DNA of 64,000 nucleotides from Planctomycetota bacterium (GCA_044222185.1 JBGANV010000002.1:160001-224000); one strand, 5' to 3'; positions 1 through 64,000 are shown, counted from the first letter of the stretch. Numbers and translations: made by a program. The notes: a model not told the origin generated them from the sequence alone.

Positions 1-1089
1 GAACGATCGCGCCAGTTCGCCGATCTCGTCGGAGGTCTGAACGTCGACGTGGGCGCTGAAATCTCCCTTCGCGATCCGGCGAGCGGCGTCTTGCATCCGC
101 ATGAGCGGTCGCGCGACGAAACGCATGGGAAACCAGGCGAGGAGCGCGGCGGCCGCCGCGAGCGCGAGGCCTGCAGCCAGGACTCGACTCTTCAACCCAG
201 CGACGGCGCTCAGGTCTTCGCTGATGTTCCGCTCGATCTCAACGGACCAGCCGCGCATGGAGATCGGGAACGTCGAGGATGCGATCTCATCGGGGGGCCG
301 CGCCCGAGGCGGGGGTCGTAGCTCGTAGCGAACGCCAAACCCCGATCGCACGAGGGGCGAATCGGGTGCGGGTCCATCACGCGACGTCAGTTCGGGGGCG
401 ATCGACAGCTCGCCGCGGCGGTCGTCCACGAGGCGTACTTTCAGACTGTCGATCTGCATCTCGCGGACGCCGGAGCCCGCGAACGCAGCGGCGATCCACG
501 CGCCAGGACGCACGCGTGCGACGAGGCGCCCGAGGGCCCGCGCTCCCGCGACGGATCGAAGCGGGGTCGAGATCACGAGTCCAGGCTCATCACTCCCCGG
601 TTGTGTGAACACCGCGCAACCCGGATCCGCGCCCTCGACGCCGGCCTGCCCCATCACGGCTCCGACGGCCGCCACCGTCTGCGGCGCCGTCGACATCACC
701 GGAATACCGTCGGGCCCGAACACGTCGAGCGCAGTGAATGCCTCGACCAGGGGGAGCTTGTTCGACTCCAGGTGGCGGCGCAGCTCGGCCTCCGTCGCCG
801 TCCGCCCCGCATCGCCGGCGCCGTCCAGGAGACTCTCCACGTGACCGCGGATGTAGCCGTCGGACGCGAAATCACGGACGCGGCTCGCGAGCAGGCGCAA
901 CTCGGCATCGAGCGCGGACGCGCACGCACGCGACTGCAATGCGAGACGCCCACGAATCTCCGTCTCGAGATCACTCTTCTCGGACCCGAACACCAGGTAT
1001 CCGCCGACGGCGAACGCCACGAGACACACGCCGACGAGCGCGGCGGAGAGCTTGTAGCGAACGGGGATCCTGTGGAGCGGGTCTCGCAT
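1..1089 (-). CDS. Membrane sensor with HAMP domain (probable histidine kinase), 3' end runs off window
   Basis: Hand translation, absent from ORF track. Open from ATG 1089 (MRDPLHRIPVRYKLSAALVGVCLVAFAVGG, TM1) to the window edge; second TM then HAMP RPLMRMQDAARRIAKGDFSAHVDVQTSDEIGELARSF. Confidence 0.8.
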   Translation of the reverse strand, partial: MRDPLHRIPVRYKLSAALVGVCLVAFAVGGYLVFGSEKSDLETEIRGRLALQSRACASALDAELRLLASRVRDFASDGYIRGHVESLLDGAGDAGRTATEAELRRHLESNKLPLVEAFTALDVFGPDGIPVMSTAPQTVAAVGAVMGQAGVEGADPGCAVFTQPGSDEPGLVISTPLRSVAGARALGRLVARVRPGAWIAAAFAGSGVREMQIDSLKVRLVDDRRGELSIAPELTSRDGPAPDSPLVRSGFGVRYELRPPPRARPPDEIASSTFPISMRGWSVEIERNISEDLSAVAGLKSRVLAAGLALAAAAALLAWFPMRFVARPLMRMQDAARRIAKGDFSAHVDVQTSDEIGELARSF

Positions 1090-1312
1090 GGGGCATCGAA
1101 CGGAGGCTCGCGCACCGAAACTACGCGGCTCCCGACGGACGGTCGGGGCGCACTCGCAGTGATCTGAAGCGGATCATACGCGCCGCACACCGCGCGCGAG
1201 GCCACGCGACCGTATCGACCGGCCTCATGGCGTCGCCCCGCGGCTCCTGCCATCTTGCACCTGGGAAAAACGCGCTCCGTTGATCCCGAGTTTCAACTTA
1301 GGATGAGCCCGC

Positions 1313-3346
1313 TTGGCGCCACCGAACGATCGCAGTGAGACGAAACAACCTGGACGCAAGAGCCGCAAGCGCGTCCTGATCCCCGTCATCCTCGGCATTC
1401 TGCTCGGCACGATCTGCGTCGTGGCGATGCGGAAGGTCTACAACCCGTTCGAGAGCGGACTCGGCGACACGTCCCTCGTCGCACTCGTCCCTGAGGATGC
1501 GGACCTCGTCCTCTCCGTTCCCCACGTCCCGAGGTTCCTCGGCGAGCTTCGGGACCGGGAGTTCGTGAAGCGACTCGAGCAAGCCGATGGCTTCCAGAAC
1601 TTCCTGAAGTCGCCGTATGCCAATCGAACGGGCGCAGTCCGAGCCGTGTCGTCCGCCTTCGCCCAGCTCGACCGGCTGCGGGCGAGCCGACCTCTCGACC
1701 TCGAGCTCTGGGGAGAACTCTCCGGGGAGGAACTCGCGGTCGTCGGCTATGCGCCCCAGAAAACCGAGGACCAGTGGCGCGTCCTCGTGATGTTCCGGCC
1801 CGGGTCCTGGAAGGTCCTCGCCGCCGTGAACTGCCTCATCGACTCGGACATCGGTGGCTTGAAGACCGTGACGTCGGAACTGGAGCGTCAGGGCATCACC
1901 GTGCAGGAGCGGCTGCGGGATTCGATCACCCTGAAGATCGACCGATTCGGGCTCGTCTCGATCGCGCGCGTGCGCGATGCAGTCCTCTTCGGCACGGACG
2001 TTCGCCGGCTCCAGCGCCTGAAGGCCGACATCGACCGCGACGGTCTGCCGCATCGGCCCAAGGATCGCTATGCGCCGCTGGCGGCCAAGACCGCAGCGTC
2101 GCAGAAGGAGATCCGCGCGATAGTGAATCGGTCGATCGCGGATGCGCAGCTCGACCTCTCGCGCAACCTCGACGAGCAGTGGGGCCCGGACAACGTGGCG
2201 CTCACCCAGGCGATCCTGCCGCGGATCGCGGGCACCGACCTGTTCGTTCGGCTCGTCGTCGACGACTTCACGCAACTCTCGATCAAGACGATGGAGGGCA
2301 TCGCCAAGCCCGCCGACCTCTCACCCGCCTACCAGCCATTCCCGAAGGACGTTGCCGTCGAAGCGCTGCGCCGCTCGGCGCCACTCCTCCCCGCGTCGAC
2401 GTTCGCCTTCGGCCACTTCGAGGTCGACACGCGCCGCTTCCTCGCGGCGTTGTTCCAACGCCCCGAGGTGTTCTCCCGCGCCGATCTCTCGGCGCTCAAC
2501 GACGCGCTGTCGTCGCTGCGGGAGATCAAGACGGTCGACGGATTGGTGGAAGCGATCGACGACACCTGCCACGGAAGCCTTTCGCTCGCGTTCTTCAAAC
2601 AGGACCGTGAGCCGCTCGACAACTCGGAGCCTGGCGTCGCAACGGTGTTCGAGCTGAAGGACGAGGCGCGACTCCGCACGCTCATCGCAGCCATCCAGGA
2701 GCAGGTCCGCGTCGGAGCCGACCCGGCGAAGAAGGGCGGGCTGAAGGGGATCGTCCCGTCCAAGAGCGGAGAGATCGACCTGTTCGAGCTCGTGCTTCCC
2801 GACGGCATCGTCGACGACTACCGCGTGACCAAGCCGGGGTTCGCGATCTCGAAAGGCATGATCGTCTGCACGAACTATTTCCCCACGCTCCGCGAGGCCG
2901 CGAAGGCGGGGAATCTCTTCCTCGCCGACAGCCCGACGCGCGAGATCCTCGAGCGAGCGCTCGCGACGTCGCCGGACGATCTGAGGATGGCGTGGGCCGT
3001 CGCGGGCACGTCGATGTACTCGTACTTCGATCAGTCCGTGGAAGGGTGGGCGACGAAACGCACGACGCCGTCCGCCGTCGTCGAGCGCGCCTGGCGCACG
3101 AAGGCGGAATCGGACGCGCGCGCCCGGGGCCTGCGCCCGGACACACCCGAGTTCACGAAGTCCGTCGAGCATGCCTACGAACGTGAGGCGGAGGCCATGA
3201 CCGGGCCGCAGCGCCGCGCCGAGCGCGCCAAGCTCCAGCAGTACCTCGACTACTTCCGCGACCTCGTCGAGACCGCCGACGTCACCGTGGCGAATTCGGA
3301 CGGACTCGATCTGACGCTACGCGTGGACTTGAAGGCCTCGAAGTAG
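1313..3346 (+). CDS. Hypothetical membrane-anchored protein
   Basis: 677-aa ORF with an N-terminal TM helix (VLIPVILGILLGTICVVAM) and protein-like composition; start uncertain. Confidence 0.7.
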   Translation: MAPPNDRSETKQPGRKSRKRVLIPVILGILLGTICVVAMRKVYNPFESGLGDTSLVALVPEDADLVLSVPHVPRFLGELRDREFVKRLEQADGFQNFLKSPYANRTGAVRAVSSAFAQLDRLRASRPLDLELWGELSGEELAVVGYAPQKTEDQWRVLVMFRPGSWKVLAAVNCLIDSDIGGLKTVTSELERQGITVQERLRDSITLKIDRFGLVSIARVRDAVLFGTDVRRLQRLKADIDRDGLPHRPKDRYAPLAAKTAASQKEIRAIVNRSIADAQLDLSRNLDEQWGPDNVALTQAILPRIAGTDLFVRLVVDDFTQLSIKTMEGIAKPADLSPAYQPFPKDVAVEALRRSAPLLPASTFAFGHFEVDTRRFLAALFQRPEVFSRADLSALNDALSSLREIKTVDGLVEAIDDTCHGSLSLAFFKQDREPLDNSEPGVATVFELKDEARLRTLIAAIQEQVRVGADPAKKGGLKGIVPSKSGEIDLFELVLPDGIVDDYRVTKPGFAISKGMIVCTNYFPTLREAAKAGNLFLADSPTREILERALATSPDDLRMAWAVAGTSMYSYFDQSVEGWATKRTTPSAVVERAWRTKAESDARARGLRPDTPEFTKSVEHAYEREAEAMTGPQRRAERAKLQQYLDYFRDLVETADVTVANSDGLDLTLRVDLKASK

Positions 3347-3396
3347 GACGTCGTCGCCGCGCAGAAGGGCGGTCGCGGCGATCGACGCCCGACCGT

Positions 3397-4221
3397 TCAG
3401 GCAGCCCCGGGCGACTCATCCAGGATGCGGCGAAACAGCGCGTTCAGCGCCTCGTGCCCGGAGATCTGGTGCGATGGCGTCGGAGCAACGGATTCCAGGC
3501 GTGCGAGCTCGCGCACGATGAACTCGTCGAGCGCCGGCACCGGCGGTGCGGACTCCATCTCGAGCGCCCGTTTCTTCGCGTCGAGCAGCGCGTCGATCGC
3601 GGCACGAAGCTCCGGCTGGTCCGCCACGAGATCGAGGAGGCGGTCGAACTGGATTGGTGCGACCGTCCCGAAGCGCTCGAGCCACCGCACGCACAGCAGC
3701 GGCCGAAGCACGTACAGGTACTTCTTCAGTCGCACGGACTCGGTCCGGAGGTATCCGCGATGGTTCGTCCGTGCCATGCTCCGGAAATGGTGGATCCCTT
3801 TCTCGGGGACGTAGACCGACGGCGCCAGTCGGCGAGCTTCGTCGTGGAAGCAGCCTGCCGTGGAATAGGCGATCGGCGAGTGGATCCACTCGATGAATGC
3901 CGGGTTCGACTGGCCGAAGAGCCGCAGCGCCTTGCGGACGTCCCAGCCGTTCAGGTCGATCTCGTCGGTGATCGGGCGCTCGATCACGTCACGTCGCTCT
4001 TCGAGGTCGACCGACAGGTACCACTCGCGCGGGCGGACGTAGACGAACCTCACGTCGTAGTCACTGTCCGGAGATGGAAAACCCCAGGCGCGGCTGCCCG
4101 ACTCGACGGCGAGGAGGATCCGCACGCCTTCCTCCTGCGCGACCGCGCGCAGGCGTGCGCCGATCTCCGCGCGGACCGACGGTGGAATGGGATCGTCGTG
4201 AGCGAGAGCGTCGCCGTTCAC
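3397..4221 (-). CDS. Pol-beta superfamily nucleotidyltransferase (YcgL/RlaP-like)
   Basis: AVESGSRAWGFPSPDSDYDVRFVY and KKYLYVLRPLL motifs; GTGA overlap with the upstream glycosyltransferase stop. Confidence 0.85.
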   Translation of the reverse strand: MNGDALAHDDPIPPSVRAEIGARLRAVAQEEGVRILLAVESGSRAWGFPSPDSDYDVRFVYVRPREWYLSVDLEERRDVIERPITDEIDLNGWDVRKALRLFGQSNPAFIEWIHSPIAYSTAGCFHDEARRLAPSVYVPEKGIHHFRSMARTNHRGYLRTESVRLKKYLYVLRPLLCVRWLERFGTVAPIQFDRLLDLVADQPELRAAIDALLDAKKRALEMESAPPVPALDEFIVRELARLESVAPTPSHQISGHEALNALFRRILDESPGAA

Positions 4222-5366
4222 GCTGGAACCATCCTCTCGTAGACCTCCAGGGTCTTCGCCAGCATGGAATCGAGGGAGAACTCGGCCGCGACGCGGGCTC
4301 GCGCGGCGCGACCGAGATCGGCGCGGCGCACGGGATCGACGAGCAGCGATTCCACGTCGCTCACGAGCGGCGCGACGGAATCGGGATCGAACAAGAGGCC
4401 GGTCACGCCGTGCTCCACCGCCTCGTCGATGCCCTGGATGCGTGGCGCTACCACTGGCACGCCGACGCTCATGGCTTCGAGGACCGTGAGGGGCAGACCT
4501 TCGTAGCGGGACGTCATGACGAGCACGTCGAGCCCGCAGAACAGCTCGCGGGCGTCCGGGCGGTGACCGAGGAAGCGGATGCGATCACCGAGACCCAGTG
4601 CCTTCGCCCGCACTTCGAGGGCGCGTCGATCCTCGCCGTCCCCGAGGACGACGAACCGCGCCGTCGGAAGGCGGGTCGCCACCTCCGCCATGGCCTCCAC
4701 GAACAGCTGCGGCTGCTTCTGCGCCGACAGCCGCGCAGCGAATCCGATCAGCCCGTTCGATCCGACGGGGAGATCGGGCCAGAGTTCTGCCCGTGCCGCG
4801 GCGCGTGCGGAGACCCCGGGGTCCGGCGGCAGGGCGATCCCGTTGTGGACGACGGTGACACGATCCGGCGGCAACTTCCGCGAGAGCAGCGCATCGCGTG
4901 ATGCTCGCGACACGACGATGTGCTGCCGGACGACCGCCATGGCGACCTGATGGCGAAGTGGCGTCGGCAAGTCGTCGAAGGGGCTGTGGGGCAAATGCTC
5001 CGTCGTGACGAGATTGCGGTACCCAGCGAGCTTGGCTGCGACGATCGCGCCGTTGCACGCTCTCGGATCGACGAGGTTGAAGTGAATGATCTGCGGCCGG
5101 CGCCACGCGACGTGGCGTAGGACCTTCAGGAAAGGTCCGACGGCGCTGAGGGTCGGCACCCGAGGGAGCCGCGTCACCGCGATGTCCTTTGCAGATAGCC
5201 TCGCCGCGAGCGCGTCCATCTCCGGCTCGGTCGCCAACACGACCTCGGGCGTGACGGCCTTGCGGGCGAAGCCCGTGGCCAACAGCTCCAGGTAGCGCTC
5301 CCCGCCGCCGTAGACGGGGGCATCGCTGAAATAGGTCACGCGAATCGGCGCGAGGCGGACGCTCAT
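4218..5366 (-). CDS. Glycosyltransferase family 4
   Basis: GGGERY N-terminus; SRYEGLPLTVLEAM (EX7E); ATGA overlap at 5363-5366. Confidence 0.88.
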   Translation of the reverse strand: MSVRLAPIRVTYFSDAPVYGGGERYLELLATGFARKAVTPEVVLATEPEMDALAARLSAKDIAVTRLPRVPTLSAVGPFLKVLRHVAWRRPQIIHFNLVDPRACNGAIVAAKLAGYRNLVTTEHLPHSPFDDLPTPLRHQVAMAVVRQHIVVSRASRDALLSRKLPPDRVTVVHNGIALPPDPGVSARAAARAELWPDLPVGSNGLIGFAARLSAQKQPQLFVEAMAEVATRLPTARFVVLGDGEDRRALEVRAKALGLGDRIRFLGHRPDARELFCGLDVLVMTSRYEGLPLTVLEAMSVGVPVVAPRIQGIDEAVEHGVTGLLFDPDSVAPLVSDVESLLVDPVRRADLGRAARARVAAEFSLDSMLAKTLEVYERMVPA

Positions 5367-6592
5367 GAGCCGCCCTCGCTCGTGGACGCGCATGCCTGCT
5401 CGACCGCTGCCGCGAACGCGGCGCCCAGCGCGCGCCATCCGTGGGAGGACTCGACGAACGCACGGGCGCGCTCCACGAGCGTCGAACCGAGCGCGTGGTC
5501 GCTGCGCAGCCGCAGAATCGCACGGGCCATGCCTTCCGCGTCATCGGCGATGAGGAGTTCTCGTTCGTGCTCCACGCCCAGGCCTGACGCGCCGACCGCC
5601 GTCGCGATGACCGGCCGACCGAGCGCGAACGCCTCGAGGATCTTGAGACGGGTCCCGCCGCCCAACCGCAACGGGACGATCACCGCGGACGCATCGCGAT
5701 ACAGGGGAACCAGGTCGGGAACCCGTCCCGTGACCGTCACGCCGGGGGTCTGACCAAGCTCGCGAATCGAAGGCCCCGCATCGCGCCCGGCGAGCACGAC
5801 CGGAACGTCCCCGATCCGCGCGCGAATCGCGGGCAATTGCTCGCGCACGAAGTGGATCGCGGCATCGACGTTCGGTGGGTAGTCGAACGATCCGACGAAG
5901 AGGAGAGGCCCAGTGGCCGGCGGGGGCGGGAGGACGCGGAAGGCCTCCGTGTCGACTCCGTTCGCGATGGTCACGACGCGCGCACCGGGCGCGAGGACGC
6001 GCAGCCTCGCAGCGTCGTCATCCGACACCGCGACGGCCAGCCGGCTGGCGGCCACGAACCGACCTTCCTCCCGCGCGAGGATCTCCCCATCGCGCCGCGT
6101 GAGCCTGCCGGTGAGTCCGCCGGCGCTTCGCGCGCAGTCGCGAATGAGGTCGGACTCCACGTTGTGAGTGGCGGCGACGTACGGGACGCCCTGGAAAAGG
6201 TCCCGATAGACGCTCATCCACAGTGACTCCACGATGACCACGTCGAATGATGCACGAGACATCTCGTCCGAGACGAGATCGGAGAACGACTGATGAAGCC
6301 ACCGCGGAAGGAGTGATCCCCGCCCCGCGAGGATTCGCGCCCATTTGGCCAGTCGCGCCGCCGGAGGCAAAGATGACGACTCGCGCGGGATCAGAGCACC
6401 GCGCGTCGCGATGCCGCGCCGACTCAATTCGGTCGCGTCATGCCTTTCATCCGGCGTGCGCGCGATTCCGAGGAGAGTGACGTCGTGTCGCGCTGCGAGC
6501 GCGCTCACGAGGTGGAACGTCCTGATGCGCCCGCCATGGTCCAGGGGCCAGGGGAGATAGGGCGTGATCGCCAGAACCTTCAAGCGCAGCAA
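5363..6592 (-). CDS. Glycosyltransferase family 4
   Basis: PYLPWPLDHGGRIR; FVGSFDYPPNVDA; PLRLGGGTRLKILEAFALGRPV. Confidence 0.88.
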   Translation of the reverse strand: MLRLKVLAITPYLPWPLDHGGRIRTFHLVSALAARHDVTLLGIARTPDERHDATELSRRGIATRGALIPRESSSLPPAARLAKWARILAGRGSLLPRWLHQSFSDLVSDEMSRASFDVVIVESLWMSVYRDLFQGVPYVAATHNVESDLIRDCARSAGGLTGRLTRRDGEILAREEGRFVAASRLAVAVSDDDAARLRVLAPGARVVTIANGVDTEAFRVLPPPPATGPLLFVGSFDYPPNVDAAIHFVREQLPAIRARIGDVPVVLAGRDAGPSIRELGQTPGVTVTGRVPDLVPLYRDASAVIVPLRLGGGTRLKILEAFALGRPVIATAVGASGLGVEHERELLIADDAEGMARAILRLRSDHALGSTLVERARAFVESSHGWRALGAAFAAAVEQACASTSEGGS

Positions 6593-6749
6593 CCCATGAC
6601 CACACGACGACTAAGCGCGTCTCGAGGCTCCGTCCGGTGAAACCCGATCGTTCCGCACACGATTGCCGTTCATCGCAAGCTCCGCGGAATTCCGATCGGC
6701 GTCAGGTGCGGTCGATCGTAGCACGGTACGCTTCTGGACCCCGTCGGCG

Positions 6750-7961
6750 ATGAAGGTCCTGTTTCTCTATCCCTACCTGCTGTACCCGGGCGTCGCTCAC
6801 GGCGGCGGTCGCCTCCTGGTCCCCCTTCTGGAACGCCTGCGCAAGCACGCCGAGATCACGCTCGTCTGCGGTTACCGGCCCCAGGAGCAGCAGTTCCTCG
6901 AGAGCGCACGGGAACTCGTGGCGCACCTCCACGCCGTGCCGCGACCGTTCAAGGTCGACAAGACGGTTCCCCTCCGCGCGGCCGAGCTCGCTCGTACGGT
7001 CACGAAGGAGCTCCTCACCGACGCGCCTCGCTTCGTCACCAAGCTCGACCGCCAGGTGTTCCATCGCGCCGTCGCCGAGGTTCGCGCCCACCGGCGCTTC
7101 GACCTGGTCCAAGTCGAGCTGGCCGGCTTCGCTCAATACATCGAAGCGCTCCGCGACCTGCCGTCGATCCTCGTAGACCACGAAGCCGGATCGGCATCGA
7201 GCCAGACGCCGGACACCGATCGACGGGTGCTTTCGTACGTGAAGCGCATCTATCCGCTGTTCACTCAGCTCTGCGCCCTTTCACCGGAGGACGCCGCATC
7301 GCTGGAGGCGATTCTCCCGGGCCGCGAGGTCCTCGTGCGCGCACCCGGCGTGACCCTGCCGGGAATCCCCGCCACCCCTTCCCCCGGAGATCCCGGCCGC
7401 ATCCTCTTCTTCGGCAGCGTCGATCACCTGCCGAACCGCGAAGCCCTCGAATGGTTCGCCGAAAACGTGTGGCCCCGGATTCACCAGGACGTGCCCGGCG
7501 CGCGGCTGATCGTCGCGGGTGGCCGCCTTCCCCTGATGCTCGGTGCCAAGCTCAAGCGCGCCGGGGTCGAGGTGCTCGGATTCGTCGAGAACCTCGGGGC
7601 CGAGCTCGAACGTGCGGCGGTCGTCGTGGCGCCCATTCGCTCGGGGCGCGGCGTCCGCATCAAGAACATCGAAACTCTCGCCGCGGCACGACCGCTCGTC
7701 AGCACTCGTCTCGGCGCGCAGGGACTTCGCCTCGTCGATGGCGAGACGGCGCTCCTCGCGGACGAAGCGGACACGTTCGCCGCCGCCGTGACGAGACTGC
7801 TCCGCAATCCCGCGGACGCGGTCGCCCTGGGCGTGCGCGGCCGTCGTCACGTGGAACACAACTACAGCCACGACCGCGCCGCCGAGTTCAATCTCGAGCT
7901 CTGGACGAAGATGGTTCGCTCGCCGACGGAATCGATCCGCGTCGGCATGGAAACGCACTGA
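6750..7961 (+). CDS. Glycosyltransferase family 4
   Basis: MKVLFLYPY..HGGG; FFGSVDHLPNRE; PIRSGRGVRIKNIETLAA. Confidence 0.85.
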   Translation: MKVLFLYPYLLYPGVAHGGGRLLVPLLERLRKHAEITLVCGYRPQEQQFLESARELVAHLHAVPRPFKVDKTVPLRAAELARTVTKELLTDAPRFVTKLDRQVFHRAVAEVRAHRRFDLVQVELAGFAQYIEALRDLPSILVDHEAGSASSQTPDTDRRVLSYVKRIYPLFTQLCALSPEDAASLEAILPGREVLVRAPGVTLPGIPATPSPGDPGRILFFGSVDHLPNREALEWFAENVWPRIHQDVPGARLIVAGGRLPLMLGAKLKRAGVEVLGFVENLGAELERAAVVVAPIRSGRGVRIKNIETLAAARPLVSTRLGAQGLRLVDGETALLADEADTFAAAVTRLLRNPADAVALGVRGRRHVEHNYSHDRAAEFNLELWTKMVRSPTESIRVGMETH

Positions 7962-8027
7962 ATCGAGGGCGGCCCGTGGCGGCCCCCGCTTGGCGCCGTT
8001 GCATGGCGTGGCTACAAGCGCGGTCCT

Positions 8028-9062
8028 TTGCCACTCCACCTCTTCCCCATCGACTCGTACCTGTGGTTCTACGCCGCGTTCGTGGCGTTCATCATCACGT
8101 TGCTGGTGTTGGACCTGAAGGTGTTCCACCGGAAGTCCCACGCGGTCTCGTCGAAGGAGGCCGGGCTGTGGAGCCTCTTCTGGTGCTCGCTCGCGCTGGG
8201 CTTCGGGGTCGTCGTCTACCTGGTGGCGCCCAAGCTCCTCGCTGCGGATCCGCGACTCGCGGGGTGGACGGGTGAGCAGATCGCGAAAGCCACGCGCGAC
8301 CTCACGATTCAGTACCTGAATGGGTACCTGATCGAGATCTGCCTCTCCGTCGACAACCTCTTCGTGTTCGTCGTCGTCTTCCAGTACTTCAGGATCCCCG
8401 GCCCGCTGCAACACCGGATCCTCTTCTTCGGCATCCTCGGCGCCATCGTGTTCCGCGCGATCTTCATCGCGGCGGCGTCGTTCCTCACGCAGTTCCACTG
8501 GGTGCTGATCGTCATGGGCGCGTTCCTGGTCTGGACCGGCCTGAAGATGTTCAAGGGAAGTGACGAGGAGATCGAGCCCGAGAACAACCTGGGCCTGAAG
8601 ATCCTGCGTCGCTTCTATCCGGTGACCTCGCGTCTCGACGGCGACTCGTTCTTCACTCTCGAGAACGGTCGCAAGGCGGCGACGCCCCTGCTCGTCACGC
8701 TCATCGTCGTCGAGATGACGGACATCGTCTTCGCCGTCGACTCGGTGCCAGCGGTATTCGGCGTCACGCAGGAACCGCTCGTCGTCTTCACGTCGAACAT
8801 GTTCGCGATCCTGGGCCTGCGGACGCTGTACTTCCTGCTGGCCAACGCCGTGCAGAAGTTCCACCTCCTCAAGTACGGCCTCGGCGTCATCCTCATGTTC
8901 GTCGGCCTGAAGATGTGCGCCTTCGACCCGCTGGGCTGGAAGCTGCCGCCGCTGGTGTCGTTGGCCGTCATCCTGGGCCTCCTGACGATCTCCATCGTGA
9001 TGTCGCTGACGATTCCACCGAAGTCGGACGAGGCCACGCAACAGCCTGGTCCCCACGCCTGA
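8028..9062 (+). CDS. TerC/Alx family membrane protein
   Basis: GYLIEICLSVDNLFVF; EMTDIVFAVDSVPAVFGVT; TSNMFAILGLRTLYF. Confidence 0.92.
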   Translation: MPLHLFPIDSYLWFYAAFVAFIITLLVLDLKVFHRKSHAVSSKEAGLWSLFWCSLALGFGVVVYLVAPKLLAADPRLAGWTGEQIAKATRDLTIQYLNGYLIEICLSVDNLFVFVVVFQYFRIPGPLQHRILFFGILGAIVFRAIFIAAASFLTQFHWVLIVMGAFLVWTGLKMFKGSDEEIEPENNLGLKILRRFYPVTSRLDGDSFFTLENGRKAATPLLVTLIVVEMTDIVFAVDSVPAVFGVTQEPLVVFTSNMFAILGLRTLYFLLANAVQKFHLLKYGLGVILMFVGLKMCAFDPLGWKLPPLVSLAVILGLLTISIVMSLTIPPKSDEATQQPGPHA

Positions 9063-9094
9063 CCGCACGGTTCGCTGCCGAACGAGGAGCTCCC

Positions 9095-11539
9095 ATGGCG
9101 CGCATTCCACTCGTGGTGTTCGCGAGCGTCGTCGCCCTTCTCGCACAGGAACCCGCGACGACCTGGGTCGATTCGCTGACCCTCGACGTCGAGGGTCGGG
9201 CGTTCGCCGACGTCGCCGCGCCCTTCGATCGCCTGCCGGCCCGCGCGGAGACGCTCGTGCGCAAACCGGTGTGGGAGCTGAGTCGCAACTCGGCGGGCAT
9301 CGCGATCCGGTTTCGAACGGATGCGGAGAAGATCCAGGCCCGCTGGCGGGTGACGTCGGAGACGCTCGCCATGCCACACATGCCAGCGACGGGAGTCAGC
9401 GGCGTCGACCTCTACGTGCGTCTGGACTCGGGCGCATGGCGCTGGGCGGGATCCGGCCGCCCCAAGAAGCGCGATTCGGAGGCGACGTTGATCTCGGGTC
9501 TGTCCGTCGGGATGCGGGAATACCTCCTGTACCTCCCGCTGTACAACGGCACCGAGAAGCTCGAGATCGGCGTGCCTGCCGGTCGCAAGATCGAGAAGGC
9601 CGGTCCGCGCCCCGAGCCGTTCCGGCGGCCCGTCGTGTTCTACGGGACGTCGATAACGCACGGAGCGTGCGCGTCGCGTCCCGGAATGACGCACGTGGCG
9701 ATCCTCGGCCGTGACCTCGACCGGCCCGTCGTCAACCTGGGATTCTCCGGAAACGGAACGCTCGACCTGGAGATGGCCGATCTACTGGCCGAGATCGATG
9801 CTGCGGTCTACGTGCTCGACTGCCTGCCGAACATGAACGCGAAGACCGTCGCGGAGCGGGCGGCCCCCTTCGTGCGCAAACTTCGCGCGCTCAAGCCGGC
9901 AACGCCCATTCTCCTCGTGGAGGACCGGCGCGCACCGACGGCGGATCTCATCCCTGCGAGAAGCGCGTTTCACCGGGCGAACGCCGCCGCGCTCCGCACG
10001 AGCTACGAGACGTTGATGCGCGAGGGCGTCCCGGCGCTCTACTACCTCGGCACCGAGTTTCTCCTCGGGCACGACGGCGAAGCGACGGTCGACGACTCGC
10101 ATCCGACGGACCTGGGGTTCGAGCGGCAAGCGGCGGCCTTCCTCGAGAAGCTGCGGGACGCGCTCGCCCAGGACGACGCGCCGACACCGCTCGACCCCGT
10201 CCCGACCGCCCGTCAGCTTCGCTGGCACGCGCTCGAGTTCTACGCGTTCGTGCACTTCAACATGAACACGTTCTCGGACCTCGAATGGGGCAAGGGCGTG
10301 GAGGACCCGAACACCTTCAACCCGACGGCACTCGATTGCCGCCAGTGGGCGAAGGTCGCCCGCGAGGCCGGCATGAAGGCGATCATCCTCACTGCCAAGC
10401 ACCACGACGGCTTCTGCCTCTGGCCGTCGGCCCACTCCGCGCACACCGTGAGGCAGAGCCGTTGGCGCGACGGTCGCGGGGACGTCGTGCGCGAACTCAG
10501 CGACGCCTGCCGCGAGTTCGAGCTGAAGTTCGGCGTCTACATCTCACCGTGGGATCGCAACCACCCGGCCTACGGCGATTCACCCCGCTACAACGCGGTG
10601 TTCCGCGGTCAGTTGACCGAGCTCCTGTCGCACTATGGCGAAGTCTCCGAGGTCTGGTTCGACGGCGCGTGCGGCGAGGGCCCCAACGGCAAGAAGCAGG
10701 TCTACGACTTCCCCTCGTTCATCGACGTGGTGCGCCGGCTGCAACCGAACGCCGTGATCTTCAGCGACGCCGGTCCGGACATCCGCTGGGTCGGGAACGA
10801 GAATGGCTTCGCCGATCCGACGTGCTGGTCGACTCTTCGTCGCGACGAGTTCTTCCCCGGCTGTCCGAACTCGGCGGAGCTCACGCAAGGCCACGAGGGC
10901 GGGACCCACTGGGTGCCCGCCGAGTGCGACGTCTCGATCCGGCCGGGCTGGTACTACCACGCCGATCAGGACGCCAAGGTCAAGTCGGTGGAGCAACTCC
11001 TCGACATCTACTACCGATCCGTCGGGCAGAACGGATCGCTGCTCTTGAACCTCCCCGTCGACCGGCGTGGCCTCGTCCACGAGAACGATGCAGCGCGTCT
11101 GATGGAGCTCCACCAGGCGCTCGCGACGACGTTCGGCCGCAACCTCGCGAGCGGGATGGCGGCGCAGGCGAACAACGTCCGCAGGAAGCTCGAACGGTTC
11201 GGCGCGGGACGGATCACCGACGGCGATCCGGAGACGTACTGGGCCGCTGACGACGGCGTGACACGGTGCGAGCTCACGCTCGAGGCAAGAGAGGCCACGA
11301 CGTTCGACCGCATCCAGCTCATGGAAGCAATCGCGTTGGGGCAGCGCGTCAAATCCTTCGGCATCGATGCCTGGGTCGACGGGGCGTGGACGCGGATCGC
11401 CGACGGGACGACGATCGGCCACAAGCGGATCTTCCGCGTCCCGCCGGTCACCACGACGAAAGTGCGCGTCGTGATCGGCGATGCACGGGCCTGCCCGGCG
11501 ATCGCCGAGTTCTCACTCTTTCGGTCGGCGGGGTCGTGA
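9095..11539 (+). CDS. Exported SGNH/GDSL esterase fused to GH29 alpha-L-fucosidase and a C-terminal F5/8-type (CBM32-like) domain
   Basis: GAGGAG RBS and signal peptide; GVDLY, YGTSITHG, NLGFSGNG, DDSHPTD (SGNH); FVHFNMNTF, LTAKHHDGFCLW, VWFDGA, ECDVSIRPGWYYH (GH29). Confidence 0.88.
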   Translation: MARIPLVVFASVVALLAQEPATTWVDSLTLDVEGRAFADVAAPFDRLPARAETLVRKPVWELSRNSAGIAIRFRTDAEKIQARWRVTSETLAMPHMPATGVSGVDLYVRLDSGAWRWAGSGRPKKRDSEATLISGLSVGMREYLLYLPLYNGTEKLEIGVPAGRKIEKAGPRPEPFRRPVVFYGTSITHGACASRPGMTHVAILGRDLDRPVVNLGFSGNGTLDLEMADLLAEIDAAVYVLDCLPNMNAKTVAERAAPFVRKLRALKPATPILLVEDRRAPTADLIPARSAFHRANAAALRTSYETLMREGVPALYYLGTEFLLGHDGEATVDDSHPTDLGFERQAAAFLEKLRDALAQDDAPTPLDPVPTARQLRWHALEFYAFVHFNMNTFSDLEWGKGVEDPNTFNPTALDCRQWAKVAREAGMKAIILTAKHHDGFCLWPSAHSAHTVRQSRWRDGRGDVVRELSDACREFELKFGVYISPWDRNHPAYGDSPRYNAVFRGQLTELLSHYGEVSEVWFDGACGEGPNGKKQVYDFPSFIDVVRRLQPNAVIFSDAGPDIRWVGNENGFADPTCWSTLRRDEFFPGCPNSAELTQGHEGGTHWVPAECDVSIRPGWYYHADQDAKVKSVEQLLDIYYRSVGQNGSLLLNLPVDRRGLVHENDAARLMELHQALATTFGRNLASGMAAQANNVRRKLERFGAGRITDGDPETYWAADDGVTRCELTLEAREATTFDRIQLMEAIALGQRVKSFGIDAWVDGAWTRIADGTTIGHKRIFRVPPVTTTKVRVVIGDARACPAIAEFSLFRSAGS

Positions 11540-12703
11540 GAGCACGAAACTCAATCGTTCCGCGACGTTCTTCGCCGCGGCGTCCCAGGTGAGGTTCGCC
11601 CGCACGTGAGCGGACGCCCGCTGGCCCATCTCGCGCATGCGAGGTCGGTGGTGGGCTGCGAGCTTCAGCAGCGCCGCGAGGTGATCGATGCTCGGTTCCA
11701 GCGTCCACGCCGGACCGACCGTCTGCATGGGCGTGGTCATCGTGCGCCGATCGGACGGGATGAACACCGCCGTCCCCTCGGAGCAGAAGTCGTCCGTGCT
11801 CCCTCCGCGCGTGACGATGGGCGTGAGCCCGCACGCCATCGATTCTGCCACCGGAAGCGCGAACCCTTCGCCGCGATACGGATGTACGAGCATGTGACAC
11901 GCCGTATACAGCGACGGCAGTTCGCAGAGTGGCATGTCGTCGTCGATGTAGACGATCTCGCCGGCGTCCGGCATCGCCTGCACCTTGCGAATCCCCTCGT
12001 GGAACGTCTGCCCCTTGTAGGCGTTGTCGCGGCAGAAGTCTTTGATGACGAGACAGACGTCGTCGGTGCGACGGAACGCCTTGACCCAGGCTTGCAGCAG
12101 GACGTCGATGCCCTTGCGGTGGATCGTCCCGCCGACGAAGAGGAAGCGGAACGACTTCTTGGTTGCGTTCACGATCCGAGGGTGCGGAGGCGCGTCACTC
12201 GAGAACGATGAATCGACCCCGAGGCGGATCACGTGGACGCGCTCCGGGTCCACGCCGTCATCGACGTAGGCGGATCGGTTGACGTTCGCGTAGACCCACA
12301 CGTCGTCCGCGCGATCGCGGAACGCCCGGATCCACTCGGCAGGCATACTGCCGAACTCCCACGGCTGGAAGACGACCCAATGCCCGGGACCCGGGCTCTT
12401 GAGGATCGGCGGCCACACGTGCGTGATCTCGAGATCGGCTGGGGTCTTGCGCCGCTGGCGACGCGCGGCGGCAAGCAGGGCCGCGGACTCGTCGCCGGCC
12501 TTGCCGGGGTTGAACGCGGCCTTCCCCGACTGTGAGACCTCCACGTCGAACTCGGGCAGCCCAGCCAGACCGCCCGCGAGCCTTCGGTTCACGAGTGCGA
12601 GGCTGTGATGGACGAAGAACTCGCCGTGCCAGCGCACGTGGGCAACGCGCGGCGGCGCCACCGGACCGGTCGCGGTCCCCGATGTCCCAATCCCATTCAT
12701 CAC
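11513..12703 (-). CDS. Glycosyltransferase family 4
   Basis: FLFVGGTIHRKGIDVLL; HPYRGEGFALPVAESMACG. Confidence 0.88.
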   Translation of the reverse strand: MMNGIGTSGTATGPVAPPRVAHVRWHGEFFVHHSLALVNRRLAGGLAGLPEFDVEVSQSGKAAFNPGKAGDESAALLAAARRQRRKTPADLEITHVWPPILKSPGPGHWVVFQPWEFGSMPAEWIRAFRDRADDVWVYANVNRSAYVDDGVDPERVHVIRLGVDSSFSSDAPPHPRIVNATKKSFRFLFVGGTIHRKGIDVLLQAWVKAFRRTDDVCLVIKDFCRDNAYKGQTFHEGIRKVQAMPDAGEIVYIDDDMPLCELPSLYTACHMLVHPYRGEGFALPVAESMACGLTPIVTRGGSTDDFCSEGTAVFIPSDRRTMTTPMQTVGPAWTLEPSIDHLAALLKLAAHHRPRMREMGQRASAHVRANLTWDAAAKNVAERLSFVLSRPRRPKE

Positions 12704-12771
12704 GTCGGGATATCGGCAACGCGATGCCGCCGGCTTGAGGAAGCAGGCGGCTGCCGGGTTAGGCTTCCGCC

Positions 12772-14178
12772 ATGATTCCCGTTCTCCTTGCGGCCGTCCT
12801 GACGCTCGTCACGCAGGATCCTGGGTTCGATGCGACCTTCACCGGCCGCACGTTGCGGTTCGACTACAACCACGCCGGCAAGTCCGGCGAGGAGCACGTC
12901 GCGCTCCGCGGCATGCGGCTCGAGGGCCCGTGGGCCGGACCGCGCGCCAGGCTGACCGACGATCTGAATCTGGGTCAGTTCCGGGTCCGCATCCTCGACA
13001 CGAAGACGAAGCGGCTGCTCTATGCCCATGGCTTCGGCAGCATCTTCGGCGAGTGGCAGACGACGGGCGAGGCGAAGACCGCCTGGCGCGCCATCGAGGA
13101 GTCCGTCCGGTTCCCCGAGCCCAAGGCACCGTTCACCCTGGCTCTCGATCGCCGTTCCGATGGGGGGACCTTCGAACCCATCTTCTCAGGCGACTGGGAT
13201 ACGGAAGGCCGAACCATCGACCGCAGCCCCATCACACCGCGCGGTGAAGTCATCACGCTGATGGACAACGGCCCGGCCGCGAAGAAGGTGGACATGCTGT
13301 TTCTCGCCGAGGGCTACACGGCGGACCAGCGCGAGAAGTTTCGCGGCGATGCCACGCGCGTGCTCGGCGCATTGTTCGAGACGGAGCCCTACAAGCGTCA
13401 TCGCACCGACTTCAACGTGCGCGGGATCTTCCTTCCCGCGGCGCAGGCGGGCATCAGCAATCCACGCAAGGGCATCTGGCGTGACTCGCCCTTCGGATGC
13501 ACGTTCAACTCCTTCGACAGCGATCGCTACGTGCTCACGCTCGCCGATCGCAACCTCCGCGAGATCGCGGCGCAGGCGCCCTATGACGCGCTCGTCATCC
13601 TCTTCAACGACCGCAAGTATGGCGGCGGCGGAATCTACGGCCTGTGGTCCACGTGCGCGGCCGATTCCAGCGAGGCGAACTACCTGCTGGTCCACGAATT
13701 CGGTCACGCCTTCGCCGGTCTCGCGGACGAGTACTACACGTCGCAAGTCGCCTACGAGCAGTTCCCGCCACCCGGCACCGAGCCGTGGGAGCCGAACGTC
13801 ACGGCGTTGCGGGATCCCAAGGCCCTGAAGTGGCGCGATCTCGTCGACGCCGACACGCCCCTACCCTCGCCGTGGAATCAGGCCGCCTACGACGCCACCG
13901 ATCTGGCCCTCCAGGCGAAACGCAAGGACCTCATCGAGAAGCGTGGCACCGACGAAGCGATGGAAGCCCTGTTCGGAGAGACGAAGAGCATCACGTCGAA
14001 GATGCTCGAGTCCGAGAAGCTCTTCGGGAAGGTCGGTGCGTTCGAAGGTGCCAACTATCAGGCGAAGGGTTACTTCCGCCCCGAGCTCGACTGCATCATG
14101 TTCACCCGCAACCCGAAACGGTTCTGCAAGGTCTGCGAGCGGGCGATCGAGACGGTGATCGCCTCGTATCTCGACTGA
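12772..14178 (+). CDS. Exported peptidase M64 (IgA peptidase-like)
   Basis: Signal peptide; VDMLFLAEGYT; YGGGG; HEFGHAFAGLADEY; C-terminal CIM..FCKVC. Confidence 0.9.
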   Translation: MIPVLLAAVLTLVTQDPGFDATFTGRTLRFDYNHAGKSGEEHVALRGMRLEGPWAGPRARLTDDLNLGQFRVRILDTKTKRLLYAHGFGSIFGEWQTTGEAKTAWRAIEESVRFPEPKAPFTLALDRRSDGGTFEPIFSGDWDTEGRTIDRSPITPRGEVITLMDNGPAAKKVDMLFLAEGYTADQREKFRGDATRVLGALFETEPYKRHRTDFNVRGIFLPAAQAGISNPRKGIWRDSPFGCTFNSFDSDRYVLTLADRNLREIAAQAPYDALVILFNDRKYGGGGIYGLWSTCAADSSEANYLLVHEFGHAFAGLADEYYTSQVAYEQFPPPGTEPWEPNVTALRDPKALKWRDLVDADTPLPSPWNQAAYDATDLALQAKRKDLIEKRGTDEAMEALFGETKSITSKMLESEKLFGKVGAFEGANYQAKGYFRPELDCIMFTRNPKRFCKVCERAIETVIASYLD

Positions 14179-14488
14179 ACGGAGCGATCGCGGGGCGATC
14201 CAGCTGACCGTCCTCCTCGTCGCTGCGAATCCACCCTGTGCGCCTCACGCGGTCGCAGGCGCGGCGGAGCTCGGTGCACGCGAGATTCCCCCACCGACGT
14301 CCACCGCACCCTCGAGCGTCGACACGATGCCGCCGCGCGGCCGAGCATGATCGCGACGGCCGCGTTGGCAGCCGTCGCCCGGTCACCGGAGCACGGCGCG
14401 CGGTCTCTTGCGTCGAGGCCGACGGTCAAGACGACGAGCCCCGGGCGAGCGGGGCGCTCCGCTGAGAGCGTCGGATCCTCGGCGGTCG

Positions 14489-17400
14489 TCAGTTCGGCCA
14501 GAGAAGCCGCAGAAGCCACGCGGACGATGGCGGTGTCGACCCGGTGTCGGCTCGCGCGTCGATGCTCTGGAGAAGAACCAGTCGTTTCGCGGCGAGAGGG
14601 TCGGGCTCGGTGATGTGAACCAGGTCCGCCGGCGAGAGGAGTGTGGGCGACATGATCACATTGCGAGGGTCGAGGCTATGCGACGGATCGAGCGCCGCGG
14701 GCATCCATGGCTGGACACCTGCCGCCAGAACGTGCCACACCTCGTGCGAGAAGATGTGCGGATTCAACCCGAGCGTGAACACCGGCCCGCCGGGCACCAC
14801 GGGTGGCGTCGTCACACCCATGGCGTACTTGCCGACGAAGATCGTGTTGTCGAAGGCGTCGGCGTGCGGGAACCCGACCGGGAAATAGGAAAGCCCGTAC
14901 GTCGCACCGCCCGGCAGCACGGCGTCCGCGTTCAGGATGAAGACGTCGATCGCCGTCGGGTCCATCCGCCCGTAGTTCAGACACATGGCATAGGTCCCGA
15001 GGCTGAACGCGTCCGACGGCGGAGATGCGAAGCCCTCGACGCCGAACCCGACCGTCGGCGGCGGATTCCCTTCGATCGCGAATGCGCGCGTGATGTTCGC
15101 CCGGAACGGGATCTCGCGACGGTTGATGAGGACCATGTATTGAGGACCCGTGGGCCACGCGATCGTTTGGAACTCGGGGACGAGGTAACCCTCGGGCAGC
15201 TGCGTCGTCGCGATCGCGATGATCAAGTTGTTGACGACAGTGGCGATGTTGTCGCCCAAGAGGAAGTCGACCCGGACCTCGACCCCGTTGACCTCTCCGC
15301 TGATGGCACCAGCACCGAGCGTGTACGCGGTGGGCTGCGTCTGCCAGAAGTGGATGGCGTTGTTGACGGGATTCAGATTGGTCGTTTCCGACGCATGGAC
15401 ACGCATTCCCGCCTGTGCGAGGTCATCGTTGATCCAATCGACTGCCTCGTCGTAGTTCCACGCTTCGCCAGGGAGTCCGAACAGCCGCAGCCTGGCGGTG
15501 CGCAACGCGTTGACGCCCGCCTCGGTCGGAGGTCTGAAAACCGGAAGCGACCGCTCGGTGAATGCGTTGCCGTTGATCTTCAGCGACGCACTCACGGAAT
15601 CGTTCGAGTAGATCTCGTTCGGATTGACGGGCGGATTGTCCAGCCGCGCGAGGCGCGTGTAGATCCCCCCGTGCGCGTCGTCCAGGTCATTCGAGACGAG
15701 ACGGACGAAGCCAGTCCGCAGGGCATCGACCGTTCCGATGGTCCCCGGAGTCAACGTGTACTGTTCGATGCTTCGCGGATAGGGTGGCTGGCCCGGGACC
15801 ATGACGGCGATGTCCACCTGGGCGTTCACCGATGCATCGAGCCCAACGACCTCCACCCTGAAGTTGTCGACGTCGCCGGTCGGGGCGGCATCGAAGACGA
15901 GCGGCGGCGGAAACGAGTTGTCCACATCCGCGTTCGTGAGCCGGATCGTCACCATCTCGCTGATCTCGAGGGCGGCGGACGGCCCATAGAGCGGAATCGG
16001 ATCGGAGAGGTCGCCGAGGAAGCGGAGACCGACGACCGATACGCTCACGACGTTCCGGCACATGAACCGCGCGGTGGTCATGTCGCTGTAGACGGCCGCG
16101 TGGATGTGCGTCTGGCCGGGCGCCCTTCCTTCGACCCAATAGGTCTGCGTTCCTGCGGCGGCAAAGGTGACGTAAGCACCATTGGTCACTTCACCGGTCT
16201 TGTTCGGATTCGTGAAGATCTTCACGCCGTCGACCGGGAACCAGCTCAAGCGCACGCGGCTTTGGCTGGATGGCGGCCCGAACGGGATGACGATCTGAAG
16301 CTGCTTGAGGTCGTCCTCGCCGTTGATGCTGGCCTCTCCGAGGTCGCTCGCGCCATTCGCGTTGTCGTCGTCGTCGTTCAACGGAATGAGATTGCCGAGA
16401 CGGCACTCCTCGGTCGCATTGTCGGTCGTGTTGATCGTTCCGTCGTTGTTCGAGTCCACGCGGACGTCGACACAGGGGTAGACGGTGAGCTGCACGCTCG
16501 GCGGCGTGACGATCGGGTCGTCGAAGTTCGCCCAGACGCCCGTGCCCGTGTACCACTGCGGCATCCCGTCGTCGCCGGTCAGCGAGACGCGAACGATAGT
16601 CGCGGCCTGGATCTTCGGAACCCAGCAGATCGGCTGCTGTGCCGTCGAGGAGCTGGATCCAGCGAGGAAGCTGGTTCCGGGCTCGCTGACGAACCAACCC
16701 GGTGTCGTCTGCAGCGTCCACGCGTAGCGCACCGAGTCTCGGCAATCGTATTCGATCGCACCGCCGCCGCAGTCCCACTTCTTCCGGTCGAAGTCCCTGA
16801 CGTTGCCCCAGAACGGGCTCGGTGTCTCGGCACAAATGAATCCGTCACCGGGGCCGCTCGACGCCGCCGTGAGTCGATAGGGCGACACCTGATTGATGGG
16901 AAGGGGCGACGTCAATTGACAAATGCACGACGCCCCGACCTGGCCGATGATCGTTCCTGGCGGCGTTTGCGTGCAGTATGCGTTCGGCTGATCGATCTTG
17001 ACGCGATAGGTGCCGTTCGCGTTGTGCCAGATCGTCACGGTCAGTTCGGGTAGTCCGCCATCGCATTGGGGCCGTTCCACGCGAGGGTCGTCCATCGTCA
17101 CTGGCACGGAAACTCCGGTTGCTGGCGTGAAGAAGCCGTCATCGATGTCCATCTGGATCTTGAACGTGATCGAGGAGCCTCGGTCGATCTTCCACCCGGG
17201 GTAGAAGATCACGGTGTCGCCCTGGCACGAGCGGACCTCGCGACATTGGCGATCGATGAACGTGGACCCACTCGGGGTCGTGTCCTGCAGGATCCAGCTC
17301 ACGTGTGTCGAGTCTCGGTGCGGATACACGTTGAGCGGAGAGATCCGGTCACCCTGGGTTCCCCAGAACGTGGCTTCGTCGAGGTCGTACGGAAACACAC

Positions 17401-17608
17401 GGATGATGATTGGCTCGGGAAAGCACTGCGTCTTGTCGTAGCCGCCGGATTGATCGTTGAATTGGATCTGCGGCATGATGGTCACGCGCGGAATCCACTC
17501 CAGAAGCGCTCCAGGACCACAGGCGGTCTGACCAACCGCCGTAACCGTGACGACAGAAACGAACGCGCAGGCGACGGCCATGTACATCGGCCGCAGTTCA
17601 AGACGCAT
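14489..17608 (-). CDS. Large exported protein with putative C-terminal zinc metalloprotease motif
   Basis: About 1039-aa ORF, GGAG RBS before ATG 17608, signal peptide; Asp/Asn-rich DSNNDG..NDDDDNANG..D segment; HEVWH..H..NVIM near the C-terminus. Confidence 0.65.
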   Translation of the reverse strand: MRLELRPMYMAVACAFVSVVTVTAVGQTACGPGALLEWIPRVTIMPQIQFNDQSGGYDKTQCFPEPIIIRVFPYDLDEATFWGTQGDRISPLNVYPHRDSTHVSWILQDTTPSGSTFIDRQCREVRSCQGDTVIFYPGWKIDRGSSITFKIQMDIDDGFFTPATGVSVPVTMDDPRVERPQCDGGLPELTVTIWHNANGTYRVKIDQPNAYCTQTPPGTIIGQVGASCICQLTSPLPINQVSPYRLTAASSGPGDGFICAETPSPFWGNVRDFDRKKWDCGGGAIEYDCRDSVRYAWTLQTTPGWFVSEPGTSFLAGSSSSTAQQPICWVPKIQAATIVRVSLTGDDGMPQWYTGTGVWANFDDPIVTPPSVQLTVYPCVDVRVDSNNDGTINTTDNATEECRLGNLIPLNDDDDNANGASDLGEASINGEDDLKQLQIVIPFGPPSSQSRVRLSWFPVDGVKIFTNPNKTGEVTNGAYVTFAAAGTQTYWVEGRAPGQTHIHAAVYSDMTTARFMCRNVVSVSVVGLRFLGDLSDPIPLYGPSAALEISEMVTIRLTNADVDNSFPPPLVFDAAPTGDVDNFRVEVVGLDASVNAQVDIAVMVPGQPPYPRSIEQYTLTPGTIGTVDALRTGFVRLVSNDLDDAHGGIYTRLARLDNPPVNPNEIYSNDSVSASLKINGNAFTERSLPVFRPPTEAGVNALRTARLRLFGLPGEAWNYDEAVDWINDDLAQAGMRVHASETTNLNPVNNAIHFWQTQPTAYTLGAGAISGEVNGVEVRVDFLLGDNIATVVNNLIIAIATTQLPEGYLVPEFQTIAWPTGPQYMVLINRREIPFRANITRAFAIEGNPPPTVGFGVEGFASPPSDAFSLGTYAMCLNYGRMDPTAIDVFILNADAVLPGGATYGLSYFPVGFPHADAFDNTIFVGKYAMGVTTPPVVPGGPVFTLGLNPHIFSHEVWHVLAAGVQPWMPAALDPSHSLDPRNVIMSPTLLSPADLVHITEPDPLAAKRLVLLQSIDARADTGSTPPSSAWLLRLLWPN

Positions 17609-18060
17609 GGTTGATCTCCGATGAAGCGCCACGACGGCGCCAGCACCTGTCTTCTTGAGATCGTCTGCAGAAAGCGGACACGGCCCTCACTCGGCGACGG
17701 CCGATGAATCCCCCTTCGGAGAGCGTCGTTGCCCGCTCCCTCGGTGCGCCGTGGAATTCGTGTGCCGATCGGCCCGCCGCACGCGCCGGTGGTGCGTCGC
17801 GCGACACCGATCGATCGAGGCGGTCGCAACCCCCCTCCGATGAGCTGAAGCCGTTGCGCGAACGCGGCGCCGGCGCCCCAGCAGCGTGCACACCTCGCGG
17901 CGTGCGCTTCGTGAGGGGCCGGGGCCCCATCCGCTCGATCGCCAGGCGTACCAGCGCTTCGGCCTTCCCGGCAGTACGGCCGCGCGATCGCCGGGCTGCG
18001 CACGCGTCGCTTTCCTGCACGTCCTCGGAGCGCTCGCCGACACGCTGGTACAGTCGCCGC

Positions 18061-21000
18061 ATGGTCACCCGCGTCGATCAAATTCGGGTCTTTCTCAGCT
18101 CACGCATGGCCGGGCTCAAGGACCTCAGGGCGACGTTGAAGCGATCGCTGGAACGTCAGGGACTCGACGTGTTCGTCTACGAAGTCGACGCCGGAGCGCG
18201 ACCCGACGACCCGGAATCGGCGTCGCTGACGGAGGTCGAGCGCGCCGACATCGTCGTCCTCGTCCTCGAGCACTCCTACGGCGAGATCACGGAGCGGGAG
18301 TACGACCACGCGCGAAAGCACGACAAACCCTGTCTCGTCTACACGCGTCTCGACGGTCCCGTCGACCCCAACCAGAGACGCTTCCTCGACAAGCTGTCCG
18401 GTGCACGCGGCGCGCCGAGTCGGGAGAGATTCACCGACGCGCCCGAACTCGCGGACAAGGTTGCACGCGACACCCAGTCGTGGCTCGTGCGGGAGTTCCG
18501 CCGCCTGTCCGCGGCCGTGATAGACCCAGCGAGTCCTCCGCGCCAGGCTGCGCAGTTCCACGTCCTCATGGAGCGGCTCCAGACCGCGTCGTCCATGGGA
18601 CTTCAAACTGGCAGCGCCGCCGACCTGCTCGCGTGGCAGCTGCGGCTGTGGTTCGATGCTCTGGGTTATCCACTAGACGGTGAGACGTCAGCGAACGGAG
18701 CGTACGTCGACTTCCTCGTCCGCCTACCGGAACGTCGACGTCAGTTTCGAACCGTGCTCGTCCGGGCCAAGGATTCGGAGGTTCGTGCGCCCGACGTGGA
18801 AGAGGCCGTGCAACTCTTGGAACACAAGCGGGCGGAGCTGCGCCTGGACGAGTGTTGGCTCGTCGGTCCGCGCCGCGTTTCGCCGGCGGCCCGAGAGGCT
18901 GCGCGACCGGGCCGCCACGTCGACGTCTTCACGCTCGACGAGATCATCGAGGAGGATGTCGACTTCACGCCCTATTTCGAGTGGCTGGATGCCGAGGCTC
19001 GAAGGACCAAGATCGACGAATCGTACGTACCGCTTGCGGCCACGGTGACGGAGTTCGCCGCCGACGGCAAGTCGGCCGGAAAGAGCCGCTACACGGACGT
19101 CGGCGTGTACGTGGATCGGTGGCTCGACGATCCATCGGGTGAACACGTCAGCCTTCTCGGCGAGTTCGGGACCGGCAAGTCCTGGTTCTCCTTGGAATAC
19201 GCCGTCGGGCTATCGAGGAAATATCGGGCCGCGCAATCGGCCGGAGCGACGCGTCCGCGGATCCCGCTGCTCGTCCGGCTGCGCGACTACTCCCGAGGGT
19301 TCAAAGACGTCGCGTCGCTACTCACGGACGTCGTCTTCCGCGAGCATCAGATCAACATCCCGACGTACTCCGCTTTGGAAGTGCTGAACCGGCTTGGACG
19401 CCTGTTGTTCATCTTCGACGGATTCGACGAGATGGCGGCCCGCGTGGATCGCCAGAAGATGACGGACAACTTCTGGGCGATGGCAGCAGTCCTCAGTCCG
19501 GGCGCGAAGGCGATCCTCACGTGTCGCACGGAGTACTTCCAGTTCGCACAGCAAGCGCGCGACATCCTCGAAGGGCGACTACGCGGCAGCAAGATGCGCG
19601 ACGTCGCCGACACGTCTCGGTTCCAGGTCGCTGAACTCGAGATGTTCGACGACGCGCGACTCCGGAAGGTCCTGGCGAAGAAGGCATCGCCATCCCAGGT
19701 CGACGCCGTCATGGCGAACAAGAATCTGGTCGACCTCGCCCGTCGCCCGGTCATGGTGGATTTGTTGATCGAGGCCATGCCGTCCCTCGACGCCGACCGA
19801 GCCGACATGGCGCAGGTGTACTACCAGGCCGTGAAGCTCAAGATGGAGCGTGACATCCGGCAAAGCCGAACGTTCACGTCCATGGTCGACAAGATGTTCT
19901 TCATGTGCGAGTTGTCGTGGGAGATGCTGTCCACGGACCAGATGAAGTTCCATTACAAGGCCATCCCCGAGCGCATTCGCGCCTACTTCGGCGGGCGCGT
20001 CCAGAATGCAGAGGAAGACCACTGGCACCACGACCTCCTGTCACAGACCATGCTCGTCCGTGACGACGAGGGGCATTATCGGCCCGCGCATCGTTCACTA
20101 TTGGAGTTCTTCGTCGCCTACAAGCTTTCCGCAGAGCTGGGAGCCATCCGCAACGCGTACCTGGACATCGTCCGCGCGCGCGCATCCGTCGATCCCGGGC
20201 TTCCGCCGGCCCGATATCGTTGGTCGACTTACTTCGCCGCGGAGAGTTCGAGCAAACATCCCAAGCCGGTGCTTTCGGAGTTCACGCGCGATTTCGAGGC
20301 CAGGCTCGGGGCTTCCTGGGGGCGGGCAAAGATCGATGGCGCATTGTCCGGCCTCATCTTCCTGCTCTGCGGCAAGGAGCGGCTTCACGACGCGCTGCGC
20401 GCGAGTGGAGAGGACGCCCCGGCCTCGGCGCACTACGTTGCCCGGTTGCTGAGCCTGCTTGCACAACACGGCCCGATCGGGGCGGTGTCCCTGCCCGGGG
20501 CCATCGTGAATGATGTGAGACTCGTGCGGCAGGATCTGACGAGCGCGAGCCTCGCGCGCAGCGTCTGGACGAACGGTTCGTTGGAGCGCGTGCGATTCGA
20601 CGACGCTTGCCTGGCCGAATCCCGATTCCAGAACATGAGACTGACCGACGTCACGTTCCGGAGTGCGGATCTCACGTCATGCGAGGTCGACGAAAGGTCC
20701 ACGATCGGAGCAACGATCCAGGCAGCGGCATGGTGTCGCATCGGCGAGCGGGAACTCGTCATCGCATCGTCGACCGACGGCCGGTTCGTCGCGATCGAGC
20801 CCTCGGCTGAATACGCAATCGAGTTTGCGCCGCCCTTCGATCCTCGATCGTGGGAAGCCCTGATCGAGGGCTCAGTTGCAGTGGCCGGGATCGGCGTCCT
20901 CGAATTCGGTCCGAAGGCGGTTGTCGCGGCGTCGCCTTCTGGGAGTCCCCGTTGGAGACCGACCGTGCTCCCGGCCGAGATGACCATGCTCTCGAATTCG

Positions 21001-21465
21001 TCCACCCACGGCTCCATCCACAGCCGCCCGGTCATCGTGAGCATGCAGGCATCGCAAGACCTGGTCGCGTCCGATGAGTACGTCGACGCGAGCCACCAAG
21101 GAGGTCCTGACGAGGGATTCCTGGCCGTTGCCCCCTCGGGCCGAATGCTTGCCGGCTTGAGTATCTGGGGCACGGACTCCGCGTTCCTCACACGGGGGCG
21201 CCGCAAGCGCATGCTGTTGAAGGACTGCGTTGTTTCCTACGGAATCACGGCCTCATTCAGCCCCAGCGATTCCCTGATCGCGCTCTGCGAGTCACCCCGA
21301 ACCGTCGGATTCTGGCGCACCGATACCGGTGAACTCGTCGCGACCTTTCGGATGCCACCGCTGTGCGTCGGCGCCCGCATCGACGACGCGAAGGGCATCG
21401 GGGGCGGGACGGCGCTTCGGATCGATCGGGCGCGGCGCGTTTCGGCGGATGGGGCGCCCGGCTGA
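18061..21465 (+). CDS. STAND NTPase: DUF4062 / REase-like / NACHT / pentapeptide repeats / short WD40-like tail
   Basis: RVFLSS..YGEITEREY (DUF4062); GEFGTGKS Walker A; LFIFDGFDE Walker B; HRSLLEFF; pentapeptide ASLAR..ACLAE..ADLTS. Confidence 0.8.
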   Translation: MVTRVDQIRVFLSSRMAGLKDLRATLKRSLERQGLDVFVYEVDAGARPDDPESASLTEVERADIVVLVLEHSYGEITEREYDHARKHDKPCLVYTRLDGPVDPNQRRFLDKLSGARGAPSRERFTDAPELADKVARDTQSWLVREFRRLSAAVIDPASPPRQAAQFHVLMERLQTASSMGLQTGSAADLLAWQLRLWFDALGYPLDGETSANGAYVDFLVRLPERRRQFRTVLVRAKDSEVRAPDVEEAVQLLEHKRAELRLDECWLVGPRRVSPAAREAARPGRHVDVFTLDEIIEEDVDFTPYFEWLDAEARRTKIDESYVPLAATVTEFAADGKSAGKSRYTDVGVYVDRWLDDPSGEHVSLLGEFGTGKSWFSLEYAVGLSRKYRAAQSAGATRPRIPLLVRLRDYSRGFKDVASLLTDVVFREHQINIPTYSALEVLNRLGRLLFIFDGFDEMAARVDRQKMTDNFWAMAAVLSPGAKAILTCRTEYFQFAQQARDILEGRLRGSKMRDVADTSRFQVAELEMFDDARLRKVLAKKASPSQVDAVMANKNLVDLARRPVMVDLLIEAMPSLDADRADMAQVYYQAVKLKMERDIRQSRTFTSMVDKMFFMCELSWEMLSTDQMKFHYKAIPERIRAYFGGRVQNAEEDHWHHDLLSQTMLVRDDEGHYRPAHRSLLEFFVAYKLSAELGAIRNAYLDIVRARASVDPGLPPARYRWSTYFAAESSSKHPKPVLSEFTRDFEARLGASWGRAKIDGALSGLIFLLCGKERLHDALRASGEDAPASAHYVARLLSLLAQHGPIGAVSLPGAIVNDVRLVRQDLTSASLARSVWTNGSLERVRFDDACLAESRFQNMRLTDVTFRSADLTSCEVDERSTIGATIQAAAWCRIGERELVIASSTDGRFVAIEPSAEYAIEFAPPFDPRSWEALIEGSVAVAGIGVLEFGPKAVVAASPSGSPRWRPTVLPAEMTMLSNSSTHGSIHSRPVIVSMQASQDLVASDEYVDASHQGGPDEGFLAVAPSGRMLAGLSIWGTDSAFLTRGRRKRMLLKDCVVSYGITASFSPSDSLIALCESPRTVGFWRTDTGELVATFRMPPLCVGARIDDAKGIGGGTALRIDRARRVSADGAPG

Positions 21466-21479
21466 TCGCTCGACGCGGA

Positions 21480-22880
21480 TCAGTCGCGCAGCCGGAGCGC
21501 TGCTCTACAAGCCGCGGCCTGCCGAGGGAGGCGGCGCCCGGTGATGGCGACGAGCGCGTGAAATGCGGCGTCCTCGATCACCGGGTCTCCGGATCCGAGC
21601 GCGCGCACGAGGGCCGGCAGGGCTCGCGGCGACCGCAGCATGCCGAGCGCGGATGCGACGACGCCGCGCAGGGGTGAACTGTCGTCGTCCAGCAGCGCGC
21701 CGAGTTGATCGGCGAACACGTCACGAAAGAGAGGCCTCGCGGCGACTTCGCGGACGGCGTCGAGGAGCGACGCGGTGTCCCGTGCCTTCAACGCCGCCCG
21801 CAGGTCCGGGCTCTTCGAGTCGAACCAGGCAAGTTCGTCGTCGTACCACGTCTGCCAGATGGTTGCGTCCGGATCGTAGTCCGCGCCCGAGAGGACCTTG
21901 AGCGCGGCGTGCGCTTCGTCGACCGTTGTCTTGTCGCTGCCGAGCAGGCGGATCAGATCCGGCACGGCCCGTGAATCGTGGATCTGGGCGACGAGCCTCG
22001 CGGCCGCCGCGGGCACGCGCGAGCGCGGGTTCGCACGAAGGAGGCGAGCGACGATGTCGCACTCGCTGCGTGTGACGCCGCGAAACTCCTGGCTTGGAAT
22101 GTGACTGAGGTCGAGCAGCAGCGCGCGGGCGGCGTCGGGGTCCGCGGCAGGAATGCGCGCGATGAGAAATGCGACGACGTCTGGCCCCGGCGACTCGAGC
22201 AAGGCCTGCGTCGTGAGTCGCTGCGTCTCCGGCGACAGCGCTTGCCACCCATCCTTGAGCGTCGCGAGGAAAGTCGGGTCGGAACCGCGCAAGTGGCGAA
22301 GCGTCGTGCGCAATGCGGCCTCGGCTCTCGGTGCCGCCAGCTCCGTTGGTTCGAACCCGCCGATGACGTGAAGGAAGAGCGGAGTCGCAGGCGCAACGCC
22401 GATGCGCGGGATCTCCTCGATCACCATCAGGCGCCGAGCGAATGTCGCGCCATCGCAAGATGCCGCGAGGGCTGCGAGTTGCTCCGTGGGTTGCAACGAA
22501 CGGAGAGCTCGTTTCAGAACGCGTTGCTTCTCCTTGGATTCGACCGGCGCTTCAGAGTCGTCGCCCGTTGCGCCGCCCGGCCGCCGGCCCCAGCACGCCT
22601 GCAGCAGCGCCGCAGGAGAGGAGCGTCCGAGCTCGGTGAGCGCCTGCGCCCCCTCGGTTGCGGAGACGTCGGCGGCGTCGACGATTCTCCAGATGTCCGC
22701 GAGCAGCGGTGGCGCAGGATCGCTCGGGCGGAATAGCGTGAAGGCGTCGTCTGACGGCCGCGATTCCGCCGGACCCGGTATGTCATCCGGGGTCTGGGCG
22801 CCCGTCCAATGCGTCGTCAGGGTCCCGGCGAGCGCGATCACGGCCCATGCACGAACCATCGCGCGCAAGCGTTCACTCAT
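21480..22880 (-). CDS. Exported HEAT-repeat protein
   Basis: Signal peptide; repeats such as AVPDLIRLL and VASALGMLRSPRALPALVRALG; start overlaps the end of the pilX-like gene. Confidence 0.75.
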   Translation of the reverse strand: MSERLRAMVRAWAVIALAGTLTTHWTGAQTPDDIPGPAESRPSDDAFTLFRPSDPAPPLLADIWRIVDAADVSATEGAQALTELGRSSPAALLQACWGRRPGGATGDDSEAPVESKEKQRVLKRALRSLQPTEQLAALAASCDGATFARRLMVIEEIPRIGVAPATPLFLHVIGGFEPTELAAPRAEAALRTTLRHLRGSDPTFLATLKDGWQALSPETQRLTTQALLESPGPDVVAFLIARIPAADPDAARALLLDLSHIPSQEFRGVTRSECDIVARLLRANPRSRVPAAAARLVAQIHDSRAVPDLIRLLGSDKTTVDEAHAALKVLSGADYDPDATIWQTWYDDELAWFDSKSPDLRAALKARDTASLLDAVREVAARPLFRDVFADQLGALLDDDSSPLRGVVASALGMLRSPRALPALVRALGSGDPVIEDAAFHALVAITGRRLPRQAAACRAALRLRD

Positions 22881-24261
22881 TGACCGCGGCTTCGAGCCAG
22901 GCGACGACGCCATACTTGAGGACCTGTTTCTGGGTGGGGATCCCAAGGAAGTCGATCGTCCCGTTCTTCAGCCGAAGGTCCACGTTCAACGTGAGCTTCG
23001 AGTGTTGGGTACCGAAGTCCCGATTGATGGCGACCTTGTTGGCCGCGGACATGGTGCCGTTCACGGTTACGCGCGCCGAGCCCGTCGCATTGAGGTTGTT
23101 GTCGTAGAAGTTGTTCTCGGCGTACATGAACGCATTCATCGCTTCGAGGGTTCCGAACGTGGGATCCCCGAAGTAGATGTTGCCGCTGTCGGGAACCGCG
23201 CTGTCCTTCAGCGCGATGAGCGCCAGACCATCGGTCGCCGGATGGTTGTAGTAGATGTTGTCCGAGACGTAGATGTTCCCGCGCACGACGATCGTGGGTT
23301 GGACGGATGCGCCGCCGGGTCCACGGATCTTGAACGAGTACGTCTGGTAATTGTGGATCCAGAGATTGCCGTCGATGTAGTAGAGCGACTTCCCGGCCGT
23401 CGGGAACGTCACCGTGAATGCATCGCTGCCGTCCATCGCGGCATCGAGTCGCACGGTTTCATAGGGACTCTCGAGGAAGTAGTCCGCCTTGGTCGTCGTG
23501 GCATTGGTCGTGGCGCGATCACTGCAATCGCGACGGAACATGCTCGCCGGATTGGTTTGAGGGAGCTGCCAGCCCGTGCCGCCAGCGTCGTCGGAATGAC
23601 GGGTGGCGCTCTGAAACTGCTGGGCAACGTTGACCGTCGCGATCGATGGATAGTTGATGGCACTGAAATCGGGCACCGGCTGGTGAACCCCTTCCTCGCC
23701 CACCATCCCGAACACATCGCCCGTCGCGCGCGCCGTGCCGACGATGGACGAATTGCCGTTGACCTGGATGTTCCCGCCGCTGTAGACGTCGCCATGAACC
23801 TGGTCGGCCTGGACGCCAAGGCCACCGAACTTCAGCGAGTAGGTCGGATCTCCGTCCGCGTTTCCTGCGAACAGCGCGTGGTGGAAGACGTGCCCCGTCA
23901 CGGAGACGAGCGCCTTCACGGCTCTCACCTTCCCGTTGTAGGCCGCGCGCGCGGTGACCGTGTAGGTGTTGTTGCCCCCGTCGACGGCCGTGACCCAGTA
24001 GGCGCCTCCCCCGAAACTCACGGGGCTTTGTTCGGTGCCGACGTTTCCGTCGCCGCCGTTCGAGAGCTCGAGCACCGCGTCCTGAACACCCGATTCGGCG
24101 ATGTACTGCCGAAACAGGTTCTGCCGCGCCGTCGACTGCTCCTCCGTAGTCGAGACCACGGAGGAGACCATGGTGACGCCGAACACGAGGAGGGACACCG
24201 CCAAGATCAGGCAGGTGACGAGCGTCGCGCCGCGCTCGCTGGAGGGTTGCATCCTGGCCAT
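22873..24261 (-). CDS. PilX-like minor pilin/pseudopilin
   Basis: ERGATLVTCLILAV prepilin-like leader lacking Glu5; YIAESGVQDAV. Confidence 0.75.
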   Translation of the reverse strand: MARMQPSSERGATLVTCLILAVSLLVFGVTMVSSVVSTTEEQSTARQNLFRQYIAESGVQDAVLELSNGGDGNVGTEQSPVSFGGGAYWVTAVDGGNNTYTVTARAAYNGKVRAVKALVSVTGHVFHHALFAGNADGDPTYSLKFGGLGVQADQVHGDVYSGGNIQVNGNSSIVGTARATGDVFGMVGEEGVHQPVPDFSAINYPSIATVNVAQQFQSATRHSDDAGGTGWQLPQTNPASMFRRDCSDRATTNATTTKADYFLESPYETVRLDAAMDGSDAFTVTFPTAGKSLYYIDGNLWIHNYQTYSFKIRGPGGASVQPTIVVRGNIYVSDNIYYNHPATDGLALIALKDSAVPDSGNIYFGDPTFGTLEAMNAFMYAENNFYDNNLNATGSARVTVNGTMSAANKVAINRDFGTQHSKLTLNVDLRLKNGTIDFLGIPTQKQVLKYGVVAWLEAAVNE

Positions 24262-24264
24262 GGG

Positions 24265-24924
24265 TTAGTTCCTCAGGGAGATCGAGGTCTCGGCGAGGCG
24301 GGAGATCACGCGCCCCCCGGCGCTCGTCGCCTGTACCGTCACGGACACCGTGATGACGCTCCCATCCATGGCGAATGCCAACCCGGGCTCGTCGATCAGA
24401 CCGTTCCCGTTGTCGTCGATGCCGTTGGCCGATTCGCCTCTCGCCAGCTCGGCGACGCCTCGAACGACGACATCGGTCCATTGGTCCGGACTTCCGACGT
24501 TCCGCACGAGCTGAATCTGGCGCTCGTCGATGAGCCCGTCGCCATCGTTGTCTTGACCGTCATCGGTCTCCGTCGGCTCGATGACCAGCTCGAGGCGACG
24601 CAAGTTCCCATAGGTCGCGCCTGACGCGTCGAATCCGTCGGCTCGGCGATACGTGATCGAGGAACTCCCGAGAGGCGCCAGCGGAACGGGCGTCAGGGTC
24701 GAGGCGCCCGCCATCGTGAGTTCCTGCGAGACGGACTCGAGCGCCCGCGCGGCCCTCTGTTGGAGGTGCGAGAACGACACCGTCGCTTGCGCCGTGTTTC
24801 CCGACGCGACGGTGACCACGAGGATGGCCCCCACGACGGTGCTGCCCAAGGCTACGGCGACGACCAGCTCCACGAGGGTGAACCCCCGTCGCTCGTCTCG
24901 TGATCCGACCGCGCATGGTCTCAT
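24265..24924 (-). CDS. Prepilin-type N-terminal cleavage/methylation protein (PilW-like)
   Basis: RRGFTLVELVVAVAL; ATGA overlap with upstream gene; two DNDGDGLIDE-type Ca-binding motifs. Confidence 0.8.
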   Translation of the reverse strand: MRPCAVGSRDERRGFTLVELVVAVALGSTVVGAILVVTVASGNTAQATVSFSHLQQRAARALESVSQELTMAGASTLTPVPLAPLGSSSITYRRADGFDASGATYGNLRRLELVIEPTETDDGQDNDGDGLIDERQIQLVRNVGSPDQWTDVVVRGVAELARGESANGIDDNGNGLIDEPGLAFAMDGSVITVSVTVQATSAGGRVISRLAETSISLRN

Positions 24925-25781
24925 TGGTATCGCGAGCTCCACTGGCTTTCGCGATTGGCGGTGAGGATACGCGGCACGCTGATCTCACGCGGCCCTGCGG
25001 CGCTCTCCCACGAGACCGTGATGAGGACGGGGAGAACCTTGTAGGTCGTCGCAGGACTCGACGCGGTGATGCTCCCGTCACCGTCCAGGTCCCAGGAACG
25101 GTCACCGAGCAACGGGTGGTGAGCACTCTCGCTGAGGTTGCCGCCGCTGTCCGTCGGGAAGGCGATCGTCACCGTCATCGGGATGTCTGCCGTCTCGGCG
25201 CTCGAGCTGGACGAACTCCCGGAACCACCGCCGTTCGAGGTCGTGTTGCCGTTCGCACTCGTGTTGCCGTTCGCACTCGTGTTGCCGTTCGCACTCGTGT
25301 TGCCGTTCGAGCTGGTGTTGCCGTTCGGCGAACTGCTCGACCCGCCCCCCTGAGTGGGTCGCGAGGTGCTCCCACCACTACTGCTTTCGGCCGCCCGCCC
25401 GAGCAGACCCGCAGGGCTGAACGTTCCGCCGATCGACGTTCCGGGTCCGTCCGGATCGTCGTCAGCGAGCGTGTTGAAGCGGGCGTACACCTCCGAGAAC
25501 GGAACCGACTGGAGCGACTCGATCACTTGTCTCACGACCGCCGTCGCGGCTCCGTATTCGCGGTTCCTCGACTCCAGCGTGATGCTCGTGACCATCATGC
25601 TGAGCGTGCCAACCGCCAGAAGACTCACGACGGTCATGGCTATGACCACTTCGAGAATCGTGAAACCGCTCTCCGGCCGTGGTGAGCTCGCCGCGCAACC
25701 GACTTCGAATGACGCGAACCGCGACGAACCTCCTCGCGGCGGATCGTCGTGCGTCCATATAGGTGGGCCCCGTCGGCTCAA
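24921..25781 (-). CDS. Prepilin-type N-terminal cleavage/methylation protein (PilV-like)
   Basis: ESGFTILEVVIAM; DLDGDG; PVLITVSW; start uncertain. Confidence 0.75.
   Translation of the reverse strand: MSRRGPPIWTHDDPPRGGSSRFASFEVGCAASSPRPESGFTILEVVIAMTVVSLLAVGTLSMMVTSITLESRNREYGAATAVVRQVIESLQSVPFSEVYARFNTLADDDPDGPGTSIGGTFSPAGLLGRAAESSSGGSTSRPTQGGGSSSSPNGNTSSNGNTSANGNTSANGNTSANGNTTSNGGGSGSSSSSSAETADIPMTVTIAFPTDSGGNLSESAHHPLLGDRSWDLDGDGSITASSPATTYKVLPVLITVSWESAAGPREISVPRILTANRESQWSSRYQ
25230..25327. repeat. 18-bp coding tandem repeat, about 5.4 copies (NGNTSA)
   Basis: gccgttcgcactcgtgtt three times exact (25248-25301) with degenerate flanking copies. Confidence 0.95.
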
Positions 25782-26395
25782 ACAGCGACCTCGATCAAGC
25801 GATTGATTGCGACCGCGTGCCTTCGGAATGCAGTCGATTCGATTCTGGCGTACGTCTCATCCAAGGCGAGGCCTCCAGACGGAACCCCCTGAGGGTTATC
25901 GAGCGGTTGCCTTCAGGAACAAAACCGGCGGCGCCATGTCACTCGATCGATAACCGGCACCCGCATCTCGGTATGGCTCGAACGACACGAGGACCAGACT
26001 GTGAGCGCATGTTGTCCCGATCGCACGCGGCGGCTCCGGCCATCCGCCAAGGGTGACTCAGAGAGCCGGGATCGGTCAGTCCCCCACGCGATGGCTCCCA
26101 CGGCCCTGGACCGCCGCACGTGCCGCCAGGGGAGCCTCGCTTGACCGAACGCCACGCTTAATGCCGGTCGGACGGAGCACCGCACCGCGGCGATCGGGCG
26201 AGTACTCGTCGTGGCACCGCGCTCGTCTCCGTGCCCGTCCGGACCGACGTCACGGCCGGTTGACGCTCGGTCCGCGTCGGCGACTGGCCTGCGAGGGCGC
26301 GGCGTCGCCCATGATCGGGTCGACGAATCACCGGGCATGGCGTCGATTCGACGGTTGAATCGAAGGGCGATCGGAGGGAACACCGCTCCCGAGCC

Positions 26396-27097
26396 ATGCC
26401 TTACCCAACCCGCTTCACCGTCGCAGACGCCTTGGCCGATGTCCTCACCGTCGTCGAGTCCGTCGTAGGCGAGCGCACGCCCCAGGTCCGCGTCGCGCGA
26501 CGCAAGCTTACGGCGGCGTTGAAGGAGGCACCGGGGACCGCCGTCCTCGACATCGCCCAGGGCCTCGTCGACACGGGGCGTTGGCCGCACCTCGCGGTCG
26601 CCTACGAGCTCATCGAGAGCCACCCCGGAGCGCGCGAGTCGATCAACGCACGGCGCATCACCGCGCTCGGCAAGCACCTGCGCGACTGGTGCTCGGTCGA
26701 CACCTTCGGGACGTCGGTCACTGGCCAGGCCTGGCGCGAGGGCCGGATCACCGACTCCGTCGTCGAGCGATGGACGAAATCCGATGACCGCTGGTGGCGC
26801 CGCCTCGCACTCGTCTCGACGGTGCCATTGAACACGAAGGCTCGCGGTGGAACCGGCGATACGGCACGCACGCTCGCCATCTGCAAGCGCCTCCTCGCCG
26901 ATCGCGACGACATGGTCGAGAAGGCGCTGTCGTGGGCTCTGCGAGAACTCGCCAAGCGTGATGCACGCGCGGTCGCCCGATTCGTCGCCGACCACGAGGG
27001 CCGCCTCGCGGCGCGCGTCCGCCGCGAGGTCGACAACAAGCTGCGCACGGGGCTGAAGAGCGGCGCCACGCGCAAGCGGCGCGTCAGTAGACCGTGA
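26396..27097 (+). CDS. DNA alkylation repair protein (AlkD-like)
   Basis: DWCSVDTFG; WTKSDDRWWRRLALV; DRDDMVEKALSWALRE. Confidence 0.85.
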   Translation: MPYPTRFTVADALADVLTVVESVVGERTPQVRVARRKLTAALKEAPGTAVLDIAQGLVDTGRWPHLAVAYELIESHPGARESINARRITALGKHLRDWCSVDTFGTSVTGQAWREGRITDSVVERWTKSDDRWWRRLALVSTVPLNTKARGGTGDTARTLAICKRLLADRDDMVEKALSWALRELAKRDARAVARFVADHEGRLAARVRREVDNKLRTGLKSGATRKRRVSRP

Positions 27098-28469
27098 GCG
27101 TGTAGATCGGGAGGCCGGCCCCGAGCGGAGCAAACACGGCCGCGAGGCTCGAGAACGCGACGCTCGACGCCAGCAGATCCATGTGGATCACGCCGAAGGG
27201 AATGCCCACGAACCCTGGCGTTCCATACAGCGGTGCGAACGGAATGCCGGCGATGGCCGCACAGGTCGGCCCCGCGGGCGGCGGCCCGCCGTAGCCGTGC
27301 GCCGCGAGGCCAGGCCCGATCCCGACCTGGTCATGCATCGCGACCGTCACCGTGTTCGCGGCGCGGTCACGCGTCACGACGATCCGGCTGTCGTCCCACA
27401 ACTCGACGGTCATCGATCGCTGGTTCGCCGTACCGGCTGCCGCGCCGAAGGTCATCACGTTCTTCCAGCGGACGATGTGGCGGGTCGGCCAGAATGGGAA
27501 CGCCGGTGCGATCTCCATCGTCAGGTCGTTGACGAGCGGCGGAGGCGGCGGAACGGCCAGATCCAGGTCGGCGTGATTGGCATCGATCCGCGGGCGCGCC
27601 GTCACGGATGCCGCGGGGCATCCGAAGTCACCGCTCGTACCCGCGAGGTCGCATCCCCCACCGGTGCCAGGCCCCGGGAGGAAGTCGATGTACCCATTGG
27701 TGTCGACCTCGCAGAGCGGAGTGGGGATCCCATAGAAGGCAAACAGCGGTGGCGTCGGCATGGGTGCCTGTCCGTCGTCAGTCGGAACAGTCGCACCGCA
27801 CGGAAGCAGCGCCGGAACGAGGGTCGCCTCCGCCGGCGACGGACCGGGGAACAGACACACGCCATTGGAGAGCGCCAGCGCACCTCCCGGCAGGCACACC
27901 ACGGCCTGAAGCGTGATCGGTCCGAGCGCTGCGGCTGCGGGCGGGTATCCGACGATCACCTCGAACTTGTTCGGGAACCCCGGATCCACGGGCGGAATGA
28001 TGGGCGGCGGACCCACGAGACCGCATCCATCGACGATCGCTCCACCGATCGCTGGAAGGATCGAGATGATCGCGGGAGTCCCGGGCCCCGCGCACGGCTG
28101 CACGAACACCGGTGCAAGCGCCGCGGGGATGTTCACGGCTCCGACGGACCAGAAGATCGTCACGGGGCTGGGCGCGCCGAGCGGTAGTGGCCCGAGTGTT
28201 CCCGCGGGAACGGAGAGCGAGATCGTGACCGTCGACCCCGGAGTCGCATGAGCACGATAGGGATTGCCCGGCGCGGGGAACGGATAGCCGATCGTATTGC
28301 CTGGCGCCCCCGGCATGTCAGCCACGGCAGCGTGTGTCGACGTCAGGTTGGCAAAGACGTCGAGATGGAAGCCGCAACTGGCCGGTCCCTGCGCAATCAC
28401 GGATTGCGCGGCAAACGTCACGAGCAGGACGTACAGACGGCGCCACGGCAAGGTGGTTGGGAGCCGCAT
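27084..28469 (-). CDS. Exported Pro/Gly-rich hypothetical protein
   Basis: Signal peptide; FAFYG..VDTNGYIDF resembles a nidogen-like extracellular domain. Confidence 0.7.
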   Translation of the reverse strand: MRLPTTLPWRRLYVLLVTFAAQSVIAQGPASCGFHLDVFANLTSTHAAVADMPGAPGNTIGYPFPAPGNPYRAHATPGSTVTISLSVPAGTLGPLPLGAPSPVTIFWSVGAVNIPAALAPVFVQPCAGPGTPAIISILPAIGGAIVDGCGLVGPPPIIPPVDPGFPNKFEVIVGYPPAAAALGPITLQAVVCLPGGALALSNGVCLFPGPSPAEATLVPALLPCGATVPTDDGQAPMPTPPLFAFYGIPTPLCEVDTNGYIDFLPGPGTGGGCDLAGTSGDFGCPAASVTARPRIDANHADLDLAVPPPPPLVNDLTMEIAPAFPFWPTRHIVRWKNVMTFGAAAGTANQRSMTVELWDDSRIVVTRDRAANTVTVAMHDQVGIGPGLAAHGYGGPPPAGPTCAAIAGIPFAPLYGTPGFVGIPFGVIHMDLLASSVAFSSLAAVFAPLGAGLPIYTLTVY

Positions 28470-28729
28470 GGATTCACCCTCGTTGCAAGTCGCACGACCG
28501 TCTCGGAGGGCGGCGCGGGCGAAGTGCCCGCGGAGGGGGGATGAGACGGCTGGGCGGGAGCGTACAGACGCTCACCCACGAAGATCAAAGGAATTCGCGG
28601 CGGAGCGCGCGATCGGCACCGGAGACGCGGATGCTCACCTCGCGGATGTCGAAGCGTGGCGCGAAGTTCGCGAACGGGCGGCGGCTTCGCCGACTCGACG
28701 AGAAAGTGACCGACGACGCGCGGCGGCGA

Positions 28730-30244
28730 TCACCAGCTGCGGTCGATCAGACGAAGCGGCGCGGAGGCCACGTGCTCCGTGAGCAGCAGATGCGCGCAAG
28801 CGCCTTCGATGATGCCCGGCAACGCATCGGGGAACCCGAGCTCCTTCGCCGCATCCGTCGTCGTCGCCGCGAGCGCCACGTCGAACGGCAGCGCTTCCTC
28901 CGCGAAGAACGGCGCCTCTCCGGGGTGGTCGGGACGACTTCGATTCACGGTGATGTGCAGGTTGAGGAACGGGTCCGGCTCCTCGACGGGTGCATCGGTA
29001 CCCAGGACGATCGGTACGCCGCGACGATGAAGGCTCGCGCAGCGGAAGCTCCGATGCGCTCGCGGGCCGAGACCGGCGTGCGCGATCTCAACGTCCGAGT
29101 GGAGGTGGACGGGCTGCATCGACGCGACGGCGCCCGTCTGCGCGAGACGGTCCAGATCCTCGTCCGCGATCGTCTGCGCGTGTTCGACGCGCGGTCGGAT
29201 CGAAGCGGGGAACGGCCCGATCGCGAGCAACGTGTCGATGAGCATGCGCACGGCGGCATCGCCGATGGCGTGGACCATGGGCCGCAGACCATGCTCGCGG
29301 CAGAGCGTCAACTCTTCCTGGATTCGCTTGCGGTCGTAGAGCATGGTGCCGCGGGACTGGGGTCGATCGCAGTAGCACTCGAGCATGGCGGCCGTGCGTG
29401 AGCCGAGCGCGCCGTCGAGGAAGAACTTCACTCCTCCGAGCTTCAGGCGTTCGCTTCCTTCGCCGCTCCGACGAGCCGCGTGGATCGCGCGGTGGAGGTC
29501 GCGCGCGGGGATCGCCGTCGCGACGAACATGCGCAGTCGACCTTCCTCTTCGAGGCCGCGCCAGCCTTCCTCGGTGTCCGGGTCCATGTCTTGCGCGACG
29601 ACGATCCCGCGGCGCAGGAAATCGTCCTGCGCCAGCGACAGGTCATCCTTCCATTGCTCGAACGTTCGCTTGGGCAGGACGCGCTGCACGAGCTGCACGG
29701 CATTCTCGAACAGGAGGCCCGTGGGTTCGCCGCGGTCGTCCTTGGCGATGATGCCGCCCGCGGGCGCCGTGGTCGCGCGATCGACGTGAGCGAGGGTCAG
29801 GGCCCGCGAGTTCAGCCAGCACGCGTGTTCGTCGTGGGACGCGAGGTAGACCGGATGGTCCTTCGTCGCTTCGTCCAGGCGGCGCGCGTGCGGCGCGTCG
29901 TCTTTCGCGAAGAGGTTGAGGTCGTAGCCGCGGCCGATGATCCAGCGGCCGGCCTCCGTCCGCGCCGCCACGGCGCGCACCCGGGCGATCACCTCGTCCG
30001 TCGAACGGCAACCCCGCAGTTGAGCCGCCCCGAGGAAGTTGGCCCACAAGCCGAGGTGCACGTGCGCATCGGCGAAAGCTGGAATCACCAGGTGCTCCGC
30101 CGCCGCGGACGGGCGCTCGACGGCGCGGATCGCGCGGATCACCCCGTCGCGGACGTCGACCTGCCAGGTGCCGCTTCGACCGGCGATGCGCACCGGTCCC
30201 CAGGAGAACGTTCGCAGCTGAGTCGAAGGTGGGTTCATGGACAT
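28730..30244 (-). CDS. Amidohydrolase family 3 (YtcJ-like)
   Basis: PAFADAHVH; GVKFFLDGALGSRTA; HAIGDAA; RVEHAQ; GTDAPVE. Confidence 0.9.
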   Translation of the reverse strand: MSMNPPSTQLRTFSWGPVRIAGRSGTWQVDVRDGVIRAIRAVERPSAAAEHLVIPAFADAHVHLGLWANFLGAAQLRGCRSTDEVIARVRAVAARTEAGRWIIGRGYDLNLFAKDDAPHARRLDEATKDHPVYLASHDEHACWLNSRALTLAHVDRATTAPAGGIIAKDDRGEPTGLLFENAVQLVQRVLPKRTFEQWKDDLSLAQDDFLRRGIVVAQDMDPDTEEGWRGLEEEGRLRMFVATAIPARDLHRAIHAARRSGEGSERLKLGGVKFFLDGALGSRTAAMLECYCDRPQSRGTMLYDRKRIQEELTLCREHGLRPMVHAIGDAAVRMLIDTLLAIGPFPASIRPRVEHAQTIADEDLDRLAQTGAVASMQPVHLHSDVEIAHAGLGPRAHRSFRCASLHRRGVPIVLGTDAPVEEPDPFLNLHITVNRSRPDHPGEAPFFAEEALPFDVALAATTTDAAKELGFPDALPGIIEGACAHLLLTEHVASAPLRLIDRSW

Positions 30245-30486
30245 GGATCGCGCGCTTGGGTGAGGGACTCGTCTGAGCACCTGGGGAAACGACGACAGGG
30301 ACAGCGTTTACGTCATCGCGCGCGGAGGCGTCAAGCGCCGTTGCACACCCGCCGGGCGCCGCCCGGGAATCCGGGCGCAACGGGGATCATCCAATCTCGT
30401 GCGACGTTCGCGCTCCCAGATCCGTCCGTGGATCGGAGCGCGCGGGAGTCCTCACCCGTATGCTCTCGTCGTTCAGAGGTGTCGGC

Positions 30487-31065
30487 ATGTCGGCACTGGT
30501 TCGCAGCACCCCCATCTGGAGACGCACGCTGGCCTGGAGCGTCGACTACTTCGTCGTCGCGCTCTACATGGCCGCGCTGTTCTTCTGCTTCTTCCTCCTC
30601 GACCCGCGGAACGTGGATCGCGATGGCCTCTTCGCCTCGGCGGAGCGGGCGCAGATCTCGTCGTTCCTGCTGCTCACGCTGCCCGTGGTGCTCTATGCGG
30701 CGATCACCGAGTCGTCCGCGCAACGGGGAACGCTCGGCAAGCAGGTCACGGGACTCGTCGTCGAGACCGCCGCGGGCGCGCGGCTGACGCTCGCGCGGAG
30801 CCTTCTTCGATCGACGCTCAAATTCGCGCCGTGGGAGCTTGCGCACACGTTCATCCACCGCGCCAGCCGCGTGCATTGGGAGATGGACTGGGTGCCGGCG
30901 TGGGCCAAGGCTTGCCTTTGGATCTCGCTTGGCCTCACGGCGATCTACATCACGGGCACCATGACCGGTTCGCGTCGGCCGCTCTACGACCTCATCGCCG
31001 GGACGCAGGTGAGTTTGCGCATGCCGACGGCGCCCTCGCGGCCGCGGTTGCAGTCGGCGGTGTGA
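30487..31065 (+). CDS. RDD family membrane protein
   Basis: WRRTLAWSVDY; GTLGKQVTGLVV; RRPLYDLIAGTQV. Confidence 0.85.
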   Translation: MSALVRSTPIWRRTLAWSVDYFVVALYMAALFFCFFLLDPRNVDRDGLFASAERAQISSFLLLTLPVVLYAAITESSAQRGTLGKQVTGLVVETAAGARLTLARSLLRSTLKFAPWELAHTFIHRASRVHWEMDWVPAWAKACLWISLGLTAIYITGTMTGSRRPLYDLIAGTQVSLRMPTAPSRPRLQSAV

Positions 31066-31124
31066 TTCGCGGGGAAGGTCGAGAACCGCCTCGAACGAAC
31101 GGCTCTCGGCGCGGTCGTTCGCGA

Positions 31125-31598
31125 GGAGCGCCAGTCTTCCGCCGCCTCGGCGGAGACTGGCTGGATCCCCGCGCGTCCTCGCGCGGGCCAACTGGCGTTG
31201 ATCGCGGTTCGGTGCGAGATCACCAACGTCGGCATGATCTTCGAACGCGACGCGGCGTTTCCACATCGGCCGGACCGGACGCCTCGGCTGCGCCTCGGTC
31301 GTCCGGCGATCCCGCCACTCGCGCCGCCGCGTTCGCGGCGGGTCGAGTGGCGCTCCGTCGTCTTCGATAGGACGAACGGGGCGAGAACTGCGCACTCGAA
31401 GGGCGGAGGAGCGCCGCGTCTACCGCCGTCTCGGCGGAGACCGGCAGGATCGCCGCGCGTCTCGCGCAGGCCAGCCGGCGTCGATCGCGGGGCGGTGGGA
31501 GATCACCAACGGCCGCATGATCTTCGAATGGCCCCCAGCACGCCCGACATCGGCCGGACCGGACGCCTCGGCTGCGCCTCGGTCGAGTGGCGCTCCGT
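31125..31598. repeat. Non-coding tandem repeat, 283-bp period, about 1.7 copies, with double-hairpin core
   Basis: Cores at 31125-31197 and 31408-31480; identical 39-mer at 31263-31301 and 31547-31585. Confidence 0.85.
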
Positions 31599-31630
31599 GG
31601 CTCATTTCGAGGGCGATCCGCCCCCGGCGG

Positions 31631-33076
31631 TCATCCGCTGCAGCACTTCTTGAACTTCTTCCCGCTGCCGCAGGGGCACGGATCGTTGCGACCGACTTTG
31701 ACGTCGCGCACGAACGGCGTCCGCTCGGCGGCCTCGGGCGGCTCGGAATCCTCCGGCTCATCGTCGAGCGGCCCCTCCGGCAGCCCCAAACTCGGCTCGA
31801 ACGGCGACGCGCGTCTCGGGCCGTCGTCATCCCCATCCTCGTCGAGATCGCCCTCGTCCCATTCGTCCAGAGGCTCCTCCGCGAAGCAGGGCCAGGAAGC
31901 CACCTCGGCCTCGAGGTCGTCGATCAGATCCAAGGACTCCGGCTCGAAGGAAACCCCGAAGTCGCCGACGTCGTCGGGCGACCTGTGCTGGGTTCGCCCG
32001 TCCTCGACGGCGCGCTTCATGGCATCGCGGTGCTCGGCCAACCCGAGATCGGAGATCAGGTTCACGACCTCCGTCCATGGGCACGGACCGTCCTCGCCCA
32101 ACACGGGAAGCAGTGTTCCGATGAAGCGGGAGAAGTCGGCTCGTTCGATCTTGCCCTGATGGGCGAGAACTCCGAGAGCGCGAACCGCAACCGTGCGCAC
32201 GCAACTGACGATCGGGCCGTCCGTGGCCAGAGCGACCCGCTTCAGGGGCTCGGGATCGCCGTCGAACATGGAGGCGAGGGCGGCAGGCACCATGCGATGG
32301 AGCCCATCACCGTGAAACAAGAATTCGACCTGGCTGCCAGCTCGCACGAGTGCGTTGAGAGTCGGAACGAGCCCGCGCGGCTCGCGGAAGTACCCCAAGA
32401 GCAGGATCGCGAACGCGTGACCGTAGTGGCCGGGATCCAGCGCGATGCGCAGCGGGTCTGCGGCCAGGCTCTCCAGACTCGCGAGCAACAGGGGGACGAA
32501 CTCGTCCTTCATCTGAGAGGCGCGAACGAACGCTTCGAGCGGATAGGACAGCCCCGGCTGAGCGAGCTCCGACCAGACGAACTTCACACCTGCGGCATCG
32601 AGCGGCGCATCGTCGTCGAGCTCGTCCTCGACATCGAGGGATGCATCGTCTTCCAAGGCACCATCGTCGTCCGTTGCGAGCACCCCCTCCACGGCGTCGT
32701 CGGCCACCGGGAGGACGGAGCTCATCTCGACGAGTTCATCACCCGGCGGTCCGGACACTTGGATCCACGTGACGAGGCGGAAATCGTCCCCCCACCGCTC
32801 GCGCTTGCGCTCGAAGAACTCTTCGACGGCGTCCGGCGTCGCAAGAATCCCGCGGTCGCATTCGGACTCCGCAAGGGCGTCGAGCAGGAGATCACCATCG
32901 CCGTCCTCCACCGACTCCAGGTCGACTCGAACGACGGCGTTCCAAAGACGCGCCGCGAACGTGAGAATTCGCAGCAATTCGTCCGCGCTGGCGCCGTGCT
33001 TCGGCAGCATGGGCTTGGCGAAGAGCATCAGAGTCTTGGAGAGCTTCGGCTTCGATTCTCGGGGAGTCCTGGCCAT
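31631..33076 (-). CDS. Acidic SEC-C motif protein (DUF1186-like)
   Basis: C-terminal [20 protein letters not shown]; central [11 protein letters not shown] segment. Confidence 0.8.
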
Positions 33077-33109
33077 GACCTTCGCCTCTGACGGTGATTC
33101 GACCTCGTG

Positions 33110-34444
33110 TCACTTCCGCGGCAAGAGATCCATCACGGCCGCCGACATCGCGCGCACACCCGTCGTGAGCGACGGTGCGGGATCGGGCGCATAACGCGAG
33201 GAGTGCACCGACGGCAGCGGCGCGGCTCCGGGCAGCTTCGACGCGGCGACCTTCTCCGGCGGCACCGTGCCGAGGCGGAACATGCACGCCTTCGTCTCCT
33301 TCCGGACGAGGCCGTAGCGGGCGAAGTCTTCGGCGCCCATCTCCGGTGCGCGTTCGACGACGGCCGCGGCTCCAAGCTCCCGTTCGAGTGAGGCAGCGAC
33401 TTTCGCGGTCAACCCCGGCTCGTTGATCATCGCGGGCGTGTGCTCCGATTCGTCGGCCGTGACGACGGGCAGACGATCTTCCGGCATGCCGGCCGCGCGG
33501 GCCTCCCCCTCCGCGATGCGGCGAATCGCGGCGAGGATCTTCTCGCGCACGGACTCGGCGTAGCAGCGCACGGTGACCTGCAACTTCACCTCGTCCGGGA
33601 TGATGTTGTGCTTCGTTCCGCCGTGGATCGAACCGACGGTGACGACGGCGGGATCGAGGGGTCGCATCTCTCGACTGACGATCGTCTGGAACGCGAGCAC
33701 GGTCTGGCACGCGAGCACGACCGGATCCTTCGTGTTGTGCGGGTAGGCCCCGTGTCCACCGACGCCGCGGATCAACACGTCGACGGCATCCACGCTCGCG
33801 AGCGCCGGGCCGGCGGTCCAGCCCACCTTGCCGGCCTCGAGTTGTGCATCGACGTGCAACGCCAGCGCGTAATCCGGCGTGGGCCAGCGCTCGAACAGTC
33901 CGTCCTTCAGCATGGCGCGGGCGCCGGCCGAGCGCTCCTCCGCCGGCTGCGCGATCATCACGACCGTGCCACGCCACTGGTCCTTCAGCGCTTCGAGCAC
34001 GCGCGCCGTCCCCACCCACACGCTCATGTGCATGTCGTGTCCGCACGCGTGCATCACACCGCACTCCTGGCCTGCCGCGTTGTGACCTCGCACCTTGCTC
34101 GCATAGTCGAGGCCTGTGGCTTCCTCGATCGGAAGCGCGTCCATGTCCGTTCGCACGAGCACGGTCGGGCCCTCCCCGTTCTTCATCACGGCGACGACGC
34201 CGTGGCCGCCGACGCCGCTCGTCACCTCGAAGTGGCGGGCCTTCATCTCCTCCGCCATGCGGATCGACGTCTTCGCCTCTTCGTTGCTCAGTTCGGGGTT
34301 GGCGTGCAGGTGCTTGTACAGCTCGAGGAGCGACGGCAGCTCGCGCTCGATGACTCCGCCGATCCCCGCGCGGGGCGGAGTCGCGGAATCCTGGGCGGAG
34401 AGGGACGCGCAGATGGCGAACGCGACGACGACGATCCGGCGCAT
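33110..34444 (-). CDS. Exported M20D amidohydrolase
   Basis: Signal peptide; HANPELS; RTDMDALP; MHACGHDMH; QPAEE; GAEDF. Confidence 0.92.
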   Translation of the reverse strand: MRRIVVVAFAICASLSAQDSATPPRAGIGGVIERELPSLLELYKHLHANPELSNEEAKTSIRMAEEMKARHFEVTSGVGGHGVVAVMKNGEGPTVLVRTDMDALPIEEATGLDYASKVRGHNAAGQECGVMHACGHDMHMSVWVGTARVLEALKDQWRGTVVMIAQPAEERSAGARAMLKDGLFERWPTPDYALALHVDAQLEAGKVGWTAGPALASVDAVDVLIRGVGGHGAYPHNTKDPVVLACQTVLAFQTIVSREMRPLDPAVVTVGSIHGGTKHNIIPDEVKLQVTVRCYAESVREKILAAIRRIAEGEARAAGMPEDRLPVVTADESEHTPAMINEPGLTAKVAASLERELGAAAVVERAPEMGAEDFARYGLVRKETKACMFRLGTVPPEKVAASKLPGAAPLPSVHSSRYAPDPAPSLTTGVRAMSAAVMDLLPRK

Positions 34445-34524
34445 GATGGCGGCTCCAATGAACGGTTGGGAGCGCCCATCGTACGCGCGCCAGCCCTCGT
34501 TGCGGGAGGCGCGTCCGCCGATCG

Positions 34525-35505
34525 TCACTCCGGTTTGTTCTGCACGAACACCGTCCCGAAGCGACCCTTGATGCAGAGGTTGCCCTGCGTCACTCCCGAG
34601 TCGGCGGGCGACGTCACCTTCACGATGCGATCGTCCTGCACGTGGAGCTCGAGCGCGCAGCCGACGCCGCAATAGGGGCAAACGGTTTCGGTCACCGACT
34701 GCCGCGCGGGATCCCAACGGCCATCGCGACGCAGGTCGAACTCCGCCTTCCCCTGGAGCGCGCCCGTGGGGCACACGGCCACGCAGTTGCCGCAATAGAC
34801 GCAGGCCGACTCTGGAAGCGGCAGCGCCCACTCCGTCGAGATGCGCGCGTCGAACCCGCGCCCCGCTACCGCGATGGCGAAGGTGTTCTGGGCGTCGGTG
34901 CCGCAGGCCTCGACGCATTTGAAGCACAGGACGCACTTGGAGTAGTCGCGCACGTAGAGGTCGTTGTCGACCTTCACGGGCTGGGCGACGGTCTCGGCGG
35001 CCATTCCATCGGGCGCGTGATGATGTCCGGCGCAGCGCCCATCGCGCGCACCGGCGGGCGAAGGCGCCGCGGGCGGACCGAACCGCGACGGATCGGCCCC
35101 GTAGCGGGCGACGAGCGGCGCGAGCGCCGGCGCTTGCGAGAGATCCACGGACGATCCCAGCAACTCGAGTACGAGCCGTCGGCTCGTCCGCACGCGCTCC
35201 GAGTCGGTGAGGATCTTCATCCCCGCCTCGACCTTGCGCGAGCACGACGGCACGAGCGTCCGGCTGCCCGCCAGCTCGACGACGCAGATGCGACACACGT
35301 TCACCGGCGTCAGGTTCTCGGCGAAGCAGAGCGTGGGCGTGTCGATCCCGAGCGCGCGACAACCGTCGAGGATCGTCGAACCCTCGGGAACGGCCACGTC
35401 CTTGCCGTCGATCGTCACGGTGATGGCAGCGCGCTTCGGGGCCTCGGGCGCCGTGGGCGGATGCGATGGCGGCGGCGCGGGCTCGAACCAGATGGGATGA
35501 CTCAT
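34525..35505 (-). CDS. Formate dehydrogenase Fe-S subunit (2Fe-2S, two 4Fe-4S, C-terminal molybdopterin-oxidoreductase Fe4S4 domain)
   Basis: PTLC..CRICVVE..PSC; CVLCFKCVEAC; CVYCGNCVAVCP; TVCPYCGVGC..LCIKGRFG; ATGA overlap. Confidence 0.88.
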   Translation of the reverse strand: MSHPIWFEPAPPPSHPPTAPEAPKRAAITVTIDGKDVAVPEGSTILDGCRALGIDTPTLCFAENLTPVNVCRICVVELAGSRTLVPSCSRKVEAGMKILTDSERVRTSRRLVLELLGSSVDLSQAPALAPLVARYGADPSRFGPPAAPSPAGARDGRCAGHHHAPDGMAAETVAQPVKVDNDLYVRDYSKCVLCFKCVEACGTDAQNTFAIAVAGRGFDARISTEWALPLPESACVYCGNCVAVCPTGALQGKAEFDLRRDGRWDPARQSVTETVCPYCGVGCALELHVQDDRIVKVTSPADSGVTQGNLCIKGRFGTVFVQNKPE

Positions 35506-37337
35506 CGCGCGGCTCCCTTCGCCAGCAACGCCAGTCCGGACTCGACTGCAACCGACGCCGTGTGACCGAGACCGCAGATGGATGCGTCCTTCATGACTTT
35601 CGACAGATCGGCGAGGAGCGCGCGATCGCTGATCTTGGGCGCGGGCGCGGCGCCCGGCGCAAGCCGCGCGAGCGCCTCCTCCTGCCGCACGGTGCCGACG
35701 CGGCACGGCACGCACTGTCCGCAGGATTCATCGCGGAAGAACTGCGCCACGCGGCGGATCAACGTCAGGAGATCGGCGCGGTCGTCGATCACCATCACGG
35801 CGCCCGAGCCCAGTGATGCGCCAAGCGGTCGCAGGCTCTCGGCCGTCAGCGGAACGTCGAGGATCTCGGCGCCAACGAACGTTCCCGCGGCACCGCCGAG
35901 CAGCACCGCCTGGAGCGTCCGTCCATCGGAGATTCCGCCCGCGAGGTCGATGAGCGTTCGCAGCGTCGTCCCCATCTCCATTTCGTAGAGGCCCGGGCGC
36001 GCCACGTTGCCGGAGACGCAGAAGAGCTTCGTCCCCGTGGAGGTCTTCGTGCCGTGGGCGGCGAACGCGGCGCCACCCTCCACGAGGATCAGGGGGACGT
36101 TCGCGAGCGTCTCCACGTTGTTGACGACGGTGGGCTTGCCGAACAACCCCACGTCCGTCGGGTACGGCGGTTTGCTGCGCGGCTCACCGCGCTTGCCCTC
36201 GATCGAGTTGAACAGCGCCGTCTCCTCGCCGCAGATGTAGGCGCCCGCTCCGCGGCGGATCTCCACGTCGAACGCGATCCCGCTGCCCAGGACGTTCGTC
36301 CCGAGCCAGCCGGCGGCGCGCGCCGCGGCGATGGCGGCGTTCAGCCGCGACAGCGCCAGCGGGTACTCACCACGAATGTAGAGCCAGCCCTTCTCGCAGC
36401 CGGTCGCGATTGCCGCGATCGCCATGCCTTCGAGAACGGCGAAGGGATCCCACTCCATGAGGACGCGGTCTTTGAACGTGCCCGTCTCCGACTCATCCGC
36501 GTTGCAGACGAGGTGGTGCGGCCGCGCAGGCGCCGCGGCGACCGCCGCCCACTTGCGGCCCGTGGGGAACGCCGCGCCACCGCGGCCGGCGAGTCCCGAG
36601 GCCGTCACTTCCCCGATCACCGCCTGCGGGCCGATGGCGAGCGCGCGACGAAGTCCCGCCAGGCCGCCGGCCTCGACCCACGCCGCGTGATCGGTGGGAT
36701 TCACGACGCCGACACGACGCAACAGTCGAAGCTCCTTCGCGCCAGCCTGAGGAACGGAGGCCTTCACGGCCGCGAGCCCGGGCGCCGCGGGCATGCGTCC
36801 GGCGACGGCCGCCGCAATCTGATCGGCGTTCGCTGCGCCGAGCGTCGCCGCCGAGCAAGGAGTCCCCGCGCGGATCACCAACGCGGCCGGTGCCATCTCG
36901 CAATGCCCGAGGCACGGCGAGCGATGCCACGCGGCGGTCGCGCCCGCTCGCGGATGACCGTCCTCGCCGAAGTGTTTCGTCATCTGCGCGCAGACGTCCT
37001 CGGCGCCGCGCAGGCGGCAGACGACGTCATCGCAGACGTGCGCGGTGACCGGCGGCGCGGGCGACGTCGCGAGCAACGTGTAGAACGTCGCCACGCCGTA
37101 GGCTTCGGCGGGCGGCACGGTCAGCCGCCTGCAGGCGTATTCCATCGCGCCCTGGGAGATCCAGCCGATGCGGTCCTGGATCGCGTGCAGCACGGGCAGC
37201 AACCGGTGACGCTGCGCGCGCGCATCGTGACCCGAGGACTCGCTGCGCGCGTGCTCGATCGTCTCGCGACCGAGCACCGAGTCGACCGCGGCGCGCTCCT
37301 CCCCCGTCGGTTCCGCTCCAGTGAGATGAAGATCCAA
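35502..37337 (-). CDS. NuoE/NuoF-like fused NAD(H)-binding (diaphorase) subunit
   Basis: CDDVVC..CLGHC; GRGGAAFPTG; CNADESE; GAYICGEETAL; ESCGQCVPCRVG..CGLG. Confidence 0.9.
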   Translation of the reverse strand: MDLHLTGAEPTGEERAAVDSVLGRETIEHARSESSGHDARAQRHRLLPVLHAIQDRIGWISQGAMEYACRRLTVPPAEAYGVATFYTLLATSPAPPVTAHVCDDVVCRLRGAEDVCAQMTKHFGEDGHPRAGATAAWHRSPCLGHCEMAPAALVIRAGTPCSAATLGAANADQIAAAVAGRMPAAPGLAAVKASVPQAGAKELRLLRRVGVVNPTDHAAWVEAGGLAGLRRALAIGPQAVIGEVTASGLAGRGGAAFPTGRKWAAVAAAPARPHHLVCNADESETGTFKDRVLMEWDPFAVLEGMAIAAIATGCEKGWLYIRGEYPLALSRLNAAIAAARAAGWLGTNVLGSGIAFDVEIRRGAGAYICGEETALFNSIEGKRGEPRSKPPYPTDVGLFGKPTVVNNVETLANVPLILVEGGAAFAAHGTKTSTGTKLFCVSGNVARPGLYEMEMGTTLRTLIDLAGGISDGRTLQAVLLGGAAGTFVGAEILDVPLTAESLRPLGASLGSGAVMVIDDRADLLTLIRRVAQFFRDESCGQCVPCRVGTVRQEEALARLAPGAAPAPKISDRALLADLSKVMKDASICGLGHTASVAVESGLALLAKGAAR

Positions 37338-39257
37338 TCAGCGCTCCAGCTTCTCGATGCACACGGCGGCAGCTTTGAATTCAGCGGTGCCCGACTTGGG
37401 ACACGTCGCGTCGATCGTCAGCAGATTCGTCGCCACTTCGTCGGGGAAATGCGGCGTCATGAACGTCAGTCCGGGTCGCAGGGACGCGTCGATGCGCACG
37501 GGCGCGGCGACGCTGCCGCGACGCGAACGAACGCGCACCATCTCGCCGTCGACGACGCCGAGCCTCGCCGCGTCCTCGGCGCACAAATCGACGGTTTCGC
37601 CGCGACGCAGCGGCGATGCGTAGCCAGCGGTCTGCACGCCCGTGTTGTAGTCGTCGAGGCGACGCCCCGTCGTGAGGCGGAACGGGAACTCGGCGTCGAC
37701 GGCCTCGACGGGCACGTGATGCACGACGACGGTGAACGGCGCGCGCGGTCCGCGGACCGGGGTCTCCCACAGGCGGCTGTGCAGGAACAACTCGCCGGGG
37801 TGATCCTCGCTGAAGCACGGCCATTGGAGACCGCGCTCGGATTCGAGCCGCTGATAGCTCATGCCGGCGTGCACCGGGCTCACGGCGCGCAGCTCGTTCC
37901 AGATGCGCTCGGCGTCCGGCGGACCGAAGTCGCGACCGAGTCGACGCGCCAGCTCATGCAGGATCCAGATGTCGTCCTTCGCTTCGCCGGGCGGCGGCAG
38001 CGCGCGGCGCACGCGCTGCACGCGGCGTTCGCTGTTCGTCACCGTGCCGTCGGTCTCGCACCAGCCGGCGGCGGCGGGCAGGACGACGTCGGCCATCTCC
38101 GCCGTCTTCGTGAGGAACATGTCCTGCACGACGAGGTGATCGAGGGATTCGAGGAGATGGCCCGCGTGGGTCTGGTCCGCTTCCGACTGGGCGGGGTTCT
38201 CGCCGATGACGAAGAGCGCGCGCAGCTCGCCGCGCTTCATGGCCTCGAACATGCCCGTGAGGTGCCAGCCGCGCTGCGGCGGGATCTTCGCGCCCCACTT
38301 CGCTTCGAACTTCTCGCGAAGCGGAGCGTTCTCGACGTGTTGGAAACCGGGAAGTCGGTCGGGCAACGCGCCCATGTCGCCGCCGCCCTGGACGTTGTTC
38401 TGGCCGCGCAGCGGATTGAGGCCCGAGCCGTAGCGACCCACGTGTCCGGTCAACAGCGCGAGGTTGATGAGCGAGAGGACGTTGTCGACGGCGTTGTGGT
38501 GCTCGGTGATGCCGAGCGTCCAGCAGATCATGGCGCGGGGCGCCTTCGCGAATGCGTGAGCCGCTTCGCGGATCGCGGCCGCGGGCACGCCCGTCTCCGC
38601 TTCGGCCCATTCCAGCGTGCATGATTCGACCGATGCGTACCACGCGTCGAATCCGTCGGTCGCGCGGGCGATGAACTCGCGGTTCGCCAGGCCCGCCGCC
38701 ACGATCTCACGGCCCATGGCGTTGGCCATGGCGATGTCCGAGCCGACGTTCAGGCCGAGCCAGCGGTCGGCCCACTGCGCCGACGACGTGCGACGCGGAT
38801 CGAATGCGAACATCCGCGCGCCGTTGTGGATCCCCTTCAGCAGATGGTGGAAGAAGATGGGGTGTGTCTCTCGGGCGTTGGATCCCCACAAGAGGATCAC
38901 GTCCGTCTCCTCGATCTCGCGATAGCTCGACGTGCCGCCACCTGCACCAAAGACTGTCGCCAGACCGGCGACGCTCGGTGCGTGTCAAGTTCGATTGCAG
39001 CTGTCGATGTTGTTGGACCCGAACGCGAGGCGCACGAGCTTCTGCGCCGTGTAGTTCATCTCGTTCGTGCCCTTGGAGCACGAGAAGATGCCCGTGGCGC
39101 GTCCACCGCCCTGCGCGATCGCCTTCTTGAATCCCGCCGCGGCGCGGTCCAGGGCCTCATCCCACGTCGCCTTGCGCAGCGGCGCCGAGCGGCCGTCGCG
39201 AACGAGTGGATGAAGGAGTCGGACGTACGGCCTCTGAGTCCGTTTTGATCCAGTCAT
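37338..39257 (-). CDS. Selenocysteine-containing formate dehydrogenase catalytic subunit (639 aa)
   Basis: ORFs 38985..39464 and 37338..38900 are one frame separated by a single TGA (38985-38987) in NIDSCNRT-U-HAPSVAGL; PLRGQNNVQG; LTTGRR. Confidence 0.9.
38956..38972 (-). promoter_or_regulatory. Bacterial SECIS hairpin
   Basis: GUCGCC-GGUCU-GGCGAC starting 12 nt after the UGA; loop and spacing resemble the E. coli fdhF SECIS. Confidence 0.82.
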
Positions 39258-39489
39258 GGCAGCGCCCACGCTCGACGAAACGCGGCGAAAAGTCAACCCT
39301 GAGGGGGTGGGGCTCCACGCGATCTGGGCGCAGTCGTGCTGCGCAATTCGGATCGGCGCACGGTCGAACGAACGTTCTGCTGCCGACGGCGTGTCCGCCC
39401 GCCAGCTCCGCCGGCGAAAAACCGCGAGACTCCTTCGGCCTCCCAGTATCCTGTCGCCCACCAAACCGCGTTCGCCGGGAAGGAACTGG

Positions 39490-42414
39490 ATGCGAGAGCC
39501 TTACAGAGTCCTCGTCTCATCGACGTACATGGACAACGCTCAGCGGCGGGAGTGGGTCCGCCAGGCCATCGAAGCGGCGGGCATGCTGCCCATCGGGATG
39601 GAGCGATTCACGGCCGAGGGCGACCCGGTCGTCGAGACGTGCATCCGCAAGGCGAAGGAGGCGGACCTCGTCGTCGTCATCCTCGCGTGGCGGTACGGGT
39701 GGATTCCCCCGGGACACGAGAAGTCGATCACGGAACTCGAGATCGATGCGGCGGGTGACGTGCGGGCGTTCGTGCTGAACCCGACGGCTCCATTCCATCT
39801 GAGCGACCAGGACGAAGAAGAGGGCCGCGGCGCCAAGCAGGACAAGCTCACGGCGTTGAAGAAGCGCCTGACGAAGAGGACCACGCCTTGCACGTTCGAC
39901 GAGCCGCTCCTCGCCATGCGCGTGCTCGAGTGCTTGAACAATTGGCGACAAGAGAAGGAAGGCCCAGCCCCAGCGGGTGGCGTCACCATCACCACGCCTG
40001 CCCAGGTCGACAAAGCGGCGCTCGCCGCCTACCTCGCTGAAGCCGGGCGTCGCTCGGAGACCGTTCCGCTCATGGGATTCGGCGCCAAGCTCCGCGTCAA
40101 GGTCCGGCTCGATGAGCTGTACGTCCCGCTCACGGCAGTCCCCGACCTTCGCGTGACGGGCGATGGGTTCGGTGACGGCAAGCACGCCAAGTCGAAGATC
40201 GGTCACGCCGACCCCGACATGGACACCCGCCGGCAGATCCGGTTGCTCGACGCGTTCTGGCAGGCCGAGCGCAACGGCAAGCGACGCGGCGTCGTCATCC
40301 TCGGCGATCCCGGATCAGGCAAGACGACGCACCTGCAGCGCCTGCTCCTCCAGATCGTCCAGAAAGGGCCCGGGTCGCTTCAGCTTCCGGCCGACACCAT
40401 CCCGCTGCTGCTTCCGTTCCGTGACGTGGCGTCCGGCGCCGAGAGTTTTCGCGATGCGCTCGTTCCCACACTCGCCAAGTCCTATCCAGGGCAGCCGCCC
40501 GGGTTCTTCGATGCCGTGCTGCGCACGAGTCACCCGCTCTTCCTCCTCGACGGCTTCGACGAAGTCCCCGAGTCCGATCGAGAGAAGGTTGCCGGTTGGG
40601 TCGACTCGGCACTCGACACGTGGAAGGGCGCCCGCATCGTCATGACGTCGCGGTACGCCGGCTACACGAAGAACGTGCGCCTCGGTGCCGACTTCCTCGA
40701 ACTACACCTCTACGCGTTCAGCAGCCCCCAGGCTGACGACTTCATCCGCCGGTGGTGGACGCTCGTGGAGAACGCCGAGCATGCTGATGACCCGGAGCTG
40801 GCTCAGAAGAATGCCGACGCCGGCGCCCTCCGGCTCATCGAACGCCTACGGACACCCGAGCGAGGGTCGGAGCGCGTGCGCGAGCTCGCGACGAATCCGC
40901 TGCTTCTCTCGCTCGTTTGCCTCGTCCACCGCGACCGCGGCGAGCTGCCGAAACATCGCGCCGAGTTGTACGAGTGGTGCACGACGATCCTGCTCGAGCA
41001 CTGGCGAAAGGTGAACCGCCTTCCCGTCACGCTCGGTGCCGAGAAGGCTCGCGAGGTGCTTCAGCCGCTGGCGGCGTACCTCCACGCCGAATCGGGTCGG
41101 ACGCGCGCGTTGGCGACGTCGATCACGCCCATCCTCGAGCCGGAGCTGCGACGCATCCGCTACGACCGCGACGCCGCTGCGTTCCTCCGCACGATCCAAC
41201 ATGAGAGTGGACTTCTGACCGGCTGGGGTGACGGCTCGTTCGGGTTCCTTCACCTGGCCTTCCAGGAGTACCTGACCGCCGGCCACATTCGCGCCAAGGG
41301 CCTGGCCGATCCGACCCACTTCCGCGAGCTCGCCGCCAAGCTCGGTGACAGTTGGTGGGAGGAGGTCATGCGGCTCATGGTGGCGCTGGGCAACCCCTGC
41401 GCGTTCGACCAGTTCATGCCGGCGTTGCTCGCTCAGGACGGCATTGGCGATCGTCAAGTGTTGATCGAGGAACTCCTCAACGAGGCGGCCTCCGTCTCAG
41501 CCGCGCCATTCGTGAACGTGATCGATGCGCCGCCGGGGAAGCAACAGCAGCGCTGGAGTCAGCAGCTCGTGGCGATCACGGCCCTGCGCGCGATCGATCC
41601 GGCTGCCATCGAGAAGCGGCATGCCTCGCTGGCGAAGCACCCCGATCCGCGAATCAAAGCCCTCTTCGCCACCGCGGCGCCGGCCGCGAACGACCGCGTC
41701 GAGATCGCGAAGCCGGGGCTCGTGGCCGTGCGCATCCCGGCGGGCACGTTCGTGATGGGCTCGCCCAAGAATGAACCGGGCCGTGATGACGACGAGACTC
41801 AGCACGACGTCGAGCTGTCCGAATTCTGGATGTCGACGACCCAGGTCACGAATGCGGCGTTCGACCAGTTCCGCAAGACGCACCCTGAAATCCCCGAGCC
41901 TCCGTCCCGAAACGACACCCGCTTCAAGGATCCCCAGCAGCCAGTCGTCGGCGTCACGTGGGACGAAGCGCGCGCCTTCTGCCAGTGGATCGGCGGCGAC
42001 CTGCCCACCGAGTCACAGTGGGAATACGCGTGCCGCGCCGGAACGCAGACGCCGTGGTGGTCCGGGGAGGACGAATCCTCTCTCGACGCCGCCGCCTGGT
42101 ACGACAAGAACGCGAAGCGCGCACCACACCCGGTCGCTCAGAAGGCAGCGAACCCCTTCGGCCTCTTCGACGTCCACGGGAACGTCCGGGAGTGGTGTCT
42201 GGACTGGTTCGGTGCCTATCCGAAGAAACGAACGCCCAACCCGACCGGCCCGCGTGATGGCACCTCCCGCGTCCTCCGTGGCGGCAGCTGCTGGAATGAC
42301 GCGTCGGGGTGCCGCTCGGCGTTTCGCTTCCACTGGTGGCCCGGGAGCCGGTACGTCGTCTTCGGCTTCCGGGTCGCGTTCCCCGCCGCCCCCAGCTTGA
42401 AGTTCGATCATTGA
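39490..42414 (+). CDS. DGR target 1: DUF4062 / NACHT / FGE-sulfatase (C-type lectin fold)
   Basis: RVLVSSTY..SITELE; GDPGSGKTT; FLLDGFDE; FLHLAFQEYL; LPTESQWEYACRAG; NPFGLFDVHGNVREW; RVLRGGS..GFRV. Confidence 0.9.
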   Translation: MREPYRVLVSSTYMDNAQRREWVRQAIEAAGMLPIGMERFTAEGDPVVETCIRKAKEADLVVVILAWRYGWIPPGHEKSITELEIDAAGDVRAFVLNPTAPFHLSDQDEEEGRGAKQDKLTALKKRLTKRTTPCTFDEPLLAMRVLECLNNWRQEKEGPAPAGGVTITTPAQVDKAALAAYLAEAGRRSETVPLMGFGAKLRVKVRLDELYVPLTAVPDLRVTGDGFGDGKHAKSKIGHADPDMDTRRQIRLLDAFWQAERNGKRRGVVILGDPGSGKTTHLQRLLLQIVQKGPGSLQLPADTIPLLLPFRDVASGAESFRDALVPTLAKSYPGQPPGFFDAVLRTSHPLFLLDGFDEVPESDREKVAGWVDSALDTWKGARIVMTSRYAGYTKNVRLGADFLELHLYAFSSPQADDFIRRWWTLVENAEHADDPELAQKNADAGALRLIERLRTPERGSERVRELATNPLLLSLVCLVHRDRGELPKHRAELYEWCTTILLEHWRKVNRLPVTLGAEKAREVLQPLAAYLHAESGRTRALATSITPILEPELRRIRYDRDAAAFLRTIQHESGLLTGWGDGSFGFLHLAFQEYLTAGHIRAKGLADPTHFRELAAKLGDSWWEEVMRLMVALGNPCAFDQFMPALLAQDGIGDRQVLIEELLNEAASVSAAPFVNVIDAPPGKQQQRWSQQLVAITALRAIDPAAIEKRHASLAKHPDPRIKALFATAAPAANDRVEIAKPGLVAVRIPAGTFVMGSPKNEPGRDDDETQHDVELSEFWMSTTQVTNAAFDQFRKTHPEIPEPPSRNDTRFKDPQQPVVGVTWDEARAFCQWIGGDLPTESQWEYACRAGTQTPWWSGEDESSLDAAAWYDKNAKRAPHPVAQKAANPFGLFDVHGNVREWCLDWFGAYPKKRTPNPTGPRDGTSRVLRGGSCWNDASGCRSAFRFHWWPGSRYVVFGFRVAFPAAPSLKFDH

Positions 42415-42435
42415 GATATGTCTCGGCGCGGCGGC
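42259..42435 (+). repeat. DGR variable region VR1 with invariant 3' G/C-rich and IMH-like tail
   Basis: 177-bp inverted repeat of 44190-44366; 14 mismatches, 12 of them within 42290-42361. Confidence 0.88.
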
Positions 42436-42537
42436 AGGTCACGCACGCGGCCGATCCGTCCGTCCAATCCTGCCGCTCAGCCGGCAACTCTGCCGCATCC
42501 GGCCTTCGGTCTGCCGCCTCGTTGCCATCGTCCGGCA

Positions 42538-43545
42538 TCAGAGTGTCATCAAATGGCCGACGCGGGAGGCAACCGAGGCGTCGAGCCGGCGTGACCTCCT
42601 CGCCCCGGCGCGGTGGACGAACTCCCTCGCCATCCCATCGAACGCCCGCCAGCACGACGGAAGCGGCGTGGCCCCAGATCGCGTGATCGCCTGCCCAAGG
42701 GCATGGAGCGTCCCCCAGGTGCTCCGTGCCTTCGCCCAGGGGGCTTTGAGCCGGAGCTGCCGTTCACCCATCAGCCACGCGCCCACCTGATCGCGCCAAC
42801 GCTCGACGCCGCTGCGCTCGTCACCGAACAGGACGAGGTCGTCGACGTAGCGCACATACCCAGGGACTTTCAGGTCGCGCTTCACGTGGTGGTCCAAGCC
42901 CGCAAGGTAGACGTGGGCCGCGAACAACTGACTCGTCAAGGCGCCGATCGGCAACCCGCGCCCAGGCGGCGGCCAGTCGGGTGCGATGCGCGCAGCTCGG
43001 CGAATCGAAACCGGGTCGTAGAAACCGCGGCCCGCGTCCAGGATCACGTCGACGACGCGAAGGAATTCGGCATCGCGGACGCGGCGACGGACGAGGTCGA
43101 TCAACGTGTCGACGTGGACACTGGGGAAGTACGCACGGATGTCCAAGTGCAGGAAGAAGGCGTGCCGCCTCATCAGCTCGACGAGACGGATCACGGCGCG
43201 GTGCGTTCCAAACCCAGGGCGACAGGCGAACACATCGCGTGTGAGCATCGGGAGGAAGACCGGCTCGAGCAGTGAAACGACAGCCGTGTGAACGACGCGG
43301 TCCTCGATCGGCGCGACGGCGATGACTCGGGGCTTGGGGTCGCGGATGGCGCGTGCGCGCCACCCGAGCGGCGCCCACGAGCCCGTTTCCAAGCGCCGTT
43401 GGATCTCGCCCACCTGCTCCTCGCGCCGGAAGAGGAACCACGCGACGTCGGGGCGAAGACGCTTGCCCGCGCAGGTCTTCGTCGCGGCCGCTTCGAGGTG
43501 ATCACGCGTCACGAGCTTCGCGAACAACCCACGAACCGTACGCAT
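42538..43545 (-). CDS. DGR-type reverse transcriptase
   Basis: 335 aa; DPKPRVI..DRVVH; FACRPGFGTHRA; LDIRAYFPSV; GLPIGALTSQ (SQ is the DGR signature); YVRYVDD; no maturase or endonuclease domain. Confidence 0.93.
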   Translation of the reverse strand: MRTVRGLFAKLVTRDHLEAAATKTCAGKRLRPDVAWFLFRREEQVGEIQRRLETGSWAPLGWRARAIRDPKPRVIAVAPIEDRVVHTAVVSLLEPVFLPMLTRDVFACRPGFGTHRAVIRLVELMRRHAFFLHLDIRAYFPSVHVDTLIDLVRRRVRDAEFLRVVDVILDAGRGFYDPVSIRRAARIAPDWPPPGRGLPIGALTSQLFAAHVYLAGLDHHVKRDLKVPGYVRYVDDLVLFGDERSGVERWRDQVGAWLMGERQLRLKAPWAKARSTWGTLHALGQAITRSGATPLPSCWRAFDGMAREFVHRAGARRSRRLDASVASRVGHLMTL

Positions 43546-43571
43546 GCCTCGTCCTCAGGATGAGAAAAAGT

Positions 43572-43637
43572 GCTCCCCCGGACGCTCGGCCGAGGCCTAC
43601 GAGAACGGGGGAGCGAGGGCCCGACGGTGTCGAGCCC
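43572..43637 (-). other. Two adjacent RNA hairpins upstream of the RT (putative DGR spacer RNA)
   Basis: GGGCUCGAC-acc-GUCGGGCCC, then GCUCCCCCG..GUAGGCCUCGGCCGAGC..CGGGGGAGC followed by ACUUUUU. Confidence 0.55.
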
Positions 43638-44052
43638 GCCGGGGTGGAGCCTGCTTGCGGCTGGGGTGGAACTCGTGGTGTCCGCGTGCGACGTTCATCA
43701 GCGCAGATTCGAGGGCGGCGGCCGCGGAGACCATCGGCTCGCCCGCGGCACGGAGGTTCCGGAGGAGCGCGCACGCGTGCTGAACGAATCCGAGGTCCGC
43801 GAGCGTTTTGCGGCGGTCGCCCGACCGCGACGCCGTGCGCGAGGGCAGCATGGCGTCGACGGATGTCCGCAGGCGGTCGGCGCGCTCCTGCAGTTCGTGA
43901 CGTTGGGAGTCCGTGAGCGGCAACGCAGCGCGGTCGAGGACCCAATGGCCGCCGCGCTTGACGCCAGGGAGCCGGCCGGTCCTCAGCCATGCGCGGATCG
44001 TTCGAGCGCTCTTGCCGAGGACCGTGGCGGCTTCCGTGAGGGTCAGTTCCAT
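43597..44052 (-). CDS. Excisionase-type HTH fused to a helical Avd-like domain, probably C-terminally truncated
   Basis: MELTLTEAATVLGKSARTIRAWLRTGRLPGVKRGGHWVL (HTH_17-like) then amphipathic helices; occupies the avd position; C-terminus reads through the hairpin region. Confidence 0.65.
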   Translation of the reverse strand: MELTLTEAATVLGKSARTIRAWLRTGRLPGVKRGGHWVLDRAALPLTDSQRHELQERADRLRTSVDAMLPSRTASRSGDRRKTLADLGFVQHACALLRNLRAAGEPMVSAAAALESALMNVARGHHEFHPSRKQAPPRRARHRRALAPPFS

Positions 44053-44189
44053 TCGCCAGGAATGACGGCGAGAACCGGCAAGTTCTTCCGGGAGCGCTAC
44101 TGCGTGGTCGGCGAATGGCCGGCGCCTTGCCGGCATCGTCGCGCCCGTTTGCCGGTCCGACGGCCGGAAGCGGGCGCACGCGGCTGCCG

Positions 44190-44366
44190 GCCGCCGCGCT
44201 GAGCCATATCTCAATGATCGAACTTCAAGCTGGGGGCGGCGGGGAACGCGACCCGGAAGCCGATGATGTCGTCCCGGTCCCCGGGCCTCCAGTCCCAGCG
44301 ATACGCCGAGCGGCACCCCGACGCGTCATTCCAGTAGCTGCCGCCACGGAGGACGCGGGAGGTGCC
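44190..44366 (-). repeat. DGR variable region VR2
   Basis: Inverted copy of 42259-42435 encoding the C-terminus of target 2. Confidence 0.88.
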
Positions 44367-47300
44367 CTCAGCTGGTCCCAAGGGGTCGGATGTCTGCTGC
44401 GGGTCATAGGGCGCGTACCAGTCGCGGCACCACTCCCCGACGTTTCCGTGCATGTCCTGGAGGCCCCACGGATTGACGTCGCGCTTGAAGCCGACGGGGC
44501 GCGGGCTCCCAGTGAAACCCTTCCCGTACCACGCAACCTTCTTCAACTCCTTCTCATCCGATCCGGTCCACCAGGGCGTCGTCGTCCCAGCGCGGCACGC
44601 GCCTTCCCACTGGGCCTCCGTCGGAAGGTTGCCGCCGACCCAGCGGCAGAACAGCTAGGCCTCCCACCAGGAGACTTGGGTGACAGGAAGCACGTCAGCC
44701 TCCGTCCCGCGTCGCTTGCGAGCGCCAACGAACGACTGGTACTCGCCGACCGTCACAGGTGTTCGTCCGAGTCGGAACGGACTCAGCGTGACGCGGCGCT
44801 GGGGGCGCTCGTTACCCCCGCCTTCGCCCTCCGGACTTCCCATCATGAACGTGAACTGCCTCCCGGTCGGCGGGATCGGGCGTGTGTCGATCGTCGGCCG
44901 CTGCCGGCCTGCGAAGCGCGGCACGGAGTCGAAGAACCGGTCCCGCAACCGGTCGCGGGCCGATGAGCAGCTCCCGACCAGCTTTTCCAAGGCATAGAGC
45001 ACGAACGCCAGGTCTTCGACTTCGACCGCTTCGGGCGAGGTGCCATCGCGTGCAATGACCCAGTCGAGGACGGACTTCGCCAGCGCCTCGTGCTCTGGAG
45101 AGTCTGGCCACAGCGCCAGCAGCCGCGCGAGCCGGTCTCCGTCGCGATCCGGGACCGTCAGGAAGAAGTCGAGCGTGCTCTCGAGGCTCCAACCTTGCGC
45201 ATCGGGGAGGACGGTCAGTGCGAGGTCTCCGTCGGCAGAACGCAAGGCTTCGAGCAGCGGTTTGGAGTCGGATGCGGCGACGAGGCCGGCAAGGAGCCCG
45301 TACGTTCCGCCCCATTGCGCGCCCCATCGGTGCGCCTGCTCCCGTGCGTCGTCGGACTTCGCCTTCGCAGGGATCTTCGCCCCCCAAACCGGGCGACCGC
45401 GGCGATGCAACTCCTCCGCCGCCAGCATCTCGCGGAACGAACGATGCACGAACGACCACGGGGCATGCTCGTCGCCGGCGGGTGCGAGGACGCCAGAGGT
45501 CATGCCGATGTCATGCAGGAAAGTCGTGAAGCTCTGTCCCCAGGGCTTCAGGTGAGTCTCCATCTGCGTGCGGATCTTGGGATCGGAGTCCAGAGCCTGC
45601 TCATAGGCCTCGTAGAGCGCGTCCTGACTCCACGCTTCGCCGCCCGAGGTTTGAAGTTCGAGGGCGAGGATCATCAACGCACGTCGCGCAGCGAGCGGAT
45701 CGGCGACGCTCTTCGGCGGATCGCCGTGACCGCGTTCGAGGAACGTCGTGATCGCTTCGCGGAACAGCTCCACGCGGCGACGCGGAAGGTCGCGACCGCG
45801 AAGCACGAGGTCGGCGAGCATCGTCAGCAGGAGGGGCGAGCCGGCGACTTCGGGCACGCGAAGGGCCGGACGCTGCTGGATCTGGTCCCATACAGCCGCG
45901 GCTCGTTCACCGAGATGATGCGTGAGGAGTTCCTTCTGCTCGGACTCGCCCAGCGGGCGAACCTCGAACGAGGTGAACGTGGGCTCGAAGTCCTTGGGGT
46001 CGAACCCCGCGGGCCGCGAGGTGAACACGATCCGCAGATGCTCGTGCGCAGAGGCAAGCCCGAGGATCGTGTCGCGCATGTCGGAGCGGTCGTCGCGAAG
46101 TTCATCGAAGCCGTCGAGGAGAAGGATGAGTTGACCGGGCCGGGACAGGAGCGTGCGAAGCGCTTCGGCCAGTGCCGTCGAGGCGCCGTCTCCGTGAACG
46201 CGGCTCAAGTCGCGTGACAGGAGATCGAACGCATCAGGTGGCGTGCCGCCGCTCCGGGCCGCAGCCTCCTGCCAACGGACGAGTGGCAGGAATAGCGCCA
46301 ACGGGCCCTCGGTCACTCCGGCATAGTCGTGAACGAGGCGGCGGCAGAGCGTGGACTTGCCGGCTCCCGCGCGACCGATGAGGGCGAGGCGGAATGGCCT
46401 GTCCGCCGGGGCCTGCTTGAGCAGACCGTCGAGGGTCATGGGCGAGGCCCCGAAGACGAAGGCGCGTTCGTGCTTCTCGACGCGCAACGCCTCCATCAGT
46501 GAGCGTTCATCCCTGGCATCGCCCGCCTTCCCGTCCTGCGGTTCGCACCGGCGCTGGGTGAGGAGCGGAACGACCTTCTCGACGGCGAGGTGGAAGCGGC
46601 CACCGACGTGCGCGTGAATCGTGCGGAGGTGCGCCCGATACGTCGTGAGCGCCGCTTCCGGGGTCCATCGAGGTTCGGGGGACGCAGGTGTGCCAGGGGG
46701 GTTGGGTGCGGTCTCGTCCTGGGGTTCGGGCACGGGCGGCAGGCTGCGCAGGTGCGGCTCGAGGTCACGCAGTCGTTTCAGCTCTGCGGGGCGCAGATGC
46801 TCGACGTCTGCAAGGCGGCGCGCCTCGCCGAGAAGTGCCACGCGGAGCTCGATCCCCTGTCCGATTCCATATCCGGCGATCACGCCGAGCGACGTCTGCT
46901 CCGCACCATCGCGGTCCTCCGGCGTTCGCACGAGGGGCCAGATGACTCGCCCGACGCCCGCCAACGCCTGCGGCAGGTCGTCGACGGTCTTCAGGGGGAT
47001 GCGACCGCTTCCACCAGCCGCTGCCGGGTCCCGAGGAGGCTTGACCGTCGGCAGGTCGATGAGTCGGCTCCACGGGAGCCCGAGCTTTCCGAGTGTGGCA
47101 CGCACGGCGCGACCGTCGTCAACATCGGCACACAGCGTCGCAACGTCCCTCCCCCGGTTCGCGATCGGAAGGAGCGGTGCAAGCTCCTTCGGCGACTCGA
47201 CGATGTCCTGGAACATCTCGATGTCGCGGCACGGGGTCACGAAGAAGCCTTGAAAGGGCGTGTGCCGTTCCCACTTGAACGTCCGCTTCACTCCTTCCGC

Positions 47301-47789
47301 GGCGACGAAGACGACGGGAACACCGACGGACAGGGCAAACCCGACCTCGAAGGCGACGTTGGCGTTGGGGCGATCGACGAATGCAATCAGGCGATCCGAG
47401 GCGAGGATCCCATCCTTGACGCCGTCCCAGATGCGACCCTGGTCGTGCTCGCCGAGCGGGACCGTCACTCGCCAGGGTTGATCGGCTTCATCGCGCGCCC
47501 ACTCGAGCGTGGCGGGGATCGTCTCCTGCGACATGTCCCACGCCACGAACACGCGGTAGCGGAGGAGGTCGGCGGCCGAGTCGAAGCCCAGGTCGCAAAC
47601 AAGCTTCTCGGCGAGCGACTCGAGTTTCGCCGGCGAGAGCTTCTTCGCGCGCAGCGCGTTCAGATCCTTCTCGGAGGCTCCGCTGCTCCTGGCGAGCTGG
47701 GCGGTCGTGACGCGCTTGCGCCGCAGGTGCTTCTCCACCTTCATGCGGAGCGCGCGGGATTGCAGGCTCTCCTTCGGATCGTCGGGCAT
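44211..47789 (-). pseudogene. DGR target 2: HTH-like / nucleoside-deoxyribosyltransferase- or TIR-like / NACHT / FGE-sulfatase, with one in-frame TAG
   Basis: PNANVAFEVGFALSVGVPVVFV; GRAGAGKST; LLLDGFDE; FVHRSFREML; VSWWEA*LFCRWVGGNLPTEAQWEGACRAG (TAG at 44655-44657) continuing in frame to VR2. Confidence 0.8.
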
Positions 47790-47887
47790 TGGGCAGACCT
47801 CGCATGCGGCCCATGAACTCCTCTCGTACCGCAGGCGGGGCGGAGTCTATCAAAGGGGTTTCTGCCGGGGACGGCCGACGCGCGACG

Positions 47888-48826
47888 TCAGCGTCGTGGC
47901 GTCGTCGGGCTGCCGCGCGAGTCGGCCTTCGGCGGCTCGTGCTGGCGGATCCAGTCGGAGGGGCGGAGCCATTCGGCGACTTCGGGCTCGGAGCCGTAGC
48001 CGCTGCACCAGTGGATGATGTCGGCGGGTTTGGGGTCGGGGGCGGTGCTGCCCACGAGCAGCGACATGTAGGAGGTCTCGCCGGAGGGGAAGCGGAGGGC
48101 GAGGGTGGTCTCGTCGAGGCGTTTGACCTCGGGGTGGCCCTTCACGAACTTCATCGGGGCGCCGTTGGTGCCGCCGATGGGCATGCCGAGGGTCGCGGCT
48201 TCGTCGAGAAGCTTGCGCTGCCACGACGGGGCGATCTGGATGTACGGGCCGCGGTGGATGCCGAAGTGCAGGTGGGCGGGGTAGTCGCCGTTTTCGGGGC
48301 TGCGATCGGCGCCGATGAATCCGATGGGCTGGCCGCGAGTGACGGGGTCGCCGACGCGGACGGCACGGTCCTTCGCTAGGTGGACGTAGACCGAGCACAC
48401 GTGCGTGAGGTCACCCTCGGGCGGATCGAGCTCGTGCTCGATGACGATCACGTTGCCGAGGTTCCAGTGCTTTTGGCCCGAGCCGTCGATCCACGAGGGA
48501 CTGAAGTCGGAGTAGGTGACGCGTCCCGCGGCGACGCTGCGGACGGGTGTGCGCGCGGGAAGCCAGACGTCCTCGGCGAGATGCCACGAGCCGTCGAAGG
48601 GCGAGCTCTTGTCACCGCGGATGAGGAGGCCGAAGTTGCCCTTGCCGCGAAGGCCGCGGAGGTAGGCGTCGCAGGGGAAGGTGAAGGGTGTGGGGGTGGT
48701 TGTCGCCGGGCGGGTGGCCGGACGACTTTCGGCGTGCGCCTGTGCGGTGAGTGGTGCGCTCGCGAGGAGGGTGAGCACGACGACGAGGATCGCGGGGCAA
48801 CTCGGTTTGATCGTGGAACCGTTCAC
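47888..48826 (-). CDS. Exported M23 family metallopeptidase
   Basis: HLAED (HxxxD); GNVIVIEH; YVHL; AHLHFG (HxH); start uncertain (GTG 48826 or ATG 48943). Confidence 0.8.
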   Translation of the reverse strand: MNGSTIKPSCPAILVVVLTLLASAPLTAQAHAESRPATRPATTTPTPFTFPCDAYLRGLRGKGNFGLLIRGDKSSPFDGSWHLAEDVWLPARTPVRSVAAGRVTYSDFSPSWIDGSGQKHWNLGNVIVIEHELDPPEGDLTHVCSVYVHLAKDRAVRVGDPVTRGQPIGFIGADRSPENGDYPAHLHFGIHRGPYIQIAPSWQRKLLDEAATLGMPIGGTNGAPMKFVKGHPEVKRLDETTLALRFPSGETSYMSLLVGSTAPDPKPADIIHWCSGYGSEPEVAEWLRPSDWIRQHEPPKADSRGSPTTPRR

Positions 48827-48964
48827 GGGGAGGTTTGACGGCGCGCGGTTGGGATGCGGGCCGGAGCGGTGGACGGTTTTGGTCGAGGTAGGAAACAGGG
48901 ATGTGGCGAGGGGATGTGGCGGCCGTGGGCGGGAGTTGGTCATCGCGTGGCGAGTCGGGAGCGG

Positions 48965-49319
48965 CGCCGGTTGGACCGCGCGGGACGCGCGGCGATCCGG
49001 CCAGCCCCCGCCGCGACGGCGGAGGGCTGGCGCTCCTTCGCTTCGCGGCGGCGTCGTGCGCATTCGGTGCGAGTCGGGCGAAGGCCGCGTCGGAGCGCCG
49101 GTCGACGCGTCGCGCGAGCGGCGGTGCGACCGGCAGGATCGGACGACCGAAGCGAAGCGGAGGCGTCCGGGCCCGCTGGCGTCGACACGCCGGGGCGCAT
49201 TTGAACATCATGCCGACGTCGGTGATCGGGTACGGGATCCCGATCCACGCCGGTTGGACCGCGCGGGACGCGCGGCGATCCGGCCAGCCCCCGCCGCGAC
49301 GGCGGAGGGCTGGCGCTCC
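48965..49319. repeat. Same non-coding repeat family as 31125-31598, reverse orientation, 283-bp period
   Basis: Identical 72-bp cores at 48965-49036 and 49248-49319; reverse complement aligns with 31125-31480 across the unit. Confidence 0.88.
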
Positions 49320-49320
49320 G

Positions 49321-49482
49321 TCACTTCGGATAAAAGGCGAAGGCCGCGATCGCCAGGCACGCGACAGCGGTGAGGCTGATCACGAACCAGGTGAACTTCG
49401 AAACACCCTCGCGGCCGTAGTAGTGCTCGTAATGAGGGTGATGCACTGAGGACGATCGAACCGGCTGGGTTGGTTGCGTCAT
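49321..49482 (-). CDS. Small single-TM protein (53 aa)
   Basis: AGGAGG RBS; MTQPTQ..HHPHYEHYY..FTWFVISLTAVACLAIAAFAFYPK. Confidence 0.65.
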   Translation of the reverse strand: MTQPTQPVRSSSVHHPHYEHYYGREGVSKFTWFVISLTAVACLAIAAFAFYPK

Positions 49483-49721
49483 CTCTCTCTCCTCCTGCGT
49501 CGGTGAATGAGTGATGTGACGAGAGCGAGGAGCTCTCACCGCATCGGCGTCATCCGTGCCGACGCGATACGGCGAACGGTGCGATTATCGCCGCAGATCT
49601 AACGGCTGTGCGACGACTTTCTTCCCAGTGAATTCCAGCGAATTCGTCGCAGCCTCAGTGCGCGGCGCTTCAACTCGAAGCGGCACAACGGAGTTGAGTG
49701 CAGCGCAAGTGAGTCCAACGC

Positions 49722-51008
49722 TCACAGAAGACCGCGAGCGCGCGCGGCCTCCTGCAGCGACGTGCGAAACGCCGGATCTGCAATGGCGATCAGGTCCTGC
49801 GCGCGTTCACGCAGGCTGCGACCGTGAAGCTGAGCGACCCCCCATTCGGTGACGACGTAGCGCACATCACCCCGCGAAGTCACCACTCCGGCGCCCGGTT
49901 TCAGCCGCGGAACGATGCGTGAGACGGTGGTTCCCCCGCGGGGAGTCGCCGTCGACGGCAGCGCGATGATGGGCTTGCCTCCGCGGCTTCTTGCGGCACC
50001 GCGAATGAAATCCACCTGCCCGCCGATGCCGCTGTACAACCGCTCGCCGATGGAGTCGGCGCAAACCTGGCCCGTGAGATCCACTTCGATCGCCGCGTTG
50101 ATCGCCACCATGTCGTCGTTGCGCGCGATCACGAAGGGATCGTTCACGTACTCGATCGGGTGGAACTCCACGTCCGCGTTGCGATCGACGAACGCATACA
50201 GCTCGGGCGAGCCGACGGCGAACGTGACGATGATCTTGCCGCGGTGAAGCGTCTTGCGCGCACCGGTGACGACGCCGCGCTTCACCAGCGGGATCAGGCC
50301 GTCGCTGAACATCTCCGTGTGGATGCCGAGATCGCGATGATGGCCCAAGTTCGCGAGCACCGCGTTGGGAATCTCGCCGATGCCCATCTGCAGCGTGGCG
50401 CCATCCTCGATCAACCCCGCGATGTGGCGACCGATGCGATCGAACACGTCGCTCGAATCGCGTCGCTCGAGTGACGGCAACGACGTGTCGACGGGAACGA
50501 GTGCCGCGAAGCGATCGACGGGCACGGAGTTGGGCCCCGCCGTCCGCGGCATGCGCGGGTTCACTTCCGCGATCACCGTCCGCGCGCACTCGACCGCCGC
50601 GAAGTTGAAGTCGACGGCGACGCCGAGGCTGCACTGGCCCGCGTCATCCGGCGGCGACACCTGCACGATCGCCACGTCGAGCGGCATGCCGCCACCCCGA
50701 AACAGCTCGGGGATCTGCGAGAGGAAGATGGGCACGAACTCCACCCGTCCTTCGGCGACGGCCTCGCGCATGTTGGCGCCGATGAAGAACGTCTTCGTGC
50801 GGAAGCGGCCCGCGTGCTTGCGATCGACGTGAGGCGCAACGCCGAACGTGAGGCCGTGGACGAACTCCAGGTCGCGAAGCTCGTGCACGCGGTCCATCAG
50901 CGCCTGCATGACGGTGACGGGCTGCCCCGCATTCGACCCGACGTAGATGCGATCGCCTGCGCGAACGAGGCCGGCGGCTTCAGCGGGAGTGAGGGTCGGT
51001 GGCGCCAC
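49722..51008 (-). CDS. Acetyl-CoA hydrolase / 4-hydroxybutyrate CoA-transferase family
   Basis: TLQMGIGEIP; LGIHTEMFSDG; SGIGGQVDFIRGA; YVVTEWG. Confidence 0.92.
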   Translation of the reverse strand: MAPPTLTPAEAAGLVRAGDRIYVGSNAGQPVTVMQALMDRVHELRDLEFVHGLTFGVAPHVDRKHAGRFRTKTFFIGANMREAVAEGRVEFVPIFLSQIPELFRGGGMPLDVAIVQVSPPDDAGQCSLGVAVDFNFAAVECARTVIAEVNPRMPRTAGPNSVPVDRFAALVPVDTSLPSLERRDSSDVFDRIGRHIAGLIEDGATLQMGIGEIPNAVLANLGHHRDLGIHTEMFSDGLIPLVKRGVVTGARKTLHRGKIIVTFAVGSPELYAFVDRNADVEFHPIEYVNDPFVIARNDDMVAINAAIEVDLTGQVCADSIGERLYSGIGGQVDFIRGAARSRGGKPIIALPSTATPRGGTTVSRIVPRLKPGAGVVTSRGDVRYVVTEWGVAQLHGRSLRERAQDLIAIADPAFRTSLQEAARARGLL

Positions 51009-51065
51009 GAGAACGATGCGGTGCGACGCGTGCAGCCGCCGTCGACGGCCGCACCGTCGTCGCGT

Positions 51066-51495
51066 TCACTTCAACCGGTCGGAGACGAGCTTGGCGACGA
51101 GCTTGCCGTCGGCCTTGCCCTGGATCTTGGGCATGAGCGCGCTCATGACCTTCCCCTGCTCCTTCTTCAGCGACGCGCCAACCTCCTTGATGGTCGCGTC
51201 GATGATCGCCGCGAGCTCGGCCTCCCCGAGTTGCTCCGGCAGGAACTTCTGGAGCACTTGCAGCTCGCCATTCTCCGAGTCGACGACGTCCTGGCGGCCC
51301 TGCGCCTGCGCGGCCTCGATGGCTTCGCGGCGCTTCTTGATGTTGCGCTGGAGGATCTGCATCAGCTCGGGGTCCGTCGCCGTCTTGCGCTCGTCGACCT
51401 CGAGCTTGCGGATGTCCGAGTTCAAGAGCCGGAGCGTCCGGACCGAGACCTCGTCCCGAGCCTTCATCGCCGTCTTGTAGGCTTCGTTGATCGCA

Positions 51496-51512
<17 letters not shown>
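51066..51512 (-). CDS. GatB/YqeY domain protein
   Basis: KTAMKARD; KKRREAIE; FLPEQL; GKVMSALMPKIQGKADGK; AGGAGG RBS. Confidence 0.92.
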
Positions 51513-54105
<2,593 letters not shown>

Positions 54106-54422
54106 GGGCCTCTTCTGCTCTCATCCCGACCAGGGCGGACGTGGCCGCATCACCGGTCTCTCCATGACGGTCCCGAAACAGGCGCCGCGGCGCTCGTGGC
54201 CGCGGCGTTGGGCCCCACTCGGGGCGACTTGGTTCGGGCCGCAAATGGTATGTGAAATCGGGCCCATCCAAACGGTTCAGATGAGGTCTCGTACACGACT
54301 TTTTTCCGGGTGACGCCGGCCTTGCGCGCCGCTCCCGCGCCGATCCGCGGTTGTTAGCATCGCGCGCACTTCCAACTGCGGAAGTCCAACGCACACCACC
54401 ATCGGTTCAGGAGTCTTGGGAT

Positions 54423-56468
54423 ATGTCAGATCGGGTTGGAGGACCTTCCGGTCCCGGCGGCGCGCCCACCGGACCGCGCCGGGGCTTGTTCGCACGCAAC
54501 CCGTTCCTGGTGATGCTCCTGGCCGTGGTGATGGTGCTGGTCGTCAGCAACGTCCTGAACAACACCAGCGAAGTCCTGCTGGATTACAGCGAGTTCCAGC
54601 GCCACGTGGAGGCCATGCCCGAGCGCGGGAAAACCGAGGTCGCGGGCCCCGAGTCCAGGGCCGCCTCGCTACCAGCCGCCAGCCGCCTTCCGTTCAAGGC
54701 CGACCCGCCGTTGACGATCACCCCCACCACCATCACGGGGAAGATCCGACTCTCCGAGCATGCCAAGGCCAAGCGCAACCGCGTCATCCCGATCACGTCC
54801 GACCTCGTGAACGACTTCCGGGTCGAAAAGGGCAACGTCAAGGACGAGGAACTGGTCAAGCTCCTCACGGCCCGGGACATCCCGTTCCGCTTCGAACGCC
54901 CGAATGACTGGGGCACCTACCTGGTCTTCGGCCTCCCGATCCTCATCTTCCTGGCGTTCTTCATGATGATGTTCCGCTCCTCCCGGATGACCGGCGAGAA
55001 CGTCCTCTCGTTCGGCCGTTCGCGCGCGAAGATCGTCGGCGAGGACAAGACGGGGGTCACCTTCGACGACGTGGCCGGAGCCGATGAAGCCAAGGAAGAG
55101 CTCTGCGAGATCGTCGACTTCCTGAAGGAGCCGGATCGGTTCACGTCGCTCGGAGGCAAGATCCCCCGCGGCGTACTCCTCGTGGGCGCACCGGGTTGTG
55201 GCAAGACGCTGCTCGCGCGAGCCGTCGCCGGTGAGGCAGGAGTTCCGTTTTTCTCGATCTCGGGCTCGGACTTCGTGGAGATGTTCGTGGGCGTGGGCGC
55301 CGCCCGTGTCCGCGACCTGTTCAACACGGCCAAGCAGAAGGCTCCGTGCATCATCTTCGTCGACGAGATCGACGCCGTGGGCCGCCATCGTGGCGCGGGA
55401 CTCGGGGGCGGGCATGACGAACGCGAGCAGACGCTGAACCAGCTCCTCGTCGAGATGGACGGCTTCGACCCGCGAAAGGGCGTCATCATCCTGGCCGCCA
55501 CGAACCGGCCCGACATCCTCGACCCGGCCCTCCTGCGCCCCGGTCGATTCGACCGCCACGTGGTCCTCGACAGCGCCGACGTCCGCGGCCGTGAAGCGAT
55601 CCTGAAGATCCACGCCCGGAACAAGCCGCTGGCACCCGACGTGGATCTGGCCGACGTCGCGAAGCGCACGCCGGGATTCACGGGAGCCGACCTCGCCAAC
55701 GTCATGAACGAGGCGGCCCTCCTCGCCGCGCGTCGTCGCCGCACCAACATCTCGCGCCGTGAGGTGGAGGAGGCCGTCGAGCGGGTCGTCGCCGGCCCCG
55801 AGCGTCGCAGCAAGGTCATCGGACCCCGCGAGAAGCGCATCCTCGCGTTCCACGAACTGGGGCACGCGCTCGTGGCCCGGTTCACGCCGGATGCGGATCC
55901 CGTCGCCAAGGTCAGCATCATCCCACGCGGCAAGGGCGCGCTCGGCTACACCCTCACCCTGCCGACCGAAGACCGCTACATCATCACGAAGGAGCAGCTC
56001 CTCGCCCGCATCCGCGTGACGCTGGGCGGACGCACGGCGGAGGAACTGGTGTTCAGTCACCAATCCACGGGCGCGGAGGACGACCTCCAGAAGGTGACGC
56101 AGCTCGCGCGCGCGCTCGTCTGCCGCTTCGGCATGACGGAGGCGCTCGGTCCGATCACCTACGACCGCTCGCCTGAGAGCCCGTTCCTCGGACGCGAATC
56201 CGGGCAGCGCGAATCGGTGTCCGAGCGCACGGCCGACCTCATCGACGTGGAGGTCCGGCGCATCGTCGACGAGTGCCACCAGGAAGCTCGCAGGATCCTG
56301 GAGAGAAACCGGGACGTCCTCGACTCGCTCGCAGCCAAGCTCATCGAGATCGAAGTGCTGTCGGCCGAGGATTTCGAGAACGCGATCCGCGATTCCCAGG
56401 CCCGCCGGGACGGCGCGGCGACCACCACGGCCGCGAGCGAGATCCCGCCGGCGACGCCCGCGAGCTGA
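54423..56468 (+). CDS. ftsH: ATP-dependent zinc metalloprotease FtsH
   Basis: Two TM helices; GAPGCGKT; FVDEID; [10 protein letters not shown]; HELGH. Confidence 0.96.
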
Positions 56469-56543
56469 CCTGAGCGGAAACGCCGCGCGGCCATCGACGT
56501 TCGAGGCCGCACGCCGGCCGTGCGATCGGAGGCGAGGGCCGTG

Positions 56544-56897
56544 ATGAAGCGTTTTTCCGCGGAGGTCTACCAGGGGCACACGACGGACTGCGGTGCGATC
56601 GTTCCCTTCGATCCGTCGCGCGAATGGAAGACGGCCGAGCTGCTTCCGATCGGGTATCGCAAGCACGTCGGATATGCCGTCAAAGGCAGCCTGGACGGGA
56701 AGCCGTTCGAAAGCTGGGTCTTCCACTACTTCCACCAGTGGCGACTGATCGTGCCGGCGTCGGCCCTGCGGGCGGCCGGAGTGGGAGCGGGCGACAGGGG
56801 CCGCTTCGTCCTCGGGCCCCATCCCGAGCCCGACGCCGTCAGGAAGTTCACACCAGGCCCAAAGCGACCGAAGACACGCGCCGCGCGACCACGATGA
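56544..56897 (+). CDS. DUF1905-like protein
   Basis: IVPFDP..VKGSLDGKPFES..LRAAGVGAGD pattern. Confidence 0.65.
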   Translation: MKRFSAEVYQGHTTDCGAIVPFDPSREWKTAELLPIGYRKHVGYAVKGSLDGKPFESWVFHYFHQWRLIVPASALRAAGVGAGDRGRFVLGPHPEPDAVRKFTPGPKRPKTRAARPR

Positions 56898-57034
56898 TCG
56901 CCTCGATCCGCGACGGCGCCGCTCGGGACGGCACCGCATCCGGGTGCCAGACCGACGTGTGTCGCGCACCAATCCGGGCGGAAACTCCGTTCCCCTCGTT
57001 CCACGTCCATGGTGTACGGTGACGGGAACGCCTC

Positions 57035-59971
57035 ATGGGAAGTCGTCGTGACCACCGCCTCCTCGTCGTCCTCTGGCTATGCCTGTTCGGGACGATCGCG
57101 CCCGCGCAGCAACCGCCGTCGAGTCGGCGCACGGCGGATTCGCGGCCGTCGGTGACGGCGCTCGCGGAGGCCGTCGCCGCGGCCGACCGGGACCACGGTC
57201 CGACGAGTTCGAAGGCCGCGTCGGCACGGCGAGCCCTCGCCGACGGTCTGCACCGCGCCAGGCGCGTCAAAGAGGCCATCGCGATGTTGCGCGAGTCGCT
57301 CGCGATCCTCCGCGCACAACCGAGCCCGGACCCCGCGCACCTCGCGCTCACGCAAGGCTCGCTTGCCGCCGTGCTCTACTCGCAGAACGACGTGGACGAG
57401 GCCCTCGCCCTCGCCCGGGATGCAGTGGCCAACGCTCTCGTCGCCTTCGGCGATTCCCACGCGACGACGTGCCGCATGATGTTCATCCAGGCCGCGATCG
57501 AACTCCGCTGCGGCCTTTCCGAGGCAGCCCTCGTCACGACGCGCCGCCTGCTCGCGATCCAGCGTGACGCGTCGACGGCGGACGCCGCCACGATCCATCA
57601 GACCCTCGCCGGGCTCTGCGACGTCTACATCGCGTTGAACCGCTACTCCGAAGCCCGCGCGGCGCTGGAGGAAGCCGAAGCCCTCGCGCGGACGAGCCCC
57701 GCGGTTCCGACGCTGTCGCGCGCGAACGTGGCGGCCTCGCTCTCGTTCATCGAGACCCGGCTCGGTCGCATGGCGGAAGCTCGACGGCATGCGGAGCGCC
57801 AGCTCGCGCTGCTCGATTCCGCCGGCAACGTTCCGCGCCGTGAGCGCCTGGTCGCACTCGCGAACGTCGCCGCGATGTGTCTGACGTGCGACGATCGCGA
57901 CGCCGCCCGCGACTCGCTGCGGCGCGGGGCCGAGTTGGCGGCCACGATGCCGGCCGACGAGCTGGATTCGCAGCTACTGCTCACGCTCGCCACGCTCGCC
58001 CGGCGGATCGAGAACCGGACTGAGGCAAGGGAGTTCGCGTCGAAAGTGGAAGCACGGGAGTCGGCTCGCGACGAACCGGACGTCGCGGCGCTGGCGCGCG
58101 CGCTCGAGGTCCTCGGACTCTGCTTCATGGACGAGGGCCGACCGGACGAGGCCGTTCCTCGCCTGGAGCGTGCCGTCGCCGAATGTCGTCGCAGCCTCGG
58201 CATGGCGCACCGCGTGACCGCCGCGATCCTCAACACGCTGGGAACCGCGCACCTCGCCAACGGTGCGACCGCGAATGGGGAACGCGTGCTCCGAGCGTCG
58301 CTCGGCGCGGCGCGCGACGCACTCGCCGAGATGACGTGCTCGCTCTCCGAATCCGAGCGACTGGCGCTCATCGGCCGCTCTCGGCGGGTTCTGGATCAGT
58401 GGCTATCCGTCGCATTGGCCTCCGACGTCGATCCGAGACTCGTCGCGGACGAAGTCGTGGCCTGGAAGGGTCAGGTCCTCCGCGGGCTTCTCGTCGAGCG
58501 AAGCTGGATTCGAGCACATGCAGGCGCGGACGTGCCTGCGCTCCAGGCGCGGCTCGCGCGCGTGATCGACGATCTTGCACCCGAATCGTTGCTGGCGACC
58601 GCGTCGGGGCGGCCCTCGGTATCTCCAGGCGTACTCGTGGCGGAGCGCGAGCGTCTCGAGCGTGAGTTGCTGGCGCGAAGCCCCTCCGGGATCCCAGGGA
58701 AGACCTCCGCGGTTGCAGTCTCTGACGGGCTTCGCGACGACGAAGCGATCCTCGATTTCCTCGCGTACGGCCGCGGCGTGGTCGCGCGCGGCGACACGCA
58801 GATCACGCCGTGTCTTCTGGCCGTCGTCCTGCGACACGGCCGCCCACCGAGAGTCGCGGACCTGGGCCCGGTGGCCCCGGTGCGCGCCGCCGTCGACGCG
58901 CACATCCAGATCGCGTCCCGCTCGACCGTCCCCGATCCCTCCGCCGAGCCTCTCTCCGTCGCAACCGCGGCCGCAGCGCGCCGCGCCCTGCTCGAGCCGG
59001 TGGCGTCGGATCTCGCCGGCGTGCGGCACCTCTTCATCGTCCCCGATTCATTTCTTTGCGGCCTTCCATTCGAGACGCTGCCCGGGTCGGAGCCGACTCG
59101 CTACCTGCTCGAAGAGCTGGATGTGACCTATCTCGCGTTCGCCGGCGCTCACGAGAGGTCACCCGGTGGGGGCCCCGCATCGCGCCCTCGTTCGCGACGC
59201 ACTCTGCTTCTGGGCGACGTCGCGTTCGGTGATCCCGACCCCGCCGAGTCGCGCCCGTCGGAGTTCCGTACCCTCGCCGGATTCCCGCTGGATCCACTCC
59301 CGGCGACCGCCGCCGAGATCGAGGCCATCGCCGCCATCCTGGAGCGCGGCGGGGTTTCGTCGCAGGACGTCGTTCGACTCACGGCGGCGAATGCGACCGA
59401 GGCAGCCGTGAAACGGCTGGCGAGCGGGGCCCGGATCCTGCACCTGGCGACGCACGGACTGTTCGCACCGGACTTGGACCCCTCGCGTCACGCCGACGGA
59501 TCCATGGGATCCGCTACGACGACCGCCGTCGAGTCGCAACGCCCCTTCGTCCGCTCGGCGCTCGCCTGCGCGGGGGCCAACCGCCGAGGTCCGCCAGGCA
59601 CCGATGACGGGCTCCTGACGGCGGCCGAGGCGACCTGGCTCGACCTCGGGACCTGCGAACTCGTGACGCTGTCGTGTTGCGAATCCGGTCTGGGCACCGC
59701 GCGGAGCGGCGAGAACCTGCTGGGGATGCGCCGCGCGCTCGCGCTCGCTGGTGCCCGGTGCGTCGTCTCCAGTCTTTGGCGCGTCACCGACCGTTCCGCG
59801 AGCGACGTGATGACTCGCTTCTATGAACGCCTGATCCTCGGAGGCGAGCCCAAGTCGACGGCGCTCCGAGGGGCGCGGCTCGACGTGCTCCGCGAGTGCC
59901 GGGCACGGTCGCGAGGCCAGGGGCTGCCCGGCGTCTGGGGTGCCTTCATCCTGGATGGAGATTGGCAATGA
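57035..59971 (+). CDS. TPR-repeat CHAT (caspase-like) protease
   Basis: Signal-like N-terminus; TPR array; FIVPD..LPFETL; LHLATHG (His); LVTLSCCESG (Cys); SLWRV; WGAF. Confidence 0.9.
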   Translation: MGSRRDHRLLVVLWLCLFGTIAPAQQPPSSRRTADSRPSVTALAEAVAAADRDHGPTSSKAASARRALADGLHRARRVKEAIAMLRESLAILRAQPSPDPAHLALTQGSLAAVLYSQNDVDEALALARDAVANALVAFGDSHATTCRMMFIQAAIELRCGLSEAALVTTRRLLAIQRDASTADAATIHQTLAGLCDVYIALNRYSEARAALEEAEALARTSPAVPTLSRANVAASLSFIETRLGRMAEARRHAERQLALLDSAGNVPRRERLVALANVAAMCLTCDDRDAARDSLRRGAELAATMPADELDSQLLLTLATLARRIENRTEAREFASKVEARESARDEPDVAALARALEVLGLCFMDEGRPDEAVPRLERAVAECRRSLGMAHRVTAAILNTLGTAHLANGATANGERVLRASLGAARDALAEMTCSLSESERLALIGRSRRVLDQWLSVALASDVDPRLVADEVVAWKGQVLRGLLVERSWIRAHAGADVPALQARLARVIDDLAPESLLATASGRPSVSPGVLVAERERLERELLARSPSGIPGKTSAVAVSDGLRDDEAILDFLAYGRGVVARGDTQITPCLLAVVLRHGRPPRVADLGPVAPVRAAVDAHIQIASRSTVPDPSAEPLSVATAAAARRALLEPVASDLAGVRHLFIVPDSFLCGLPFETLPGSEPTRYLLEELDVTYLAFAGAHERSPGGGPASRPRSRRTLLLGDVAFGDPDPAESRPSEFRTLAGFPLDPLPATAAEIEAIAAILERGGVSSQDVVRLTAANATEAAVKRLASGARILHLATHGLFAPDLDPSRHADGSMGSATTTAVESQRPFVRSALACAGANRRGPPGTDDGLLTAAEATWLDLGTCELVTLSCCESGLGTARSGENLLGMRRALALAGARCVVSSLWRVTDRSASDVMTRFYERLILGGEPKSTALRGARLDVLRECRARSRGQGLPGVWGAFILDGDWQ

Positions 59972-60146
59972 GGCCTCGCCGCACCGCTTTGCGAGCGACT
60001 TCCGATCAGGACGTAAAACCGGAGCCATCCCATGCTCTCAGCATGTCGACGGGACGATTTTCGTCCCCCCGGAGATCGACGTGCCGACTGCATGCGAATC
60101 GCGGCGGAGATTGGGCCGGTCCCCGATCCGACGCGGAATCGAATCG

Positions 60147-60716
60147 ATGACGGAAACGCCGGCCAGCCGCGACCTCGCGCTGCTCGTGCGCTGGCGAGAC
60201 GGCGACCGCGACGCGGGCACCGCACTCCTCTCGCATTACAAACGCACGTTCCACCGCCTGTGCCTGCGTCTCGGCGTAACCGACGAGGACAGCATCGTCG
60301 ACGTCTTCCAGGACGTCGTCCTCGTCGCGTTGCGTGAGCTCCCCACCTTGCCGGAGCGCATCAGCCGGAGCTTCGCGGGCTGGTTCCTCTGGCAGGTTCG
60401 CGACGCCGTGGGACGGCGGCGACGACGACGGTTCCGCCCGCTCGACGCGGATCCGCTCGCGCAGGATCCCTTGCCTTCCGAGCGAGCCGCCTTGTGGGAA
60501 GGCATTCAGCGCTGCTGGAACAAGCTGCCCTCGGCCGAGCACCGCGTCTTCGAGCTGCGCTTCCTCGGAGGGATGACGCTCGCGGAGGTCGCGACGGAGA
60601 CGGGCACGAACGTGAATGCCGTCGGGCAGGCGATCTTTCGGCTGAGTCGCAAGCTGCGCACATGTCTCGCGAAGTCCGGGTTCGGATCCACGGATGGAGA
60701 AGGAGACATCCCGTGA
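60147..60716 (+). CDS. ECF RNA polymerase sigma factor
   Basis: DLALLVRWRDGD; DVFQDV; SFAGWF; LPSAEHRVFELRFLGGMTLAEVA. Confidence 0.85.
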   Translation: MTETPASRDLALLVRWRDGDRDAGTALLSHYKRTFHRLCLRLGVTDEDSIVDVFQDVVLVALRELPTLPERISRSFAGWFLWQVRDAVGRRRRRRFRPLDADPLAQDPLPSERAALWEGIQRCWNKLPSAEHRVFELRFLGGMTLAEVATETGTNVNAVGQAIFRLSRKLRTCLAKSGFGSTDGEGDIP

Positions 60717-61513
60717 CACACGCCGTCGAAATCGAGGACCTGGCGCGATTCGCAGAGGGCACGCTGCACGTGTCCGAGCGGGAACGCGTCCGCAGCCACG
60801 TCGACGGCTGCATCGAATGTCGAAGCCAGCTCGCGGACCTGCGCGCCATCGACAGGATGGTCGGGCCGGCGGATCCCGGTGCGATGGGACGGATCCCAGA
60901 TGCGGACATCTCCGCACCGCTGGAAAGACGGCTGGATGCCATCCTGCGGCGGGTGATCGGCGGCGAGGTGGATACGCGCCCGGGACGACCGTGGTGGGCG
61001 CGCCCGCGTTGGATCACGGGCTTCCTTGCCGTTGCCGCGTCGATCGTCCTCACGGTGATGCTGCGACACGACGCCGCGCTTCCGCCCGAATTGCAGGGCC
61101 GGGTCGTGCTGACGTCGCAAAGCGAAACCGTCCGGAGTGGCCGCCAGCCCTCGTTCCATCTCGAACTCACGCTGGGCAGAACCGGTTTCGTCGCGGTCTT
61201 CCAGGCGTCACCGCAAGGCCTTCGGCTGATCTTCCCGAGCCCGAACCCCGTCCTCGGGACGTTCGGGATCACGGACCGGATCGCGAAGGGCACGCCGGTC
61301 CGCATTCCGCCCAGCGCGGTCGCCGACTACCCCGCGGCACAGCTCTCGCCCGGCAGCCGGCTCTTCGCGGCGATGCTCACGCAACTCCCGACGACGGCTG
61401 CCATGCAGGCCGTCGTCGACGAGATCAACCGCGAAGGTCACCCGGACGTGCCCGCGCTCCAGCAGGCGCTCTCCGCGCGGCTCGGGCCCGTCACGATTCT
61501 CGACGCCCCGTAA
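60713..61513 (+). CDS. zf-HC2 (ZAS) anti-sigma factor with TM and DUF4384-like C-terminal domain
   Basis: HVDGCIEC; LAVAASIVL; GFVAVF..LRLIFP..VRIP; GTGA overlap with the sigma gene. Confidence 0.8.
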   Translation: MTHAVEIEDLARFAEGTLHVSERERVRSHVDGCIECRSQLADLRAIDRMVGPADPGAMGRIPDADISAPLERRLDAILRRVIGGEVDTRPGRPWWARPRWITGFLAVAASIVLTVMLRHDAALPPELQGRVVLTSQSETVRSGRQPSFHLELTLGRTGFVAVFQASPQGLRLIFPSPNPVLGTFGITDRIAKGTPVRIPPSAVADYPAAQLSPGSRLFAAMLTQLPTTAAMQAVVDEINREGHPDVPALQQALSARLGPVTILDAP

Positions 61514-61751
61514 AACCACGACTCACTGGATCTCTACACGACGACGGGGTCGTCGAGCGTGAAATCCGACGTTCCGGCGCTGGCGTTCGCCGCCAGACGC
61601 CCCGACCGTCGCGGAATCCATGGCGACGGACCGATGCGCAGGCTCCGCGCCGCGTTCGGCGAGCTCGTGCTCACCGGTGTAAGGCTCAGGGCGCTTCCGG
61701 CTGATCAGTCAGCGACATCCACTCCAGCAACCCACACAGGCGCGATTCACC

Positions 61752-64000
61752 ATGACTTCCCAAACGACTCTCACCGCGTCCGCAGTCGCCGTGGCGCTCG
61801 TCGTCACGTTCACCGCATCAGCACAGACCTACCCCGTTCGAACGCTGAGCGGATCCACGTTGACGGGAGGATTCGCAACCGCACTGGCCGTGTGTTCCGA
61901 CGTGGATGGTGACGGCCACGCGGACATCGTCACGGGATCCCCCGAGGCTGGAACGGGAACGGGACACGTGAAGGTGTTCTCCGGATCGACCGGCGAGAAT
62001 CTCCTGTGCGTGTCCGACCTCGATCGCCGGTTCGGCTTCGCGCTCGCGGCATCGACCGTCGACGGGCTGCCGACGCTCGTCATCGGCGTTCCCGACGATC
62101 GGCTCGGCGGGCTGCAGTTCGGCGGCGGGTTCCGCGTCATGCATGTGGCGCGAGCTCGGACCGTACAGGGAGTCCTCTCGGGCGAGCGCCTGGGATCCGC
62201 CCTCGCCGGCATCGGCGACGTCGATGGCGACTTCGTGCCCGACTTCATCGCGGGAGCGCCGAACGCCGCGACCACGTTCATCGCTGGACGAGCCCGCGTG
62301 ATCTCTGGCCGTACGGGGACGGTGATCCGCACGCACACGGGATCTCCGCTGACGAACTTGCGGTTCGGCGCCAGTGCTTGCGGCCTCGGCGACGTGGATG
62401 GTGACGACGTGCCCGATTACGCGATCGGGGATCCCAAGGCCGACGCCGCCGGCGCCGACTCCGGTCAAGTGAAGATCTTCTCCGGCGCCACCGGCGCGAC
62501 GCTGCACACCTTCAACGGCGGGCCCGGGGACGAGTTCGGCGAGGTGCTGGTCGGCGTGGGGAACTTCGCGCCGAATGGTCAGAACCTCGAGCCGGGATTG
62601 GCCGTCGGCGCCCCGCACGCATCCGGCGGACCCGGCGCGCCAGCGTCAGGCTACGTCCGCGTGATCCGCGCCACGTCGGGCACGACGGCGTACACGCTCA
62701 CTGCTCCCGCGCTCGCCGGAGCGCTGTTCGGGTCGGCGCTCACCATTCCGAACACGCCCGCGACGGTCCTCGGCAACGGCCTGATCGTGGGTCGGCCGGG
62801 TGCGACGGTAGGAGGCGCGACGGGCGCAGGCGAGATCCGCTACTTCAACCTCACGACGGGGGCGCTCTCCGCGATCATCCAGAACCCCCAGCCGGGACAG
62901 GCAGACCAGTTCGGCGCGTCGCTCGCGCGAGGATTCCATCCGACGGGAGTGAACGACGATTACGAGATCGCCGTGGGCGCTCCCAATGGCGGTCCGAACG
63001 ACGTCGGCGTCGTGTACGTGTTCGCGGGAACGGGCCCGCTTCTCACGCAGATCCAGGGCGCGCAGCCCGGCGAGAGCTTCGGTCGGACGGTCGCCTTCGT
63101 GGGCGACGTGGACGGGGACGATCGCCCGGAACTGGCGGTGGGTTCGCCGACGTTCGGCGGAACCGCCGGTCGCGTCTCCACCTGGTCCGGATCCAACGGC
63201 ACGTTCGTCCGCGAGTGGCTCGGAGCGAACGGAGACAGCCTGGGATCGAGCCTCGCCGCCGCCGGGAACCCGATCTACGACAGGCCGATCGCGGGTGGTG
63301 TCCTCATGGGCGCCCCCTTCGCTGGCGTGGGACTTGCCGCCAACGCAGGGCAGGTCAGGACGTCGTTCGCCTACGAGATGGACGTCATCAGGAACCCGTC
63401 CGTGACGGGTGTCACCGAACACCTGGGCTCGGCCTGCGCCTTCGTCGGTGACGTCGACGCCGACGGAGCCGATGACTTCGCCGTGGGTGCGCCCGAGGCG
63501 ATCGCTGGCGGACCGGACGCGGGAAGCATCACGATCTTCTCCGGTCGCACGCATCAGCCGCTCCGGACGTCGACGTCACCGAGCGCCGGTGAGCATTTCG
63601 GCGCAGCCGTCGACGGGGTCGGAGACGTGGACGGAGATGGCGTTCCGGACGTGGCCACCGGTTGCCCGGGCGCGGACAACGTCCCGTTGGCGACCAACGT
63701 CGGACGGATTCGCATCGTCTCCGGTGCCAGCGGGGCCACCATCCGTTCGATCCTCGGATCGACGTCCGGCGAGGCGTTGGGCAGCCGGGTCGTCGGCGTG
63801 GGGGACGTGAACGGTGACGGCGTTCCCGACGTGGCGGGGGCGTCGCCCACGTTCAACCTTCTCGCCGTCGGGGCGGGAGTCGGACGCGTGCGCGCGTTCT
63901 CCGGCGCGACCGGAACGGTGCTGCGGTCGTTCAACGGAGCGTCCGCCGGGGACGCGTTCGGATCGAGCGTCGCGCGGGCCGGCGACGTCGATGGCGACGG
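61752..64000 (+). CDS. Exported FG-GAP (integrin-alpha-like) repeat protein, 3' end runs off window
   Basis: Hand translation from ATG 61752: signal peptide, repeated GDVDGDxxxD..GAP motifs; absent from ORF track. Confidence 0.88.
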   Translation, partial: MTSQTTLTASAVAVALVVTFTASAQTYPVRTLSGSTLTGGFATALAVCSDVDGDGHADIVTGSPEAGTGTGHVKVFSGSTGENLLCVSDLDRRFGFALAASTVDGLPTLVIGVPDDRLGGLQFGGGFRVMHVARARTVQGVLSGERLGSALAGIGDVDGDFVPDFIAGAPNAATTFIAGRARVISGRTGTVIRTHTGSPLTNLRFGASACGLGDVDGDDVPDYAIGDPKADAAGADSGQVKIFSGATGATLHTFNGGPGDEFGEVLVGVGNFAPNGQNLEPGLAVGAPHASGGPGAPASGYVRVIRATSGTTAYTLTAPALAGALFGSALTIPNTPATVLGNGLIVGRPGATVGGATGAGEIRYFNLTTGALSAIIQNPQPGQADQFGASLARGFHPTGVNDDYEIAVGAPNGGPNDVGVVYVFAGTGPLLTQIQGAQPGESFGRTVAFVGDVDGDDRPELAVGSPTFGGTAGRVSTWSGSNGTFVREWLGANGDSLGSSLAAAGNPIYDRPIAGGVLMGAPFAGVGLAANAGQVRTSFAYEMDVIRNPSVTGVTEHLGSACAFVGDVDADGADDFAVGAPEAIAGGPDAGSITIFSGRTHQPLRTSTSPSAGEHFGAAVDGVGDVDGDGVPDVATGCPGADNVPLATNVGRIRIVSGASGATIRSILGSTSGEALGSRVVGVGDVNGDGVPDVAGASPTFNLLAVGAGVGRVRAFSGATGTVLRSFNGASAGDAFGSSVARAGDVDGD

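Follow-up and report, generated by a model that had tools for sequence, protein, structure and literature searches.

In the diversity-generating retroelement (DGR) of Bordetella phage BPP-1 the genes are ordered mtd-avd-TR-brt, and recognition on the target side involves the IMH plus a hairpin, located 3' of the variable region (VR). The accessory protein of DGRs is Avd in most cases and HRDC, MSL or CH1 in some.

DGRs that diversify pairs of STAND sensors carrying a CLec (C-type-lectin) domain are already published, with two targets per DGR, some of them bearing N-terminal effectors, and the proposed role of the clade 5D targets is that of antigen sensors (Dore et al. 2024, PMC10907252). According to the description of clade 5D in that report, DGR 3 and DGR 6 of Thiohalocapsa sp. 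PB-PSB1 and other members of the clade are cellular DGRs that have two targets, each with a central NACHT or nSTAND1 domain, one C-terminal CLec/FGE domain that holds the VR and a variable N-terminus that in some cases is a known effector. The same report describes DGR 7, DGR 4 and DGR 5 of Thiohalocapsa PB-PSB1 as having lost the template repeat (TR) or the reverse transcriptase (RT) with the targets remaining (PMC10907252).

The locus analysed here occupies positions 39490 to 47789 of the window, by which is meant the whole 64,000-nucleotide stretch of DNA from a Planctomycetota bacterium. It has two targets with the central NACHT and C-terminal CLec/FGE arrangement of clade 5D, their N-termini being DUF4062 and an unassigned domain, and this likeness is one of target architecture as described in that report (PMC10907252). 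The kind to which the locus belongs is not new, DGRs with two STAND-CLec targets being in print (PMC10907252). Unlike the clade 5D DGRs, the locus lacks the template repeat and Avd and has one target with a stop codon; it also has an HTH_17 gene within the cassette, of which the text of that report on clade 5D makes no mention (PMC10907252). As in Thiohalocapsa DGR 7, DGR 4 and DGR 5, a core part was lost while the targets stayed, but loss in Thiohalocapsa occurred via MITE-like repeat arrays or transposons whereas here a stretch was cleanly deleted from within the locus and no element was inserted (PMC10907252). The BPP-1 DGR and that of Treponema denticola TvpA share with the locus an RT, a spacer, probable adenine mutagenesis and a C-terminal CLec VR. 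The target there is the tail fibre of a phage or a lipoprotein of the cell surface, whereas those of the locus are cytoplasmic-looking STAND sensors, and the two convergent targets, the extra HTH gene and the absence of template and Avd further set the locus apart.

Two convergent sensor genes and their reverse transcriptase

The order of genes was as previously described: target 1 (+ strand), RT (-), HTH gene (-) and target 2 (-), with the two targets convergent. Target 1 (39490..42414, + strand; this start is the one given in the preliminary description, the longest ORF beginning at 39256) was intact and had Pfam matches to DUF4062 (E 6.4e-19), NACHT (E 2.6e-13) and FGE-sulfatase (E 1.2e-50). 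Target 2 (44211..47789, - strand) matched NACHT over the Pfam cut-off (E 4.8e-13) and ended in an FGE domain, its N-terminus having no firm family and giving sub-threshold Pfam matches to Nuc_deoxyrib_tr (20.1 bits, cut-off 28.8) and HTH_26 (E 0.014). P-loops (GDPGSGKTT and GRAGAGKST) were present in the two targets, in line with NACHT/STAND sensor architecture. The domain matches support both targets as NACHT/STAND (NLR-like) proteins with a C-terminal FGE sensor and differing N-termini. This is what had been claimed of them, DUF4062 included; the additional labels of HTH and deoxyribosyltransferase/TIR-like were dropped, as they had sub-threshold Pfam matches only.

A fold model built for the 240 C-terminal residues of target 1 (pLDDT 91.5) matched human FGE and Treponema TvpA (2y3c, TM 0.83, rmsd 2.8 A), which together with the FGE-sulfatase match bears out the earlier placement of the VRs on a C-type-lectin fold. 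In target 2 a single in-frame TAG at 44655-44657, observed solely in data probably from the window's own sample, interrupts the gene so that its VR lies beyond the stop. The TAG splits the FGE domain, with residues 980-1043 before it and 147 open codons after it that still match FGE (E 5.7e-29), and the gene call of the source collection lists the piece past the TAG as a separate 111-aa protein, P0137.

Target 1 and target 2 each matched 0 families among the PADLOC models and neither is therefore filed under a characterised defence family. No defence families were found among the genes flanking the locus. The neighbouring genes were metabolic (molybdopterin oxidoreductase, NuoF-like, acetyl-CoA hydrolase), along with an M23 peptidase. 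Elsewhere in the assembly, a weak FGE paralogue pair was seen on contig C11 (64% over 227 nt).

RTs of the DGR lineage carry a [LIV]GxxxSQ motif as a hallmark. The RT of the locus (42538..43545, - strand; RVT_1) is a full-length protein of 335 aa with the motifs IGALTSQ and YVDD. Its best match in the PDB was 8ub7, which we take to be the BPP-1 RT (E 7.9e-25, IGALTSQ aligned to IGSLTSQ), followed by a group II intron RT (1.7e-11), and it matched phrog_1423 with an E of 9.5e-69. All 52 residues that are invariant among 23 aligned RTs were retained. It was the one DGR-type RT in the genome, and its nearest homologues were 56-60% identical; the RT query found no closer relatives in genome contigs, and metagenome contigs gave just a 25%-identical RT. 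The kind of RT had been set beforehand as a refuting test of the preliminary description, and the motifs, the 8ub7 match and the homologues that adjoin TR/VR pairs placed it with the DGRs. On sequence grounds, then, assignment of the RT to the DGR kind is well supported.

Variable regions and the missing template repeat

The 3' ends of the two targets share a near-identical block of 162 nt, here termed VR1 (42259..42420, + strand; variable sites 42290-42361, stop 42412-42414) and VR2 (44205..44366, - strand; variable sites 44264-44335, stop 44211-44213). A repeat search recovered the inverted pair independently (42151-42438 against 44187-44474, 288 nt, 81%) and gave no third copy within the window, and in pairwise alignment identity rose sharply at 42259/44366, the FGE sequence upstream being far more diverged. 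Within the last 52 codons VR1 and VR2 differed at 12 sites (42290, 42323, 42329-42331, 42337, 42346, 42347, 42352, 42356, 42358 and 42361 in VR1) that fall within 72 nt and 10 codons. The residue was altered in 10/10 codons and 11 of the 12 differences were at codon positions 1-2. These counts, and the peptide strings, agree with those of the preliminary description. No non-variable site differed between VR1 and VR2, and in the 21 nt past the stop the copies had 2 differences (42421 and 42425).

The block's 5' limit coincides with that of the template repeats in related loci. The agreement of variable positions with adenines, as anticipated earlier, was assessed indirectly, homologous templates standing in for the absent template of the locus itself: in an alignment of 22 homologous templates adenine was the commonest base at 27 of 122 columns, 10 of the 12 variable sites fell on these (hypergeometric P = 3.0e-6) and the other two, 42330 and 42361, aligned to C columns. 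With block edge and template edge coinciding and sites falling on template adenines, the pattern exceeds chance. Among 29 aligned target C-termini, all 10 variable residues were located on non-conserved columns between conserved scaffold residues, corresponding to residues 200-224 of the 240-residue model of target 1. Taken as a whole, the evidence supports VR1 and VR2 as variable regions of a DGR, each placed on a C-type-lectin fold of the FGE type. Of the 12 differing sites, 7 had A and 5 had G in copy 2 while copy 1 had A at 1, and neither copy can be taken for the unmixed template from which the other was made. Searching proteins with the sensor tip's last 160 residues as query gave nothing above 60% identity, the top match being the window's own second copy.

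A GATCWTWGAGRNRTG-type motif occupies the last 18 nt of VR1 (42403-42420) and is found again 3' of VR2 (44205-44222). It also follows the VRs of the relatives and is absent after their TRs. By analogy only, it may be viewed as a putative target-side recognition element.

No third copy that could represent the template repeat was found by blastn at word size 7 in the 7,084,855-base assembly (93.8% complete, 16 contigs), the two known copies being the only ones, nor was a template detected by an adenine-wildcard scan of the assembly, where the next best stretch agreed at 102/142 positions, 54 of them exact. The bAvd and 23S_rRNA_IVP models had no match at the locus or in the genome, where Avd was sought with PF22296 and with the Engelhardtia Avd protein as a query. 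Of the earlier label of the middle gene as HTH/Avd-like, HTH consequently stands and Avd does not. As roughly 29% of catalogued DGRs are without any accessory gene (PMC5758913), the absence of Avd alone is no proof of inactivity. Compared with a complete DGR cassette, the locus has the RT and the VR/CLec parts and lacks the template and the accessory protein.

Related loci and the deletion junction

The locus was compared with 39 related loci. The ancestral cassette, which relatives still have intact, begins with a VR-bearing target (+), continues with the HTH gene, Avd, the TR, a structured spacer and the RT, and ends in a second, reversed target that also has a VR. A repeat that matches the target 3' ends was found in 25 of the 39 within 60-420 nt upstream of the RT, the only interval scanned by the template filter. 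In these 25 template-bearing loci, 622 of 695 mismatches between template and variable repeats (44 pairs) were at template adenines, and identity to the RT of the window was 41-59% in 24 and 34% in the remaining one (L057). An Avd match was located between HTH and RT in 27/39 relatives; the two relatives that were scanned against Pfam matched bAvd at E 8e-9 and 0.01, scores that fall short of its 40-bit cut-off. Engelhardtia mirabilis Pla133 (L035, NZ_CP036287.1) and the 24 further template-bearing loci can accordingly be regarded as intact relatives. Like the window, they have the HTH_17 gene, the spacer RNA, convergent NACHT-type targets tipped with FGE and the motif 3' of the VR; unlike the window, they keep Avd and a template of roughly 140 nt with adenine-specific mismatches. 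Their N-terminal effector domains vary. Three of the 39 relatives (L046, L065 and L053) were also without Avd and TR and kept paired target ends with clustered differences. Internal deletions between HTH and RT appear to have occurred in the window and separately in 3/39 relatives, each sparing the RT whole or as a remnant, along with two sensor tips that differ and are frozen.

The HTH_17 accessory gene of the window (43597..44055, - strand; HTH_17 E 4.2e-11) is truncated, encoding 152 aa as compared to 196-205 aa in two aligned relatives, and it aligns to relatives as far as GHHEFHPSRK, which in the Engelhardtia homologue of 196 aa corresponds to a match over residues 1-137. The spacer (43546..43657, - strand), a conserved structured RNA that used to separate the template repeat, now lost, from the RT, is aligned to the spacers of 13 relatives from an AGCAGGC motif through the RT start, and the shortened HTH ORF at present runs on into its upstream portion. 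Covariation across 12 sequences involved 24 pairs, 13 of them with compensatory changes, and the predicted fold had an energy of -61.7 kcal/mol (z -2.6). No Rfam families were found in 42300-44400. HTH homology ends and spacer homology begins at approximately 43645..43665, which marks the deletion junction: HTH codon ~135 is joined directly to a spacer that is kept in full, and neither the last 50-60 HTH codons nor any of Avd or of the template repeat remains. The gap from HTH to RT is 109 nt here as opposed to 404-825 nt where relatives carry the complete HTH gene.

Among the contigs of four runs, the junction was bridged with 0 differences by a Logan contig (X1 record 5, 42391-44234) and in a second study by X5 record 21 (43444-43858; 6 differences over 415 nt) and, to a marginal extent, X3 record 12. 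Contigs from two studies span the junction and it is therefore not an artefact of one assembly. It is common to strains of another study in which the RT diverges by about 1-3%, meaning that the deletion is not extremely recent; between studies the FGE parts of both targets differ by 5-10% and the RT by 1-3%. In X3, X5 and X6, position 44000 was also seen joined to 47764 through 30 letters of other sequence. The VR2 core (44235-44336) was thinly covered among the X1 contigs listed, a coverage hole that is uninformative. Two X1 joints with 21-letter sides were set aside as probable chance matches.

State of the retroelement

Loss of the template and helper gene, together with the stop in one sensor, makes the DGR look recently disabled. 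The locus is likely to be a member, inactivated not long ago and with both of its variable regions frozen, of a DGR lineage that hypermutates the FGE-type lectin tip at the C-terminus of STAND/NACHT sensors occurring in pairs. Each VR would last have been rewritten by adenine-mutagenised cDNA from one template that is now lost, and descent of both VRs from one lost template explains both the shared block and the confinement of the differences to it. With no template and, in this clade, no Avd, retrohoming would have ended and the two sensor specificities would be frozen. Target 1 may remain functional as a sensor of fixed specificity while the product of target 2 would lack about two thirds of its lectin domain. 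The preliminary description had the receptors wired to one hypervariable template; in view of the missing template and Avd, the stretch deleted relative to the 39 related loci and the premature stop, this was abandoned, and the locus more plausibly records past diversification than constitutes a working diversifier as it stands. Several observations sit against inactivation. A completeness of 93.8% leaves room for a template on unassembled DNA, the intact RT and spacer RNA are unexpected if the element is long dead, and a deletion that is not extremely recent sits awkwardly with VRs alike at every non-variable site. To these are added the FGE parts, more diverged between studies than the RT, the TAG, observed solely in data probably from the window's own sample, and the DGRs that do without an accessory gene.

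The unassembled fraction and the intact RT and spacer would be accommodated by a working two-target DGR, as put forward in the preliminary description, whose template, and perhaps Avd, acts in trans from unassembled DNA or another replicon, and the VRs are indeed undecayed outside their variable sites; templates 'elsewhere in the genome' are moreover reported for some systems by Kaur et al. (PMC7159879). This is nevertheless unlikely given that two methods found no template in 7.08 Mb, that the genome has a single DGR-type RT and no Avd, that target 2 has a stop and that the templates detected in 25 relatives lie within 420 nt upstream of the RT, the sole interval scanned, which is deleted here. 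An assembly artefact, in which the true genome would lack the TAG and keep the HTH-Avd-TR stretch whole, the metagenome assembler having skipped or mis-joined sequence around three repeats, was deemed quite improbable. The genome looks metagenome-derived, the runs holding it being bioreactor and sludge metagenomes, and repeats of ~160 nt break short-read graphs, X1 contigs in fact ending at VR edges. The junction, however, lies outside the repeats, between the HTH coding sequence and the spacer, it is spanned by separate Logan contigs of two studies (X1 record 5 and X5 record 21) and similar deletions are found in three relatives.

Copy 2 (44205-44366) could in principle be the present template for VR1, co-transcribed with HTH and RT. 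Its strand and order match those of the RT, it is past a stop codon as expected of a non-coding template and it has A at 7/12 differing sites as opposed to 1/12 in copy 1. Yet the G in copy 2 at 5/12 differences is unexplained by adenine mutagenesis, the motif that it bears is typical of the 3' sides of VRs and not of TRs, it occupies the upstream VR position of the relatives about 550 nt from the spacer and not adjoining it, and the reading frame beyond the TAG continues to encode a good FGE domain, all of which renders this explanation very improbable. Equally hard to credit is an origin that involves no retroelement, whereby gene conversion homogenised the 3' ends of the paralogues and positive selection then altered 10 codons. 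Inverted paralogues are able to convert each other and 12/12 changes alter the residue, but the edges of the block are those of the templates in relatives, the sites coincide with adenines of homologous templates (P = 3e-6) and a DGR RT with its spacer lies between the genes in a layout that 25/39 relatives share with real templates.

Inactivation of a DGR that once served both sensors therefore remains the favoured reading. It is doubtful that this lineage repeatedly, and perhaps under selection, locks in a useful receptor specificity by shedding its Avd-template module; if true, the intact RT and spacer in strains from two studies would hint at a function that the RT and spacer retain once diversification has ceased.

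For annotation, the locus cautions that an RT with paired variable regions is insufficient for a DGR to be called active. The HTH_17 cassette gene, the covarying spacer RNA, the motif that marks the VRs and the repeated module deletions are possibly useful in modelling of DGR RNA and target recognition, and these four comparative features may already be covered in print. NLR-like sensors diversified by DGRs, a class already in print, gain one more case here, from a bacterium of the wastewater type. The locus would present such a system just after diversification has ended, with sensor tips that differ at former adenine sites, the RT and spacer intact and the template gone.

Organisation of the locus

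The four-gene order of the preliminary description was recovered, with target 1 on the forward strand ending at 42414, a reverse transcriptase (RT) of 335 aa at 42538–43545 (-), an HTH_17 protein of 152 aa at 43597–44055 (-; E 4.2e-11) and target 2 running from 47789 on the reverse strand. Target 1 carries DUF4062 (E 6.4e-19), NACHT (E 2.6e-13) and FGE-sulfatase (E 1.2e-50) domains, and target 2 a NACHT (E 4.8e-13) and an FGE domain. The middle gene, earlier labelled HTH/Avd-like, matched HTH families and no Avd model, so only the first half of that label was kept. The HTH and deoxyribosyltransferase/TIR-like labels at the N-terminus of target 2 were dropped as the matches were sub-threshold. 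Nor is target 2 a single open frame. An in-frame TAG at 44655–44657 falls within its FGE domain, with Pfam model positions 12–100 matched before the TAG and 104–254 after it, and is followed by 147 open codons up to a stop at 44211–44213. In the gene call of a public protein collection the distal piece is a separate protein of 111 aa (P0137). Target 2 would then be cut short inside its lectin domain.

No PADLOC family was matched for the NACHT proteins; a sensor-switch-effector model is plausible for them by likeness to bacterial NACHT/Avs proteins. The neighbours of the cassette are metabolic or housekeeping genes with no recognisable defence island around it. The flanks (35502–38900 and 47888–51008) encode a NuoF-like flavoprotein, a molybdopterin oxidoreductase, an M23 peptidase and an acetyl-CoA hydrolase/transferase.

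Variable repeats of the two targets

In a diversity-generating retroelement (DGR), as described for the Bordetella phage system, a template RNA is copied into cDNA, wrong bases being incorporated opposite its adenines, and this cDNA then takes the place of the variable repeat (VR); the template is indispensable and the accessory gene Avd is required in that model system (PMC5758913). Repeat search of the window returned an inverted repeat of 288 nt at 81% identity (42151–42438 versus 44187–44474). Pairwise alignment placed a sharp step in identity at 42259/44366, upstream of which the FGE sequence is far more diverged. Past this step the copies (VR1, 42259–42420; VR2, 44205–44366) are alike save for 12 positions spread over 42290–42361 in 10 codons, each of which encodes different residues in the two copies; codon positions 1–2 account for 11 of the 12 differences. 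These near-identical 3' blocks thus agree to the letter with what had been described. Two differences between the copies lie within the 21 nt 3' of the stop. The 12 sites comprise seven A and five G in copy 2 and a single A in copy 1, and neither copy can have served as template of the other; one block as the template of its partner was ruled out on this base make-up.

Both copies were aligned with the templates of 22 relatives, comprising clean adenine-biased pairs picked by eye plus L017, with L022, L028, L043, L050, L051 and L054 left out because their pairs had numerous gaps or mismatches away from adenines. At its 5' edge the block coincided with the relatives' templates. Columns in which A is the commonest base in these 22 templates made up 27 of 122 and held 10 of the 12 variable sites (hypergeometric P = 3.0e-6), while sites 42330 and 42361 aligned to C columns; the variable sites thus largely correspond to adenines of homologous templates. 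The motif TTCGATCATTGAGATATG stands just after both copies, at 42403–42420 (+) and 44205–44222 (-). Similar motifs are found 3' of the relatives' VRs at more than 20 loci and are absent 3' of their templates, and its presence after both copies marks both as VR-type. It is a candidate target-recognition element. In the form GATCWTWGAGRNRTG it is often preceded by GATC-containing half-repeats and often followed by GC-rich palindromes.

Alignment of 29 target C-termini (the window's two copies and 27 of 35 candidate frames from relatives, eight being dropped because their longest frame did not encode FGE) placed the 10 variable residues in unconserved columns, between which stand the conserved scaffold residues W, RSA, PG and GFRV. 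The predicted structure of the last 240 residues (pLDDT 91.5, pTM 0.90) matched human FGE (E 5e-21) as well as the DGR variable protein TvpA of Treponema (2y3c; TM 0.83, rmsd 2.8 A).

Reverse transcriptase and cassette layout in relatives

The RT has IGALTSQ and YVDD motifs. Its best solved-structure match was 8ub7 (E 7.9e-25), which we take to be the Bordetella phage RT and whose IGSLTSQ aligns with the motif stretch; the next was a group II intron RT (1.7e-11). A PHROG of phage RTs also matched (9.5e-69). At E <= 1e-20 a protein database search gave 1348 homologues, with 56–60% identity for the closest. An alignment of 23 of these RTs, used as query against species-representative genomes, gave 49 loci, among them one in the complete genome of Engelhardtia mirabilis Pla133; the hosts belong to Planctomycetota, Acidobacteriota, Myxococcota and other groups. 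Of these, 39 (L021–L058 and L065) were examined, the ten whose RTs were at most 37% identical being left out. At 25 of these 39 loci the 3' end of at least one FGE gene matches a repeat lying 60–420 nt upstream of the RT. Over 44 such template/VR pairs, filtered for identity >= 75%, at least three mismatches and >= 60% of mismatches at A, 622 of 695 mismatches fell at adenines of the RT-proximal copy. This test across relatives was used as a functional stand-in for an RT tree in assigning DGR membership. Motifs, the 8ub7 match and the adenine-biased repeats of homologues together bear out the DGR origin proposed earlier.

The layout was traced by tblastn, using as queries the HTH and Avd proteins of Engelhardtia together with the RT and FGE tip of the window. 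The recurrent order in relatives is FGE target (+), HTH, Avd-like, template repeat, RT and FGE target (-). Of the 39 relatives, 34 have an HTH gene upstream of the RT, 27 gave an Avd match and 20 show both flanking targets, many contigs being too short to show both. Avd-like ORFs of two relatives matched Pfam bAvd at E 8e-9 and 0.01, both below the 40-bit cut-off. HTH_17 (excisionase/MerR-like, ~200 aa) is a conserved cassette gene between upstream target and Avd, as in Engelhardtia (L035:7751–8341) and L017 (7279–7896).

The distance from HTH end to RT start is 404–825 nt in relatives with full-length HTH and 109 nt in the window. The window's HTH protein can be aligned with relatives up to GHHEFHPSRK, around residue 135 of 196–205, and the DNA past this break aligns with the relatives' template-RT spacer from the AGCAGGC motif to the RT start, passing through the GTAGGCC...CGGCCGAGCGTCCGGG hairpin. 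RNAalifold of the spacer (43546–43657, -) gave 24 pairs, of which 13 show compensatory changes, in a fold with which the window's copy agrees (n = 12: the window and the selected relatives L021, L024, L025, L026, L030, L031, L032, L036, L038, L048 and L017; four others with a poor alignment close to the RT start were excluded). By this covariation the spacer is a conserved structured RNA, with no family in Rfam. It probably corresponds to the spacer from which cDNA synthesis is primed in the Bordetella DGR.

Probable loss of template and Avd

As the HTH gene is truncated and the spacer abuts it, the last 50–60 HTH codons, Avd and the template are missing, with the junction at about 43645–43665. 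In the assembly (7,084,855 bases, 16 contigs, 93.8% complete), which holds only one RT of DGR kind, blastn at word size 7 found no third copy of the block, an adenine-forgiving scan gave a best candidate of 102/142 with 54 exact and no template, and neither PF22296 nor the Engelhardtia protein found an Avd. The reading of this locus as a DGR with NLR-like targets stands, and a working template shared by both receptors is not supported. On another contig of the assembly (C11, ~46287–47191) there is an inverted pair of FGE-like stretches with 63–70% identity to VR1, probably ordinary FGE paralogues.

This stretch occurs in bioreactor and activated-sludge metagenome runs, searched as contigs only. 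A contig of run X1, which may be the window's own sample, crosses the junction with 0 differences (42391–44234). In a different study, record 21 of run X5 (43444–43858, 6 differences) crosses it with ~200 nt on each side, and record 12 of run X3 (43138–43688) crosses it marginally. That the deletion is a repeat-driven mis-join is unlikely because the junction lies outside any repeat. Three relatives are without Avd and template (L046:8646–9001, L065:1863–1979, L053:7481–9001), two of them also with truncated RT: in L046 HTH residue 106 is only 38 nt from RT residue 35, and in L065 HTH residues 15–53 abut RT residue 182. Each keeps a near-identical target-end pair with clustered differences. 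Smaller HTH/Avd deletions with the template kept occur in L028, L030 and L039; deletions inside the HTH-Avd-template interval recur among relatives.

The locus is probably a recently inactivated DGR with two frozen VRs. RT and spacer are intact and no ordinary substitution separates the VRs, which fits a recent loss; a template still present and undetected would also fit, being compatible with the same features. Our confidence in recent inactivation is tempered by this, by a divergence from the window of 5–10% in FGE parts (1–3% in the RT) among the matches listed from the other study, and by contigs in three runs of that study that connect 44000 to 47764 through 30 letters of other sequence. 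Such a join would remove VR2 and target 2, the latter being covered by further contigs from these runs; the join may reflect a strain form without target 2 or have arisen by chance.

Among known systems, FGE-type domains diversified by DGRs have been tied to conflict systems (Kaur et al. 2020, PMC7159879), and Dore et al. (PMC10907252) propose antigen sensing for paired STAND-CLec targets and report loci in which repeat arrays have replaced the RT or the template, with degraded and intact variants side by side. Wu et al. 2018 (PMC5758913) give two targets for 13% of DGRs and no accessory genes for 29%. The HTH_17 gene lies outside the four accessory classes named there (Avd, HRDC, MSL and CH1), and no mention of it was found in the literature searched, whose supplements may cover it. 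Nor did this general search meet the covarying spacer or the motif on the VR side, and supplements may again cover both. The locus is a decayed example of an already known kind of DGR. One template, since deleted, would last have written both VRs; diversification at the locus would have ended with its loss, and target 1 may still serve as a fixed sensor.
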